Part shown: positions 1 to 64,000 of the stretch, piece after piece | Layout: each line of letters opens with the position of its first letter | Numbering within the stretch: position 1 is the first letter of the stretch | Assembly: GCA_020891255.1 (NCBI GenBank) | Contig: BQFW01000007.1 | Span: 1,736,001-1,800,000, forward strand | Direction: 5' to 3' | Length of the DNA: 64,000 nt | Origin: Entomortierella parvispora E1425 | Taxonomy: Eukaryota; Fungi; Mortierellomycota | Notes under the pieces: model-generated | What the model saw: only the letters and a program-made list of their open reading frames with translations | What the model was told of the DNA's origin: nothing | Databases searched by the model: none | Translations under genes and position numbers: made by a program

Positions 1-45
1 GCGGGGAATCATACTGACCCATTGCTTTGCCGTTATGATATTTAG

Positions 46-647
46 GTACTGGAGGTACTCTCGCCGGAGTCGCAAAATACCTGAAAGCGCTACTTCCCGA
101 TCTCAGAACATATCTCGTAGATCCGCAGGGATCTGGGCTGTTCAACAAGGTCAAATACAACATCATGTACTCTCCTACTGAGAAGGAAGGCAAGAGGAAG
201 AGACACCAAGTCGATACTGTGGTGGAGGGCGTTGGAATCAACCGATTGACTCGCAACTTTGCCATGTCAGAAGGATTTATCGACGACGCGATTCGTGTGA
301 CAGATCAGGAGGCTGTTGACATGGCGCGCTATCTCGTGAACCAGGAGGGTCTTTTCATTGGATCGTCCTCAGCTGTCAACTGCGTGGGCGCCGTCAGGAT
401 CGCCCGTGAGCTTGGACCTGGACACACGATTGTTACGTTGCTTTGTGATTCTGGCCAACGCCACTTGACAAAGTTCTGGTAAGATATTGAGACAGCTGGA
501 GTTTTATGGCTACACTTTTCTTCTGTTTCTCTTTTCTGACTTCAGCCACCCCTTCTACTCTCTCGTCTCCTTAGGAATGACGAATACCTGGCCAAGCAAG
601 GACTCGAGGTCAAGGACGTGGTGGACAACTTGGACTTCATCGTGTGA
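46..647 (+). CDS. Cysteine synthase / PLP-dependent beta-replacement enzyme, 3' part (exons 46-478 and 575-647; 5' end lies outside the window)
   Basis: GTGGTLAG (PLP phosphate-binding loop), EGVG and GLFIGSSS motifs. Acceptor TTTAG at 41-45 with a branch-like ACTGAC upstream. GT donor at 479 and TAG acceptor at 572-574 join in frame to WNDEYLAKQG...FIV*. Confidence 0.88.
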
Positions 648-784
648 ATGAAAATGCAATAAAAAAAGTCACAGAAAAACTCAGCCACACAAAAGGCAAG
701 AAACGGGTGTCCCTGAATGCATGCAATGGTCACAGAGTTCATTTCCCTCTTTCCGTTCAGTTTCACTCCTTCAGGAATACGGGA

Positions 785-2639
785 ATGCAAGCAGTTATAC
801 AACGACAGACGATGCCGCTGTCGCGGATGGTCTTCCGTCATTCAAGAATGGTCGGAGCTATGCCGATTCGTCAGGCATCTCCTTGCCTGCAAAGACACTT
901 TCATGTCTCTCGCAAGGTGCTCTCACAGGAGTCCAACAGCAACAACACGAAGCAGGGCTCCTTTGCCAGTAAGGGGGAACTGTATATATCACAGGACCAT
1001 TGCTCGGAACGTTATTGCAACGATTGATCTGACAAAACATGGCCCTTCTTTTTCTGCTCTTCTTGAAAAGGTCGCGTCATGGATGCGTGGAAGGGCACTC
1101 CGGTTAAATGGTCCCCTATCCCCATCGGACTGGGTATCGCTTTTATTGCCTTTTTACAATACAACAAGATCTTGCGTCGTGAGGCCGAGCGTGAGCATGA
1201 CGTTTCTAAAGCCCTCATCGTTGGACCTTGGCATGTAAGCTCAAATTTCCAGGATTCATATATGCAAAAACGGTTGCTCCAGAAGACTAACAATCTACTA
1301 TTGCACAATCCCATTGCTGGGGATAGGTTCATGTGATTAGTGAGTTGCCTTTGAAAACGATATCTCGACTTTGGGGTGCGTTCAACAGAATTACTTTGCC
1401 AATGTGGTTCCGTGAACCTGGATTCAAACTGTACAGCTGGATCTTTGGATGTAACTTGGACGAGATGAAGGATCCCAACTTGAAGCATTACAAGAACCTT
1501 AGTGAATTCTTTTACCGCGAATTGAAGGATGGCGCCCGCCCCATCGACTACAACGCCTCATTGGTAAGGAGTTAGGATCTATTAGGTGGCCTGCTATTCA
1601 TCGGCGATGTTACTATTCCTGGTGGGTAATACGTGTTTATTAATACGACATTCTGTTACACTGCGCAGGTTTCTCCATCAGATGGAAGAGTTTTCCACTT
1701 TGGATTGGTGGATGGATCCAGGGTAGAGCAGATCAAGGGCATGTCGTACTCTTTGGATGATTTCCTTGGTTCCCAAAAGGCAGCTGAGACGGCCGAGATC
1801 ATCAAGGCCACACATTCGGCCAACATTGTGGACGAGGAAGAGTTTGCAGAGGTGAACGGAATCTCGTATACGCTGGACAGCTTGCTTGGTCATGATAAGC
1901 AGACGACTTTGGAACACAAGAAACAGGACTTAGAGGGCAATGTCGTTCGGGATGAAGAGGCTGACAAGAAGTCGCAGGAGCAAGGAACGGAAGGACAGGA
2001 AGAATTGAAGTTGCGTCCAGGAAATGCATTGTTCTTCTGTGTGATTTATCTGGCTCCAGGTGACTACCATCGCTTCCACTCCCCTACCAACTGGGTGGCC
2101 GAGACGAGACGTCATTTCTCAGGAGAGCTGTACTCGGTGTCGCCTTGGATGGTGAAGCAATTGCAGGATCTGTTTGTGTTGAACGAACGCGTGGTCTTGT
2201 TAGGCAAATGGCGTCATGGATTCTTCTCCATGGTCCCTGTGGGAGCGACCAATGTTGGCAGTATCGTCTTGAACTTTGACAAGGTAAGAAAGCAAGAAAG
2301 GTGCAATTGTGATTAAGACCTTCCCTCTCTTTTCCGACACCCTCGTATATCGTTATTTTTTCTCTATTTGGATACTGACGTTTTTGTTCATTCCGCCTCT
2401 TGTAGGAGCTTCGCACGAACAGGAGAGAAGATCGTTACAAGCGTGGATACGGAGAGTTGTTGTACAGTGGAGTGAGCCGTCTGTTGAACGGCCAGCCTTT
2501 GCATGTAGGCGAGGAGATGGGAGGATTCAAGTTGGGATCAACCGTGGTCCTGGTCTTTGAGGCGCCTGAGAACTTCAAGTTCTTGATCGAGCCTGGTCAG
2601 AGGGTCAAGATGGGAGAGCCCTTGGGACAGATCGAGTAG
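785..2639 (+). CDS. PSD1: Phosphatidylserine decarboxylase proenzyme 1, mitochondrial-type, multi-exon
   Basis: Arg-rich presequence-like N-terminus and a TM segment (PIPIGLGIAFIAF). Conserved NLSEFFYRELK, VSPSDGRV, YLAPGDYHRFHSP and VGATNVGSI motifs, plus the LGST autocleavage motif in GGFKLGSTVVLVFEAP. GT-AG introns link the ORF-track fragments. Confidence 0.93.
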
Positions 2640-3302
2640 ACGATGTTATTTTCAAAGAAGAAATAGAAAGTGCCCCTTGCAACCAAAAGTGCATGATCAA
2701 GAAAAAGAGCGGATTGTCTTTGCCTTTTGCCCGCTCTGATTGGCCATGTCACTTCTTCTGTCCCTTTTTTAAGTTTTTTCTCTCGCCGTCGTTGTCTCGT
2801 CTCGGAGAGACATCCCTTGATTTCCTCGGTCACTCCAACGGACAAAGTGAAAAATTTCAAGAAAGAGGTGGTTACAAGAGAAGGAGTAAGTGATGGATGA
2901 GAATCGACTACGGATCGAGAAGGTGAAGGACACCCAACTACTGTACAGACAAAGATGGGCTCTTTGTCCTTCCTCCGACTCCTCACCGAGACAGACAGAA
3001 ACAGAGCGGAGGGCCCGTTGGACTGCTCTTTTTTTTTTTTTCTTCTTTGAACATTTTGCCCTCTTCGCCCTGGCGGTGCAGGAAACTCAAAGCGAAAAAG
3101 CAAAGCCCGTACAACCATCTCTTTTTCTTCGACTTTCCTTTGTTTTGCATTCCATCTTTTGTTGCCTCATCATCTTTCTCGTCTTCTTCATCATATTCTT
3201 TCTTTAATCTCGCTCATCTTCCATCTCTCTGCCCTTTCTCTGCACTACAATCTCACTTTTCCCCCCTCGAGTCTGTTTGTACATTGGCCATCAACCCTCG
3301 AG

Positions 3303-4914
3303 ATGAACCATAACGAGTTCAATGCAAAGGCCTCCTCGCAGGTCACGGCTGTCCTCCGGAGCTATTGGAGGGCAAGGAGGGTAAGGAGAGATCGATCGGG
3401 GACGCCTACTTGTTACTTCTATGATCGATGTACTAACTACTTTTACCTCGGTGAAATCTAGTATATGTACATCATCCCTGCCGGACTGGCTCTCTGGACT
3501 TTGATCTTGACGATTTCACACATCTCTAGCTATGATGGCAAGTTGACAAGTGCAGCTATTTTTCTAATGTCTTCTGATACAATGGATAATCGCTCGGCCC
3601 TTCGTCCTAAACAAAACTGTATGTTTTATTTTGGTACAAATAGATCCTGAACACACGCTGGAAAGGAAGGGGCGCTATGACCCAATGTCAACATCGACCT
3701 TGGAACAAAATCCAACAGCCTACAAACCCATCCTCCTAAACCCTCTCCCGCCACAGGAATACACCCACCAATGGCCTCCAAACATCAGGAAACCTCTCTG
3801 TATGCCAAAGATCTTTGTCTACCCCGATAGCGCAAAGATGGGCGAGTTCCAGGTCACGGAGGTTCCACATATGGGTACCAACTACATTGCTGAGCAGATC
3901 CTCTTGGCGCAATTGAGGGACAAGAGCTCGAGTGTGTACAAGAACTATGTGACAGAAAACCCCGAGGAGGCCGATTTCTTTTATATTCCATTTGTGGGAT
4001 CCAAATACCTCTGCGACTGCTGGTTCACGAAAGGAATCAAGGGCGACTGCGATGTTGACGAGCTGTATGCAAAGCCAATGATGCGACACATTCGGGAAGA
4101 CTACCCATACTGGAACAGGACCTGGGGTCGGGATCATATCATGGCTCACCCTATGGACAGTGCATCCAACTACTACAAAACCAAGGATGTGATGGCCAAT
4201 GCTACGTTTTTGACCACTATCGGTGACAAGAGAGTGACCTCCGGTGTAGATGGTCGTTCGAGACGCTATGGCGACATTGTCATCCCCTCAGCCACTGCTC
4301 TCTTGAACCTGGTGGAGGGTATGGTGCCAGAGAGTTATTTAACTGCAGACGGCCAGCCGTTGAAAGGAAAGCGTGATATCTTGGCCCTGTTCGGAGGTCG
4401 TTACCAGGATGTAAAACCCGAGGATTCGTACTCTGCTGGCATCCGATCCTTGCTCTTCAATGGACTGGATCAACAACCGGATTACAGGTTTGCTCCTAAC
4501 TGGGACAACTCTGTCTATACTCAGCTCTTGACTCAATCTCGCTATGGTTTGGCGCCTATGGGCTACACCCTGGACACGACTCGTATCTGGGAATACATTG
4601 CTTTTGGCGTCGTGCCCGTCATCATTGCAGATGGCATTATTGAGCCCTTCGAGGACGATATGGACTGGGACAGCTTCACTGTTCGGGTCCGACGCGCGGA
4701 TGCCCATCGACTTGATGTCATTTTGAGATCCATCTCGGAGAAGGAATATGAGCGCAAGCGAGAGGCTCTTTGGACCCACGGCCGTCAGGCGTTGTTAAAC
4801 AAGGATGCTTGGAATCTGATTGTGCGATCTTTGTGCAGGAAGGGTCAACTGGAGGGTCTGCGCACTATCAACCATGACCACCACATCCCTTTGGAGTCTA
4901 CCGCATCCGTATAG
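3303..4914 (+). CDS. Exostosin-family (GT47) glycosyltransferase, type II membrane protein (exons 3303-3380, 3462-3537, 3644-4914)
   Basis: Basic N-tail, then a TM anchor (YIIPAGLALWTLILTI). Exostosin-type motifs: KIFVY, PEEADFFYIPF, YPYWNRTWGRDH, SRYGLAPMG, GVVPVIIAD, EPFEDDMDWDSF. Perfect TACTAAC branch point in intron 1. Intron 2 is GC-AG. Confidence 0.85.
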
Positions 4915-5758
4915 AAGCAGAAGTCAAAAGGTGATAATCTTCCACCATATTTATTTATATCTTGCGAGACTCATCCTCGCTACATAGACAAAAGATTCCC
5001 TTTTCAAAACAGAAATGCAGATGAAAACTACAAAATAATAATGAGTTCGTTGAAACCTGTGAAATGGCTGCGGGATGGTAACAGAGAGTAAGGAATACTT
5101 CACTATCCAACAGCACTTCAGCGCGCCAGCGTCCCTAGACTTGACTTCCTGGATTTGGCGTATATTGCATGAAGTTGAAGTTGAAGAAAACTAAAACTGG
5201 CCGATTGCACAGGGGTAGCACTGAACACGCCCAGCAACAGCTGTTGTTCTCACTCCTGCCAAAGTTCGAGGGGTGCCTTGTGCGGCTAGGGCTAAAGCTT
5301 AGTGAGGTACAAGGTACCTTCCTGCCCCAAAACCAGATGCTGTACCTTGACCAGCTTATCCTCTTTCGCCCCCTTGCGTTGCGTCCCGCTGGTCCTGCCC
5401 CCTTCCTCCCAGGAAGACAAGGGAAGAAAGGAGAGAAAGGCAGTATGTCGTCGCACACACACACAGGCATGCGTTGTTCCCCACAATCACGAAGAGAAAA
5501 AAATCATGCAAAAGAAGATGAGAGAGAAGGAGCAAGACCATGTCACATTGAGGCAAAGGCCGCAGGAAATCGCCCCTATTCTCCTGCTTTTGTACTTTCC
5601 TTTCTTCCTTCTTCTTTTATCGTCCCTTTCTTGTTTCCTTTCACTCACTCACTCTACCCCAACTCTTGAACCTCTTCTTTCTCGCCCTTACACTTCTTTT
5701 TCTTTCCAACTCGAAACGTCCCCACCCACAGCTCCTCATACCTTTAATCTCTCTCGCC

Positions 5759-7138
5759 ATGGCCAGTAACATCACCCCCGCCGAGGCTCAGCAACTCTCC
5801 AAGGACCAGCAAGCCGCTCAGAACGATGAAAACCTTCTAGCTGAACTCGAGGTTGGCGGTGCCAAACCTATTGTACCTCCACACCTGTTGGCGCGTCTCC
5901 ATCAACACGACAGCCCTGACATGTAAAGAAAAAAAACCTTGTATTGACCGCCTGCAACCGAACCGTGTGAACAATTTTTTTGGTCGCGAATTCCTGTGCT
6001 GAACTTTTTGTCTGTCTTTTGTCTTGTTTCTCTTCATATTGACGACCATCAGTACTCAAGAGGCCATCAACAACAAGCTGGCAGAGGCAGAGGAGCGTCG
6101 CAAGAAGTTGGAGGAAGAGCGCGTTCACAAGGCACGCGAGAACGTGAACCATGCCAAGGAAGTCTCGGAGAGGAACAAGCAGGACCAGGATCAGAACCGA
6201 GACGAATCGTTGGAGCGTCTTCGAGAGAAGCAAGAGAACGCAGAACGAGCACGACAGGAGCAGGTAAAGCAATGACCTCTCTTTCTCTCTCGTGTTCTTT
6301 TTTCCTCGGCTCATTTCTCTATTGATGAAGAGAAGGAAAGGCAAAACGAGCGAAATGACGATTCCATGACAAGAAGGGTGGATTGTAACAAACAAAAGAA
6401 ACAACATAATGTCCATGGTGTATCCTCAACGCTTTTTTCCCCAACACTTCCTCACTAACCAAACGACATCCTCCTTCTCTCGGGTATTAACACAGGAAAG
6501 AGCGCGCTTGGCCAAGTTGGAGGGTCACTCAGCCAAGGTTGCTGCCTTCCAAAAGGAGGAGAGGTAAGCAGGAAGAAGGCACAAAACAATCAGAGGTCTC
6601 ATTACTGCTGTCCTCCCTTCCGGCTACCTGGTTTAGTCCCTCACCAAAGTACCTTTGCTTCTTTTTTTCAATCGTCGTGATTTTTTTACTAGTTTGGCCC
6701 GTGACAACGAGATCAAAGAGATCAAGGAAAAGTTAAACCAAGCGGAAGCACGTCGCAAGGCCTTGGAGGAAGAAAAACTTCAAAAGTTGGAAGAACATCT
6801 TCAAAAGGTGAAGCAGGTCCGGACAGCCGATACAGAATCCCAATATGAACAGCACAAACTGGATTTGGACCAGAAGATGAAGGCGGTCGAGCAGCGAAGA
6901 CTGGATCTCGAGAATGCACTGAAGGAAAAAATCCAGGCTCGACAACTGCTAGCAGATCAAGTTCGTCAACGTATGCATCAGGCGAGCATTGTCCAACTTC
7001 CTTGGTGATGGGTCCACCACCAAACTCTTCCTCTAACTTCTTTCGTTTCTCGCTATTTGTCTTCACTTTTATCTCGGATCGTATATAGGCCAACAAGAGC
7101 AAGGGGCTTCTGTTGTGGAATCCAATGCTGAGGCGTAA
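5759..7138 (+). CDS. Stathmin-like coiled-coil repeat protein, about 255 aa (exons 5759-5922, 6053-6263, 6496-6563, 6693-6970, 7089-7138)
   Basis: All five exons splice in frame with GT-AG ends. The protein has four K-L-x-x-A-E-x-R-R-type helical repeats, e.g. INNKLAEAEERRKK and IKEKLNQAEARRKA. The gene is well supported; the family call rests on motif resemblance only. Confidence 0.7.
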
Positions 7139-7475
7139 AACAAAGTACCGTCTATGATATTATCGTCACCAGGATCCACCATTCACGAAACCTCGGATAT
7201 ACACTTTCCACCTTTTGTTTCCAAGTGGAAATGCCTCCGATCGAAATCCGACAATGCATTGGTATTATCAATAATAAACGCTCCTTGACCATAGTAAAAA
7301 GTATCTGTCCTTCCTCGAAGCATTGCAGGACACGATTGCAATTGACGTCCAACAAGCATGCTGGGCAGATTTTGACTCGGTCCTGTGCAACCACGAGTGT
7401 GGACACGCGGCGCAGTTGTGGTCGAGAAAGTGAACGAATCGTCTCTTCATTGCATCATTCAAATTCATCATTGCA

Positions 7476-8966
7476 ATGCACCCTTCAGCGCATCCACTGT
7501 GGCAACCCGAAATACAAAGCGAGGTGGCCCAATACCTTGATAATGCTAGCCTAGCTGCCGCTTCTGCTGTCTGCAGGGACTGGAACGTTGTTTTTCCATG
7601 TTTTCTCTACAAAAATGCCGATCTCGATAACAAAACTACCAACAACCATATCAGCCTCTCTAACCATGCAAAGCTCGTCCGGAATCTGAATTTGTATCTG
7701 TACGAAAAGATGCCGGAACTCTCTCCGTACTTATTCGCCGATCACGACAAGACGAATGGCTTCGTCTTTGATCAGCTCACGAGCCTTAATCTCAAACTGA
7801 CAGAGGAAGACTCTTCAGAGCCCTGGAGTGCGGCCTCGCTGCTTGTCCGGCGGAACTCAAAGCTGGAGAATCTTCAAGTTAGCGACTCATTGTCCGCGAC
7901 GTTCCTCAGGGCTGTTTCAGAATCTTGTCCATGTCTGAAAAAGCTATCTCTTCGGAACCTCGCGCTAGATCGGGAAGCCACAGAGGCGTTAGTGGATTTG
8001 TGCTCAGCAAACACGCTCGTCTCTCTGATATTGGACTACGTTACTTGCTCCAACAGGCAAGCTGTTCACGCCGTGATCCAGGGATCAGACTCACCAGAGC
8101 TCACCCAGTCTTTGAAGCTACAGGTTTTGAAATTCACAGGTAGCTACGGTGTGGTGACCCTTGCTAATCAAATTGCGTGGGCTCAAAGATGCCCCCAGCT
8201 AAAGACGTTGGAGCTCTATTGCCGACTGAGACGTCCCTTCCCAGCCAAGCTACTTTGTGAGGCACTCCCCACAACACTTTGTGAGGTCAATCAATTGCGT
8301 CTCAGTTCCGTTAGGCTGACTCCAGACGATCTGGCTGTAGTTCTGGAGGGCTTTGGACCAGGGCCGCGGATCAAATACTTTGGCCTCGGCAGAAATTTGA
8401 CGGGACCCGTCTCATGGCCACCGACCCTGTGGTCCTTGCTGGAACGCCACAAGTCCGTCCTGACCCACCTAGACATGAAACGCTGCCCGACATTCTCGAG
8501 CGATGCAGTGCAACTTAGCCTAGCTACTTTTCCTCGGCTCGTCCGTCTACAGGCAGGATATCTGATAGCCCAGGATATTCTCGGTAACCCGAATGAAGAG
8601 GATGAGGTAACTCGCATCGTCCCTTGGGTCTGCAAAGGTCTTCGACACCTAGATGTTCACATTCACGGATTTGACAACAAACCTGCCCTCTGGAACGTAC
8701 TTGTGCTGAAGCAGCTTTCGACCTTGGAGGTGCTAGAGACTTTGGATATTCGAATGTTTGAGTATTCATGGCATGACGAGGAATATCGAAGAAACAATAG
8801 CTTGGATTTACGACTCGAGGCCGGTTTGAGAGTTTTGGCGAGCTTGACACGTATGAAACGACTCGACTTTGTACCAGAGCTGCAGCGCGCGGGAACGGAG
8901 GAGTTGGAATGGATGGAGGACGCGTGGCCAGAATTCGTTCCTTCTGATGAGATGTGCACAGAGTAG
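7476..8966 (+). CDS. F-box-like / RNI-type leucine-rich repeat protein, 496 aa, intronless
   Basis: N-terminal HPLWQPEIQSEVAQYL...AVCRDW F-box-like motif, repeated LxxLxL units (CPCLKKLSLR, CPQLKTLEL), and a C-terminal LDLRLEAGLRVLASLTRMKRL...WM...WP block typical of the expanded Mortierella-type F-box/LRR family. Confidence 0.8.
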   Translation: MHPSAHPLWQPEIQSEVAQYLDNASLAAASAVCRDWNVVFPCFLYKNADLDNKTTNNHISLSNHAKLVRNLNLYLYEKMPELSPYLFADHDKTNGFVFDQLTSLNLKLTEEDSSEPWSAASLLVRRNSKLENLQVSDSLSATFLRAVSESCPCLKKLSLRNLALDREATEALVDLCSANTLVSLILDYVTCSNRQAVHAVIQGSDSPELTQSLKLQVLKFTGSYGVVTLANQIAWAQRCPQLKTLELYCRLRRPFPAKLLCEALPTTLCEVNQLRLSSVRLTPDDLAVVLEGFGPGPRIKYFGLGRNLTGPVSWPPTLWSLLERHKSVLTHLDMKRCPTFSSDAVQLSLATFPRLVRLQAGYLIAQDILGNPNEEDEVTRIVPWVCKGLRHLDVHIHGFDNKPALWNVLVLKQLSTLEVLETLDIRMFEYSWHDEEYRRNNSLDLRLEAGLRVLASLTRMKRLDFVPELQRAGTEELEWMEDAWPEFVPSDEMCTE

Positions 8967-9111
8967 GGACTCTGACGCCAATCCATGTCATTCTTGATAT
9001 CGTTACATGAAGCCAATTTCGCGCAGATCAATCCCCTTTTTCAGCTTTGAAGGTCAGCGTTCTTGATATAAAAATGTGTTTATTCGACTTTGGATTGGAG
9101 ATAAAAAGGAT

Positions 9112-9648
9112 CTACGATCCACGGTAGGTGGTGTAAGAGAATGGGCTGAGAAGCAATGGGATGTGGTAGTGTTGCTTCTCGGCACCTGCGGCAACTTCGA
9201 AGATGATCTGGACATAGGGGTGGAAGTAGCTGCTGACGCCTACGGAGGCCCAGTATTCTGCAGTCTGGAAAGTCATACGATAGATACCGGCAACGAGCTG
9301 GTGCGAGGGATCCAAGAGGGAGCTAACGCGTCCGTCCGAGTCGGTCAAACTATTTCCATATCGAATATAACAAACAGAGTCTGTCAGTCATGGTGCAATG
9401 CCACAAGTCAGTGGCCACAGGGCTGGTCCCGCTTGCCTCCTCAACGATGAGAGGAGCAGAGAGAGAAAAGAACCGTTCCCATTGTTAACAGGGGTCGATG
9501 AATGGCAATGGACTTACCCAGTAGCAAGTCCGCTCCAGGTGTTGTTGGCGGCAGCGTTGAGCAACTCCAGCTTGACGGGGACATTGCGGCCGGGGCGACC
9601 GCAGGACGAGTCGAGCACATGGCAGGTGATGGGACTTCTGGCAGCCAT
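9112..9648 (-). CDS. uraH: 5-hydroxyisourate hydrolase (transthyretin-like), exons 9648-9518 and 9349-9112
   Basis: PITCHVLDSSCGRPG N-terminal motif, TDSDGR, YFHPYV and HYHIPLLLSPFSYTTYRGS with the diagnostic terminal YRGS. GTAAG donor and TAG acceptor are in phase. Confidence 0.93.
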
Positions 9649-10025
9649 TAGGAAGATGGTGGACAAAAGGAAGGGGAGAGATGTGTCTGAATGGCAAGAG
9701 ATGCAGTGAGAGGGTCCTTTTTATATATCTTGATGTTCCGAACTGCCCGCTTTTTCCTGGGTTCTCTCCCGTGGCCGCTTCCCCCCGCACTTCTTTCCAC
9801 GGCCATTTTGGAGAGTTATTATTGTTTCTGGGACAACACGGTCCACATCGACACGTTCCTTGACCGCGCACAACGGCTCTCGTAAGTGGCGATCAGTTTC
9901 TCTGAATTCAGAGGCAATTTGAGGACTAAAGTACCATGAATGCGATATATTTTTTGGTTGCTTTCCTATGCTTCTTTGGCTTGGAAGTGTTGTTTTTTTA
10001 TTGTTTAGGGCGACAAAACAATAAT

Positions 10026-11541
10026 TTACTTCTTAAGCTTGCGGATGTAGAAAGCCAACTCCTGGCCCTCAAGAATGTATCCATCAGCACGGCCGGACTG
10101 ACCGGGGCGGGAGGACAAGCAGGCGTAGAGACGGCCAGCAGCGAACTGGTGGTCAAGGGCGGGGTCGACCTTGGCATCAGCCTTGCGGGACTCAATCTTG
10201 CGCTGGACGTGGTTCGAGCGAGCCTTGTTGAGCTCCTCGGACTCGACCTAAAGTGGTGGTAAAAAAATATGGACATCCAGTTAGATATGTATTGACAAGA
10301 GACTCTGTTTTGCTGTTTTCCAGTGCAGTATCTTCAATGAATCTCCAGAATAGACTGCTGAGTCGACAGTCGCCATCTTGCTGACATCAAGCAGTCTCCC
10401 TTCGATCAAGGTCGTCCTCGTATATAGCTGATTTTCGTCCATGTCGTAATCCTGCAAGCACAAAGTATCCGTTCAAGCAAGTATCTTGTCTGAAAATAAG
10501 GTCGAGAAGAGATGGATATTTACCTTGGCAGCACCCTTGGCCTTGCGGGCACCGATGGGGGTGGCGTAGTGAGCCTCGTACCACTGACGGAAGGGAGTGG
10601 CATCGATCTGGACGATGGCGTTCTTCACAAGGGTACCGGTACGGACCAACTCGTTGTTGGACGAGTTGTAGACGACAGCAACGATACGGGTCTTGCGGGA
10701 GATAGCCTCGGAACCCCAGGAGAAGTTTCCGGCATCCAAACGCATGGCACGGAACTTGCGGTTACCACCACGGGTGCGAACCTCGTGGATGCGCTTAGCA
10801 CCGAGCTTGGTGTTGGCAGCCTGACGACCCAACTCGAACTTTCTCTTCTTGCGATATTGGGCGCGCTTGGCTCCGGAAGCGGAGCGCTTGTGGCGGGAGT
10901 CTCTGCTGATACCTGATGGTGGAAGGAAAGAACAGTGGAACGGTCAGCATCGCTGTGCCAAAGTTGTTGGACATTGTTGTGTGATTTGTGTCGACATCCT
11001 GACTGATCAGATATGGTCAAGAGTTCCTGATCTCCCATTCCATGTCCAATGGCGCCCTTGCACTGACTGTCATGGAATATGTCCTTGTTCATTCCACTGT
11101 TGTTTGTAAAGTCATTGACACTCTCGAGTTGAAATAGTGATCAAGTCTTCCTGTCAAGGTCAAAGTTGATTCAGCTCATTTCAGACTCCAGGATACGATG
11201 TTGTCGAGTGGCGATTGCGCTCAGTTAGAAGACTGACTAGAGTGATCGGCAGAAAGCCAGATCGCAAAAAGTCCTTCCAGCTCATCCGATCGAGATCATT
11301 CCTCCAGACTGTCGATTGAAGTCCATTCGAAAAGACAAGTAAAAAAAAAAAAAAAAAAGGTCCCGGCTGAGAAAGGTGGTCGATGATAGGTTCGAGATAT
11401 ATGGTCGAGGGATGGTTGTGGATGGTTGCGCTGGGGATGGCGGATGGATGGCTCCTGATTCCTGGACAGATGCATGGGTTCCCCATGATAGATGCATGGA
11501 TCCGCAATGGATTGCAGCACGGCCTTTTGAGACGCACCCAT
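10026..11541 (-). CDS. RPS8: 40S ribosomal protein S8 (eS8); exons 11541-11538, 10912-10524, 10247-10026
   Basis: [75 protein letters not shown]. Strong codon bias. ATGG micro-exon followed by a GTGCGT donor. Confidence 0.97.
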
Positions 11542-11726
11542 GATGAAATTGGCTAGAAAGGAAGATTTCACCTCTGCGGGCACAGCGAGCTGTAGTAATT
11601 TCGATTTCCGCTTAAGGGTCTGTCGTGCGACTGCCTGCCCTTTTTTTTCTGGAAGTCGACAAACAAGCAGGCAAAGGGCCATTCACGCCTTATTTCCATC
11701 CTCTACCTTTTCTTACCATTCATACC

Positions 11727-14700
11727 ATGGACAAGGGCAATTCTGGCAACAAGAGGCCTAGCCCAGCTAGCAACTTGGGAAAGGACAAGAAGAGAGGTGT
11801 GTGTTTCTGTATTCTTGCTCTCACAACTTACCAAACAATGCCTGGATTCATACGCACCCAGAACAAACATGAGCGCGTCCCTTCTCACCGTCGAATTTTT
11901 TTTTTGTTCCCGGCCTATAGTGAAAATGCAGCAAGCTCGCTCGATCCAGACGCAGTCGGGAGGAAATTCTCCTTCAGTGCAATCCTCGCCTGCTGGCTCT
12001 TCATCTACAGGTAATTATCGTGCTTGGATCAGGATTTACTCTCTAGAAAGATGATACCGATCAGGAGACTTAATATATTAACTTGGGACTAGGTTCATTC
12101 AAAGCAACTCGGACCCTGGATGTCGTCAACTTTGCAGAGGTAATACACAAATATATCTTGTTTATAATGGGTGTTCGACCTGGCTGCGGTGGATACTGAG
12201 ATACTGACATTGGCTTCATTTGACCTAGGCTCGAGCATTTGAGATCAAAGCTATGCATTCAGCCATGAAAAGTTCACAGGACTCGGCATCACAGAGAGCG
12301 TTCCAGAGTTTGCCCCGCAATCTTAGACGTCGCGCTGCTAGTCACAACATTCGGCGCCTGCCTGTCCGTCTGAGAGAAAGGGCTCAGAGAGAGGTATGTA
12401 TCACGACCAGCTGCTCAGTGGGTGGCGTTCTTTTTCTATACCCAACATGGTCCTTTGTTTCTAATTTCATGTTTGTTGATAGGTGGAAAATGACCCAGTA
12501 AAGCCAGGAAAAAAGCCTGATAACAGACACAAGAAGAGAAGAACCGGGACACTCGCGGAAGAATATCTCAAGAGACAAGGAGCAAAGAGATGGTTAGAAA
12601 CGCACATCTGGCATGCCAAGCGAATGAAGATGGTCGAAATGTGGGGATACAAGCTGGTAATTTGTGTTCAAGATGGACAGGCGTTGGTCTTGGGTAACAT
12701 TTTGTATTGCTTACTGACATTTCTGGCTTTGTTCTCCTAGGCGGAGCATTCGAACGAGCATGGAATCAAATCGGCGTACAAATCGAGTCACCACCAATGT
12801 ATTCTTCAGGACTCTTCTTATAATGGATGCCTGGAGATCATCGGAAACAAAGCAGCAATTTCAGAGATATTCTCTCACATGTTGGACCCCTCAATGCCAT
12901 CCTTGGCGAGTGCAAGGTAAGGATCGCAACATGTGGTCGTAGCCATTTTGATGTCAGGTCAGAAGTGACTAATCAAGAATGTTGACAATATTACCAGATA
13001 TGCCACAGGGAAAAGACAGTATACCACGTATCTCTATGGCCGTGATAGGTTCCCTCAGAATCTTATTGCGCCTGCAACGTTTCTCTGGAGACAGCAAGCT
13101 TCTGTATCAAGCACCATGGAGATCGATGAACTGTCGACAGAGGGCCAACTTTGGATCTGGATCCATCCCTCAGCTTTCGATCTAGCAAAGGAAAAGATTC
13201 AGGAAGCTGTCGCAAATTCCAAGTTCCATGAGAAGATACATGTGATAGATCTTGAAAACTCGTTGGTCATGTTTGATTTCACCGGACCACGGTCAACGGC
13301 GCTGTTGCAGGCCGTTCTCCAACCTTGCAAGCCCGAGGTGTCTGAAGCATACGAAGATGCCCATAAGGTTAGATCTCGTTTGCAGGAACCAACCGGGATC
13401 ATATCCCTGTACAAATTGAAGCTGACTCGATTCAAATTATTTAGGCTTGGAAAACTGTCTCTGGATTGAGAACGTCCTCCTCAGTTCCCCCAGGAGTTGC
13501 CCTCGGTCTTTTGGTTGATGACCCGCGCTTAACGTAAGTCATATATAAGGTGTATGACACTCCAGTGCCAGCATGCCGGTATCCTGACCAAGCAGCTTTA
13601 TTTTGAGAATATTCTAGATTTCCTCACAAGGCAGCTCCTCGACCTGCCTCTATACCTGCGGGCGAAATCAAAAGCATTCAGGACTTGATCACGAACTGGC
13701 CATCTACTGCAGCGACCTCCAGTCTGTGGGATACCAAGGAGCGAGCACTTTTGCAGGAGAATATGACGCCAGAGTCCAAGTTGAATGAACGTCGGGCTCA
13801 AAATCTTGTCCCTGGAACAAAATTGTTGGCCCTAGAAACCGACTCGCGCGTTCCGATCCTTTTGGTTCAAAGAGAAGGAAAGCCTCACCTTGGGCGGGCT
13901 CCTGGAGGAGGCAGCAGCGAGTATGAATGTGGCTGGACTTTGATCCTGCCAAGGGGCTGGGGCATGCCCTTCTGGAAGAGCTTCATCTTTGCTGGCGCCA
14001 AGCCTGGTGGCACGAGGGAAAGACGAAGCTTTCACTTTGAGACCCGGCAATCTTGTTTCCCCTACGACTTTCCCAACACTGCCGCCTATGTCGCCTACGC
14101 AGAGGAGTACCGGAAGGAGGCAGAGGCCAAATACAGCCGGAAGCCTGTCGCCAAGAGGATCAACTATTCGAAATTGGGTGTCCAAGATCCATTTGCGGCC
14201 GCATGGGACAAATGTCTTCAAGCAGGACTGGTAAACTATGAAGTGGAGGCGGTTGCCACGTCTGATGTTGACCAGACAAAGCTGTGGGTGATGCAGTCGC
14301 CCAAGCTGGTTACTGCCCTTCAGGATGCCGCAACAACTGCAGGCAACCTCAACGACGCTGGTGCTCGAATGTCTATCCAGACGCTGAACGATGTGGTGGC
14401 TTCTTGTTTGCGTGGAATGCAGCCGACGACGCTAGAGCCTTTCCCCAAAGTGGAAGAGGCTGTAATCAGAGTTGGTGTTGATTACCTGAATCGAGGCACC
14501 ATTAGCATGAACGGGATGATTTATCTTATTCCTGAGGAGCACTACAAGGTCTGGGCCACTCGCGTGCAGCTGAGAGGCAAACGCACGTTGGAAGGACATC
14601 CAAGACGTGAGAAAAAAACCAAATCTTGGGTGGACTCTGATTCTGAGGACGAGGACAAGGAAGAGGAGGACTTGGATCTAGATGAGCTGGTAAGGAGAGC

Positions 14701-15043
14701 CAATGCATTGTCGTTTCTTTGCGCGCCAATGAATGAACTATTGTATTGACAGAACGTGCTCTGGCTTTAATCCCTCTAGGAACTGGCCCTCCCCGCTCCA
14801 GAAACTTTATTGGGATACGTGACCACAGGGCAGTACTGTTACAGTGAAGGTCAAGCCTACGGCATCGGGTGTGTCTCCGCAACTGGATTGGCGCGTCTGA
14901 TTCAGTCCGAAACGCGGCAGCGATTGACAACAGCATCGACCAAGGGCTCGTCTACGCCAATCAAGACCCCAAAGCTGATGGTCCTTGTGCGAAGTATCCG
15001 AAGCAAGGCCTCAAGACTTGCCAAGCTCCAGATCCTATCCTAG
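11727..15043 (+). CDS. POP1: RNase P/MRP protein subunit POP1, multi-exon
   Basis: ARAFEI, RAFQSLPRNLRRRAASHN, WLETHIWHAKRMKM (W-box), LWIWIHPS, FDFTGPRSTALL, GWTLILPRGWGMPFW, FPYDFP and LLGYVTTG motifs across exons. Confidence 0.93.
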
Positions 15044-15136
15044 TATCCTTTTTTTTTTTTTTTTTAGCCCTGGTATCGTCTTTTTTTATTAGATTTGTTG
15101 AAAGGCGAACAATTAAAAAGCGGGTATAGCAGACTC

Positions 15137-15165
15137 TTTCGTTTCGTTTCGTTTCGTTTCGTTTC
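15137..15165. repeat. (GTTTC)n microsatellite between the convergent POP1 and GTPase genes
   Basis: Five perfect GTTTC units plus a partial unit. Confidence 0.9.
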
Positions 15166-15186
15166 TGTTGTCCTTGACATTGGCTT

Positions 15187-17904
15187 TTACGAGTGGCCAT
15201 TCGAGAGTTCATCATCCTCTTGATCAAGGACCCATCGCTTCTTTGACCGGACGGCGTACCATAATCGTTTCAGGCCCGCGTTCAAAAACGTAGTTCTTGC
15301 TTTGCAATCGCACTTTTCGCCTAGAGAGAATCCGCAAGGGGCTTCGGCAGTGGTCAGAAAGATCATTGGGACCAATGGCATCTTTCCGCCAGCCTCTGTG
15401 CCCGATCCTTGTTCATCTTCATCCTCTGGTGATTGTGGCCCATCCTGGAAGCTGTCCTGGGAGTTGTCTCCGTTGCTGCTCCCATTGTTGTCATCACCAC
15501 CTGAACCATTCATGCTCAGCCCCTGAAAGAAGTGCTTTTCCAGCTGGGCTTGGATCTCTTCGTGGTAAAGCTGCTTGGTGTTCATGACATTACGACGGAA
15601 GTCGCATCCTGTGAAGACCAGGATCACATTTCCCCAGAAATTCGGCAAGTCTTTCATGATATCATTGAATGCTTGGAGAATCGTGAGAATCATGTCCACG
15701 CTAGAACGAAAATGAGGGAAGAATAAATACCACAAAAGGTTAGGATCCAGATAAAGTACTTGGCCTTCGTGGTAACCATGGCCATGGCAGTAAAGGATGA
15801 GAGATGTTACCCAGAATCAATTTTGAAGACAAGAAGGAAAGCTGTGACTCCAAGACGGGTTCCAATGGATCGGATGCTTTCTTTCAGGATAGGTATATTT
15901 TTTTCGTCATCTCCCTCGGTATCAGCAAGTCCTAATTACATAAATAAAAAAAATGAAAAAAAAAAAATCAGTGGCCGTACCAATACTTTCTGTCAGGAAA
16001 CCCGGACTATAGTACTTACCAGGAGTGTCCACCAAAGTAACTAGGACTCGACGACTATCTTCAAATTTACCCCACCCTGTCCTCTCTGCGATGCCTTTGG
16101 TGACAGCCTAGAGGGTTTATCAGATCAGGTTAACTCTGGAAGGTCGAGTGAAAAAGATTCTCGAACAATAGTTCACTCGCTTACTCTGACAGAAGCGCTG
16201 GCCTTCAGCTCACTTGTTCCCATGATCCTGTTCAGTAGAGATGACTTCCCTGTGGAGATCCCGATAATGAAAATGAAACTTGTCAGAAAAGATGTACGTT
16301 GTTCGCTTTTGATATCCATCTCACTCGAAATGGACATGAGGGGAAAAATTACCTTGTCCCGTTTTTCCAACGGCCATCAAGACTACAGGTCCAGGTCCTT
16401 CGATTTTCTGTGTCAATCCGGAACTGTGTGATTTTACATCGTGGATAATCAGCTTCGTTGCACTGGTGCCCAGAACGCCTCCCATCACAGTGCCAGCCCT
16501 TGCCAAAGACCCGTCATCGACTTTGAAAGTGGCTGCTGTCGGAGTTGTCGGCAATGGTACCATTGCTGGAGTTGTTGTTGTTGGTGCAGGAGTTACTGAT
16601 GAGGGAGGACTTGATAAGGGTCCCGCTTCCTGTTGAGGCACCCTATGGAGTTCTTGAACTCGTTGCAGTAAGGTATCCTTCAATTTACTCCCAAGAGAAG
16701 GCGATGAGTTCTGCTCAGGTGGTGACGGTGAAGGCGTAGCTGTTGTTACTATTGTCGCTGGTCCTGTCGTTGACGTAGCTGCTGTTGATGAAAATGATAA
16801 TTCCTGGAGGGACGGTAACACTGCTCTTTCGTTCAAAATTGGAAGACTGGTCGTAGCACGCTTCCTAGACGATCCGTAGTTACTTGTCATCTCGTCATCC
16901 AGTTCCACCTTGGCGCTGGGTTCAGGGTTGGAAGCTATCGTCTGAGGTGTACTGCCGCCATCCATGTCTTCCCTGTACTGAGCTAGTCGGTTTTGCTGGT
17001 ATCTTTTTTGCTCCAGCAGGGCCTGTCGTTGAGATGGGTTTGTTTGAGCCGCCAAGGATTTTGCCCTCAACAATCCCGCTGCTCCTCCATTGCTGCCATT
17101 ACTGCTGCCGCTGCCGATGCTACCACTGGAGCGACTGGAGTCACTGTTGATCCCTGTCGCGAACGCTGGAGTGATGTCAGGGCGTGCAATGTTTCCTGCA
17201 GATGGAGAATTTTGGTCGTACGACAACAGCGGGGCGGCGGTGGAGGTCGATGTTGCATGAAAGGACCCTGCAAAGATGGGCTTGTTCTTTGGAATTGGCG
17301 GCGGAGGAATCGATTTAGGCTTTGTCGTCGGTATGTAATGACCTTGATCGAATCCGAAGTCTCCCCTGGGCGAGGTAGATAGCACTGTTGTCGAGGCGGA
17401 CGAAGCTGATATGGGCTGAGCAAGACCCCCACCACTACCATTACCGCCTTCCCCGGTCCTGATTCTCCCTTGCTGGATGGCATCGCGTTCGTTATGAAAG
17501 ATGGCGGAAAACGCAGCAGACCTTGATCTAGAAAGAGTATCCGGATCTGGTTTGTTGGGAGGGATGGGTGGACCTGCAAGAGGACGGAGTGAGAGGCGAT
17601 GTTGCTGCTGCGGGCGGAGGTGGTTGGGAGGCAGTGGACGTTGAGGTGGAAGATGAGCTGCCAGACCTCCATAGATACCACCGTTGGACGCGTCATTGTG
17701 AGAATAGGGAGCGTGCAAGGGAGTTTGCTGCTGTTGTTGGTCCTGCTGCCATTGCTGCTGGTGTTGCTGCTGGCGCTGTCGTTGGAGGTAGAGTTGGTAT
17801 TGCTGTTGTTGCTGTGGGCCAGGAGGAGGAAGATCAGGCATGGAATGCTGCCTTTCCCGGTCATAGTAGCGCCCACTGCTACCCTCACCAAACCGCCCGT
17901 CCAT
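15187..17904 (-). CDS. AIG1/GIMAP-type P-loop GTPase with a long Gln/Pro/Ser-rich disordered N-terminus, multi-exon
   Basis: After splicing: G1 VGKTGQG|KSSLLN, SVR|AVT (G2 Thr), G3 VDTPG|LAD, and G4-like VILVFTGCD. Four GT-AG introns preserve the frame. ATG at 17904. Confidence 0.78.
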
Positions 17905-19942
17905 GAGAGATATAGAGAGAGAGAGTGAGTGAGATAGAGAGAGAGTGAAGGAGAGACGAAAGGAGAAGCGGTGTCTCTTGACTGCTTTTGGCGGAGATGT
18001 TGTTTTTGGAGAGGGGAAAGAGATTCTACACACGGACACAGAGGGAGGGCGGGAGCTGATGGACAGATGGGATGGGATGGGATGGAGCGGTTACGAAGGG
18101 ATGAGAGGGACAAGATGAAATGGAATCATGGGAAGGGAGGAAGGGATGCGGTGTTTCGAGACTCGAATGTAACGGGGTCCATTGTTGCACTGCCCCTTCC
18201 CTTCCCCTCCCTCTTGAACACACAGGGACAAACAAGGCCAGCCAGCCAGGCTAAGGCTCATAGCTCAGGCACATGGACAGCAAGGTCACCGCCTTCTCTT
18301 TAATGTCCTCATTTCTCTGCTTCTGCCTTCTCATTGTCGTTGGGAACATGTCCCTAGGGGTCATCTTTCCATCTCACGCCTTGGAGGAAGCTGTGCGGGG
18401 CATCTGTCATGCGCTGCCAATTCCCAGGCGCAACGACACAGAAACAGTTGGCTACGCGTCCAGAGACTGAAAAAAAAACCACAGCTTCGGCAACTCTAAT
18501 TACACTGGGCTCAGACCAATTGACTTTGTTTTATGGTCCCTGTGTATGGAGAGGTGAGTCTGTCAACACTCTCTTTGCTTACCATTGCAGCGCTGACTTG
18601 CTGAAGATCCTAGATCTCTTGAACGACCTTCTTAGGAATCTTCAAAACCATCTCCGTCAGTCGTCCCTTTCTAGATCAAACTCAAACAAGAAAAAAAATT
18701 GGACAAAAATTACGACAAAAGGAGAAAGAAGAAAGAACTGGAAAACAGGGAAATGTCAAAAGTCAATCGCACCATGACGACATAGTCTAATTGGACGCTT
18801 TGCGGCAGGGACCCTCGTTCCCCATACTGTGGTCTCTCTCAGCCCTCGCGATGTCCCATGTGTCCAGCTGAATGATGAAGCCGTCAATTGGACGGTATGT
18901 GGGTGGATAGAGATTAGTTTGGGCAGCGATAGGTTGCTTTTGATCGTGGACTTTTGCCGCCTCTCAGTGAAAACAAACCACGTCATGGCTGAGTTGACAC
19001 AACTCTTGGACAGACAATAAATGGCTACTGTACGCCATTTGATTGTAGTGGACGACAGAAGGCAATAAAAGTCTTCTTCCTTCGATAGACGGCTGTTTTC
19101 ATCATAACAGAGCACCATTGAATGTAGGCGCTGCAGTGAATGGGCACAATGCCATGAAAGGGGCCATTGAGCCTCTGGTGCTTAATCACGCGATAACGTA
19201 AAAAGAAAAAGAAAATCCAAGGAGAGGGATGGCACAATCCTGCAACCCAAAGAGACAAAGGAAAGGAAGGAAAAAGAGAAGAAAACAATGACAACCCGTT
19301 GTGCAACCCCCCCCCCCCCCAAGAGCATGCCACTGCTGGGGAAGGGGGATGGCATTCAAAAGGTTGAGTAGTTTTTTTTCCCTCCGTTTTCTTGTTCCTG
19401 CAGAAAGTAGGTAAAAGGTCACTAGTTTACCCTACCTAGAGTTGCTACTTGTTTTCATCATGACAACACTGGTATGAGTGAGCCACGACGAACACGCGGA
19501 CTAAATCTCACGGTTCGCAAATCGCATGGCAGAGACTAAGAAAACATGACAAGTAATGACAGACACATCCTGCTTCCCTGAACAAGAGGCGTATGGTACT
19601 TTTTTCCAATTTTGGTCTAAAGGAAAGGACATACATAGTGCGGCCAGATTCAATCACGAGAAAGGGGCTTTTTTTATTTTACACTGCAGGGAGTTTTTTT
19701 TTTTTTTTTTTTTTCTTTTTTGGTACTTGAAGAAAACAAAAATGAATGTAAAGGGACGATGATATGTCCATGAAGAGAACTAAGAGCACTACAAAAGCAA
19801 AGAAGGGGCAATACAAATACAAAGATGATGGTATTTACAGTCGGATGAATGACATTCATAGTCAGCTAGCCTTTGATTTTAGGCTAACAGACCGTTTGTG
19901 TCAATGGTGAGAGAGGGGAGGGCGAGGGCGAGGTTTGTTGAC

Positions 19943-22900
19943 TTAATCAACTTCCATGCCTCTGTGCTGTTGTACCTGGTGGACTGGGCCGCCATAGTAG
20001 TGGATACCATTGCCGTTGGAAGGCGACAAGGTTCGACGTCCAAAATCGGGGCCAGGCACCTGTTCATCATATGGCAACGAAGACTCGGGGGGCGATTCCA
20101 ATTTGATCTTGGGTTGGGGAGAGAGCGATGAAGCTTGGCTATCCTTCATCTCTACATCGCGACCCTGCGACCACAGCTCGCCAAAGGCTTCGAGAGCCTT
20201 GATCTCGTCTTCAGACACATCGACACCATCTGTCTTTTGTTGACCCGAACGTGGGACGGGTACTGAATGATGAACGGCCTTGGTGGCCTCCTGAATAGGT
20301 GCGTTCAGATCCACAAGAGAGAGTCGACGAAGCTTGTTAGGGGGATAAGGCTCGGGAAGACGGTTCGAGCCCGAATGGATGGTCTGCGATCGATATCGGG
20401 CTGCATGTTGGATGGATGGCAAGGGCACTCGGGCAGATGGATCCGTCACACCACCAGGAACAGTTCGCAGAGGTGGGAGAGTGCAGTGGGCCATCGAATC
20501 GTCAACATCAACGTTTCTCCAACCTTGATCGGGAGTGGACAACTCTGAACGGGCCTGCTGTCGATGCACGTGAAGGCTGGCGTCATCCGAGTCCATGTCC
20601 TCTGACGAGTGTTCGGGCGACAAAGGATGACGGGATTGCACATAGGTCGATTGGCCCATGGGGTGATCCTGTTCAGAAATATATTGGTGCATCGGCGGCA
20701 GGTGGCGATCGTGGCGCTGGTTGTTATTCGCTGCTTGCATGGATGCAAGATATGCTCTGTGGTCAAGACTAAAGTCCAAGCTGGTACGATGGTGGAGCTT
20801 TGAGCCATACCATGATTCTGTAGAGTTACTGTCCGCAACCGACCCCAATGAACCTCGGCGTCCCAGATTGGATCCAGTAGACTTTTTGCGGATTTTTGAA
20901 TTATCTTTTTTAGCGCCTGCTCGAAGTAATTTGCTAGGCGAGTTTGGAGATCCGGCCATGGAGGATGGCGTCACAGGGGAAGGCAGGGCGGGAGTAATGG
21001 AGCGAATTGGACCAGCAGGCGCAACAGAGAGCACAGGAAGAGAAGGCGTGCGCTGATGCTTGCTACTGGCAGAGTTATCAACACTGGGGGCCACAGTCAT
21101 CGAGTTGCGATTAGCTTTGGATGCTTTTGTGCTTGGGCGCCGAGTGGTTGTTCCAGCCAAAAGACCTGCTTCACTCTTGCGTCGTGTCTCGATGGCAATC
21201 TTTGAGGCAATGAGATCTGCCGACTCTCGATTGGAGCCCTTGGTGTGGGTCTGAGTGTGTTGAACCATATTGTCGAAGCGACTGAACATCCGGGTGCAGC
21301 CATCGACGACGCATTTAAACGGCTTCTCGCCAGTGTGTTTTCTAATGGATGGAATGAAGAAAGTATGTTAGACTAGTGTAATTGACAGAGACAAGACTAG
21401 CTCTTTGGACCCTTTTCGATCCACCCCTGCGCGTGTGTGCGCGAATATAGTCTGGTCACACAAGGAATATGGCAGAAAGAGAGCGTTGGACAGTATGACG
21501 GAGACGACTCTATCGTTTCAAAGTGCGAGAGAGCGAGTTGGAGGGAAGAGGGGCGTATTTTGCTTTCACGAGTTCACTCTGCACTGCAATGAACCCGGTA
21601 ATCTTTTCTCAGGCACCAGATCGTTGCGTCAATATGAACGTTGCAATGAATGGCCATTGCTGCGTACCTGCTCTCCTTCTATGCAGTTGTGCACAGGGAG
21701 GCGAGGTACCATCGTTGACGGGCGCAGGTAGAGGGGAAGAAAAGGGGAAAAGGCGCACTTTGGTATCATGCAAACGTGCCTTGAACCCTATTGAATTGAT
21801 AACGGGCTGATGACGCCAAAAGACATGCGGGGGGTGGGGGGAAGATGATGACGATGGCTGTAGGCTCTGTCGAGGAGGAGGAAGGGCGGATTCAAGGACA
21901 CCAAACCCACATCGTCGTTGCCAGGGACCGGCCGAGTGTTTGAAATTAAAATGACACAAAAGTGGCGCCCAAAAGGGCTCGGTGGCACAGAGCAGGCGAG
22001 AAAGAGCACTGAAAATGAATGGGAAGCGCCAATATGACATAATCGCAGGAGGGCCCAAGCCAGGCAAAGACTTGAGGAAAGAAGAACGACCTTCTTTGGG
22101 TCTACCTGTGCACCGGTCGGGACCGAGTTCCCCGTTCTCACAGGCACACAGACACACACAACACACAACACACAACACAACACACGACACATAACGCACA
22201 TGCACATACACATACACATACATCCACACCCTCACTCGAATCCAGGCACACAAGAGACCCTCCATTCTTTGTGCTGTCGACAAGGAGAATGCGAGGCGAC
22301 CCGCATCGAAATGGCTGTGTACTTCTATGCCGGTGTTGAAAGTGCGATGAGGCTGCAACCAGAAAGCTGTCTCCACCCCCGTCTCTCTGCCTCATCTTTC
22401 CCGCACCATATCATCCATCACTGCGATCACCCTTTCTTTTGTTTTCGTCGCTCTATCACCCTGTCTTTTCAGGCACAGAAAATAAAAAGGAATGAAAAAA
22501 GAAGGGAATCCGGTGGGACAAGAAGAAGGCTTACCGAGCATGGCGAGCAAGGTGCTCGCTGCGTGTAAACACCATACGGCAGTCGCCGAATCCAGTGCAC
22601 TGGAAGAGTTTTCCCTTGGGTGTCTTGTCGTGATGGCTGCCGTCCGCAGTGACGCTATCGGGGGTGCCACTGCGGTCGAGATGCGACGAGGATTCCGGGC
22701 CGCTCTCGGGGCTACTGTGTCGACTGGATGGGTGATATTCCTGTGGGTGTTGCTGCTCATGTGGGTGATGTTGTTGGGTGTAATAATAGTGTTGATAAAG
22801 ATGCGAGTTGCTGCTGTTGCTGTCAAAGGAGCTTTCGTAGCTGTTGTTACTGCCCCCAAAGTTATCACGAACGGGGGGGAGATCATAGGTTGCATGGGAT

Positions 22901-23094
22901 GGGTGGTAGTAACCAGGGCCAGGGCCAGGAACGGGCACTGCAACGGGCACGGTCGAGTATGGATGGAGCGGGTGTTGTTGGGGGTAGTATGGGTGATGAT
23001 AGTCCGGGTGGATCTGCTGGGGATGCCGTTGGGTCAGGGTGGGGTCTGGGCCAGAGGGCGTGCCCAGAGCTGGCTGGATTGGAACGATAGGCAT
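19943..23094 (-). CDS. C2H2 zinc-finger transcription factor, Usv1/Rgm1/NsdC-like (exons 23094-22535 and 21341-19943)
   Basis: FQCTGFGDCRMVFTRSEHLARHAR|KHTGEKPFKCVVDGCTRMFSRFDNMVQHTQTH gives two fingers with a TGEKP linker. GTAAG donor at 22534 and TAG acceptor at 21342-21344 are in phase. The start codon is inferred. Confidence 0.85.
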
Positions 23095-23346
23095 TTGGGG
23101 CGAAGTAAGAGAGAAGAGAGAAGAGAGCAAACAGTGGAGGAAAGGGAAGGGAGAGAGAGAGGGGTGCAGATAAGAGTTGAAAAAGAAGAGAGATGAAGAT
23201 GTGAGGAAGAGAAGAAAGGGAAAGAAAAGCAAGGAAAAGGAAGGGGAGAGAAGGGAAGAAGGGAAGAAGAGAAGGAGGAGAAAAGAGAAAGAGAAGAAAG
23301 AGATGCAAAAAAAGAGAGACAAGAAGAGGGCGTGTGCGAAGGAGAG

Positions 23347-23374
23347 AAGGAAGGAAGGAAGGAAGGAAGGAAGG
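23347..23374. repeat. (AAGG)7 microsatellite within a long purine tract upstream of the C2H2 gene
   Basis: Read directly from the sequence; embedded in an A/G-rich stretch at about 23100-23390. Confidence 0.9.
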
Positions 23375-25920
23375 AAAAGAGAGATGGTCCGGTCTATCTG
23401 TCCCTGTCTGTCTGTCTGCTTGTCCCTGCTTTTCCTTTCCCTTTCCCTTTCCCTTCCTTTGTCCATGCCTGCCCGTCCGTCTGTTTGCCCAGGCCAGGTC
23501 AAGCATCTGTACGTCTCGACGTCTCCAGAAAACAACCCCCCACAGGGACCACCATCCATTCTGCAGGCTGTGCCCTGCTGATATCCTGTGCCGCCTATTT
23601 GCCCCTGCATCTCCTGCATCGGTTCCTTGCCCCCTGTTGGTCTTGCTCTTCTTCTCTCTTCTCGCCCACCACCACCCTCCACTGCATTGCGCTACACGCT
23701 CTGTCCAACGGCGAGACCGAGCGAATCGCACTCCCAGAGAGTGGCCGCCTGGCTTGCCCTCACTGGGCAAAAAAAGACCGACGTCTGTGCCTGCTGGCAG
23801 CCTTTGGGGTCACGACCATGACGTGCTGCACCCAATGGGCTGCCCCCTACGCACCAAGCTGGAACCCGACCTGTGCCAAAAAGACCTCGAGCCAGCCTAT
23901 CAGCTCGCCCGCCTCTCTGTGCATCGGTCCAAAGGCTCTTCTCGGCTACGCCACCCAGGGCCACGGGATCCCCGATCTGCGACTCTCTCGAGTGTCGGAA
24001 AAAAAGAGATCAAAGGACACGTGACTTCTTTTTGGCGCCATGATGATCAACGACACCACGCCATGCGGATGGATGAACTCCTTCCTCCCGTATCCACTTT
24101 CTACCCCTCTCCTTTCTGGCAAGTCAGGGAGACAACCCAATCACTGCACGCAAGGACAGGATGGAATAATCAGCGCCCACGCAGGAACGGAATCCAATCC
24201 TGCCCTCTCCTCTTCCGGCTCAATCACCCCCTACATTGAACAAAAGGTAACATTACCTGCCTGCATTGCCTGCATTCGAATCTCTTTCCTTCCTCTCTCC
24301 CAGGGGTCTCTTCTCTTTTTCTGCCTTGATGATCAAAAGCTAGTCTTCATCGAACCGGCTGCTCAACTGCAGACCTGCGTCCGAAGTGAAGATCGCGTTA
24401 CACTTGACCTGAGCTTCCCCCCCCTTTGTTCCAATTCCTGTTCCTGTGTCCGTTCCTGTGCCTGTGCCTGCCCTTCTCTAAAGCTTGTTGGTAGCTCACG
24501 TCTAACAAAAAACGTCCGACTGCATAGGATAGTCAACCCAGAGCTGGACGTCGCCTTGTTGTTGTTGTATTGTCTGTACTTTCGACTGGATCTTTTGGAC
24601 GTGCAGATGGATCATGCCAATTGACGACATCAGGGACAACATCCTGCATATTATGCAAGATCGGGACGTAGAAACGCGAATCCCCCTTTCCCTCTCTGCA
24701 TGATGTGAGCACGCAGGTGTAGGGTAGGTAGGGGCTGTCAGTCGCGACAATACACAGGGGTTCTTTGGTCCACGAAACCAAATCGGGTCTCATCCACGGC
24801 ATGGTTCCGGTTGGCATTTCTCAATACCGGGGGAGGGACAGGCCAAGCTGTGCCAAGATCTGTTTCAAAGGCTCAAGCTGTGAGGAAGAGCAGTGTCCAG
24901 GCCCCCTCCATTCGACTTTTTTTTTTCTCTCGCGTGGCTCAGAACTCTGGAGATGTTTATTGACCCCGCGCAAAAAAATGAGCCTCGTCTATGATCCGGG
25001 GTTCCCTCCCTTTCTGCTTGATCGACCTTATCTGTGTAACCACGATTATCAAGAGTGTTTGCGCGTCTACCTTTGAAACATTGTCATCGCCAGCTTCTTG
25101 TTTATGTATATTGCTGTCTGTTTGCATAAAAGTGCGTTTCAATAAAGGGCTTTCCCCGCTTCAGCGACAGGGCTGCAGCCTTTTTGGCTAGTAAATATCC
25201 CTCCTCTGGTCTCGATCAATGCTCCGCTCCGCTGTGGGGAGAGCAGCATGGGACTAAGAAATTTTTTTTTATTGCAACATGGAGGGTTGAATCCGAGAGG
25301 CTGCTTTTCGAGCAATTTTACACTTGCAAGCTGCGCGGCTGGACACATTTACGCACTCCGACTACTTTCCCAGGAAGCAACTGTTCTTGGTTGGTGTAAG
25401 GAAGGGTGGCCTTTGAGTCCGAGATGAATGCTGGATGGCTGGGTCTCACAGGCTTGCGGGAGATTCAATTCCCTTTCCCGATTTAGACCTTCACCTGGTG
25501 AAAAAGTTGGGCTTGTGGAACGCCCGAACGTGCCTCGGCAACCAGTCGGCATCTCGCCCGGGCTTGCCCCGTCGTCATTGCTGCTGCAATTCAAGGGACA
25601 AAGGCCCGTATGTCCACTACAACTTGTATCATTCTGACTAACTTGGCAGTTGGGCACCCCGGCAATTGAAGCCCGACGGCCCATCGCATGGCAAAGTTAA
25701 TGTTGAGATTTCTATAAAGGTTCTCAAGGGAAAACGCTCGCCCACTTCCCCACTAACTTCCCCATACCCTCATACTCATTGCTCATCTTTTCTGCCTTCT
25801 GTGGTTCTTGTCCCTTACGGATATCCACCCTCTCCTTTCTATTTTTTTAATCGGCAGTTTCCAATACCCGTCTCTTGTACCATTACATATTACCTCCACA
25901 ATTCACAGCTCACCCCCATC

Positions 25921-28208
25921 ATGGATAAGACCGTCGTCGATACGTACGACGAAAAGTTTGAGGCCGAAGCCTCAGTGGGCGCCCATCTGGGTGAAGAGGA
26001 GGACTCTCCCATTGAAGAGGTCCGGGTCACCGTCTCAAGTAAGCGTCCTACATTCATTAGAAAGTTGCCTTTCATGATTTATCAACCTTCCTAACTTCCA
26101 GTGCTTGCCCAATCGTAGATACGGACGACCCATCAATGCCCTGCAATACCTTCCGAATGTGGTCCCTTGGTCTTTTGTTTACAGCGGCCGTTAGTTTCGT
26201 GAACCAGTTCTTTTACCTTCGTCAGACCCAGATTTCAATCGGATATTCCGTCGTAGCCCTGATCTCTCTCCCTATCGGACACTTGATGGCCAGAGTTCTT
26301 CCTACCCGTCAAATGAACATTCTTGGCTGGAAGTTTTCTCTTAACCCTGGACCCTTCTCACTCAAGGAGCACATCTTGATCGGCACAATGGTCTCCTGTA
26401 ACACGAGTACAGCGTACGCTGTCGACATTGTCATCTTGCAACATGTGTATTATGGCGACAAGCAGCCCTTTATCGCTGGGTTGCTTTTGGTCTTGACGAC
26501 CCAGATCACTGGTTTTGCCCTCGCAGGTGCGATCCGTCGATTCTTGGTCCGTCCTGCCCACATGGTGTGGCCCGGAACTTTGGTCACAGCGTCGCTCTTC
26601 CGCTCTTTGCACGCACACGCTCAATCTGAGGAGGAGGATGCTGGGCGCATGTCGAGGATGAAGTACTTCATGATTGTCACGACCGGTTCATTCATTTACT
26701 ACTGGCTCCCAGGCCTGTTGTTCCCAACCATCGGTATGATCTCCTGGATCTGTTGGATCGCTCCCAACAACATTGTTCTTTCACAGCTCACTGGATCCAA
26801 TGGTCTCGGCATTGGCACCATTGCTTTGGATTGGGCCGCAGCATCGTACTATGTGAACCCCTTGGTCACTCCATGGTTCGCTCAAGTCAACATCATTATC
26901 GGCTTCATCTTGGTCACCTATATCATGGTCCCTTGGGCCTATTATACCAACCTGTGGAACTCCAAGAACTACCCAATCTTGTCAGCATCTCTCTTCCGTG
27001 AGGATGGTACACTCTACAACAAGACTTTGATTCTGACCGACAATGTGCTGGACGAGGCAAAGTACCTGGCGTATGGACCCATCCGCATGGATTCTTTCTT
27101 TGCTCTGACGTACGGAGTTGGATTCGCCGGATTGATGGCCACAGTGGTGCACGTAATTCTGTACCATGGGACTGAAATGGTGGCGCGCTGGAAGTCTGCC
27201 CGTGCCGAAAACGAAGATATTCACTCCCGTTTGATGCGCGTCTACCCCGAAGTTCCTGACTGGTGGTACCTGATCCTCTTTGGAATCACCGTTGCCCTGA
27301 GCTTGGTCACCTGTATCGTCTGGGATTTCATGCCCTGGTGGGCCGTCCTCCTGGCCCTGGTCATCGCCATGTTCTTCGTCTTGCCCGTTGGTATTGTCCA
27401 GGCCGTCACGAACCAACAGCCTGGTTTGAACATTGTGACAGAGTACGTGATTGGTTACCTCCTTCCTGGACATGCCATTGCCAACGTCACCTTCAAGACC
27501 TATGGTTACATTGTGAACGTTCAGGCCCTCACCTTTGTGTCGGATTTGAAGTTGGGTCATTACATGAAGATCCCTCCTAGAGTCATGTTCATGGCTCAGC
27601 TTACCTCCACCTTTATCAGTGGTCTCATTAATTTGTCCACAGCCATGTGGCTTGTCAACACTCGCCCGAACATCTGTACACCCAAGGGCTACCCCTTCAC
27701 CTGCCGTAATACCAACACCTTTTATTCGGCTTCGATTATTTGGGGAGCCATCGGCCCTGCCCGAGTCTTTGGTTCAAAGGATGGAGCTCTTTATTCCAAG
27801 GTCCAATGGGGATTCGTAGTCGGTGCTTTGTTGCCAATCCCCTTCTGGTACGCAGCCAAGAAGTTCCCTAACATCCCTTGGTTGAAGTACGTTCATTGGC
27901 CCGTCCTTCTCGCCGCAACGTCCAACATGCCCCCAGCCCTGCCTTACTTCTACTCAAACGGACTGTTTATTGGCTTCATCTTTGCGTTCCTTTTGAGACG
28001 CTACCGTTACAACTGGTGGGCCCGTTACAACTACTTGACCTCGGCCGCTTTGGATTCTGGCGTGGCCGTCTGTGGCCTGGTGATCTTCTTTGCGATCCAG
28101 TCCTGGGATGGAACGGCGCCAACATGGATTGGAAACCCAGCAGATAGCGTTTTTGATCATTGTCCCCTGGGCGGATCTGCCTACAACAAGATCCCAGCGG
28201 CAGCATAG
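25921..28208 (+). CDS. Oligopeptide transporter, OPT family, copy 1 (intron 26039-26118)
   Basis: SPIEEVR, NPGPFSLKEH, LRFLVRP-like RRFLVRPAHMVWP, YPEVPDWWY and KLGHYMKIPPR OPT motifs; many TM helices. Confidence 0.95.
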
Positions 28209-30099
28209 AACACTTTGACCCTACGAAGGTGCAAACAAAACCCCTTCCTGTAAAATAAAACATTAAGCATCCTTCCATACTTTACCCAGCCGACAACTAA
28301 ATAACGTATCTTTAGAATACCCGGATGCTTGATTGCTGGAAGAACAGACTAGAGCCTTGTCCTCCCTTTCTCTCTTCCCTCGGCCATTGGTTCATTGCAG
28401 AGCGGGCACGACTGTTGACCAGGACAATCGAAGCACAGAACAATAAAAAAAAGTTTCTCCACCCAACGTGGCCATGGTGTTTTGCTCGTGCAGTCGGATC
28501 CCTACCCATTCTTACGCTCAGGGGCACGAGAGGAAATGGAGAAATGGACCTTTCGGAGTTTTCCCGGGAAGCACCTTGTTTGCGGAGTGAATGAACATCC
28601 ATCTCTCTCATTGACCTATTTTGCCGACCAAAGCTTTGACAGGTCTTTTGCACAGATGGCCAGGAACTTGTCGAGAAGAATGGGCAAAACCAAAACAGGA
28701 CGGCGGAGAAGAAGGGGGTACAAAATATATTCCGCGTGTTTGAACTGCACCGTAGCCATGGATTCGAAGGATTCCTGGATTCGAGGGCTGGAACAACTTT
28801 GACGCCAATTGAAAAAAAAAAAAATATAAAAAATACAGGAACACTAAAAAGGTCGTAAGACGAGTAAGCGCGCAAAGAAGCCACGCGGACCGCGACCACA
28901 TAGTCTACATGAACGGATAGATGAACAGCAAGAGGGGAGGGAAAGGAACAGATCCTATTCGCTGGAGGTCTACAATGGCAACAAACTCTCTATCTTGGGC
29001 AACAGAACAGCAGTGTCCAGTTCAATCGTGGGACTGTTGTCTTTTATTGTAAGTTGGACTTCAACCCTGCTCTCTGTGAGAGTTCAAGAGGAACTACGGT
29101 AAGCACAAAACAAAATGAAAAAGGAAAAAACACAGTTCTTTGAGTTGGCTCACAACTCGAAAAACAGAGGTAGAATTGGGAAATCATTGTCCAGCTGTTG
29201 GAAGAGCAGGCTGGTCACCGAGGGTTTAGGCGACTGCGACTTCCATTGGTGGGACAATTTGCACCTTAGCGCATGCAATGGTGTTTCCATATCATGCTTC
29301 CAAAACCTGGCCGTTCCTGCACCAGATGTATAAGGAGATTAAACAACAACCTCAGAAACCCAGACCACGCCATAGCTAGCAGCCATTTTGCAGGCCTCTC
29401 CTGGATAACCTCCGGAAAGGAGTCTTCCTCTTTGCTATCTATTCTCCGGCATCAGTCATCGAAAGACGTTTGTGATAGGTGTTGAAGGATAGAGCTCCCT
29501 TTCTTGGTTCAAAAAGCTCACCCTTCCGTCTGCACTCTCGCTCTCATCAGAAGACAGGTGTTCCCTCCTTACTTCCGAGGGAAGCTCTTCCGTCCAATGT
29601 ATCATCGTCCTAGCCGCTTTGACAAAAACAAAACAAAAACAAACGATACACTTGTTCTCGCAAGCATGGGTACCTCATTCGCCGAACTAGACCCTGTCCT
29701 ATCTTTTGTGAATATGTTTTTTTCTTCGTCCGGAGCTCTTTGGGAACCCTCCTGATCAAAACTGTTTTTTTTCCTTGCCAGTCTAGTTCCACTGCAATGT
29801 TGCTTGGGCCCTGCTCGCTTGTGTGAAAACAGCATCCCACGGGTCAACAAAATCGAAGGCCTTCATTGGAAACCAAGAGTGGCGCGTTTTAATAATGTTG
29901 TTTCCGGTGAGAACCCTACTCAATTCACCCGTTGGCAGTGTTAAAGTGAGAATCCTTCAAAACCCAGGAAGGTCGATACATAAATACCTGCCTTGTCCCG
30001 AGTTTCTTTGTTGTTTTCTCTTTGTGAATACCTCTTCCACCTCTCCACCTCCCTCCCTAATCCTCCCCTTCCCTCATCACCATCCAGCCAACTCCCAGC

Positions 30100-32532
30100 A
30101 TGGATAAGGAAGAAATCGACGTCGAGAAGACGACCTATGCAGATGAAAAACTCGGTGATCACTTTGATCCCACCGAGCATCTCCAAGAAGATGATTCCCC
30201 CATTGAGGAAGTTCGCGTCACTCTCTCCAGTATGTATCCCTAGCCCCTGCGCAGCTCAATTCCACTCATTGTCCAAGTTACGCTCCTACCCCTGCTCCAG
30301 CTCTCCTGCACTTCTGTTCCTGTTCCTGTTCCTATTCCTATTCCTATTCCTGTGCCTGTTGCCGCTTACCGCACAGGATATCGACATCAATCTAACTATA
30401 CTAAACTTATTATATATTTAAAAAAAAAATAGACATGGATGACCCTCAGATGCCCTACAACACTTTCCGTATGTGGACCTTGGGTCTCTTCTGGACTTGC
30501 GTAATCTCGTTTGTCAATCAGTTCCTCTACCTGCGTCAGGCCAACATCCAGATCACCTACTCCGTCTGTGCCCTCTTGTCGCTTCCCATGGGTATCTTCA
30601 TGGCCAAGGTCCTGCCCACTCGTCAGTTCAACATTTTTGGCTACAAGTGCTCGCTCAACCCTGGTCCCTTCTCCATCAAGGAGCACTTCTTGATTGGAAC
30701 CATGGTCAACTGTAACACCTCCACTGCCTACGCCGTCGATATTGTCATTCTCCAGAAACTTTACTGCCATGACGACAAGCCTTTTGTTGCCGGTATGTTC
30801 TTGGTCTTGACTACCCAGGTTGCCGGATTTGCCTTGGCTGGTGCCATTCGCCGCTTCTTGGTCCGTCCCGCCCATTGGTCTGGCCCCAGAACTTGGTCAC
30901 AGCCTCTCTCTTCCGCTCGCTCCACGCCCAGCTCGGTGAGGATGACCACGGTCGTATGTCGCGTATGAGGTACTTCCTCTTGGTTGCTGGAGGAATGTTC
31001 TGCTACTACTGGTTGCCAGGTCTGATCTTCCCAACGATGGGTACCATTGCCTGGATCTGCTGGATTACACCCAACAACATTCCATTGGCTCAGATGACCG
31101 GCTCCAATGGTCTCGGTGTCGGTGTCATTGCCTTGGACTGGGCTGCTGCCTCTCTCATTATCGCACCCCTTGTCACCCCCTGGTTTGCTCAGGTCAACAT
31201 TTTGATCGGCTTTGTCCTCGTCACCTACATCATGGTGCCCTGGGCTTACTTCACAAACCTGTGGGACTCCAAGAACTACCCCATTCTTACTGCTGTTCTT
31301 TTCAAGGTTAACGGATCGGCCTACAACCAACCTATGGTCCTCAGAGACGATATTTTGGATGAGGAGGCTTACCTTAGTTACGGTCCTCTCCGCATGGACT
31401 CATTCTTTGCTCTGACCTACGGAGTTGGTTTCGCTGGTTTGACTGCCACTTTGGTCCATGTGATACTCCACAACGGTCCCGAGATTGTTGCCCGCTGGAA
31501 GTCTGCCCGTGCTGAGAACGAGGATATCCACTCCCGTTTGATGCGCGTCTACCCCGAGGTCCCTGACTGGTGGTATGGACTTTTGTTCGTCATTACCTTT
31601 GCTCTGTCCATGATCACTTGCGTTGTCTGGGACTACATGCCTTGGTGGTGTCTCATTATCGCGTTTATCATTGCGATCATTTTCATTCTCCCCGTCGGTA
31701 TTGTCCAGGCTGTCACCAACCAGCAGCCCGGTTTGAACATCATTACAGAATACGCTATCGGTTACATGCTCCCTGGACATGCCATCGCTAACGTCACATT
31801 CAAGACCTACGGCTACATCGTCAACGTCCAGGCCCTTCAGTTCGCATCCGACTTGAAGTTGGGTCACTACATGAAGATCCCCCCTCGCATCATGTTCATG
31901 GCTCAGTTGATCTCTGCCATTATCTCCTGCATCATCAACTTGGGTACCGCTGTCTGGTTGATCGACACCCAGCCCCATGTTTGCACACAGCAGGGATACC
32001 CCTTCACTTGCCGTAATACCAACACCTTCTACTCGGCCTCGGTCATTTGGGGTGCTATCGGTCCCGCTCGTGTCTCTGGTAGCAAGGATGGAGCCATCTA
32101 TGGCCCTGTCCAATGGGGTTTCCTTGCTGGAGTCTTGTTGCCTTTGGTCTTCTGGTTGGCTTCGCGCAAGTGGCCCAACGTTACTTGGTTGAAGTATGTC
32201 CACTGGCCCGTGCTTTTGGCTGCCACCTCCAACATGCCCCCATACCTTCCCTACATGTACTCCAACGGTCTCTTCCTTGGATTCATCTTTGCTTTCCTGT
32301 TACGAAGACACCGTTACAACTGGTGGTCCCGCTACAACTACCTCACCTCGGCCGCCTTGGATGCCGGTGTGGCCACTTCCGGTGTTGTGATCTTCTTTGC
32401 CATTCAAGTTTGGGGCGGCAACTTCCCTACCTGGTGGGGAAACCCATCAGGAATTAATCCTACAAACGCGGATGCGATGGTAAGTATTGAATGCTTGAAA
32501 AGATATGATAGAAATGAATGGAGAAGGATGCC

Positions 32533-32565
<33 letters not shown>

Positions 32566-32735
32566 GGATTACTTTTTTTGATAGGACCACTGCTACTATG
32601 GTCAGACCAACGGTATGATGTGGGGAAAAGAAGAAGACAAAAAAAGCTTGCCTTAGTTGTCATGAAGCGACGGTTTTTAACGCGTGTCCTACTTCCCCTC
32701 CCTTTCTCTTGTTCTCTCTAGGATTCGGCCAGTAG
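30100..32735 (+). pseudogene. OPT transporter copy 2 with a 1-nt deletion frameshift near 30875 (pseudogene or sequencing error); introns 30231-30432, 32480-32584, 32613-32721
   Basis: Reads GCC CAT TGG TCT where copy 3 reads GCT CAC ATG GTC TGG. The ORF track splits into 30435-30968 and 30875-32581, and together they cover a full OPT. Confidence 0.75.
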
Positions 32736-34421
32736 TTTCAGTCCAAGTCTTGTTTGCTCCATTTGCAACAAACATATTAAATGCATTATTGCGCTCTCAC
32801 CTTTGCCCCCCCCCCCCCCAGCTTGCCCTTGTCTCGGCTCACGCTCCGGAAGGGGGGGGGGGGGTTTGAGCATGTGCCACGGATGGGTGTCCGAAAAAAG
32901 AAAATCGGCCATCCTATTTGTCCAACTGGTTGAGGGCGAACGGTGGCACTATCCAATTGTTGTGTTTGCAGCAGGGGTAGGGCGTATGTCTGTTTGTAGC
33001 GAATGTGCTCCCATTTTGGAGGGGATGGGGGATGGGGGGAGCACAAGAGGAGGAGAACAGCAAGGAGAGCGAGAGAGCGTGAAAAGAGGATTGAGAGGTG
33101 CTGTGCCAAATGAAAGATTGTTTGTGCCGGGAAATGGAGGATGAGCGTCGGACAAGGAGTCCTGGGAAGAGAGTATAGAGATGTGATTGCGTTACTCGGG
33201 TCAGGCGATCTACGTTTTGTGTCTTTCCGAAAACCGAGGAATATGAGAATCGAGAAAAAAGTAAGGAAAGAGGCGTAAAAAGAGAGGGAGGAGAGAAGAT
33301 GGAAAGGACGCGCGCGCGAGGGTGGAGGATGTCTTTGATTTTATATCTCTTTGTCTTTTTGCCCCTCGACGTTCGATGTCAGCCTTGAACGACCTATTTT
33401 CACTCTCCTTTATCCTCTTATCGTGCCTCGCTCTCTTCATTTTCAGCGGTCCATCATCCGGGCCACACTGAAGCTGATCACAACTGTTCAGTTGGAGTCC
33501 AAATACGGTCGATTCGCCTCCAGCCGCCCTCGGATTCCATCTGATCATTACCAATTGAGTCCAGGTGTGCACGGTGGGTCGGGTCAATGGACTAAAAATG
33601 TCACTAAACGACGAGAATCTGTGCCATTGGACAGTCATTCTTGTATGGGAGAGGATCCATCCACACATATCGAAGGAAAGGTACACCAGGGCTAAGACAA
33701 CGAGTCCCATGAAGATACAACTGCGCTAGTCTCGGAGTAGCATCCGTGAGGCCGCCAGAGACTTCTTGAAGAGGAGCCTATTCAAGTTAACGGACGCAAA
33801 AGGAAATCTTGATGCACTCGACCTCCAACGGAACAAAATGAGTTGGCACCAGAGGGTTTATCCAGACAGGCAACGACGCAGTTTGAAAGTCCTCATCATA
33901 ATTCTAGAGGCGCACCAATGCTGGGCCTTCAACCCTTTTCATTCTTTAAAGGAAATACTGGCACGAGGATCCATGGCGGCGATTGAAATCCTGTTACTGT
34001 CGCCCTCACTTACACTTTTTTTTTTTGTTCAATCGATCGATGAATGGCGCAAAGTCAAACGGTCTGGCTGAGTTGAGTTCAGAACCCTTTCCCATCAGCA
34101 GGAGGGTCTTTTCCGAGACGTCAAAGGAAATGAACGAGAGTTGCGGCAATTTCCCGTGAAAACTTTGCAAATATGCCTCATCGTCTTTACCAGTTAAATT
34201 CCACTTTGAGAAAAGATGTCTGACTCTCGAAGCGGTTTTGTATGTATGTACATCCGCCTTGACCCCTGAGAGAACCATTGTTGCATGTCCATGTATCTCG
34301 TCTGTCGTTGTAGCTCTTTTTATTTGATGCCCCGCTCGCACGAAAGGATGGCATTTGCTACCATTAGAGCAGTGAAGGATGATGGGTTGCAATAATACGC
34401 TCAAAAAAAAGTGCGCATGCC

Positions 34422-34444
34422 ACCAAATGGACCAAATGGACCAA
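34422..34444. repeat. Short 9-bp tandem repeat (CCAAATGGA, about 2.5 copies)
   Basis: ccaaatggaccaaatggaccaaa read directly. Confidence 0.8.
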
Positions 34445-35037
34445 AAAGGTCCAACTGCACCCCTGCAAGTCCCAACCTTAACACAGCAGGAACGAGATCC
34501 TATTTGTTGCCACAGGCTCTAACGCCCATCCTTGCCAAGCCGGGTGAGTGGACAATTACAACCTAGACTGCAGTACTTTGAATCCCGTTCACAGGGATAA
34601 ACTGCTCCGACTGACGCCATGTGTCGCAAAGATACAACGGCCCTCCAGTCAAGAGCAGCGAATGGGATCGAATCCAGTCGCTTTTTCCCTTCACAAAGGA
34701 AGGAGCCAACGGCCATTGCGCAAATGATCACTCTATTGCTTGTTCTGAAGTAATATACCTCTCGCCCTCTGTTTCCCATGGAGACCCCCCACTAGACCAA
34801 GGACGCCGTCCCCCACGCAAATCAAGCGCTGCTTGCCGGATCTTATAAATACTGGTCCAGCCCCTCCCAACTTTTTGTTCGATTGTCACTTCTGATCAAT
34901 TCATCCCAGACCGTCTCCTTCTCCGCCTCCCCTCCCATCGTCCTCCCCCCTCCTCCCCCGTCACCTTCCTCACCCCTCGATTGCCCTCCTAACCTACATT
35001 AACTTCACAACCCTCCACCTGACTAATATCTTCCACC

Positions 35038-37460
35038 ATGTCCAAGGAGGAAGCTTACGTTACTGAAAAGTACGAGGACCAGGAGAAGACCTTCCAAGAT
35101 GTCGAGACCAACAACATCGAGCTCGATGAGCAAGATGACTCGCCCATCGAAGAGGTTCGCGTCACTGTCCCCAGTACGTATTTGATTGTTGCTGTAGCCG
35201 TTGTGAAGCAATTCATCGAGTCCCGTCTAATACGCCTCTCTTCCCTTCTCGTCCCTTTCAGACACCGATGATCCCCAGCTGCCCTACAACACTTTCCGTA
35301 TGTGGTTTTTGGGATTGCTCTTCACAGCCGCCATCTCGTTTGTGAACCAGTTCTTCTACTTGCGTCAAACCAACATTTCTATCGGTTACGCTGTTGTTGC
35401 TTTGGTTGCCCTTCCTTTGGGTCACATTATGGCCCGTGTTTTGCCCACTCGTCAGTTCAATATTTTCGGCTACAAGTGCTCGCTCAACCCTGGACCATTC
35501 TCCATCAAGGAGCATGTCCTCATTGGTACAATGGCCGCCTGTAACACCTCCACTGCCTACGCCGTCGATATTGTCATCATCCAAAAGATCTACTACCAAG
35601 ACCACAAGAACTTTGCCGCTTCTCTGTTCTTGGTTTTGACCACTCAAATCACCGGTTTCGCCTTGGCTGGTGGCATTCGTCGCTTCTTGGTTCGTCCCGC
35701 TCACATGGTCTGGCCCCAGACTTTGGTCACGGCCTCCCTCTTCCGTTCGCTCCACGCCGAGATGACTGAGGACGACAACGGTCGCATGTCGCGTATGAAG
35801 TACTACATGATCGTCACCGGTTGCATGTTCTGCTACTACTTTTTGCCAGGCTTGATCTTCCCAACGATTGGTTTTATTTCCTGGATCTGCTGGCTCGCTC
35901 CCAACAACAAGGTCCTCGCCCAGATCACAGGCTCCAATGGACTTGGTATCGGAACCCTCGCCTTCGATTGGTCTGCCTACACTTCTCTCATCGGTCCCCT
36001 TGTTACCCCCTGGTTTGCTCAGGTCAACATCATTATCGGTTTTGTCCTCGTCACCTACATCATGGTGCCTTGGGCTTACTACTCCAACCTATGGGACTCC
36101 AAGAACTTCCCTATTCTCACTGCAACCTTGTTCTTGAACAACGGAAGTGCCTACAATGTCTCCAAGGTCCTTAGCAGAGATGGCGGCGATTTGAGTGAAG
36201 CTGCCTACCAAGCTTATGGTCCTCTCCGCATGGACTCGTTCTTTGCTCTGACCTACGGAGTTGGTTTCGCTGGTTTGACTGCCACTTTGGTCCATGTGAT
36301 GCTCCACAACGGCCCCGAGATTGTTGCCCGCTGGAAGTCTGCCCGTGCCGAGAACGAGGATATCCACTCCCGTTTGATGCGCGTCTACCCCGAGGTCCCT
36401 GACTGGTGGTATGGACTTTTGTTCATCGTTACCTTCGCTTTGTCCATGGTGACTTGTGTTGTCTGGGACTACATGCCTTGGTGGGCCCTCCTTTTGGCTC
36501 TTTTCATTGCCATCTTCTTTGTTCTTCCTGTCGGTATTGTCCAGGCTGTCACCAACCAGCAGCCCGGTTTGAACATTGTGACAGAGTACATTATCGGTTA
36601 CGCTCTTCCTGGCCACCCCATCGCCAATGTCACTTTCAAGACCTACGGTTACATTGTTAACGTGCAGGCCTTGAACTTCGTCTCTGACTTGAAGTTGGGT
36701 CACTACATGAAGATCCCTCCTCGCATCATGTTCATGGCTCAGTTGATCTCTGCCATTATCTCTGCCATCGTCAACTTGGGCACTGCCCTTTGGTTGGTCA
36801 ACACTCAGCCCCATATTTGCAGCAAGGAGGGGTACCCCTTCACTTGCCGTAACACCAACACCTTCTACTCGGCCTCGGTCATTTGGGGTGCTATCGGTCC
36901 CGCTCGTGTCTTTGGTAGCAAGGATGGAGCCATCTATGGCTCTGTCCAGTGGGGTTTCGTTGTTGGAGCTCTGTTGCCTTTGGTCTTCTGGTTGGCTTCG
37001 CGCAAGTGGCCCAACGTTGCTTGGTTGAAGTATGTCCACTGGCCCGTGCTTTTGGCTGCCACCTCCAACATGCCCCCATACCTTCCCTACATGTACTCCA
37101 ACGGTCTCTTTGTCGGATTCGTCTTTGCCTTCTGGTTGAGACGTTACCGCTACGGATGGTGGTCCCGTTACAACTACCTTACCTCGGCCGCCTTGGACTC
37201 GGGTATCGCTGTTTCCGGTCTCGTCATCTTCTTTGCCATTCAAATTTGGGGTGGTGCGTTCCCTACCTGGTGGGGTAATCCTTCCCAGCTCACTCCAACC
37301 AACGCGGATGCTCTTGACCACTGCTACTATGGTCAGACCAACTGTAAGTTATTTTCACTGGGCCTTGTCAATGTTTTTTTTTCCTTTCTCAATGTTCTCT
37401 GTGATCGTAATTGCTAACACTTTCCTCTGTCTTCCTCTCTTTCTAGTCTATGGCGAATAA
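35038..37460 (+). CDS. Oligopeptide transporter, OPT family, copy 3 (introns 35174-35261 and 37344-37446)
   Basis: Same OPT motifs as copy 1 with an uninterrupted frame; last exon gives FYGE*. Confidence 0.94.
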
Positions 37461-39156
37461 ATATGTCCATACCCACCCACCCTTGGGAATCTATCCATTG
37501 TTGTCGATTTAGCATTCTAACGCTCCTGTAATAAAAAACAATTTAAAAAATACTTTTTCTTATGAACAATTGTTCTTGGCGCCAAGATGGGACCGAGGAT
37601 GTACAAAGGTGATAAAGCCCTGTTTTCTTAGCTCTACCCCTGCAGGGGAAGACAGCCGTAGGGCTCAGTTGCCCCTGCCAAGATGCTAGATCATTGCACC
37701 AAAGCCCAACGATAATTGTTGTGATACCGAGGAATGACAAAAAAACAACGAAAAAAAAAACAGGTTACACGTGACATCTTTTCTTCCCTGTGGCCAGCAG
37801 GGGAGATGTTTTGCCGACCAGCGTTTTTGGTTTTCCGCTGAGATCTCCTCTCGTTCGGATATTTGTTTCGTGGAATGAGCTTTGGGGTAGTCTGGTTGAT
37901 CCTTCTCCCTTGCCTGCTTGCCCTCAGACCGTTGACTTTCCTCATCTACAAAGAGATGTTTTGAGCGATGTGAGCTTGGAGAGGGCTATTAAAAGAGAGA
38001 CCTGCCAAGCTGTCCAGCAGTTGTGGGAAGGTTGCCAAGATGAACAATGAGCTGTGGCTTGAGGAAAATAGCCATTCTTGAAAGCAGTTGTATTTCGAGC
38101 GAGACGTGTGAGCAATGCGCAGTGAGAGGGAAGAAGAAGAAAAAAATGACAAACTGAGCGAGTGCATCAAGAAAGACCCTTGTGTAGGAAATTGCATGAC
38201 GAACAGCCCTGGACGAAGGGTGAAGTTCAGTCTTTCAATGCCTTCTGACAAGAGTGTTTGTTAATTGGTTTGGATGAGAATGTAGAAGAGGTACGTGCTA
38301 TGGCATCGCGAAGAAGATCATGCCCTTTCATCCCCTCTTACTCTCTCTTTCTGTCATCCTCCTCCAGTAACACGACCACAGTAAAAGAAAAATGACGATG
38401 CTGCACAGCTAGGAGAGACAGAAGAAGGATGCCGGAGCCATCGAGCTCTCTCCCATGTGCCAGTGCTGGAGCTGTAAAGACCTTCGTATTGTGTGCACCC
38501 GAGAGAAAGTATATGTGCACAATTGCCAAAGTCGGTCCGTCGGGATGGTCGGAGGAACGAAAGGGTTGCGTGTGGCCAACTCTATCGTAGAGGGATCCTT
38601 ATCCCGGTGCCTGAAAAGGATGGAGGTGCTGACTGAGCGACGGTCAGATCAGAATTCAATGACAACTTTTCGGTCTCAGAGGCGCCGCCACCGGGAATAC
38701 AGACATCCGCGAGGGTTTAGAGGCAAGCGGGGCGACAAGGTGGGAGCTTTGGGCGAACGAGCGATGAGAGGGAGTTTTTTAGAGTTGAGCACTGGGTGCA
38801 TTGAATCATCGCAAGGAACCGATTTGTCAACTCTCCTCCTCTTTTTTGCATTCATAAAAGGAGCATCCTGCTTGCGTCCCTCTCTCTTTTTTTTATATTT
38901 CCTTTCTCTCTTTCTCCATTACTACTGCTACTCGCTCATCCTCTATCTCTCCTTCTCTTTCCTTTTCTCTATCTCTCTCTCTCTCGCTCGCTCGCTTATC
39001 CTGTACTCTTTCTTGCGTTGACCCACTCCCTGTCATCTTGTCGAAGTTGTCCGTCTTTCACTTTCTCTCTCCCTCGAAAACGACCGTTTTGACAGGAAAA
39101 CAGATCGACACATTCACAGTATCACTCACTCACTACCCTTCACACACACAGGCACC

Positions 39157-40149
39157 ATGCAAGCATTGACTCCACTCCTCTTTTCAATGCTGTTCCCTCG
39201 CTTCAGCTCGTCAAAAGCCGGCAACGGCGCAGAAAGATATCCTGATGCCGATGATCAATCCCTTCCACACGAGTCTCTACTCGGTGCTCGACACAGCATC
39301 AGCAACGAGATGACCTTCGAAGAGGGGTATCCAGTCCAGGAACAATATCACCATCAGACTTCCAAGGCTCGTCGCCACCACAGTACAGACTCAACACTGG
39401 CACTCAACGGAGGCACTCCTCGTCGCAGTGATGCAAAGACTCGAACTCCTGGCGGCAACAACAGTTTCGTCAGCAGCAACTACAGCAACACCAACAATAA
39501 CGCGGACCACGAACCACTGAGTTCCAACCTCAGCCGTCGCAGTGGCACCTTCCCCCCACAGGGTGGACGACGGGCTGCCCGGCCCAAGCGCCTTTCGCTT
39601 GATCACGCTTCCTACATTGCTACTTATCCATCCCTGGACGGACTTGGGGACTTGGGCCGCACGAGCAGTCTTGAGTACTTTAGGGATCCTGCTGCACCGA
39701 GGAGGGCCAACAGCGGCGGCTCGAGGCTACGCAGTTCACAAGAAACAATGACCATGCCCTCCTCTCGCACCTCGACCAGCTCTATTTCCTCGATGGTTTC
39801 GGATGCCTCTTCCTCGACCGTGTCCTCCTCTTGCTCTTCTGTTCGCGAGCCATTGACGCCAACAACTCGCTCCCCCAACTACAAGAGTATTTTGAGTCTT
39901 GAAACATCCGGAAGCAACCAGAAGAAGCAGCGCTCTGCCGTCTCTAGAAAGTCTGTCCAGATGGCCATGGTAGATGATATTTTGGGCGACAACCAAGAGA
40001 GCTCTACCGTTCATACTGGAAACCTTTGCCTCTCTCCTCAATCCAACAACTTTTTCGGTGATGAGAGCAGCCAGTTCAGCTCGATGGTCGAGTCGACAAC
40101 AACAGGAGGCCCCGAGGCGCGTGGGCGGAGACAATTGACTGCCCACTAA
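39157..40149 (+). CDS. Hypothetical Ser/Arg-rich disordered protein, 330 aa, single exon
   Basis: Long ORF with ACC-ATG context after a pyrimidine-rich leader. No recognisable domain. Confidence 0.5.
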   Translation: MQALTPLLFSMLFPRFSSSKAGNGAERYPDADDQSLPHESLLGARHSISNEMTFEEGYPVQEQYHHQTSKARRHHSTDSTLALNGGTPRRSDAKTRTPGGNNSFVSSNYSNTNNNADHEPLSSNLSRRSGTFPPQGGRRAARPKRLSLDHASYIATYPSLDGLGDLGRTSSLEYFRDPAAPRRANSGGSRLRSSQETMTMPSSRTSTSSISSMVSDASSSTVSSSCSSVREPLTPTTRSPNYKSILSLETSGSNQKKQRSAVSRKSVQMAMVDDILGDNQESSTVHTGNLCLSPQSNNFFGDESSQFSSMVESTTTGGPEARGRRQLTAH

Positions 40150-41629
40150 AAGGACAAAACAACTGGTCCCGTTCCCCCCTCCCCTCCCCTCTCTGATCCA
40201 ACCAACAACAACAACAACATCGACAACATCAACAGCATCAAAAATCACTCTCTCACGGCAAGCTGGACTTGGACCCATTTTGTGTAACTTCCCAAAAATC
40301 ACGGAAGGCTGGAACAACCAAATAGGCGGCAGGGAAAAAAAGCCGGTTCTTTTCCCTGCTCCCCTCCCCTCTCCTCATCCCCCTCCTGTTTTTCTGCGCA
40401 TTTGCTGGTCGCGAGACAAGGCGAGGAGGTTATTTCTTTCGTCATCACTATCATCTTCATCATCTCTCTTTTTCGTCGCCACTTGCCCACAAGAATGTAC
40501 TTGTGTGTGGGTGAGAGAGGGATAGAGGAAAACAAGGCGCCTTGGCGCCGGATTGTGTCGCTTTGTCCCTTGTTGTTCTCCCCAAATGTACAACAACTAT
40601 ACCCATTCCCACTTACCAAAGGCTCGGTTCTTCCCGTGGAGGCGCACGTTCCACTCTTTCCTCTCCTGTTGGACCGTCCCCATCCCCTTTGGCTCCATTA
40701 ATATTTTTTTTTTCTGTCTCCTTGAAAAAAAATTCCTTGGGACGAATGTGAGCCAGCATGGCTATCATGGCCGAAGCGGTCAAGCCAACTGGGAGCTCAT
40801 CAATTCCCCTTTGCCCATGTACTTTATCCCCTAACTTACAATAAAAAGAAAAACGAAAACACACCCTTACAAAATTGGTGGCAATGAGACTGCCTTTCGA
40901 TTTTTTTGTTTATTTATGAATGTGGCTGAGATGAAGTATAAATGCCTTCGAGTTTTCTCTTTTCTTCTTTTTCTCTTCATCCCTATCCTCTTCCCCTTCT
41001 CCTTTCCCTGGTCCTGTCTCATCCTTCCATCTCTCCCTCATTCTTTCTGTTCCTCATACACTCCATCCTTATGTCGATATCCGTCATAATAAAAAAGCAA
41101 TTGCAAAGTATCCCCCTCCCCTTCCCCTCTTGTGATGAATTTTTGCAATGAAAAATGTCTTTCCCTTCCCCTTCCCTTCGCACTCGCTATGATGAAATAA
41201 CATAGAGTCAAGCCCAGAACGAGGAACAAACTTCTCCCTCGTAATGCTGCATAACTTTATTAATTCTGAGCACATCCCTTCCCCCTCATCTTTGATATGT
41301 TGAAAGAGAAGAAAAAAAAGGAAAAAAGAAAAAAAAAACAATAAAAAAAGTAAAAATGAAAAGTTTGCGCGCTATGTTATGAGGAAAGTTGAAGATTCAA
41401 TGCTGTTTGGCCGCGAGATTGTGGGCTGTTTTGAATGAAGGATGCGTTGATTCAGATCTTGTGCATGGGATGAAATGCAATTCAGAAGATAACGCGTGAA
41501 AGCGAACAAGCCACTTGTTGGTGCTCGAACAGTTCGTGTTATTTGGCGGAGCGGACAAAGGGTGGGAGAGAAAATCGATGGATTGAAGCGATTCGCAGCA
41601 CAAAAAAAAGAGACGCGCATAGCAACCAG

Positions 41630-41990
41630 AGTACAACTGTCCTGGTCTGTGCTATCCTGTCCACCGTCGCCACTATCCCTGCATTCTTTATCCACGAGAG
41701 ACCCCCCAACACCCCCTTCGGCTTCAGCTGAGGAGGCTCTGAAGGAGATCATCGAGAGGCCATTCTGGGTCTTGTTGAAGAAGGTTACGGTCAACACACA
41801 GCTCTTGATGCTGATGATTGTTTTTGGTTCGTTCTTGGCCAACTCTGTGATCTTGTTGACCTCTCAGTTTATGGAACCTTTTGGTTATTCGACCGATGAA
41901 GCGGGTTACATGGGTGCAGTCATGGTCGTGGCTGCATTGATCGGCGTCGGCATTGCAGGGCCTGTGATGGACAAGACCAAGCAGTACGAG
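41630..41990 (+). pseudogene. Internal fragment of an SLC49/FLVCR-like MFS transporter with a +1 frameshift
   Basis: TTVLVCAILSTVATIPAFFIHER in one frame continues as PPTPPSASA...FWVLLK...N...PFGYSTDEAGYMG...GPVMDKTKQY in another. The shift falls in the C6 run at 41702-41707. No N- or C-terminal exons were found. Confidence 0.6.
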
Positions 41991-42603
41991 TGTGCCACCG
42001 AGCAGCTGAGAAAAATCGAGCAAGAGCAAGGGCTGATATCCCAGGTTACCTGGCGCTATGTGTGGCCGAGGTTGGCATTCGACTATTCCTCCCATCTCTC
42101 AAAATAGTCAAAGGGTGAAGTACAACAATACGTGCATCTAACTGAACATCCAAAGATGTCGGGAAGAACTCTCCAAGGCAGCTGTGAGGAAAATAAAGGG
42201 CAAATCCACACTGTCCAGTGTCTGCATTGCATCAACTCCAAGGAAACAAAGCTAGTTGTTCTCCAAATATTGCTTCTTCTTTGTCGCTTCAAACACTTGC
42301 GATTCTGCCACTATTCTCGTCCTTCATTGACCTTCAGCCCTGTGCTTTATCACTATATCTGGGTGTTGAAAGTCTGCTGGAGCGAAAAGAAAGACGCGCA
42401 ATTGCAACCACTTTGATAAGACCACCAGGGCTTGTCGTCTATATAAATACGCGGGGGAAGCTCCTCAGTGCTTGTTCATGTTGATGCACGCCTCCGCAAT
42501 ACAACTATCCCAACACTCCCCAAGGACTACGCACGCTTCCACAAGTATCATATCTACCATACCCTACCCTTACACTACTCAGTACCAGCATCCCCTTTCC
42601 CGC

Positions 42604-45159
42604 ATGCTACCTCAAGACGAAAACGGCCGTGTTTCTCGTGCCCGCAAGGTTTCCGTATCAGCATCCTTTGGATCCAGCGACCGCAACGACCTCTTCGTGC
42701 CTGTCGTACGTCCAATATCTCTCGTGGCTGCAGAGGTCACTAAGTTGATCACTGAGGTGAGGCCATTCTCTAGTCTGCAAGATCAAGGGCGACAGCCAGG
42801 CGGTCTTTTGGTCCACCACCATTCCCGCCATCAGGGTCAAGACGAGTATCCACATCAGCAACAGGCTGATCACCCGCAGCAACAACAGCAACAGCAACAA
42901 CAACAGCAGCAGCAGCAGCAGAGTCATTCACCCGACCAGACTGGCCCATGTCGAGTCACAGAGTCAACCCCGATGACCACATCTACCTCTTCCCCTTCTT
43001 GTGTTCTTTTGATTTCTGTTCCGTCAATCTCTTCGCCCTTGCCTTTGTCAAGCACGCCAATTCCACACGTCCAAGTTACAGCTATCGAAGACAATAGCGA
43101 TTTGAAAGACAGCATGGAGCCACAGTCCAGTATCAGAAGCATCAACCCTGAGATCGAGGAAGTCATCCGTGCACACTCACCGTCCATGCTGACTGCTTCT
43201 CTAAGCTCACAACAAGGCCCAGTTCAGCGACAGAGGCCACAAGCGATTGCTCGCTACACAACAGTCCCCTTCGCTGGCATGGTTCCTGATGGAGGAGACG
43301 ACTGCGAAGACTCTGTACCCGAACCATCCTTGGACACCCAGCAAGCTCAACAAGGCAGAACTTGCCTGGCAATCCTGTCCTCCACCAATTTAACGGGCTA
43401 TCCACCTGGAAGCAAAGGCATGGATAACTCGGGTGGTACAGCGATTGTACCAGCAGCTACGGTGGCGTCGGACATCCTTGGAAGTCATGTTTCCTCACCA
43501 TCTTCGCCCAAGTCGCCACCTCCACCCTTTGTTATCGTGGACACGACCACGAACGAGATTGTCAGTCGGCCATACGGCTGTACTCGTCCAAGGACTTTGA
43601 CTCTTGTTCGTGGTGCACTACCCGTAGTGTCGCAGTCTTGCTCTCCCTTTCCATATCCCTCCTCTGAATCAACGGCGGTTACTACGTTGGATCTCAGGAA
43701 CACAGGCCAGGGAAGGAGGCCAGAAACAGACGAGTATTCTGCAACCAATCGATCGCCTGTTCATCCTTTTCCGACTCCATTTACTCCAGCACCACCCGTC
43801 CCTTTGACTCGCAAGAACTCAAGTGCTGTGACTCCACGACAGTCTGAGGAGCTTGCTCATTTGGCGGCGGCTGTTCGCACCTATGGTCTTGGGAACCTCG
43901 TCATAGAGTCTGCAGAGCACAATGGCAGTCCATTATTGGCGAGTGAACAAGTCGAGGAAGAGGCAACAGGACTGGCTCCAACGGTCGCGCAAGCGCGTAA
44001 AGGCAAAAAACGCCATCCTCTTCACCCAAAGCGACTGATTAACGCACTAAAAGGCCGTAAACGCGCCACCAAGAAGTCCTCGCCCGGGTTAGAGGTAAAC
44101 AGCTCGGGACAAGATGAAGAGAGCGAGGTTAACCAGCCGAATGCGCCTGATCACGATGGCTCAAGTCCAGTAACCAGGAGCACGAGTTTTGCAGCCAAAT
44201 GTCGACGTGGTTGGAAAGCAATCCGTCAATTGCCTAAGAGGCTCTTTGGTTCTCGAGTGAGGGATGGAGAAGGCGCAGGCAAGAGCACTACAGGCTGTCT
44301 TGGACCCATTGTAGGCGTCGAGGAGAGAGGAGGGGACGCGCTTGACGACAATGAAGGGAGGTCGCCTCTTGCTGCCAGTGCAACGGCAACCACTACCGAT
44401 ACCGCCACTATTGGTTCTCGAAGATACCGATGGTGGCTGGCTCCTTCGATTAAAACGACACGAGCGTTGATGCAGCCCCCCCTGTCCCCTCCTGTCGATC
44501 AGATTCAAAGCCAAGTTCAAGCTCAGGATCAGGTTTCGGTAGAGGCCCTGTCGATGCGAGTGTGTCCCCTTGAGGTCCAGTCTCCTCATTCAAGTCGAGC
44601 TGAATCGATCTTGGGCGACCCCTGGGCCAATTGGACCTCTTCTTGTGTCAACAATATCGCAACGGGGGTCGCTCTACACGCCCTTGCTAACCCAGCAATC
44701 TCACCCTCCAGCATCTCATCTACGGCCATGGAGGAGTTCATGATCTCGCAGAATTCGACCAGAGAAGACGAGCTCAATGAAACCAATGAAAGTGAGATCC
44801 TGCACGCCAATATTGTCGACGAAGGAGCGGACAAGAGTGACATGCAGGGCAACCGCAATGACATCAGGAGCAATGACCACAATGAAGGCAATGCGTCGAA
44901 GGATATGGAGGAGGCTCATTCTCTAGATATGTCCGACTCTATCTCTATGGCGAATTCGGCCTCGGTTGTTTTGCAACGGCGACCTCCTTCAAGTCGCGAG
45001 CGACGGACCTTGACTAGTGCCAGACGCCCTGCCTCGTGGAGCTGGTCTTTTGGATACGCAAAGAGCCACACTACTGCTCTGGCCCAACGCCAAGTTCGAA
45101 CAAGCTGGCCATCCTTCGAGGGCCAGAGCTGGGCCAAGTGTGAGCCCATGTGGGGATAA
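42604..45159 (+). CDS. Hypothetical low-complexity protein (about 850 aa, polyQ, S/P/T-rich, basic clusters), single exon
   Basis: 2.7-kb stop-free ORF with a TATA-like TATATAAAT near 42440. No domain recognised. The ATG choice (42604 or 42478) is uncertain. Confidence 0.6.
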   Translation: MLPQDENGRVSRARKVSVSASFGSSDRNDLFVPVVRPISLVAAEVTKLITEVRPFSSLQDQGRQPGGLLVHHHSRHQGQDEYPHQQQADHPQQQQQQQQQQQQQQQSHSPDQTGPCRVTESTPMTTSTSSPSCVLLISVPSISSPLPLSSTPIPHVQVTAIEDNSDLKDSMEPQSSIRSINPEIEEVIRAHSPSMLTASLSSQQGPVQRQRPQAIARYTTVPFAGMVPDGGDDCEDSVPEPSLDTQQAQQGRTCLAILSSTNLTGYPPGSKGMDNSGGTAIVPAATVASDILGSHVSSPSSPKSPPPPFVIVDTTTNEIVSRPYGCTRPRTLTLVRGALPVVSQSCSPFPYPSSESTAVTTLDLRNTGQGRRPETDEYSATNRSPVHPFPTPFTPAPPVPLTRKNSSAVTPRQSEELAHLAAAVRTYGLGNLVIESAEHNGSPLLASEQVEEEATGLAPTVAQARKGKKRHPLHPKRLINALKGRKRATKKSSPGLEVNSSGQDEESEVNQPNAPDHDGSSPVTRSTSFAAKCRRGWKAIRQLPKRLFGSRVRDGEGAGKSTTGCLGPIVGVEERGGDALDDNEGRSPLAASATATTTDTATIGSRRYRWWLAPSIKTTRALMQPPLSPPVDQIQSQVQAQDQVSVEALSMRVCPLEVQSPHSSRAESILGDPWANWTSSCVNNIATGVALHALANPAISPSSISSTAMEEFMISQNSTREDELNETNESEILHANIVDEGADKSDMQGNRNDIRSNDHNEGNASKDMEEAHSLDMSDSISMANSASVVLQRRPPSSRERRTLTSARRPASWSWSFGYAKSHTTALAQRQVRTSWPSFEGQSWAKCEPMWG
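42876..42921 (+). repeat. CAG/CAA trinucleotide tract encoding polyQ
   Basis: In-frame run of about 15 Gln codons in the 42604-45159 ORF. Confidence 0.9.
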
Positions 45160-46304
45160 TAATTGATCGTTTTGGAAGACAAAGAGAGACGAGCACAAAA
45201 CACAGGGAAGTGACCACATTTGCGTCAATTGCTTCGCGCCACAACCTTTAGGCGAGGAATGGTGGTTAAACTGTCCAACAGACCAGCCAAACAGTAAGCA
45301 AAGAAGATTACACAAACAAGGAGACAAAGAGTCGGAGATAGGGCCTTGTCCACGAAATAAAACACGGATGGACAAAAGGTCTAATCGACATATTCAAGCC
45401 TTCAAATACAGGACGTCAAGGGTGAATGAAAAGTAGAAGACAGCCATGGGTTTTGTCAGAGACAAGGGAAAGAGTTGATCAACCGTGGGATCTTTTTTTA
45501 GCAGAAGCAAGAGAAGCAATCGAGACAAAAAAGAGAGAGCAAAAATGGTGTGGAAGACCAGACAAGATGGGTTGGTTGTCAGCGCCCCACCTGTTTCTTT
45601 TCTCCGAAAGATAAAAAAGAAAAGAGTTGATGTGAGCCTGTTCGCATGGTGTTTGGGCAGGTATTCAGCAGCAGGCACAGTGTGTTGTTGTTCAATCGAG
45701 GGTTTGATTGAAGATTGTCGAAACAAATGAAATATCTCGTATTTCAGAGGCCGTTGGGAAACAAACGGACGAATTACATACACAAGCAAAGCAGGAAGAA
45801 GGAAAAAAAAAGGGAAGGAATTTCGGGTTGTGCCTGTCTGTGCCTCTCTGCCTCTCCGTGCCTGAACGTGCCCGAGTGCGTCTCGTCTCTGTCGCGCAAG
45901 TCTTTTTTGGTCCTTGAGAGTGTTCTGGACCAGCAGCCTCTCCCGCTCCCTTCTTCTTCCTCGTTCCCTTCTTCTTCCTCCCTCCTTGCATCATCATCTT
46001 TCTTCCTTCTCATTGCATTCCTGCATTCATCCTCCTCTTCTTCCATCCTCCACTGCATCTGTCTCCCCTCCTTCATTCCGTTAACGACCCCCTTTTCTGG
46101 ACACCACCTCTTTTTCATCGCTTTTATTTTCCTCCCGACGTCCACACTCCTCCCTTTCCTTCGCCCCTTCGTTAACTTGGTTCTGGCATCTGCTCTTAGT
46201 TCCCTCCTTTGTTGTTATTGTATTCGTCTGGCCTTCTCCGTCTCAGCAATCGTTATATCCCCTCCCTCCCTCCCTCCTCCTCAGGGATCGCCAACCATAT
46301 CATC

Positions 46305-48002
46305 ATGGCTTTGTTCAAGGCTCTCGAGACATGGACGACTCGCCGTTATGTCTTCTTTACTATCTGGCTTCTCGTCCACATTGGTTTCTTCATTTTCGGT
46401 TACCTGCGCGTGAAGGACGTGCCCTTGCTCGACAATCTCAATATCCCTTTGGGTTACTCTCTCTGGATCGCTCGTGGAGGCGGTGTCTGTCTTATCTGGG
46501 ATTGCTGTATCATCTTGCTCCCAGTCTGCCGTAACATCCTCCGCATCCTTCGCGTTTCGTGGATCTTCAACAAGTTGATCCCGGTCGATGAAGCTATCTG
46601 GTTCCACAAGATTACGGCCTACTCCATTTTGGTCTGCACCACCATCCATGCTGTCAGTCATTATATCAACTTTTTCAAGATGGATTATCAACATCGTGTC
46701 CTCCACAACCCGGGCTTCACCATGACGGCGGCCGAGTTGTTGTACAAGTCTCCCGCGGGTGTGACGGGCAACATCATGTTGCTGTGCATGGTCTTGATGT
46801 ACACGACCGCCAAACAGACCCAGAGGAACAAGTCGTTCGAGTCCTTTTGGTACACGCATCATTTGGCCTTTGTGTTTTTGGGATCATTGATGTTCCACGG
46901 TATCGGATGCATTGTCAAGGATGAGCTCGGCCACTGCCGTGGATACAAGAGTTATCGGTTCTTGTTGGTTGGTTACATCCTTTACATTCTGGAACGCGGG
47001 ATCCGAGTTTACAGAAGTCGACAGGACACGAGGCTGGTCAAGGCGATTCAACATCCTGCAGGTGTCATTGAATTGCAGATCCAAAAGCCCTCGTTCCAGT
47101 ACAAGCCCGGTCAATATCTGTTTATCAACGTACCAGATGTCAGCAAGTACCAGTGGCATCCCTTCACGATCACCTCTTCGCCCTATGAGAACTATGTCTC
47201 GGTTCATATTCGACAGGTCGGCGATTGGACTCGAGCCCTCGGCAGTCGCATGGGTGTCGAGAAGGAGGGTGGACGCGGTGATGGAAAGGCTTCAGGAAGT
47301 CAGGCAGCAAAGGCGGGACCCACTCGACCTCATGGATCTCGACCCGAGAAGACCGTCGATCTTGTGGACGATCGTGGAGAAGAGATTCGTGTCCGGGCTG
47401 GTTTCTCCATGCCTGTAGTCAAGGTTGATGGACCTTTCGGTGCCCCTACAGAGGATGTCTTTGACCACGAGATTGTGGTCCTGGTCGGTTCCGGTATCGG
47501 TGTCACCCCTTTTGCCTCGATCTTGCGCGATATCTGGTACAGAGCCAACAACAACATGCCTCTCAAGACCAAGCGGATCGAGTTCTACTGGGTCTGCCGT
47601 GACCTGGCCTCACTCAAGTGGTTCCAGTCGCTGTTGGCGACTATCGAGGGTTCGATGATGAACGTTAAGCTCAACATTAATATCTATTGTACAGCGGTCA
47701 TGAAGCCCGATCAACACCACAACATTGCGCTGCATCTTCACGACGACTTCTCAGGCGCGGATACCATTACGGGTTTGAGGGCTTTGACCAACTTTGGTCG
47801 TCCCAACTTTGGTGCCATCTTCTCGGAATTGCGTCAGGGAATCCAGGACGGAACATACATGCCCGGAGCCAACCAGGAATTGGTGGTTGACGTCGCTGTA
47901 TTCTTCTGTGGCCCTGGTGCCATGGCCAAGTCCCTCAGGAAGGAGTCTAGAATCCAAAGTAAGAACGGCGTCAAGTTTTCTTTCCGTAAAGAACATTTCT
48001 AA
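46305..48002 (+). CDS. noxA: NADPH oxidase catalytic subunit (gp91phox / NoxA type), intronless
   Basis: Heme His pairs (WFHK...IHAVSH and YTHHL...MFHG), FAD-binding WHPFTITS, VDGPFG, NADPH-binding GSGIGVTPF, FFCGP and terminal KEHF. No EF-hand extension. Confidence 0.93.
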   Translation: MALFKALETWTTRRYVFFTIWLLVHIGFFIFGYLRVKDVPLLDNLNIPLGYSLWIARGGGVCLIWDCCIILLPVCRNILRILRVSWIFNKLIPVDEAIWFHKITAYSILVCTTIHAVSHYINFFKMDYQHRVLHNPGFTMTAAELLYKSPAGVTGNIMLLCMVLMYTTAKQTQRNKSFESFWYTHHLAFVFLGSLMFHGIGCIVKDELGHCRGYKSYRFLLVGYILYILERGIRVYRSRQDTRLVKAIQHPAGVIELQIQKPSFQYKPGQYLFINVPDVSKYQWHPFTITSSPYENYVSVHIRQVGDWTRALGSRMGVEKEGGRGDGKASGSQAAKAGPTRPHGSRPEKTVDLVDDRGEEIRVRAGFSMPVVKVDGPFGAPTEDVFDHEIVVLVGSGIGVTPFASILRDIWYRANNNMPLKTKRIEFYWVCRDLASLKWFQSLLATIEGSMMNVKLNINIYCTAVMKPDQHHNIALHLHDDFSGADTITGLRALTNFGRPNFGAIFSELRQGIQDGTYMPGANQELVVDVAVFFCGPGAMAKSLRKESRIQSKNGVKFSFRKEHF

Positions 48003-48257
48003 AAGAGCGCCTTGACATCATCCTATTCATATCTCCATGAGTCAAAAAAAAACAAAATACATATAAAAAGACATGCACAGATAACCGATAAATAACGAAG
48101 AAGTGGTAGCTGGCCTGTGAAGAGTGTATGAAAGTACTCAAAGTGGATGAGTTTGTTTATATCTATGGAGTACGCGGCTTCTGAAAAAGTTGTATTATAT
48201 GACGAGAACGATGATGTTGAAATGGGAATAGTTGCTATCGGCTTGGAAACAAACAGT

Positions 48258-49818
48258 TTACAGGAAGAACTTGTAGAGAGCGAAACCGGCGACAGCAGCG
48301 ACGGCGACGAGAATCTGGGTGGCACTATATCGAGAAAAAAAATAGTCGTGGAACGAAAGGGAGCAGAGCAGGTGGCGTGATCACGATCATGATCATGAAC
48401 AAAAAGAGAGCGAGAAAAGAGAGGACACAAAAGCCAGAGGGTCAGTATAACGTGTTCCAAGAGAGAGCAGGTGCGTATGTGCAGTGCTCAAAGCCCGAGG
48501 ATGAAGCTGACAAACACTAATTGTGTCTTCAACCCCTTGCCAAGCCCAAAAAAAAAAAAAAAAAAAAGATCCAAAAGAACTCGAGCACAGGTCATTGATA
48601 AGCATCACGCTCTGTGTAGGAATGAACGCCAAGGGAGAAGAAGTGATCAGTCGGATCGGGACAAAAAGGACTCTCGTTCGTCTTATTCATAGGAGTTGGA
48701 GAGTTCTTTCTTTTGGGTACATGAGGGTATGATCTGCGCTTCTATTCTGTTCTTGTCGTTGTTGCTGTCCGTGGTCGTCGATCGCCATCGACAGTGAGAG
48801 GGAATGGAATGGAATGGGATAGGCAGACTTATCGAAGAATGCTCGAGAAGATGGATGTTATTCTCGTCCGTTTTGGGTAGGCGTCGACGTCCTTCGCAAG
48901 GCGCCCGAGTCCGTCCTTTGGTTGCTGATGGGGCGTAAGGCGCAAAGAGACATGTTTCCCACCCCTTCCTCCTCTTTCTCTTTGCACCATTAGAAAAATC
49001 CCTTAACCCAAGAAACCCACCTTCCAGAGTCCTGGTTCTGCTTGGCGGGGATGGGCTTAGGGGTGCCAGAGGAGGCAGACTTGGCCTGCTTGCCAGAGCC
49101 CTAAGAGAGTAGTAGCAACAACAGTGCGTTAGCTTTCCTGCGAACAACCCTTATCAGATCCAGCCAAAGGTAACGATGCCCTTGCGCCATCAGTCCTCTG
49201 CGCCATTGCACAGTGACTTCAAACACAAACAGGCTGCGTCGAAACATTGTGTGTCACGGATAAAAACTTACATCGGTCTGGAACTCTCCGACGTACATCT
49301 TGGCCATGATCTCACGGGCCTCATCCGAATGTCCGACATCCTCGAAAGACTCGGTGGCATCCTTGCCGGCCTCATCAATCAAAACCTCCTCTCCACCGGG
49401 ATGCTAGTGAGGATAGAAAAATAGTAGAAAAAAAAGATAGATGGTGAGCACAAAAATGGTCATCATTCGCAACTCCTCCTGAAGATAACTGATCGAGGAT
49501 GAAGCGTAAAAGTCGTCAAGTCAAGCTCGTTGGCTCCACACAGAAAAGATGTGGGGACCAGAGGGAATCTCCTTTGAATAAATGGAATCTTGAAGGAGAC
49601 CGAGCCGAGTAGAATGAGTCCGAAGCGAACCGTCATCCAAGGAACCCAGGGGTCGACTCAGGGGTAAGAGATGGGATGAGGAAGAAAGCAGGAGAGAAAC
49701 ACACCTCGTCAATGAACTCGGTGCAGTCGTAGACCTTGCCTCCGACAGCGAGGTAGAGACTGTCCTTGGAGGAGTGGTTGGCCAAGTCGGCGGTGGTGAA
49801 GGTCTTGATCTCGGACAT
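48258..49818 (-). CDS. CYB5: Cytochrome b5, tail-anchored, 4 exons
   Basis: [11 protein letters not shown]|HPGGEEVL...[14 protein letters not shown] heme motif. The last exon (48324-48258) encodes the TM tail [21 protein letters not shown] after a TACTGAC branch point and TAG acceptor. Confidence 0.93.
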
Positions 49819-49908
49819 TGTGAAAAGCTGGTGAGTGTGGAAGGTGGGGAAGAAAGAAAAAAAAAAGATAGAACCTGTCGAAATACGTAAAGGAGCAAAA
49901 AATCATGA

Positions 49909-49917
49909 TCACGTGAC
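49909..49917. promoter_or_regulatory. E-box TCACGTGAC about 90 bp upstream of the CYB5 start
   Basis: Palindromic bHLH site in the 134-bp gap between VTI1 and CYB5. Confidence 0.4.
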
Positions 49918-49952
49918 TCTTTATTCGACGTACAGTAAGAGAAACTGGTTTT

Positions 49953-51390
49953 TCACGCAAAGATCTTGCGATAAAGGACGAAGAGAATCAAAAAGACGAG
50001 GACAATGATGATCGAGGCAGTAATCATCTTGTTCGTAGCCATGCTATAGTTTGTGTCAAGAGCGCAAACAACAATGTCAGTTTGCTGTCCGTGATATCCA
50101 TTCATTTCAAATGCAATATACACGCCACAATGATTTTGCTTACCGGCGAGCCATTCCCTTCAGAGTGCGAGAAGCCTTATCAATGCTCGAGTCTGCCTCC
50201 AGTAACTATTATCCGGGCCAATTGAGTGTGAAGTTGCTTAGTGCACTGATCTATCGTAGATATGAAGATGACATTCAGACTGCCAAGGCTAAGAGGAGAT
50301 GTGTCCTTACGGTGTTCCGGGTATGAATGATCTGTTCACGTTGTCCTCTCAAGTCGGATAAAATTCCAGCGCCCAATGATTCTGAATGAAAAAAGATTGA
50401 CATGTTATGTAGCAAGGTGAGAAATTGAATATGAATACAATTCCTGCGCACAAAGGCTCCGGAACTGACCTGTCTCAAGGGCCACCTTATGGCTGTCCTG
50501 CAAACGTCTGCTACTATCCGCAAGTCTGTCCGTGCCATTCAAAAGTCGGGTGCGCTGGTCCATCGATGCAGCATCAAGGTCAATGCCTCCGCCAATGCCG
50601 CCCAACAGCTCATCCCTGTCAGCCGTTGATCGTGATGTTGATTGAGCTCGTTTCTAACGTTAGAGTACAAAAAAAGGAGTCGAGGTTAGTCGTTTCGGTC
50701 AAAAGCATTTCAAGACACCAACGTTACGACGGCACTTTGCGGCTATGTTGGGTGAGCCCTCATTTTTTTTTTCCAAAGAGACTAGAACATGAAAGTTGTC
50801 ATCCTTACAAGGGTTTGCTTGATGCGATCCAGCTCTGTTTTATATCCACGAAGTCTCGCCTGCAAGCGAGTCCTGGATCCTTGTGGCAAGTTCAAGAGCT
50901 CCATCTCCATTTGTTGTAGCTATGAAGAGGAAGAAGATTTAGTCAAAGGTACCTTTAGTCAGTCTCTCTTCCCATGTGAAACTGCAGCCAAGCACGCCGA
51001 CGCTCACGACTGTGTAGCTTCCTTACAATTTCGTTAGCCTCGTCGATTTCTCGGTCAGTGGCGCGGAGGGTCTGCTTCTTGACCTCTGGAGATACCGGTG
51101 GGCGTAACATAAAAAGATAAGACAAGAATAAAGAACGTCAGTCACACGCAGACAGTGTGGGGTGAGGGCGGGTGCCAAGCTAGTCCAAACTGAGAGGGAG
51201 TTGAAGAGAGCTGAAGAGAAGAAGCGGGCCAACCACCACAGATAGAATATCAACCATGAGTAGGATGGGGCGGCCATTTACCTCCTGTCTGACTGCCAGA
51301 AGCATTGAGTCGCTCGTGCAGCGAGACCTTGATGGCCTCAAAGTCCTGCTCGTAGCTTTCAAAGAGTTCAGAGCCGCCGGGAGAGTCCAT
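49953..51390 (-). CDS. VTI1: Qb-SNARE VTI1, multi-exon
   Basis: SELFESYEQDF N-terminal Habc start, DQRTRLLNGTDRLADSSRRLQDSHKVALET SNARE motif, and C-terminal MATNKMITASIIIVLVFLILFVLY TM. Confidence 0.9.
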
Positions 51391-51729
51391 GGTGCGAGTT
51401 AGGGCGATGGGGCTGTGGAGGGAAGGAGGGATCGGGTGGGTTGAGTATTAGGGGTACACGTCAAGAGGGAAAGTCGACAGAGAAAGGGGGTGAGGCAATT
51501 GCGGTGTGTGTTTGAATGAGGGAATGAAAGAAGGAGGAGAACAATGGACAGAGGCCAGACGAGAGAAAGAGCATGCCACGATGCACCTGACCTTGAATAA
51601 AAAAATGAAAAATGTGACGTCGACTTTTTCCCGGTATATTTTTACAAGAGTAAAAAACGCGGACAAAAAAAAACGCGCCTTTGGTGTTTTGTTTCTTTTT
51701 CTTTGACACTGCATCACCCAACCAGGACC

Positions 51730-53553
51730 ATGGACGCACACGGACACAATTCCACCCAGGGCTACAGCTACGGATACGGGAATAGCAATGCACAACAATC
51801 CTATGGGTATCGAAGCCAACGCCGGACTCTCGCTGGAGGTTCACAGCCATACACTAGCAATTCATTCCTGCCTTCATTGAAACGATGTGTCTCCACCTTG
51901 GAGATGTCCACCCAACTGGTACAGGAGCAATGATTGCTGCATGTCTTATGTCATGACAATCTGCCAACATTATTTAGGGCCCTGTAAATATGTCGCAAGC
52001 TGACAAGCGGTCTTCTTTTTTTTTGTAGCTACGATCCTCCGTATCAACTCTGGACGAGGCATCGAGCGGATATCCGAGATTGAAGACCATCACCACTCAT
52101 AAAAAACGATTCGAGCTGGTCTCGGAACAGGACATAACAGTAGCTCATGCTGAAGTAGCCAAAGATGTAGAACCAAAACTACATGGGCTTGTGGAGCAGG
52201 CCGTTCAGATGGTGCTTGCCTTGGAAGGTAGAGAACATGAGCTCTTGGAACTCGTCAATGCCGAAACAGAAAAGGAAAAGCTCCGAGCTCAGCGCCAAAG
52301 TGCCGCCCGCTCCGGTCTTTCCAACATCAAAAGACTACAGACGTTAACGAAACGCAAGGAGGATTTGAGTAAACGGGCGACCGATCTGGATGGAGTAATG
52401 GAACAAAAACAAAAAGAGTTTGGAGAGCTCATGAGAAGGTCCCAAGGATCGCAGTCGTCGGGTCCAGAAAGTCCATCAAAGCGAATCAAGAAAAACCCCG
52501 TAAGGATCCGAGGATTATTTGGATCGATGAACTCGACTGGCTTCTACCAATGTTAGGGAGATTAACGAATTTTGGACTTGTTTAGGAGACACGAGACTTG
52601 AATCGAAAGAAAGAGGCCAAGAAGGCGGAGATATCGAGACGGAGTCAGGAGTTAGATGCAATGCAAAAGAAAATCGAGGAACAGAGTCGAGCCTTAAGAG
52701 AACTGCGGTCTAAAGCCTCTCAACAAAGTAGTCAGTCAGACGCAGACGGGTTTGCTCCAAGTAAGAACCTGTCCGATATCTTGGACACTCTGGCGGCGAT
52801 TTGCTAAAAATAATCTCTAATTCTCATCTTTGACCTCTCTAGACGCTCTGTGGTTGACGTACTCTGCTCATCTTCACGTACTGAACGAGGCGCTTGAAAA
52901 GCCATTAGAGGCAGATATCAGGGATAAAGCTACTTTTGAGGATGCCTTCAGGAGAATATTGACAGCTTATCTTCAGGAGTTGACCGCTAATCAAGAGAAG
53001 GTATTTTTGCTGTTTTTTCAGAGTCGACAGCGAAGGGGTAGGGCTCGGTCTGACGTCAATCTTTTCTCTCTCTTTCTTTCTTTCTCTTGTCTACTCTACA
53101 ACAATAGACTGACAAGGAATTGGATCGACTCATGATGGATAAAAGCAAAAAGCTGGCGCAGTTACGCAGTCTCTGCAAACAACTCTTCCCTGAGGACAAC
53201 ATTGGACTCACTATGAGCCGATTGATGGAGCTTCTGGTAGAGAGTCACCACAATGAGGTGTACTACAAGGACGTTCTGATGGTAAAGCGAGCGGATGCGC
53301 GCGGTATATTTCAAAGAAATGGTATTTGATCTTCCTATTAACCCATCTTACATCATTTTATTAGGACGAGTTCCCTGTCGAGGAGGACAAGCGTCATAAT
53401 TTGAGCCGTGTCCTACCTATCTTGACAAATATTGGTGTCCTGGAACTTGTACAGGAGACAATCGAACTTGACCCAAACCAAGAAGAGTCTCCGAATGTAC
53501 CACGGGATCAGCTTGTTTTGAAGATCAGATTTGAAGATAGCACCCCTTCATAA
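51730..53553 (+). CDS. SPC19: DASH/Dam1 complex subunit Spc19-like protein with a long C-terminal extension, 451 aa (exons 51730-51918, 52029-52499, 52586-52760, 52843-53000, 53108-53281, 53365-53553)
   Basis: SLKRCVSTLEMSTQL|LRSSVSTLDEASSGYPRLKTITTHKKRFELVSEQDI...EVAKDVEPKL...LEGRE matches the Spc19 pattern as I recall it. All six exons join in frame. Confidence 0.72.
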
Positions 53554-53580
53554 ACGGATAATGATCCCTTTTCAACTTAC

Positions 53581-53611
<31 letters not shown>

Positions 53612-53647
53612 GACCCAATTCCTAAATTCAACCTATTGTATTGGGCT

Positions 53648-55276
53648 TTAAATCTTGCTGGTACGGAGGCTTTGCACAGCGTGATATCTCTGGGGCATTT
53701 CAATTTGAATACCCACTCCAGTGAACTTGTCCAAGTTGCGAACCACATCTTGAGGGAAGGGCCAGGTTTTGGGGTTACTGACAAAGTCCAGGCGGGCCAT
53801 CTGCTGAGGGGAGAGGGTGAACTCGAGGGCACCTAGGTTCCCTTCCAATTGTTCAAGAGTTCTAACACCCAGCAAAGGGGAAGTAATGCCGGGCTTTTGC
53901 AAGGTCCAATTCATAGCGACTTGGGCTGGGGTCCGGTTGCATTCCGTAGCAATTGCCCTGACCTCATCCAAGATGGCCCAGTTCTTATGGTTCTTCATGT
54001 GGGGGCTGACCTGGTCCTGGCGTTTGCTGGTGCTGTCCTTTTGATCACGAGAGTGCTTGCCAGAGAGGAATCCTTCGGCAAGGACAGACCAAGGGATGAT
54101 TCCAAGACCGTGATCAGCACACATGGGTTGGATGTCCGACTCAAGCGAGCGGTTCAATAGGTTGTACCGTGTCTGGAACCCGATAAAGGGGGTCAAGCCT
54201 CGGAGATCTGCTAACGTGTTGGCAGCTGAGACAGAGGGTACGAGGGGAAAAAGAATGATGTGTGAGTGAAATGAAAAGCGTGGGGTCCCTTGAAGATCAC
54301 AAGTAACATTTTGGCGCTTACAGGAGACAACCCAACTTGGAGTGTCGCTAACGGCGACATAGAGAGCCTTGCCCGATCGCACGACATCATCCAGAGCTCG
54401 CATGACCTCCTGGACTGGAGTCCTGTACTCCCACAAATGCACGTAAAGAATGTCGACGTATCGCCAAACGCTTCAGACTAGCATCCAAGGACTCGACCAA
54501 GTTTTTGCGATGGTTACCACCTGTGATGATGACGAAAGAATACGCCAGTTAGCGATGGCTGGACAAACCTGACATTGACCAAATGTCTTGGACTTGCCTG
54601 CGTTAACATTGGGTCGAGAAACTCGTCCGACCATGGCTTCCGTGGAGTAGGGGTTGACTTTGAGAAAAGTTTGAGTCCTGTATCAGTACCAAAGGATACA
54701 AAAAAAAAAGGACAAGCGAGTTGTCGGCTGCACTCACTGGTGTACTTTGTGGCAATGACACAGCTGCTCCTCTTGTCTGCGATGTATTGCCCCAAGAACC
54801 TCTCAGATTCACCGTTCGTGTAGACGTTGGCTAGAATTAAAAGAGAAAAAATATATAAAGAATAAAAAAAACGAATGGCAATGGACGGGGTCTTGGTATC
54901 TTGCCAAGGTGTGCATCCTTCAGTGATGTGCCACGGTGCACGATCATGCTTATTTCATACAGCCTGGTGAAGGTGGTCATTGGCGTCTTACCAGTGTCGA
55001 AAAAGTTTCCACCATTCTCGTAGTAAGTGTCAAAGATCTTTTTGCTGATATCCATGTTGGATCCATATCCCCATTCCTCCCCAAAGGTCTAATAGCATCG
55101 AGATAATCGTTAGAACTGTGGGCCCCGTCATCTTGTACCGATAAAGTTTGCAGTAACGCTACCATGGTTCCCAAGCACAGGGGGCTGACTCGAAGTCCAG
55201 ACTTTCCCAGCAGAACATAGTCATCCAGGGCTGTCAGGGTCTGATCAATGGCCGAGCTATCGGTTGTATTCTTCAT
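53648..55276 (-). CDS. Aldo-keto reductase (aryl-alcohol dehydrogenase-like), multi-exon
   Basis: LGKSGLRVSPLCLGTM, GGNFFDT.ANVY (catalytic D and Y), IATKY, YVHLW, QTRYNLL, GIIPWSVLA, TPAQVAMNW. Confidence 0.92.
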
Positions 55277-55937
55277 GTTTGATGGCAATTTTCAAGGTGA
55301 GTGCAGTGGTGAATGAAGAAGTGGAGAACAAAGGAACAAAGAGACAACAGAAGTGAGGGGTAAAATATGAGCAATCGCAAGTGGATCGGCTTTATTTTGT
55401 GCTTCCTCCAACCGAGAGCGAACCGAATTTTGGACTTTAGCCATTCTGTGCAAAACAACAACGGAAACAAACCTTTAGGCCAGCGGGCGATATCTATCGC
55501 CTCATTGACGCGTCTCGAAAGTCAACAGCGCGCGTCCTACGGGCACAAAATACCGTTATTTCCCTTCATTGTTGTACTTCATGACATCGCTCTTCACTCC
55601 TTTTGCTTCCGACCTTCTGTTCTTATCAGTGGCCAGAAAGACATTTGCATCATTCAATTGCCTCACAATAACGCTTCGCCAATTGTCTTCGGAGGCAAAA
55701 CTAAATGGGGATTTTTTCATGGTTTGTTGTTCACAAAAGAAATACGCTTTGCAAAAAACGAATGCATGCAAGTTTACCAGCTTATGAATGGGGTATAATG
55801 GTTTTACAATCCGGGCAAAAGGGCCATCCGATCGCACGCCTTTCATTTTTTTTTTTTTGTCTTTTGCTTGTTTTCAATATGTTTCTGAGGAAGAAAAGCG
55901 AAATAACGAGTGAAGGGATGGTTCACCCTTCTACGAT

Positions 55938-56297
55938 CTAGGGCGTCGCCGACGCACACTTTGTTGGCTCAGGCTTGCAATGAGGAACCGAGGTGATGGT
56001 GACATACTTGATGCAGCACTTCTTGTGCTTGCCGTGTTTGCCGTGTTTGTCGTGCTTATGGTGCTTATGGTGCTTGCGGTGGTGCTTCTTCTTCTTCCAA
56101 AGTGCCTCCTCTGTTGATGGGTTGGTCAGAGTAGGGGTAACATCAATTGCGGCCAAAGGTGCTGCCTCCTCTGTTGATGGGTTGGTCAAAATAGGGGTAA
56201 CATCAACTGCGGCCAAGGGTGCCTGGGCATCCTGTGCAGCGACAGCAGAGGCGGCAGCCAAGATGGCAATGGTGGCGATGCTGAAAAGGTTCTTCAT
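55938..56297 (-). CDS. Small secreted protein (119 aa): signal peptide, 2 x 20-aa acidic repeat, His/Lys-rich tract, 4 Cys
   Basis: ATG-initiated ORF with a classic signal peptide (MKNLFSIATIAILAAASAVAA), an in-frame 60-bp duplication and a TATTTAAA box upstream on the minus strand near 56500. Confidence 0.8.
   Translation of the reverse strand: MKNLFSIATIAILAAASAVAAQDAQAPLAAVDVTPILTNPSTEEAAPLAAIDVTPTLTNPSTEEALWKKKKHHRKHHKHHKHDKHGKHGKHKKCCIKYVTITSVPHCKPEPTKCASATP
56103..56222. repeat. Two tandem 60-bp units inside the secreted-peptide ORF
   Basis: 56103-56162 and 56163-56222 align with 4 mismatches. Each encodes an APLAA(V/I)DVTP(I/T)LTNPSTEEA unit. Confidence 0.95.
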
Positions 56298-57046
56298 GGT
56301 CCTTTTTCAAAGGCGGTTTACGGTGCGTTGTTTGTGAAAAAAATGGGGTTCAGGTGAGAGAAGGGAAAAAACCAAGAAAAAAAAAGGTGCTGACGACCGC
56401 GTTGGCAAAGAGGTAGGGGTAACGGAAAAGTTGACACGACGCAGGGAGGGACCAGGGACCAAAAATAGGGCCGACAATGGGTCTATGCCCTGGTTTAAAT
56501 ACAGTCTCGTTCCACACCCGCTGATCCTCCTGGCTGCCTTTTCGGGTCGATACCGGAAGAAGTAATTAGATAGCATAGCCTTGCCTCTCTCCTTGACACA
56601 GCAACGATCGGGGACCGGACGTATGGGCTGGTATGACGTTCTCTCTCCTTTTCGATCACGCGTAAAGAATGAGAAGAGGGGATAGAAAAGGATCTTGTCC
56701 CCCAGAAGACGCAGCAAAATGGCTGAGATGGAAATAAAGGAGTTTGGAGGGATTCCGTATCGACAGCTTCCCAGGCAAGAATTGAAGAAGTAAGGAATGC
56801 AGCCCACAACAAGAAGAGATCAGTGTAACCTTCCCTTTGATTATTTCCCCTGTCTATAACTGCGTCATTTCTCTATACGGGGCCATGGGGATGGTTGGAA
56901 AAGCCTGGAGTCGCCCGATGCGTTGCACCGTGGTTGGACGCAGGACGTGTCCGAGGAGTCGTTTGCTGTTGTTTAATAGTATGGGTAGCTGCATGAACGT
57001 GCGATTGATTATTATTATTTACAAAAAGAAAAGATTAGAGCAACAT

Positions 57047-57535
57047 TTACGAAGAGGTGTCCTCGACAAACTGCATCTGCATGTTGACGGATCCATTGTC
57101 TGAGAATCCGAGCCACTTTGGCAACTTGTAGTCCTGAGGTCCGACATTGCCAGAGTTGAAGACCTGGTCCAGGTTGATCGTAGTGTCACCGATCTTGTCG
57201 TTGCTGAAGGTATCCTTGTCGACAGCGCGGACATAGAGCTTGTTTTGGCCGGAGCGAACGTAGAAGCAGAAAGTCTCGTTGAAGATGGGGTTCAAGCCCT
57301 TGGTGTCTTTGGAGCGGTGCTTGTAGGCCTTTTCGAGCCACATCTCGATAAAGGGGTCCGACTTTCCAAAAAGATCCTTGTCAGTGAGCTTGCTGGCGCT
57401 GTTGAGCTTGACGTAGAGCTGTCCTTTCTTGCTGGCCATGGTGTTAATGGCACCATCATCCTCGACAACAGGTTTAGAGACAGCCATGGCCGCCATGGGG
57501 GCCAAAAGAGCGGCGGCGAGAGTGATAAACCTCAT
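57047..57535 (-). CDS. Signal-peptide + single C2-domain protein, copy A (162 aa, intronless)
   Basis: Hydrophobic N-terminus MRFITLAAALLAPMAAMA. C2 motifs LYVKLNSA..LTDKDLFGKSDPF, LNPIFNETF and VDKDTFSNDKIG. Confidence 0.88.
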   Translation of the reverse strand: MRFITLAAALLAPMAAMAVSKPVVEDDGAINTMASKKGQLYVKLNSASKLTDKDLFGKSDPFIEMWLEKAYKHRSKDTKGLNPIFNETFCFYVRSGQNKLYVRAVDKDTFSNDKIGDTTINLDQVFNSGNVGPQDYKLPKWLGFSDNGSVNMQMQFVEDTSS

Positions 57536-58044
57536 TGTTATCTGTGTGCTTATTATGATAGGGGTTCAGGGATGAGTTCTTGGAAAAGAAAAGAGGGGAG
57601 AAGTGAGGGGCCCCGCCTCCAGCTTTATAAGAATCTTGGCTATCCAGGCCGGGGGCCGAGGCTGATGGAGATCGGCGCGTCTTGGTTGGATGCATAGATT
57701 GCCTGATCCTGTTTTGGCTGTGAGACTGATCGACACCAGAGACGCGTTTTTTTTTTTTTTTTTTTTTTTTAGACTGCAGGACGCGTCTCAACTCGAGTCA
57801 TTTTCCCCAGAGGAGAGACCTGACTGCACCGTCGTTTATTTTCGCATGGGTGAGGAAACACGAACCCTTGTTCCGGAGATGGCTGAAGAGGACAACGATA
57901 AGAATAGCCCAATAGTCTCTGCATTTGCACCGGTCTTACAGAACAAAGTGTATAAAGGAATTAGCAGGCCCCATCAGGCGATGGGGTTTTCTGGTACCTC
58001 CATTAGCCCAACACACTCACTGGAAACATCACCTTCAAACAAAC
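57536..58044. promoter_or_regulatory. Bidirectional promoter between the two C2 genes
   Basis: TATAAA boxes point outward on each strand: TTTATA near 57622-57628 for the minus gene and TATAAA near 57951-57956 for the plus gene, each about 90 bp from its ATG. Confidence 0.55.
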
Positions 58045-58545
58045 ATGAAGTTCATCACTATCGCCTCGCTGGCCCTTGCTCTATTCGCACTTGTCGCTTC
58101 GGCTGAGCACTGCATCGACCTTGGCAATACAAGCCCCGTGGACCCCACCATTGCCGCCTCCAAGAACAAGGGAAACCTCTATGTCAAGCTCAACAGCGCC
58201 AAGGGATTGACAGACAAGGATCTCTTTGGAAAGTCAGATCCTTTCATCGAGATGTGGCTTGAAAAAGCCTACAAGCACCGCTCCAAGGACACCAAGGGCT
58301 TGAACCCCACCTTCAACGAGACTTTCTGCTTCTATGTCCGCGCAGGACAAGACAAGCTGTATGTCAAGGCCGTCGACAAGGATATAATCAGTAATGACAA
58401 GATTGGCCAGGTCACTATTCCATTGTCCAACGTCTTCAAGACCGGCCGCGAGGGCCCTCAGGACTACACGTTGCCAAAGTGGTTCGGTCTCCGAAGCAAC
58501 GGTATTGTCAACATGCAGATGCTGTACCAAGAGGACACCAAGTAA
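58045..58545 (+). CDS. Signal-peptide + single C2-domain protein, copy B (166 aa, intronless)
   Basis: MKFITIASLALALFALVASA signal peptide. C2 motifs nearly identical to copy A. Confidence 0.88.
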   Translation: MKFITIASLALALFALVASAEHCIDLGNTSPVDPTIAASKNKGNLYVKLNSAKGLTDKDLFGKSDPFIEMWLEKAYKHRSKDTKGLNPTFNETFCFYVRAGQDKLYVKAVDKDIISNDKIGQVTIPLSNVFKTGREGPQDYTLPKWFGLRSNGIVNMQMLYQEDTK

Positions 58546-58718
58546 ATTTTCCCCTAGTAATTAGTCATTTTAAAATAGCCTGACTAAATAGACTCGAATA
58601 GTTTATACAAAGCGGGCTTTGCCTCGTCGTCTTTTGCTTCGCCTTTGTCAAGTCTTTTCACATTCGCATTCAGTCATTCCTTTTCTTGCCTCCTTCCCAG
58701 ACCCACACTCCATCCACA

Positions 58719-61005
<2,287 letters not shown>

Positions 61006-61126
61006 AGCGTTTGTCTGCGGGATGTCAACCAAAATTTGAGCAATGTGCGGATGAATCGCCAGGGCAACAACGTATATTTTAGGGGTAAAAAGGAGTATTA
61101 TCTGGCATCGGGAAGGGGCTTCATGC

Positions 61127-62692
61127 TTAAACAGCCTGGATCTGGGCAGGTCCCTCGACGACCTGATCATCCACCTGACGACGGAAGATGGTGATCTCTT
61201 GCTGCTTGAAGTAGCGTCTGTTTTCCTCATCAACCAACACCAAGTTGAGGTAATAGCGAGCAGAGAACTTCATGTTGACTAGTGGTGCAACGAGTCAATC
61301 GGGATGAGTATATATTTGTCATGGGCGAGATAATCGTGATATCAAAGTGCAACACCAAATCAATTAGCTTACCATCGCGGAACGTGGGAGTGAGTTCAAA
61401 ACCTCCGAGGAAAAGTCGGATGGGAATAGTCTCTCCACGAACAGGGGCGCCGTCCATAATTTCAAATTTAGTGATAGTCTCGCTCTCATTGTACTGGTTG
61501 GGTGGAGCTCCTGTAGTCTCGCGACGGATGATTGAAAGCTCCATATGCTTGATCTTGATGCGAACCAAAAGGAAGTAGATCTTTCCTACAATCACATCTT
61601 TCAAATGATACCTAATCGGCGTCCAGCATGAGTGTCAACATTAGTTTGCCATTTGAAGGAAAACCCCAGCTAGGATGAAGAACGACAGAAGAGCTTTCCG
61701 ATGATTACCTGGACTTGTTGTACTCAAACTCGATGTGAAGACAGTCCTCAATTCCGACCTCCATCTTGATCGAGTTGTTACCGTCTGAGGGCATAACATA
61801 CGAGTGCACCCAAATATCCTGCTCCTTGACAACATCTGCCAACCGACGGAGGATGGTGACCCTCACAAAGTATCTATCATGTTGAACAACAAGGAAGATC
61901 AAAAAAGGATTTAAATTGCTGAATCATTGGCTCAGCTCGCAACAATAAGCAAGTGAGTGATTATACCTCAACTTGACGTTGATTCCATGATAACTCTCGT
62001 ATTGCTTCTCAATGTTTTTGAATTCGAATTCATAGTTGGTATTGTTGCGAAGCTCTCCTGGTACAGCCAGTTCTTGTTGAATCGTCCTGAATTCGTAATG
62101 GTTTCCTCGATCATAGAACAGCTCTATAAGAGGTGAAGTGAAAGGGTTGAATCGGGGGGAGGGTGATCAGAGAAAGCACAGAAAATGGGCGAAGTCAGAG
62201 CAACATTCCAAGAGATAATGACGTTCCGCTCGTCTGATTCCAACCGTCCAATAGCGAAGATGTCCAAAGACGGCTGTTGACCAATACCTATGCTTCCGAC
62301 AAACTCGACCTTGATGCCGTTGTGCTCCACCTTCTTTCCATCCCTGACTCTGATGTTGATCTAAGGGTATCAGAAAATGGTTTGTCAATGGCGTTGTTGC
62401 AAGAAGCTTGGCATCGGCCACAAGAACAAAAAAAAAAAAAAGAGCAGCATACTTTTCCCGCAACGGTCTCTCCATCAAAGTACAATGGGAACTGTTCACG
62501 TCTGTCCTTGTCGACTTTGGCCTCGATTTGCTTGCGCTGTTCCTGACCGTTGAAGCGAATGTCAATGTCGATGGGGGCCGACAGGCCAAAGAGACTCTAA
62601 GAAAAAACAAAAGATGCATGTGTTGGGTCAGAAGGAGGTCTCGCCAGCAGAATGAGGACAAGAAGCATGAACGGGGAGTCACTCACTGCCAT
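61127..62692 (-). CDS. VPS26: Retromer cargo-recognition subunit VPS26, multi-exon
   Basis: FPLYFDGETVAGK, EHNGIKVEFVG, IKMEVGIEDCLHIEFEYNKS, KDVIVGKIYFLLVRIKIKHMEL, FEIMDGAPVRGETIPIRLFL. Confidence 0.96.
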
Positions 62693-63377
62693 CACCATGT
62701 TGCCGGTTGTTTACTAGTGAGAAGAAGGAGGGATGAGGGGATGGAGGGGAAGGAAGGATGGATGAAAGAGGGATGATGAAGAGATGGATGAATGAATGAG
62801 AGAATGAAATGAGAATGAGAGACCTGAACGAGTCGAGAGAGTCGACCTTCGAGAACGACAAAAGGGAAGGCTGTGGAGTCAAGAAGGGAGAGAGACCTGA
62901 CCTTCCTTCGATCGCAAGTGCAGCGGGAGAAGGAGGATCTATTGCACGTGACCATTTTTTGGGCGTCTCACAGTCTCACTCTCACACTGAACTGGGACTC
63001 TGGGAATGCGTCAAGGTTGCGAGGTGGGGGCCGAAGCTTGTCTGCCTGGATCCAAGGCGACAGAGTGGGACGCGCTCGGTCGTCTTTGCTCGGCAGAGAC
63101 ATGTCCTCCTGCAGCGAGCCGTTCTCTGCTGCGATAAAAAGGGAACCTGCAGCCTCTCTCTTCATTCATCCCCATCTCCTTCTCATCCTTCTCTTTCTCT
63201 TGCAATGGTACGTGCTTTTTGACTGCTGCAGTATCGCAGTACAATTTTTTTTGGTCCTCATTGCTTTGCTCATCTCTTTTGTCTCTTTTCCATCTCGCTT
63301 CTTCATTTCTCTTTCTTTTTGTTTTGTTCCCTTGACAGTCTACACTCCACAAGAGAAAGTCGAACAAGACCAAGGAC

Positions 63378-63969
63378 ATGGCTCAAAACCAGGACGACCG
63401 CGACCGACAGTTTGACGACGCTCTTACAGAAGAGTCGCCTCTTCTCCATGGCCACCGTGATGATCGCTTTGCTGAAGAGCCGCCAAAAACCCGGCCCAAT
63501 GTCAACAAGGGTTCCTGGCGTCGCATGGCTGGCGTCTTCCTGCTCATGATCATTTCCTACATTGTTATCGGCAGCATCGTCAGTTATAAACGCCTGTCTC
63601 TGCCCTCACCAAAGTCCGTTGCCGAGGCCACGAAGCCCAACGACTTTTCAGCTCAATGGGCCTGGCAACATCTAGAACAGATTGCTCAAAGACCCCACCC
63701 TCTCAACTCGCGCGAAAACTTGCGTGTGCACAACTATCTTTTGCAGACCGTGAGAGATCTACAGAAGGAAGCCTTGCTCAAGAACCTGACTGTTGAGATC
63801 GCGAACGATGATGTCAAGCTTTCAATGGCCAACAACTTTTTAAGCAATACGACGCGCCTTTTTTTTTACCAATCCTCAAACATCCTTGTCCGTGTCGTGG
63901 GAACCGAAGGCAGGTCAGAGGACAACCTTCGCGGTCACGCCGAGGCCGTCGTTGTGGACGCTCACTACG
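63378..63969 (+). CDS. M28-family membrane peptidase (vacuolar membrane protease / ERMP1-like), 5' part
   Basis: ESPLL N-tail, TM segment, FSAQWAWQHLEQIAQRPHPLNSRENLRVHNYL, SSNILVRV and VVDAHY (first Zn ligand), then a GTAAG donor at 63970. Confidence 0.88.
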
Positions 63970-64000
63970 GTAAGCGCAAAGTGAAGTTGAAAGGGCAAAT

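What the first reader, a model, noticed from the sequence alone, without database searches (positions are those of the whole stretch)
5759..7138. Four-repeat stathmin-like protein in a fungus: candidate tubulin-sequestering factor
Seen: the spliced protein has four helical repeats, KLAEAEERRKKLEEERVHKARENVNHAKEV, KQENAERARQEQERARLAKLEGHSAKV, KLNQAEARRKALEEEKLQKLEEHLQKVKQV and KMKAVEQRRLDLENALKEKI. They are spaced 51, 47 and 48 residues apart and follow a Pro-rich linker (KPIVPPHLLARL...SPD). Known, from memory: vertebrate stathmin reads IQKKLEAAEERRK...EHEKEV and its two tubulin-binding repeats are 51 residues apart. Insect stathmins carry extra repeats and bind more tubulin dimers. Stathmins are generally regarded as animal proteins and are absent from yeasts. 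Inference: this could be a fungal stathmin-like-domain protein that binds up to four tubulin dimers, with a possible CDK/MAPK site at the SP just before repeat 1.
Basis: partly seen in the sequence, partly recalled or inferred. Interest (0 to 1): 0.78.

Follow-up and report, generated by a model that had tools for sequence, protein, structure and literature searches.

The report
Fungal double stathmin-like tubulin-binding protein
A Mortierella-type soil fungus has an intact five-exon gene for a 256-residue protein made of two back-to-back stathmin-like domains; it is a true relative of animal stathmin, which sequesters tubulin, but databases already tag such fungal proteins, one 2024 paper mentions them, and none has been studied.

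Summary
Window 5759-7138 (+) is a five-exon GT-AG gene of 771 coding bases, giving 256 aa. The public annotation of the same DNA has the same span and product length, and six full-length Mortierellaceae orthologues match it. The four quoted repeats are there, spaced 51/47/48 residues (51/47/51 in orthologues).

The stathmin reading is supported. Exon 4 passes Pfam Stathmin (36.6 bits) and exon 2 falls just short (24.1, cut-off 24.7). Orthologues score 46-68 bits with two domain hits each. An HMM built only from animal stathmins scores the exons 21 and 35 bits, against 11 at most for reversed or shuffled copies. A profile built only from Mortierellaceae proteins finds stathmin/RB3 as its top 20 solved-structure hits. 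So the protein carries two tandem stathmin-like domains behind one N-terminal Pro-rich region.

Relatives occur in Endogone, Gigaspora (UniRef name "Stathmin") and Rozella. The duplication predates Mortierellaceae.

Binding of four tubulin dimers and the SP phosphosite remain untested. The SP is kept in 7 of 10 orthologues and lacks a CDK consensus. The "animal-only" premise is outdated: Deng et al. 2024 already list fungal stathmins.

Verdict: a new, unstudied member of a known family. The scan had not noted it before.

The parts
5759..5922 (+). Exon 1: start codon and N-terminal region (residues 1-54 plus 2 nt), with the cap-like LLAELEV segment, the Pro-rich linker KPIVPPHLLARL and the SP site
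   Evidence: This region aligns to the N-terminus of Gigaspora rosea 'Stathmin' (hhalign prob 98, E 1.5e-13). On its own it has no Pfam hit.
5923..6052 (+). Intron 1 (130 nt, GTAAAG...CAG), phase 2
   Evidence: the junction is supported by orthologues.
6053..6263 (+). Exon 2: first stathmin-like domain, repeat 1 (6075-6164) and the start of repeat 2 (6228-6263)
   Evidence: Pfam Stathmin 24.1 bits, E 3.8e-5, profile 43-111. Animal-only HMM 21.1 bits against at most 7.1 for shuffles.
6264..6495 (+). Intron 2 (232 nt, GTAAAG...CAG), phase 0
6496..6563 (+). Exon 3: rest of repeat 2 (6496-6540) and the junction to the second domain
   Evidence: Too short for a Pfham hit of its own; in orthologues P0017 and P0019 the first domain matches Pfam profile positions up to 132-133.
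6564..6692 (+). Intron 3 (129 nt, GTAAGC...TAG), phase 2. This is the same phase as intron 1, so exons 2+3 (279 nt) form a frame-neutral cassette.
6693..6970 (+). Exon 4: complete second stathmin-like domain, repeat 3 (6730-6819) and repeat 4 (6874-6933)
   Evidence: Pfam Stathmin 36.6 bits (cut-off 24.7), E 5.3e-9, profile 43-132. Animal-only HMM 35.0 bits.
6971..7088 (+). Intron 4 (118 nt, GTATGC...TAG), phase 1
   Evidence: The QQEQ tail of the orthologues is encoded only if this intron is removed.
7089..7138 (+). Exon 5: C-terminal tail and TAA stop

Best explanation
The gene encodes a genuine member of the stathmin family, descended from the same ancestor as animal stathmins. The protein is soluble: its N-terminus (MASN...) has no Gly2 or Cys for lipid anchoring. 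One N-terminal cap-like and Pro-rich region is followed by two tandem stathmin-like helical domains, which gives four KLxxAExRRK-led repeats on a long, highly charged helix that is not a coiled coil. By analogy with stathmin/RB3, it most likely binds soluble alpha/beta-tubulin dimers side-on along this helix, one dimer per repeat, with the N-terminal segment capping the end. That would hold two to four dimers in a curved complex that cannot polymerise, and so buffer or sense free tubulin. Shown here: homology, architecture, repeat register, the predicted helix, conservation across early-diverging fungi, and a domain duplication older than Mortierellaceae. Inferred: tubulin binding, stoichiometry and any control by phosphorylation.
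For: Pfam Stathmin hits exon 4 above the curated cut-off and exon 2 at 24.1 against 24.7 bits, both in register with the helical part of the profile. Six full-length orthologues score 46-68 bits with two stretches each. An animal-only HMM scores the exons 21.1 and 35.0 bits; reversed copies score 0.5 and -2.3, and the best of 1000 shuffles score 7.1 and 10.7. A Mortierellaceae-only profile searched against all PDB sequences finds only Stathmin-4/RB3/stathmin chains in its top 20 (E 1e-5 to 4e-4), aligned without gaps over 97-99 residues; the next unrelated hits have E > 0.3. hhalign of the fungal against the animal alignment gives prob 96.3, E 1.5e-9 for domain 2 and prob 94.4, E 9e-8 for domain 1. 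The N-terminal region aligns to Gigaspora 'Stathmin', whose own Pfam match starts at profile position 9, inside the cap region. The AF2 model of orthologue P0002 has helices 56-102 and 109-259 with pLDDT above 90. Apolar residues show no 3.5-residue periodicity (p 0.44 and 0.61). The per-column conservation of the fungal domains correlates with that of animal stathmins (Spearman 0.25-0.30; 0 or 1 of 90 circular shifts reach it), and domain 2 conservation has a 3.6-residue period (p about 0.014), as expected for one binding face.
Against: There is no experimental or expression evidence: no RNA run was listed. Single-sequence searches of the exons against PDB give only E 4-9 for stathmin-4. hhalign did not carry the Mortierellaceae N-terminus onto the animal cap directly; the link runs through Gigaspora. 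The repeat spacing is 51/47/48 in this protein, not a uniform 51, so a continuous four-dimer register would need local unwinding. The vertebrate regulatory serines are not conserved. The conservation and periodicity signals are modest, and they are absent in domain 1 and in the small animal set. The fold search found nothing, as expected for a lone helix.
Confidence: 0.7

Rival explanations
1. It is a true stathmin homologue, but its working form binds only two dimers. Either only one domain is competent, or skipping of the frame-neutral cassette formed by exons 2+3 yields a cap plus a single domain. This would resemble Drosophila stai isoforms, which differ by one alternative exon.
For: Introns 1 and 3 share phase 2, and exons 2+3 total 279 nt. 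The Podila humilis gene model P0005 (158 aa) joins exon 1 directly to the second domain. Domain 2 scores much better than domain 1 against Pfam. The spacings of 47 and 48 depart from 51. Drosophila isoforms that include or skip exon 6 are described in PMC3694009.
Against: Six of the Mortierellaceae models carry both domains, and both are highly conserved. Fungal domain-1 copies form one clade that includes Endogone, Gigaspora and Rozella (95/92), so domain 1 has been under long-term selection. The Podila locus still holds most of exon 2 and an intact exon 3, so its short model may reflect an assembly or annotation fault.
Confidence: 0.25
2. It is homologous to stathmin but has changed function. 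The charged helix would then act as a single-alpha-helix spacer, a binder of the microtubule lattice or a scaffold for another partner, rather than sequestering free tubulin.
For: The helix is 41-51% charged and shows a mild excess of E/D(i) to K/R(i+4) pairs (7-8 observed against 4.3-4.4 +/- 1.6). The regulatory serines of vertebrate stathmin are missing. Deng et al. 2024 argue that some stathmins sense tubulin rather than sequester it (PMC11238091).
Against: The same columns are conserved in the fungal and animal domains. The KLxxAExRRK cores and the 51-residue register are kept across roughly a billion years (from memory) of divergence, which a mere spacer would not need.
Confidence: 0.2
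3. It is not a homologue at all, but a generic E/K/R-rich helix or coiled coil that matches the stathmin profile through composition alone.
For: The composition is strongly biased, and HMMER reports a bias term of 16-20 bits. BLASTP of exon 2 against exon 4 is only marginal (E 0.042 over 13 residues).
Against: Reversed and shuffled sequences of the same composition score at most 10.7 bits, against 21-35 for the real ones. The top 20 PDB hits of the fungal profile are all stathmins, while other coiled coils have E > 0.3. Stathmin is the only Pfam family hit at E < 0.01. Apolar residues show no heptad periodicity.
Confidence: 0.04

Closest known systems
Vertebrate stathmin (STMN1) and the RB3 stathmin-like domain (PDB chains such as 1SA0_E, 3RYC_E, 4I4T_E)
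   Same: Both have a soluble N-terminus with no lipid anchor, a Pro-rich linker, and a long charged helix opening with KLxxAEERRK. The second repeat lies 51 residues downstream, and the C-terminal end reads ...VR.R. Fungal domain 2 aligns without gaps over 97-104 residues to RB3/stathmin.
   Different: The fungal protein carries the helical domain twice in tandem, giving four repeats and 256 aa. Ser16, Ser25, Ser38 and Ser63 are not conserved. All four fungal repeats keep the AExRRK core, whereas animal repeat 2 has diverged. The cap strand reads LAELEV rather than AFELIL.
Drosophila stathmin (stai) and other arthropod multi-repeat stathmins
   Same: These are natural stathmins with more than two tubulin-binding repeats and variable stoichiometry (Lachkar et al. 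2010, cited through the reference list of PMC3694009). Their isoforms differ by an optional exon. They were retrieved by the mixed profile.
   Different: The arthropod repeats arose within animals. In the domain tree the five animal domains form their own group (90/90), apart from the fungal domain-1 clade. The spacing also differs: about 42 residues in the animal-like metagenome proteins P0012 and P0024.
Engineered stathmin-like domain R4 (PDB 4F61 chain I, 240 aa)
   Same: It is a single chain of similar length with one cap and four helical repeats. From memory, it was designed to hold four tubulin dimers in a curved row. It appears among the PDB hits of the fungal profile (E 3e-4).
   Different: It is man-made by copying RB3 modules at a uniform period. 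The fungal protein is natural and has spacings of 51/47/48. Its stoichiometry is unknown.
STMND1 and choanoflagellate stathmins (Deng et al. 2024, PMC11238091)
   Same: They belong to the same family and have been proposed as the oldest stathmin clade. That paper also counts fungal proteins among the non-metazoan stathmins.
   Different: STMND1 has an N-terminal MGCG dual-lipidation motif and an NLS embedded in the domain, and it localises to cilia. The fungal protein starts MASN with no Gly2 or Cys3. Mortierellaceae, Endogone and Gigaspora have no cilia (established knowledge).
Other fungal PF00836 proteins: Gigaspora rosea 'Stathmin' (P0028), Endogone sp. (P0023), Rozella allomycis EPZ36268.1 (P0009), Mortierellaceae hypothetical proteins (P0002, P0016-P0020)
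   Same: These are direct relatives. Mortierellaceae proteins are 70-84% identical per domain. They share the four-repeat layout, and the Podila locus shares microsynteny with transthyretin, RPS8e and POP1.
   Different: None has been characterised. The window protein has a 3-residue deletion between repeats 3 and 4 (48 instead of 51). The public record of its product carries no Pfam hit.

Membership tests
Stathmin family (Pfam PF00836, stathmin-like domain) | Match to the curated family HMM above its gathering score | tested here: met
Exon 4 alone scores 36.6 bits (cut-off 24.7) and exon 2 alone scores 24.1 bits. Full-length orthologues score 46-68 bits with two stretches each.
Stathmin family (Pfam PF00836, stathmin-like domain) | Reciprocal recognition: a profile of the candidate family retrieves bona fide stathmins first, and the signal depends on residue order rather than composition | tested here: met
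   The Mortierellaceae-only profile against PDB has stathmin/RB3 as all of its top 20 hits. hhalign against animal stathmins gives prob 96.3 and 94.4. Reversed and shuffled controls score at most 10.7 bits.
Stathmin family (Pfam PF00836, stathmin-like domain) | Two helical tubulin-binding repeats about 51 residues apart on one long helix | tested here: met
   Domain 1 has a spacing of 51. Domain 2 has 48 in the window and 51 in orthologues. The alignment to RB3 is gapless. The AF2 model of P0002 has helices 56-102 and 109-259.
Stathmin family (Pfam PF00836, stathmin-like domain) | N-terminal capping segment (a beta-hairpin on alpha-tubulin) followed by a Pro-rich linker | tested here: inconclusive
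   Exon 1 has no Pfam hit, and hhalign to animals stops at the start of the helix. The region does align to Gigaspora's N-terminus, and Gigaspora matches the Pfam profile from position 9. The evidence is therefore indirect.
Stathmin family (Pfam PF00836, stathmin-like domain) | Regulatory serine phosphosites (vertebrate Ser16, Ser25, Ser38, Ser63) | tested here: not met
   The position of Ser63 holds Lys in repeat 1 and Ala in repeat 3. The only candidate is S/T-P before the helix. It is present in 7 of 10 orthologues and is followed by Asp. These sites are vertebrate features rather than family-defining ones.
Stathmin family (Pfam PF00836, stathmin-like domain) | Binds alpha/beta-tubulin dimers in a curved complex and inhibits polymerisation | not testable with these tools
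   No multimer modelling or biochemistry is available here. The only indirect support is the shared conservation pattern and the 3.6-residue periodicity in domain 2.
STMND1 subfamily | N-terminal MGCG myristoylation/palmitoylation motif | tested here: not met
   The N-terminus is MASNIT, and exon 1 contains no Cys. The motif is as given in PMC11238091.
Canonical coiled coil | Heptad (3.5-residue) periodicity of apolar residues | tested here: not met
   The power at period 3.5 is no higher than in shuffles (p 0.44 and 0.61). Apolar content is 11-24%.

The most novel reading that the evidence does not exclude
Early-diverging fungi have kept, since before the Mortierellomycota/Mucoromycota/Glomeromycota split and possibly since Rozella, a natural stathmin with one cap and four repeats. 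It would hold four tubulin dimers in one curved complex, as a natural counterpart of the engineered R4 scaffold. The frame-neutral cassette formed by exons 2+3 could let splicing switch between a two-dimer and a four-dimer form. Its retention in fungi that have lost cilia would show that the ancestral opisthokont stathmin served cytoplasmic microtubules and not only cilia.
Probability: 0.25. Interest if true: 0.65.

Novelty: new member of a known kind. Interest (0 to 1): 0.45.

Why it matters
Stathmin is a textbook regulator of animal microtubules and is relevant to cancer and neurodegeneration, yet its cellular role is still debated: it may sequester tubulin or sense it. A clear, conserved stathmin in aflagellate filamentous fungi gives an independent lineage in which to ask what the ancestral protein did. 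It also bears on the 2024 proposal that the oldest stathmins were cilium-related. The four-repeat design is a natural test of whether tandem stathmin-like domains assemble longer curved tubulin oligomers. Together with earlier notes in this scan of Tau-type repeats and a spectraplakin in the same genome, it adds to a picture in which Mortierella-type fungi keep an 'animal-like' set of microtubule regulators that Dikarya seem to lack. The value is limited, because the family assignment is already automatic in databases and fungal members have been listed in print.

Tried and rejected
1. Single-sequence phmmer of exons 2 and 4 against PDB gave only weak stathmin-4 hits (E 4-9) among unrelated helices. 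Profiles were needed.

2. Foldseek of the AF2 model of orthologue P0002 against PDB found nothing with E below 2.9. A lone long helix is uninformative for a fold search.

3. No RNA-seq run was listed. Exon usage and the possible cassette skipping stay untested.

4. BLASTP of exon 2 against exon 4 was marginal (E 0.042). The internal duplication is seen only at profile level, with repeat 1 matching repeat 3 at prob 95, E 3.9e-8.

5. The single-protein search of 1.84 billion representatives with exon 4 gave only 12 hits at E <= 0.001, all fungal or metagenomic, and did not reach animal stathmins.

6. The profile search used alignment A3, which contains the animal-like metagenome protein P0012. 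Its many arthropod and vertebrate hits are therefore partly built in, and I do not count them as a clean reciprocal test.

7. The antisense ORFs 5868-6416 and 6722-7102 have no Pfam hit and were rejected as genes.

8. Four literature searches for stathmin together with fungal taxa found no functional study. Lachkar et al. 2010 is not held.

9. The supplementary species list of Deng et al. 2024 is not held.

10. Exons were used by reference, and stored orthologues served as full-length proxies. A variable that concatenated the exon translations was created in the script but was never used, printed or saved.

Full report
**What is in the sequence**

On the + strand, an ATG at 5759 opens a gene of five exons: 5759-5922, 6053-6263, 6496-6563, 6693-6970 and 7089-7138. 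The four introns are GT...AG and measure 130, 232, 129 and 118 nt. The exons sum to 771 nt, which is 256 codons plus TAA.

They lie at 6075-6164, at 6228-6263 plus 6496-6540, at 6730-6819 and at 6874-6933. The Pro-rich stretch lies at 5834-5920. The first lysine of each repeat falls at residues 63, 114, 161 and 209, which gives the claimed spacings of 51, 47 and 48.

The public annotation of the identical DNA (GCA_020891255.1, record BQFW01000007.1) calls a gene with exactly this span and a 256-residue product, with no Pfam hit on record. The exon translations tile without gaps onto six independently annotated full-length Mortierellaceae proteins of 256-304 aa, with one residue at each split codon. 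No RNA run was listed for this stretch, so the splicing rests on comparative evidence alone. The antisense ORFs have no family match.

**Is the stathmin resemblance real?**

The evidence for true homology is as follows.

- **Pfam on the window exons.** Pfam's Stathmin model (PF00836) is the only family hit at E < 0.01. Exon 4 scores 36.6 bits (cut-off 24.7, E 5.3e-9, profile 43-132 of 136). Exon 2 scores 24.1 bits (E 3.8e-5, profile 43-111).
- **Pfam on orthologues.** Full-length orthologues score 46-68 bits, each with two matched stretches. In some of them the first domain is the better one and reaches profile position 133.
- **Composition control.** Such charged helices invite composition artefacts, so I built an HMM from five animal stathmins only. 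The real exons score 21.1 and 35.0 bits. Their reversed copies score 0.5 and -2.3, and the best of 1000 shuffles score 7.1 and 10.7.
- **Reverse direction.** A profile built only from the six Mortierellaceae proteins was searched against all PDB sequences. Its top 20 hits are all Stathmin-4/RB3/stathmin chains (E 1e-5 to 4e-4), aligned without a gap over 97-99 residues. The next unrelated proteins have E > 0.3.
- **Profile against profile.** hhalign of the fungal against the animal alignment gives probability 96.3 (E 1.5e-9, 104 columns) for the second domain and 94.4 (E 9e-8, 63 columns) for the first.

Single-sequence comparisons are weak. The relation is therefore remote but specific.

**Architecture**

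The protein has one N-terminal region followed by two tandem stathmin-like helical domains, and so four repeats. At profile level repeat 1 matches repeat 3 (probability 95, E 3.9e-8). This fits duplication of a whole two-repeat domain.

The AF2 model of orthologue P0002 has helices 56-102 and 109-259 at pLDDT above 90. The second of these runs unbroken from repeat 2 through repeat 4. The helical exons are 41-51% charged with 11-24% apolar residues. They show no heptad periodicity (p 0.44 and 0.61), so this is not a coiled coil.

The N-terminus (MASN..., no Gly2 or Cys) gives no sign of lipid anchoring. The N-terminal segment LLAELEV...KPIVPPHLLARL does not reach the animal cap region by direct profile comparison. 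It does align to the N-terminus of the Gigaspora rosea protein (probability 98, E 1.5e-13), and that protein matches the Pfam profile from position 9. A cap element is therefore likely but shown only indirectly.

**Relatives and history**

A search of 1.84 billion representatives with exon 4 found 12 proteins at E <= 0.001. Among those with a source name are Mortierella sp. AD094, Podila humilis and Rozella allomycis; the rest are unnamed metagenome proteins. Every named one is annotated 'hypothetical protein'. Word and profile searches added further Mortierellaceae, Endogone sp. and Gigaspora rosea, whose UniRef name is 'Stathmin'. All carry precomputed PF00836. The many animal hits are partly built in, because the query alignment held one animal-like metagenome protein.

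The four-repeat layout is shared by Rozella, Endogone and a metagenome protein. Spacings are 51/47/51 in Mortierellaceae; the window protein has a 3-residue deletion that gives 48.

In a tree of single domains, all fungal first domains form one clade (95/92), apart from the second domains and the animal domains. AU tests reject a duplication private to Mortierellaceae (p 0.006) or to the metagenome lineage (p 0.0125). They do not reject one private to Rozella (p 0.20). These groups were named after the tree had been seen, and the alignment has only 100 columns.

The Podila locus shares neighbours with the window: transthyretin, RPS8e and POP1.

**How it most likely works**

By homology, the helix should lie side-on along alpha/beta-tubulin dimers, one repeat per dimer, with the N-terminal segment capping the free end. 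That would hold two to four dimers in a curved complex that cannot polymerise.

Indirect support is modest. The per-column conservation of the fungal domains correlates with that of animal stathmins (Spearman 0.25-0.30; 0 or 1 of 90 circular shifts reach it). Conservation in the second domain has a 3.6-residue period (p about 0.014), as expected for one conserved helix face. The first domain and the small animal set show no significant period.

Binding, stoichiometry and regulation are inferences. The uneven spacing of 51/47/48 argues that a strict four-dimer register would need some local adjustment.

The SP before repeat 1 is S/T-P in 7 of 10 Mortierellaceae sequences and NP or NS in the others. 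It is followed by Asp, so it is at most a minimal proline-directed site. The residue at the place of vertebrate Ser63 is Lys or Ala.

Introns 1 and 3 share a phase, and exons 2+3 total 279 nt. Skipping this cassette would give a cap plus a single domain, which is the form annotated in Podila humilis (P0005). Whether that form exists as RNA is unknown.

**Comparison with what is known**

The protein meets the sequence-defined criteria of the stathmin family. The closest solved relatives are RB3/stathmin-4 and stathmin. Multi-repeat stathmins are known from Drosophila (the title of Lachkar et al. 2010, cited in PMC3694009). An engineered four-repeat domain, R4, is in the PDB (4F61).

The premise that stathmins are animal-only is outdated. 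Deng et al. [quoted passage not shown] That paper does not discuss tandem domains. I found no functional study of any fungal stathmin. The same paper proposes cilium-related roles for the oldest stathmins. The presence of the family in aflagellate Mortierellaceae, Endogone and Gigaspora bears on that idea.

Exons were searched by reference, and stored orthologues served as full-length proxies. The species name Entomortierella parvispora comes from another agent's note, and I did not verify it.

**Verdict**

This is a real, intact gene and a genuine but unstudied fungal member of the stathmin family, with a conserved double-domain layout. It is of moderate interest. The family call itself is already automatic in public databases.

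Noticed in passing
L001:3150-3720 (Podila humilis, JAAAIR010000172.1): The annotated 158-aa orthologue P0005 skips the first domain. The 'intron' still holds most of exon 2 and an intact exon 3, both open. The part encoding the KLAEAEERRK core is missing, however, and a 17-nt poly-A run sits in its place. The remaining exon 2 would be out of frame with exon 1. This is either recent decay or an assembly or annotation fault.
   Followed up: partly
window 5759-7138 / L002:2284-3663: The public record's 256-aa product has no Pfam hit on file, although its orthologues in six other Mortierellaceae assemblies are tagged PF00836. The protein also did not appear in the word-based searches.
   Followed up: partly
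window 7476-8966 (+): A single-exon 496-aa protein with an F-box-like motif (PF12937, 23.3 bits, just under the cut-off) lies between the stathmin-like gene and the transthyretin gene. It is absent from that position in the Podila humilis locus.
   Followed up: partly
window 26136-28208 (+) and 35300-37417 (+): Two large single-ORF OPT oligopeptide transporter genes (PF03169, 614 and 619 bits) lie about 7 kb apart on the same strand. They are probably tandem paralogues.
   Followed up: no
window 3631-4914 (+): An Exostosin/GT47 glycosyltransferase-like gene (PF03016, E 5.6e-39) lies upstream. The public model gives a 474-aa product.
   Followed up: no
window 5453-5466 and 5580-5758: A short (CA)n run and a long pyrimidine-rich (CT) tract lie directly upstream of the start codon. 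This is probably the promoter or 5' UTR region.
   Followed up: no
P0016, P0017, P0023 (orthologue gene models): Several public orthologue models look mis-spliced. P0016 has an 8-residue Pro-rich insertion at the junction of the two domains. P0017 has a C-terminal extension where intron 4 seems to be read through. Endogone P0023 has a hydrophobic block of about 25 residues inside the second domain that looks like a retained intron.
   Followed up: no
P0012, P0024 (soil metagenome proteins): These stathmins have three near-identical KLKAAEERRK repeats only 41-42 residues apart and an N-terminus like that of mite stathmin. They may be an unusually short-period multi-repeat animal form.
   Followed up: no
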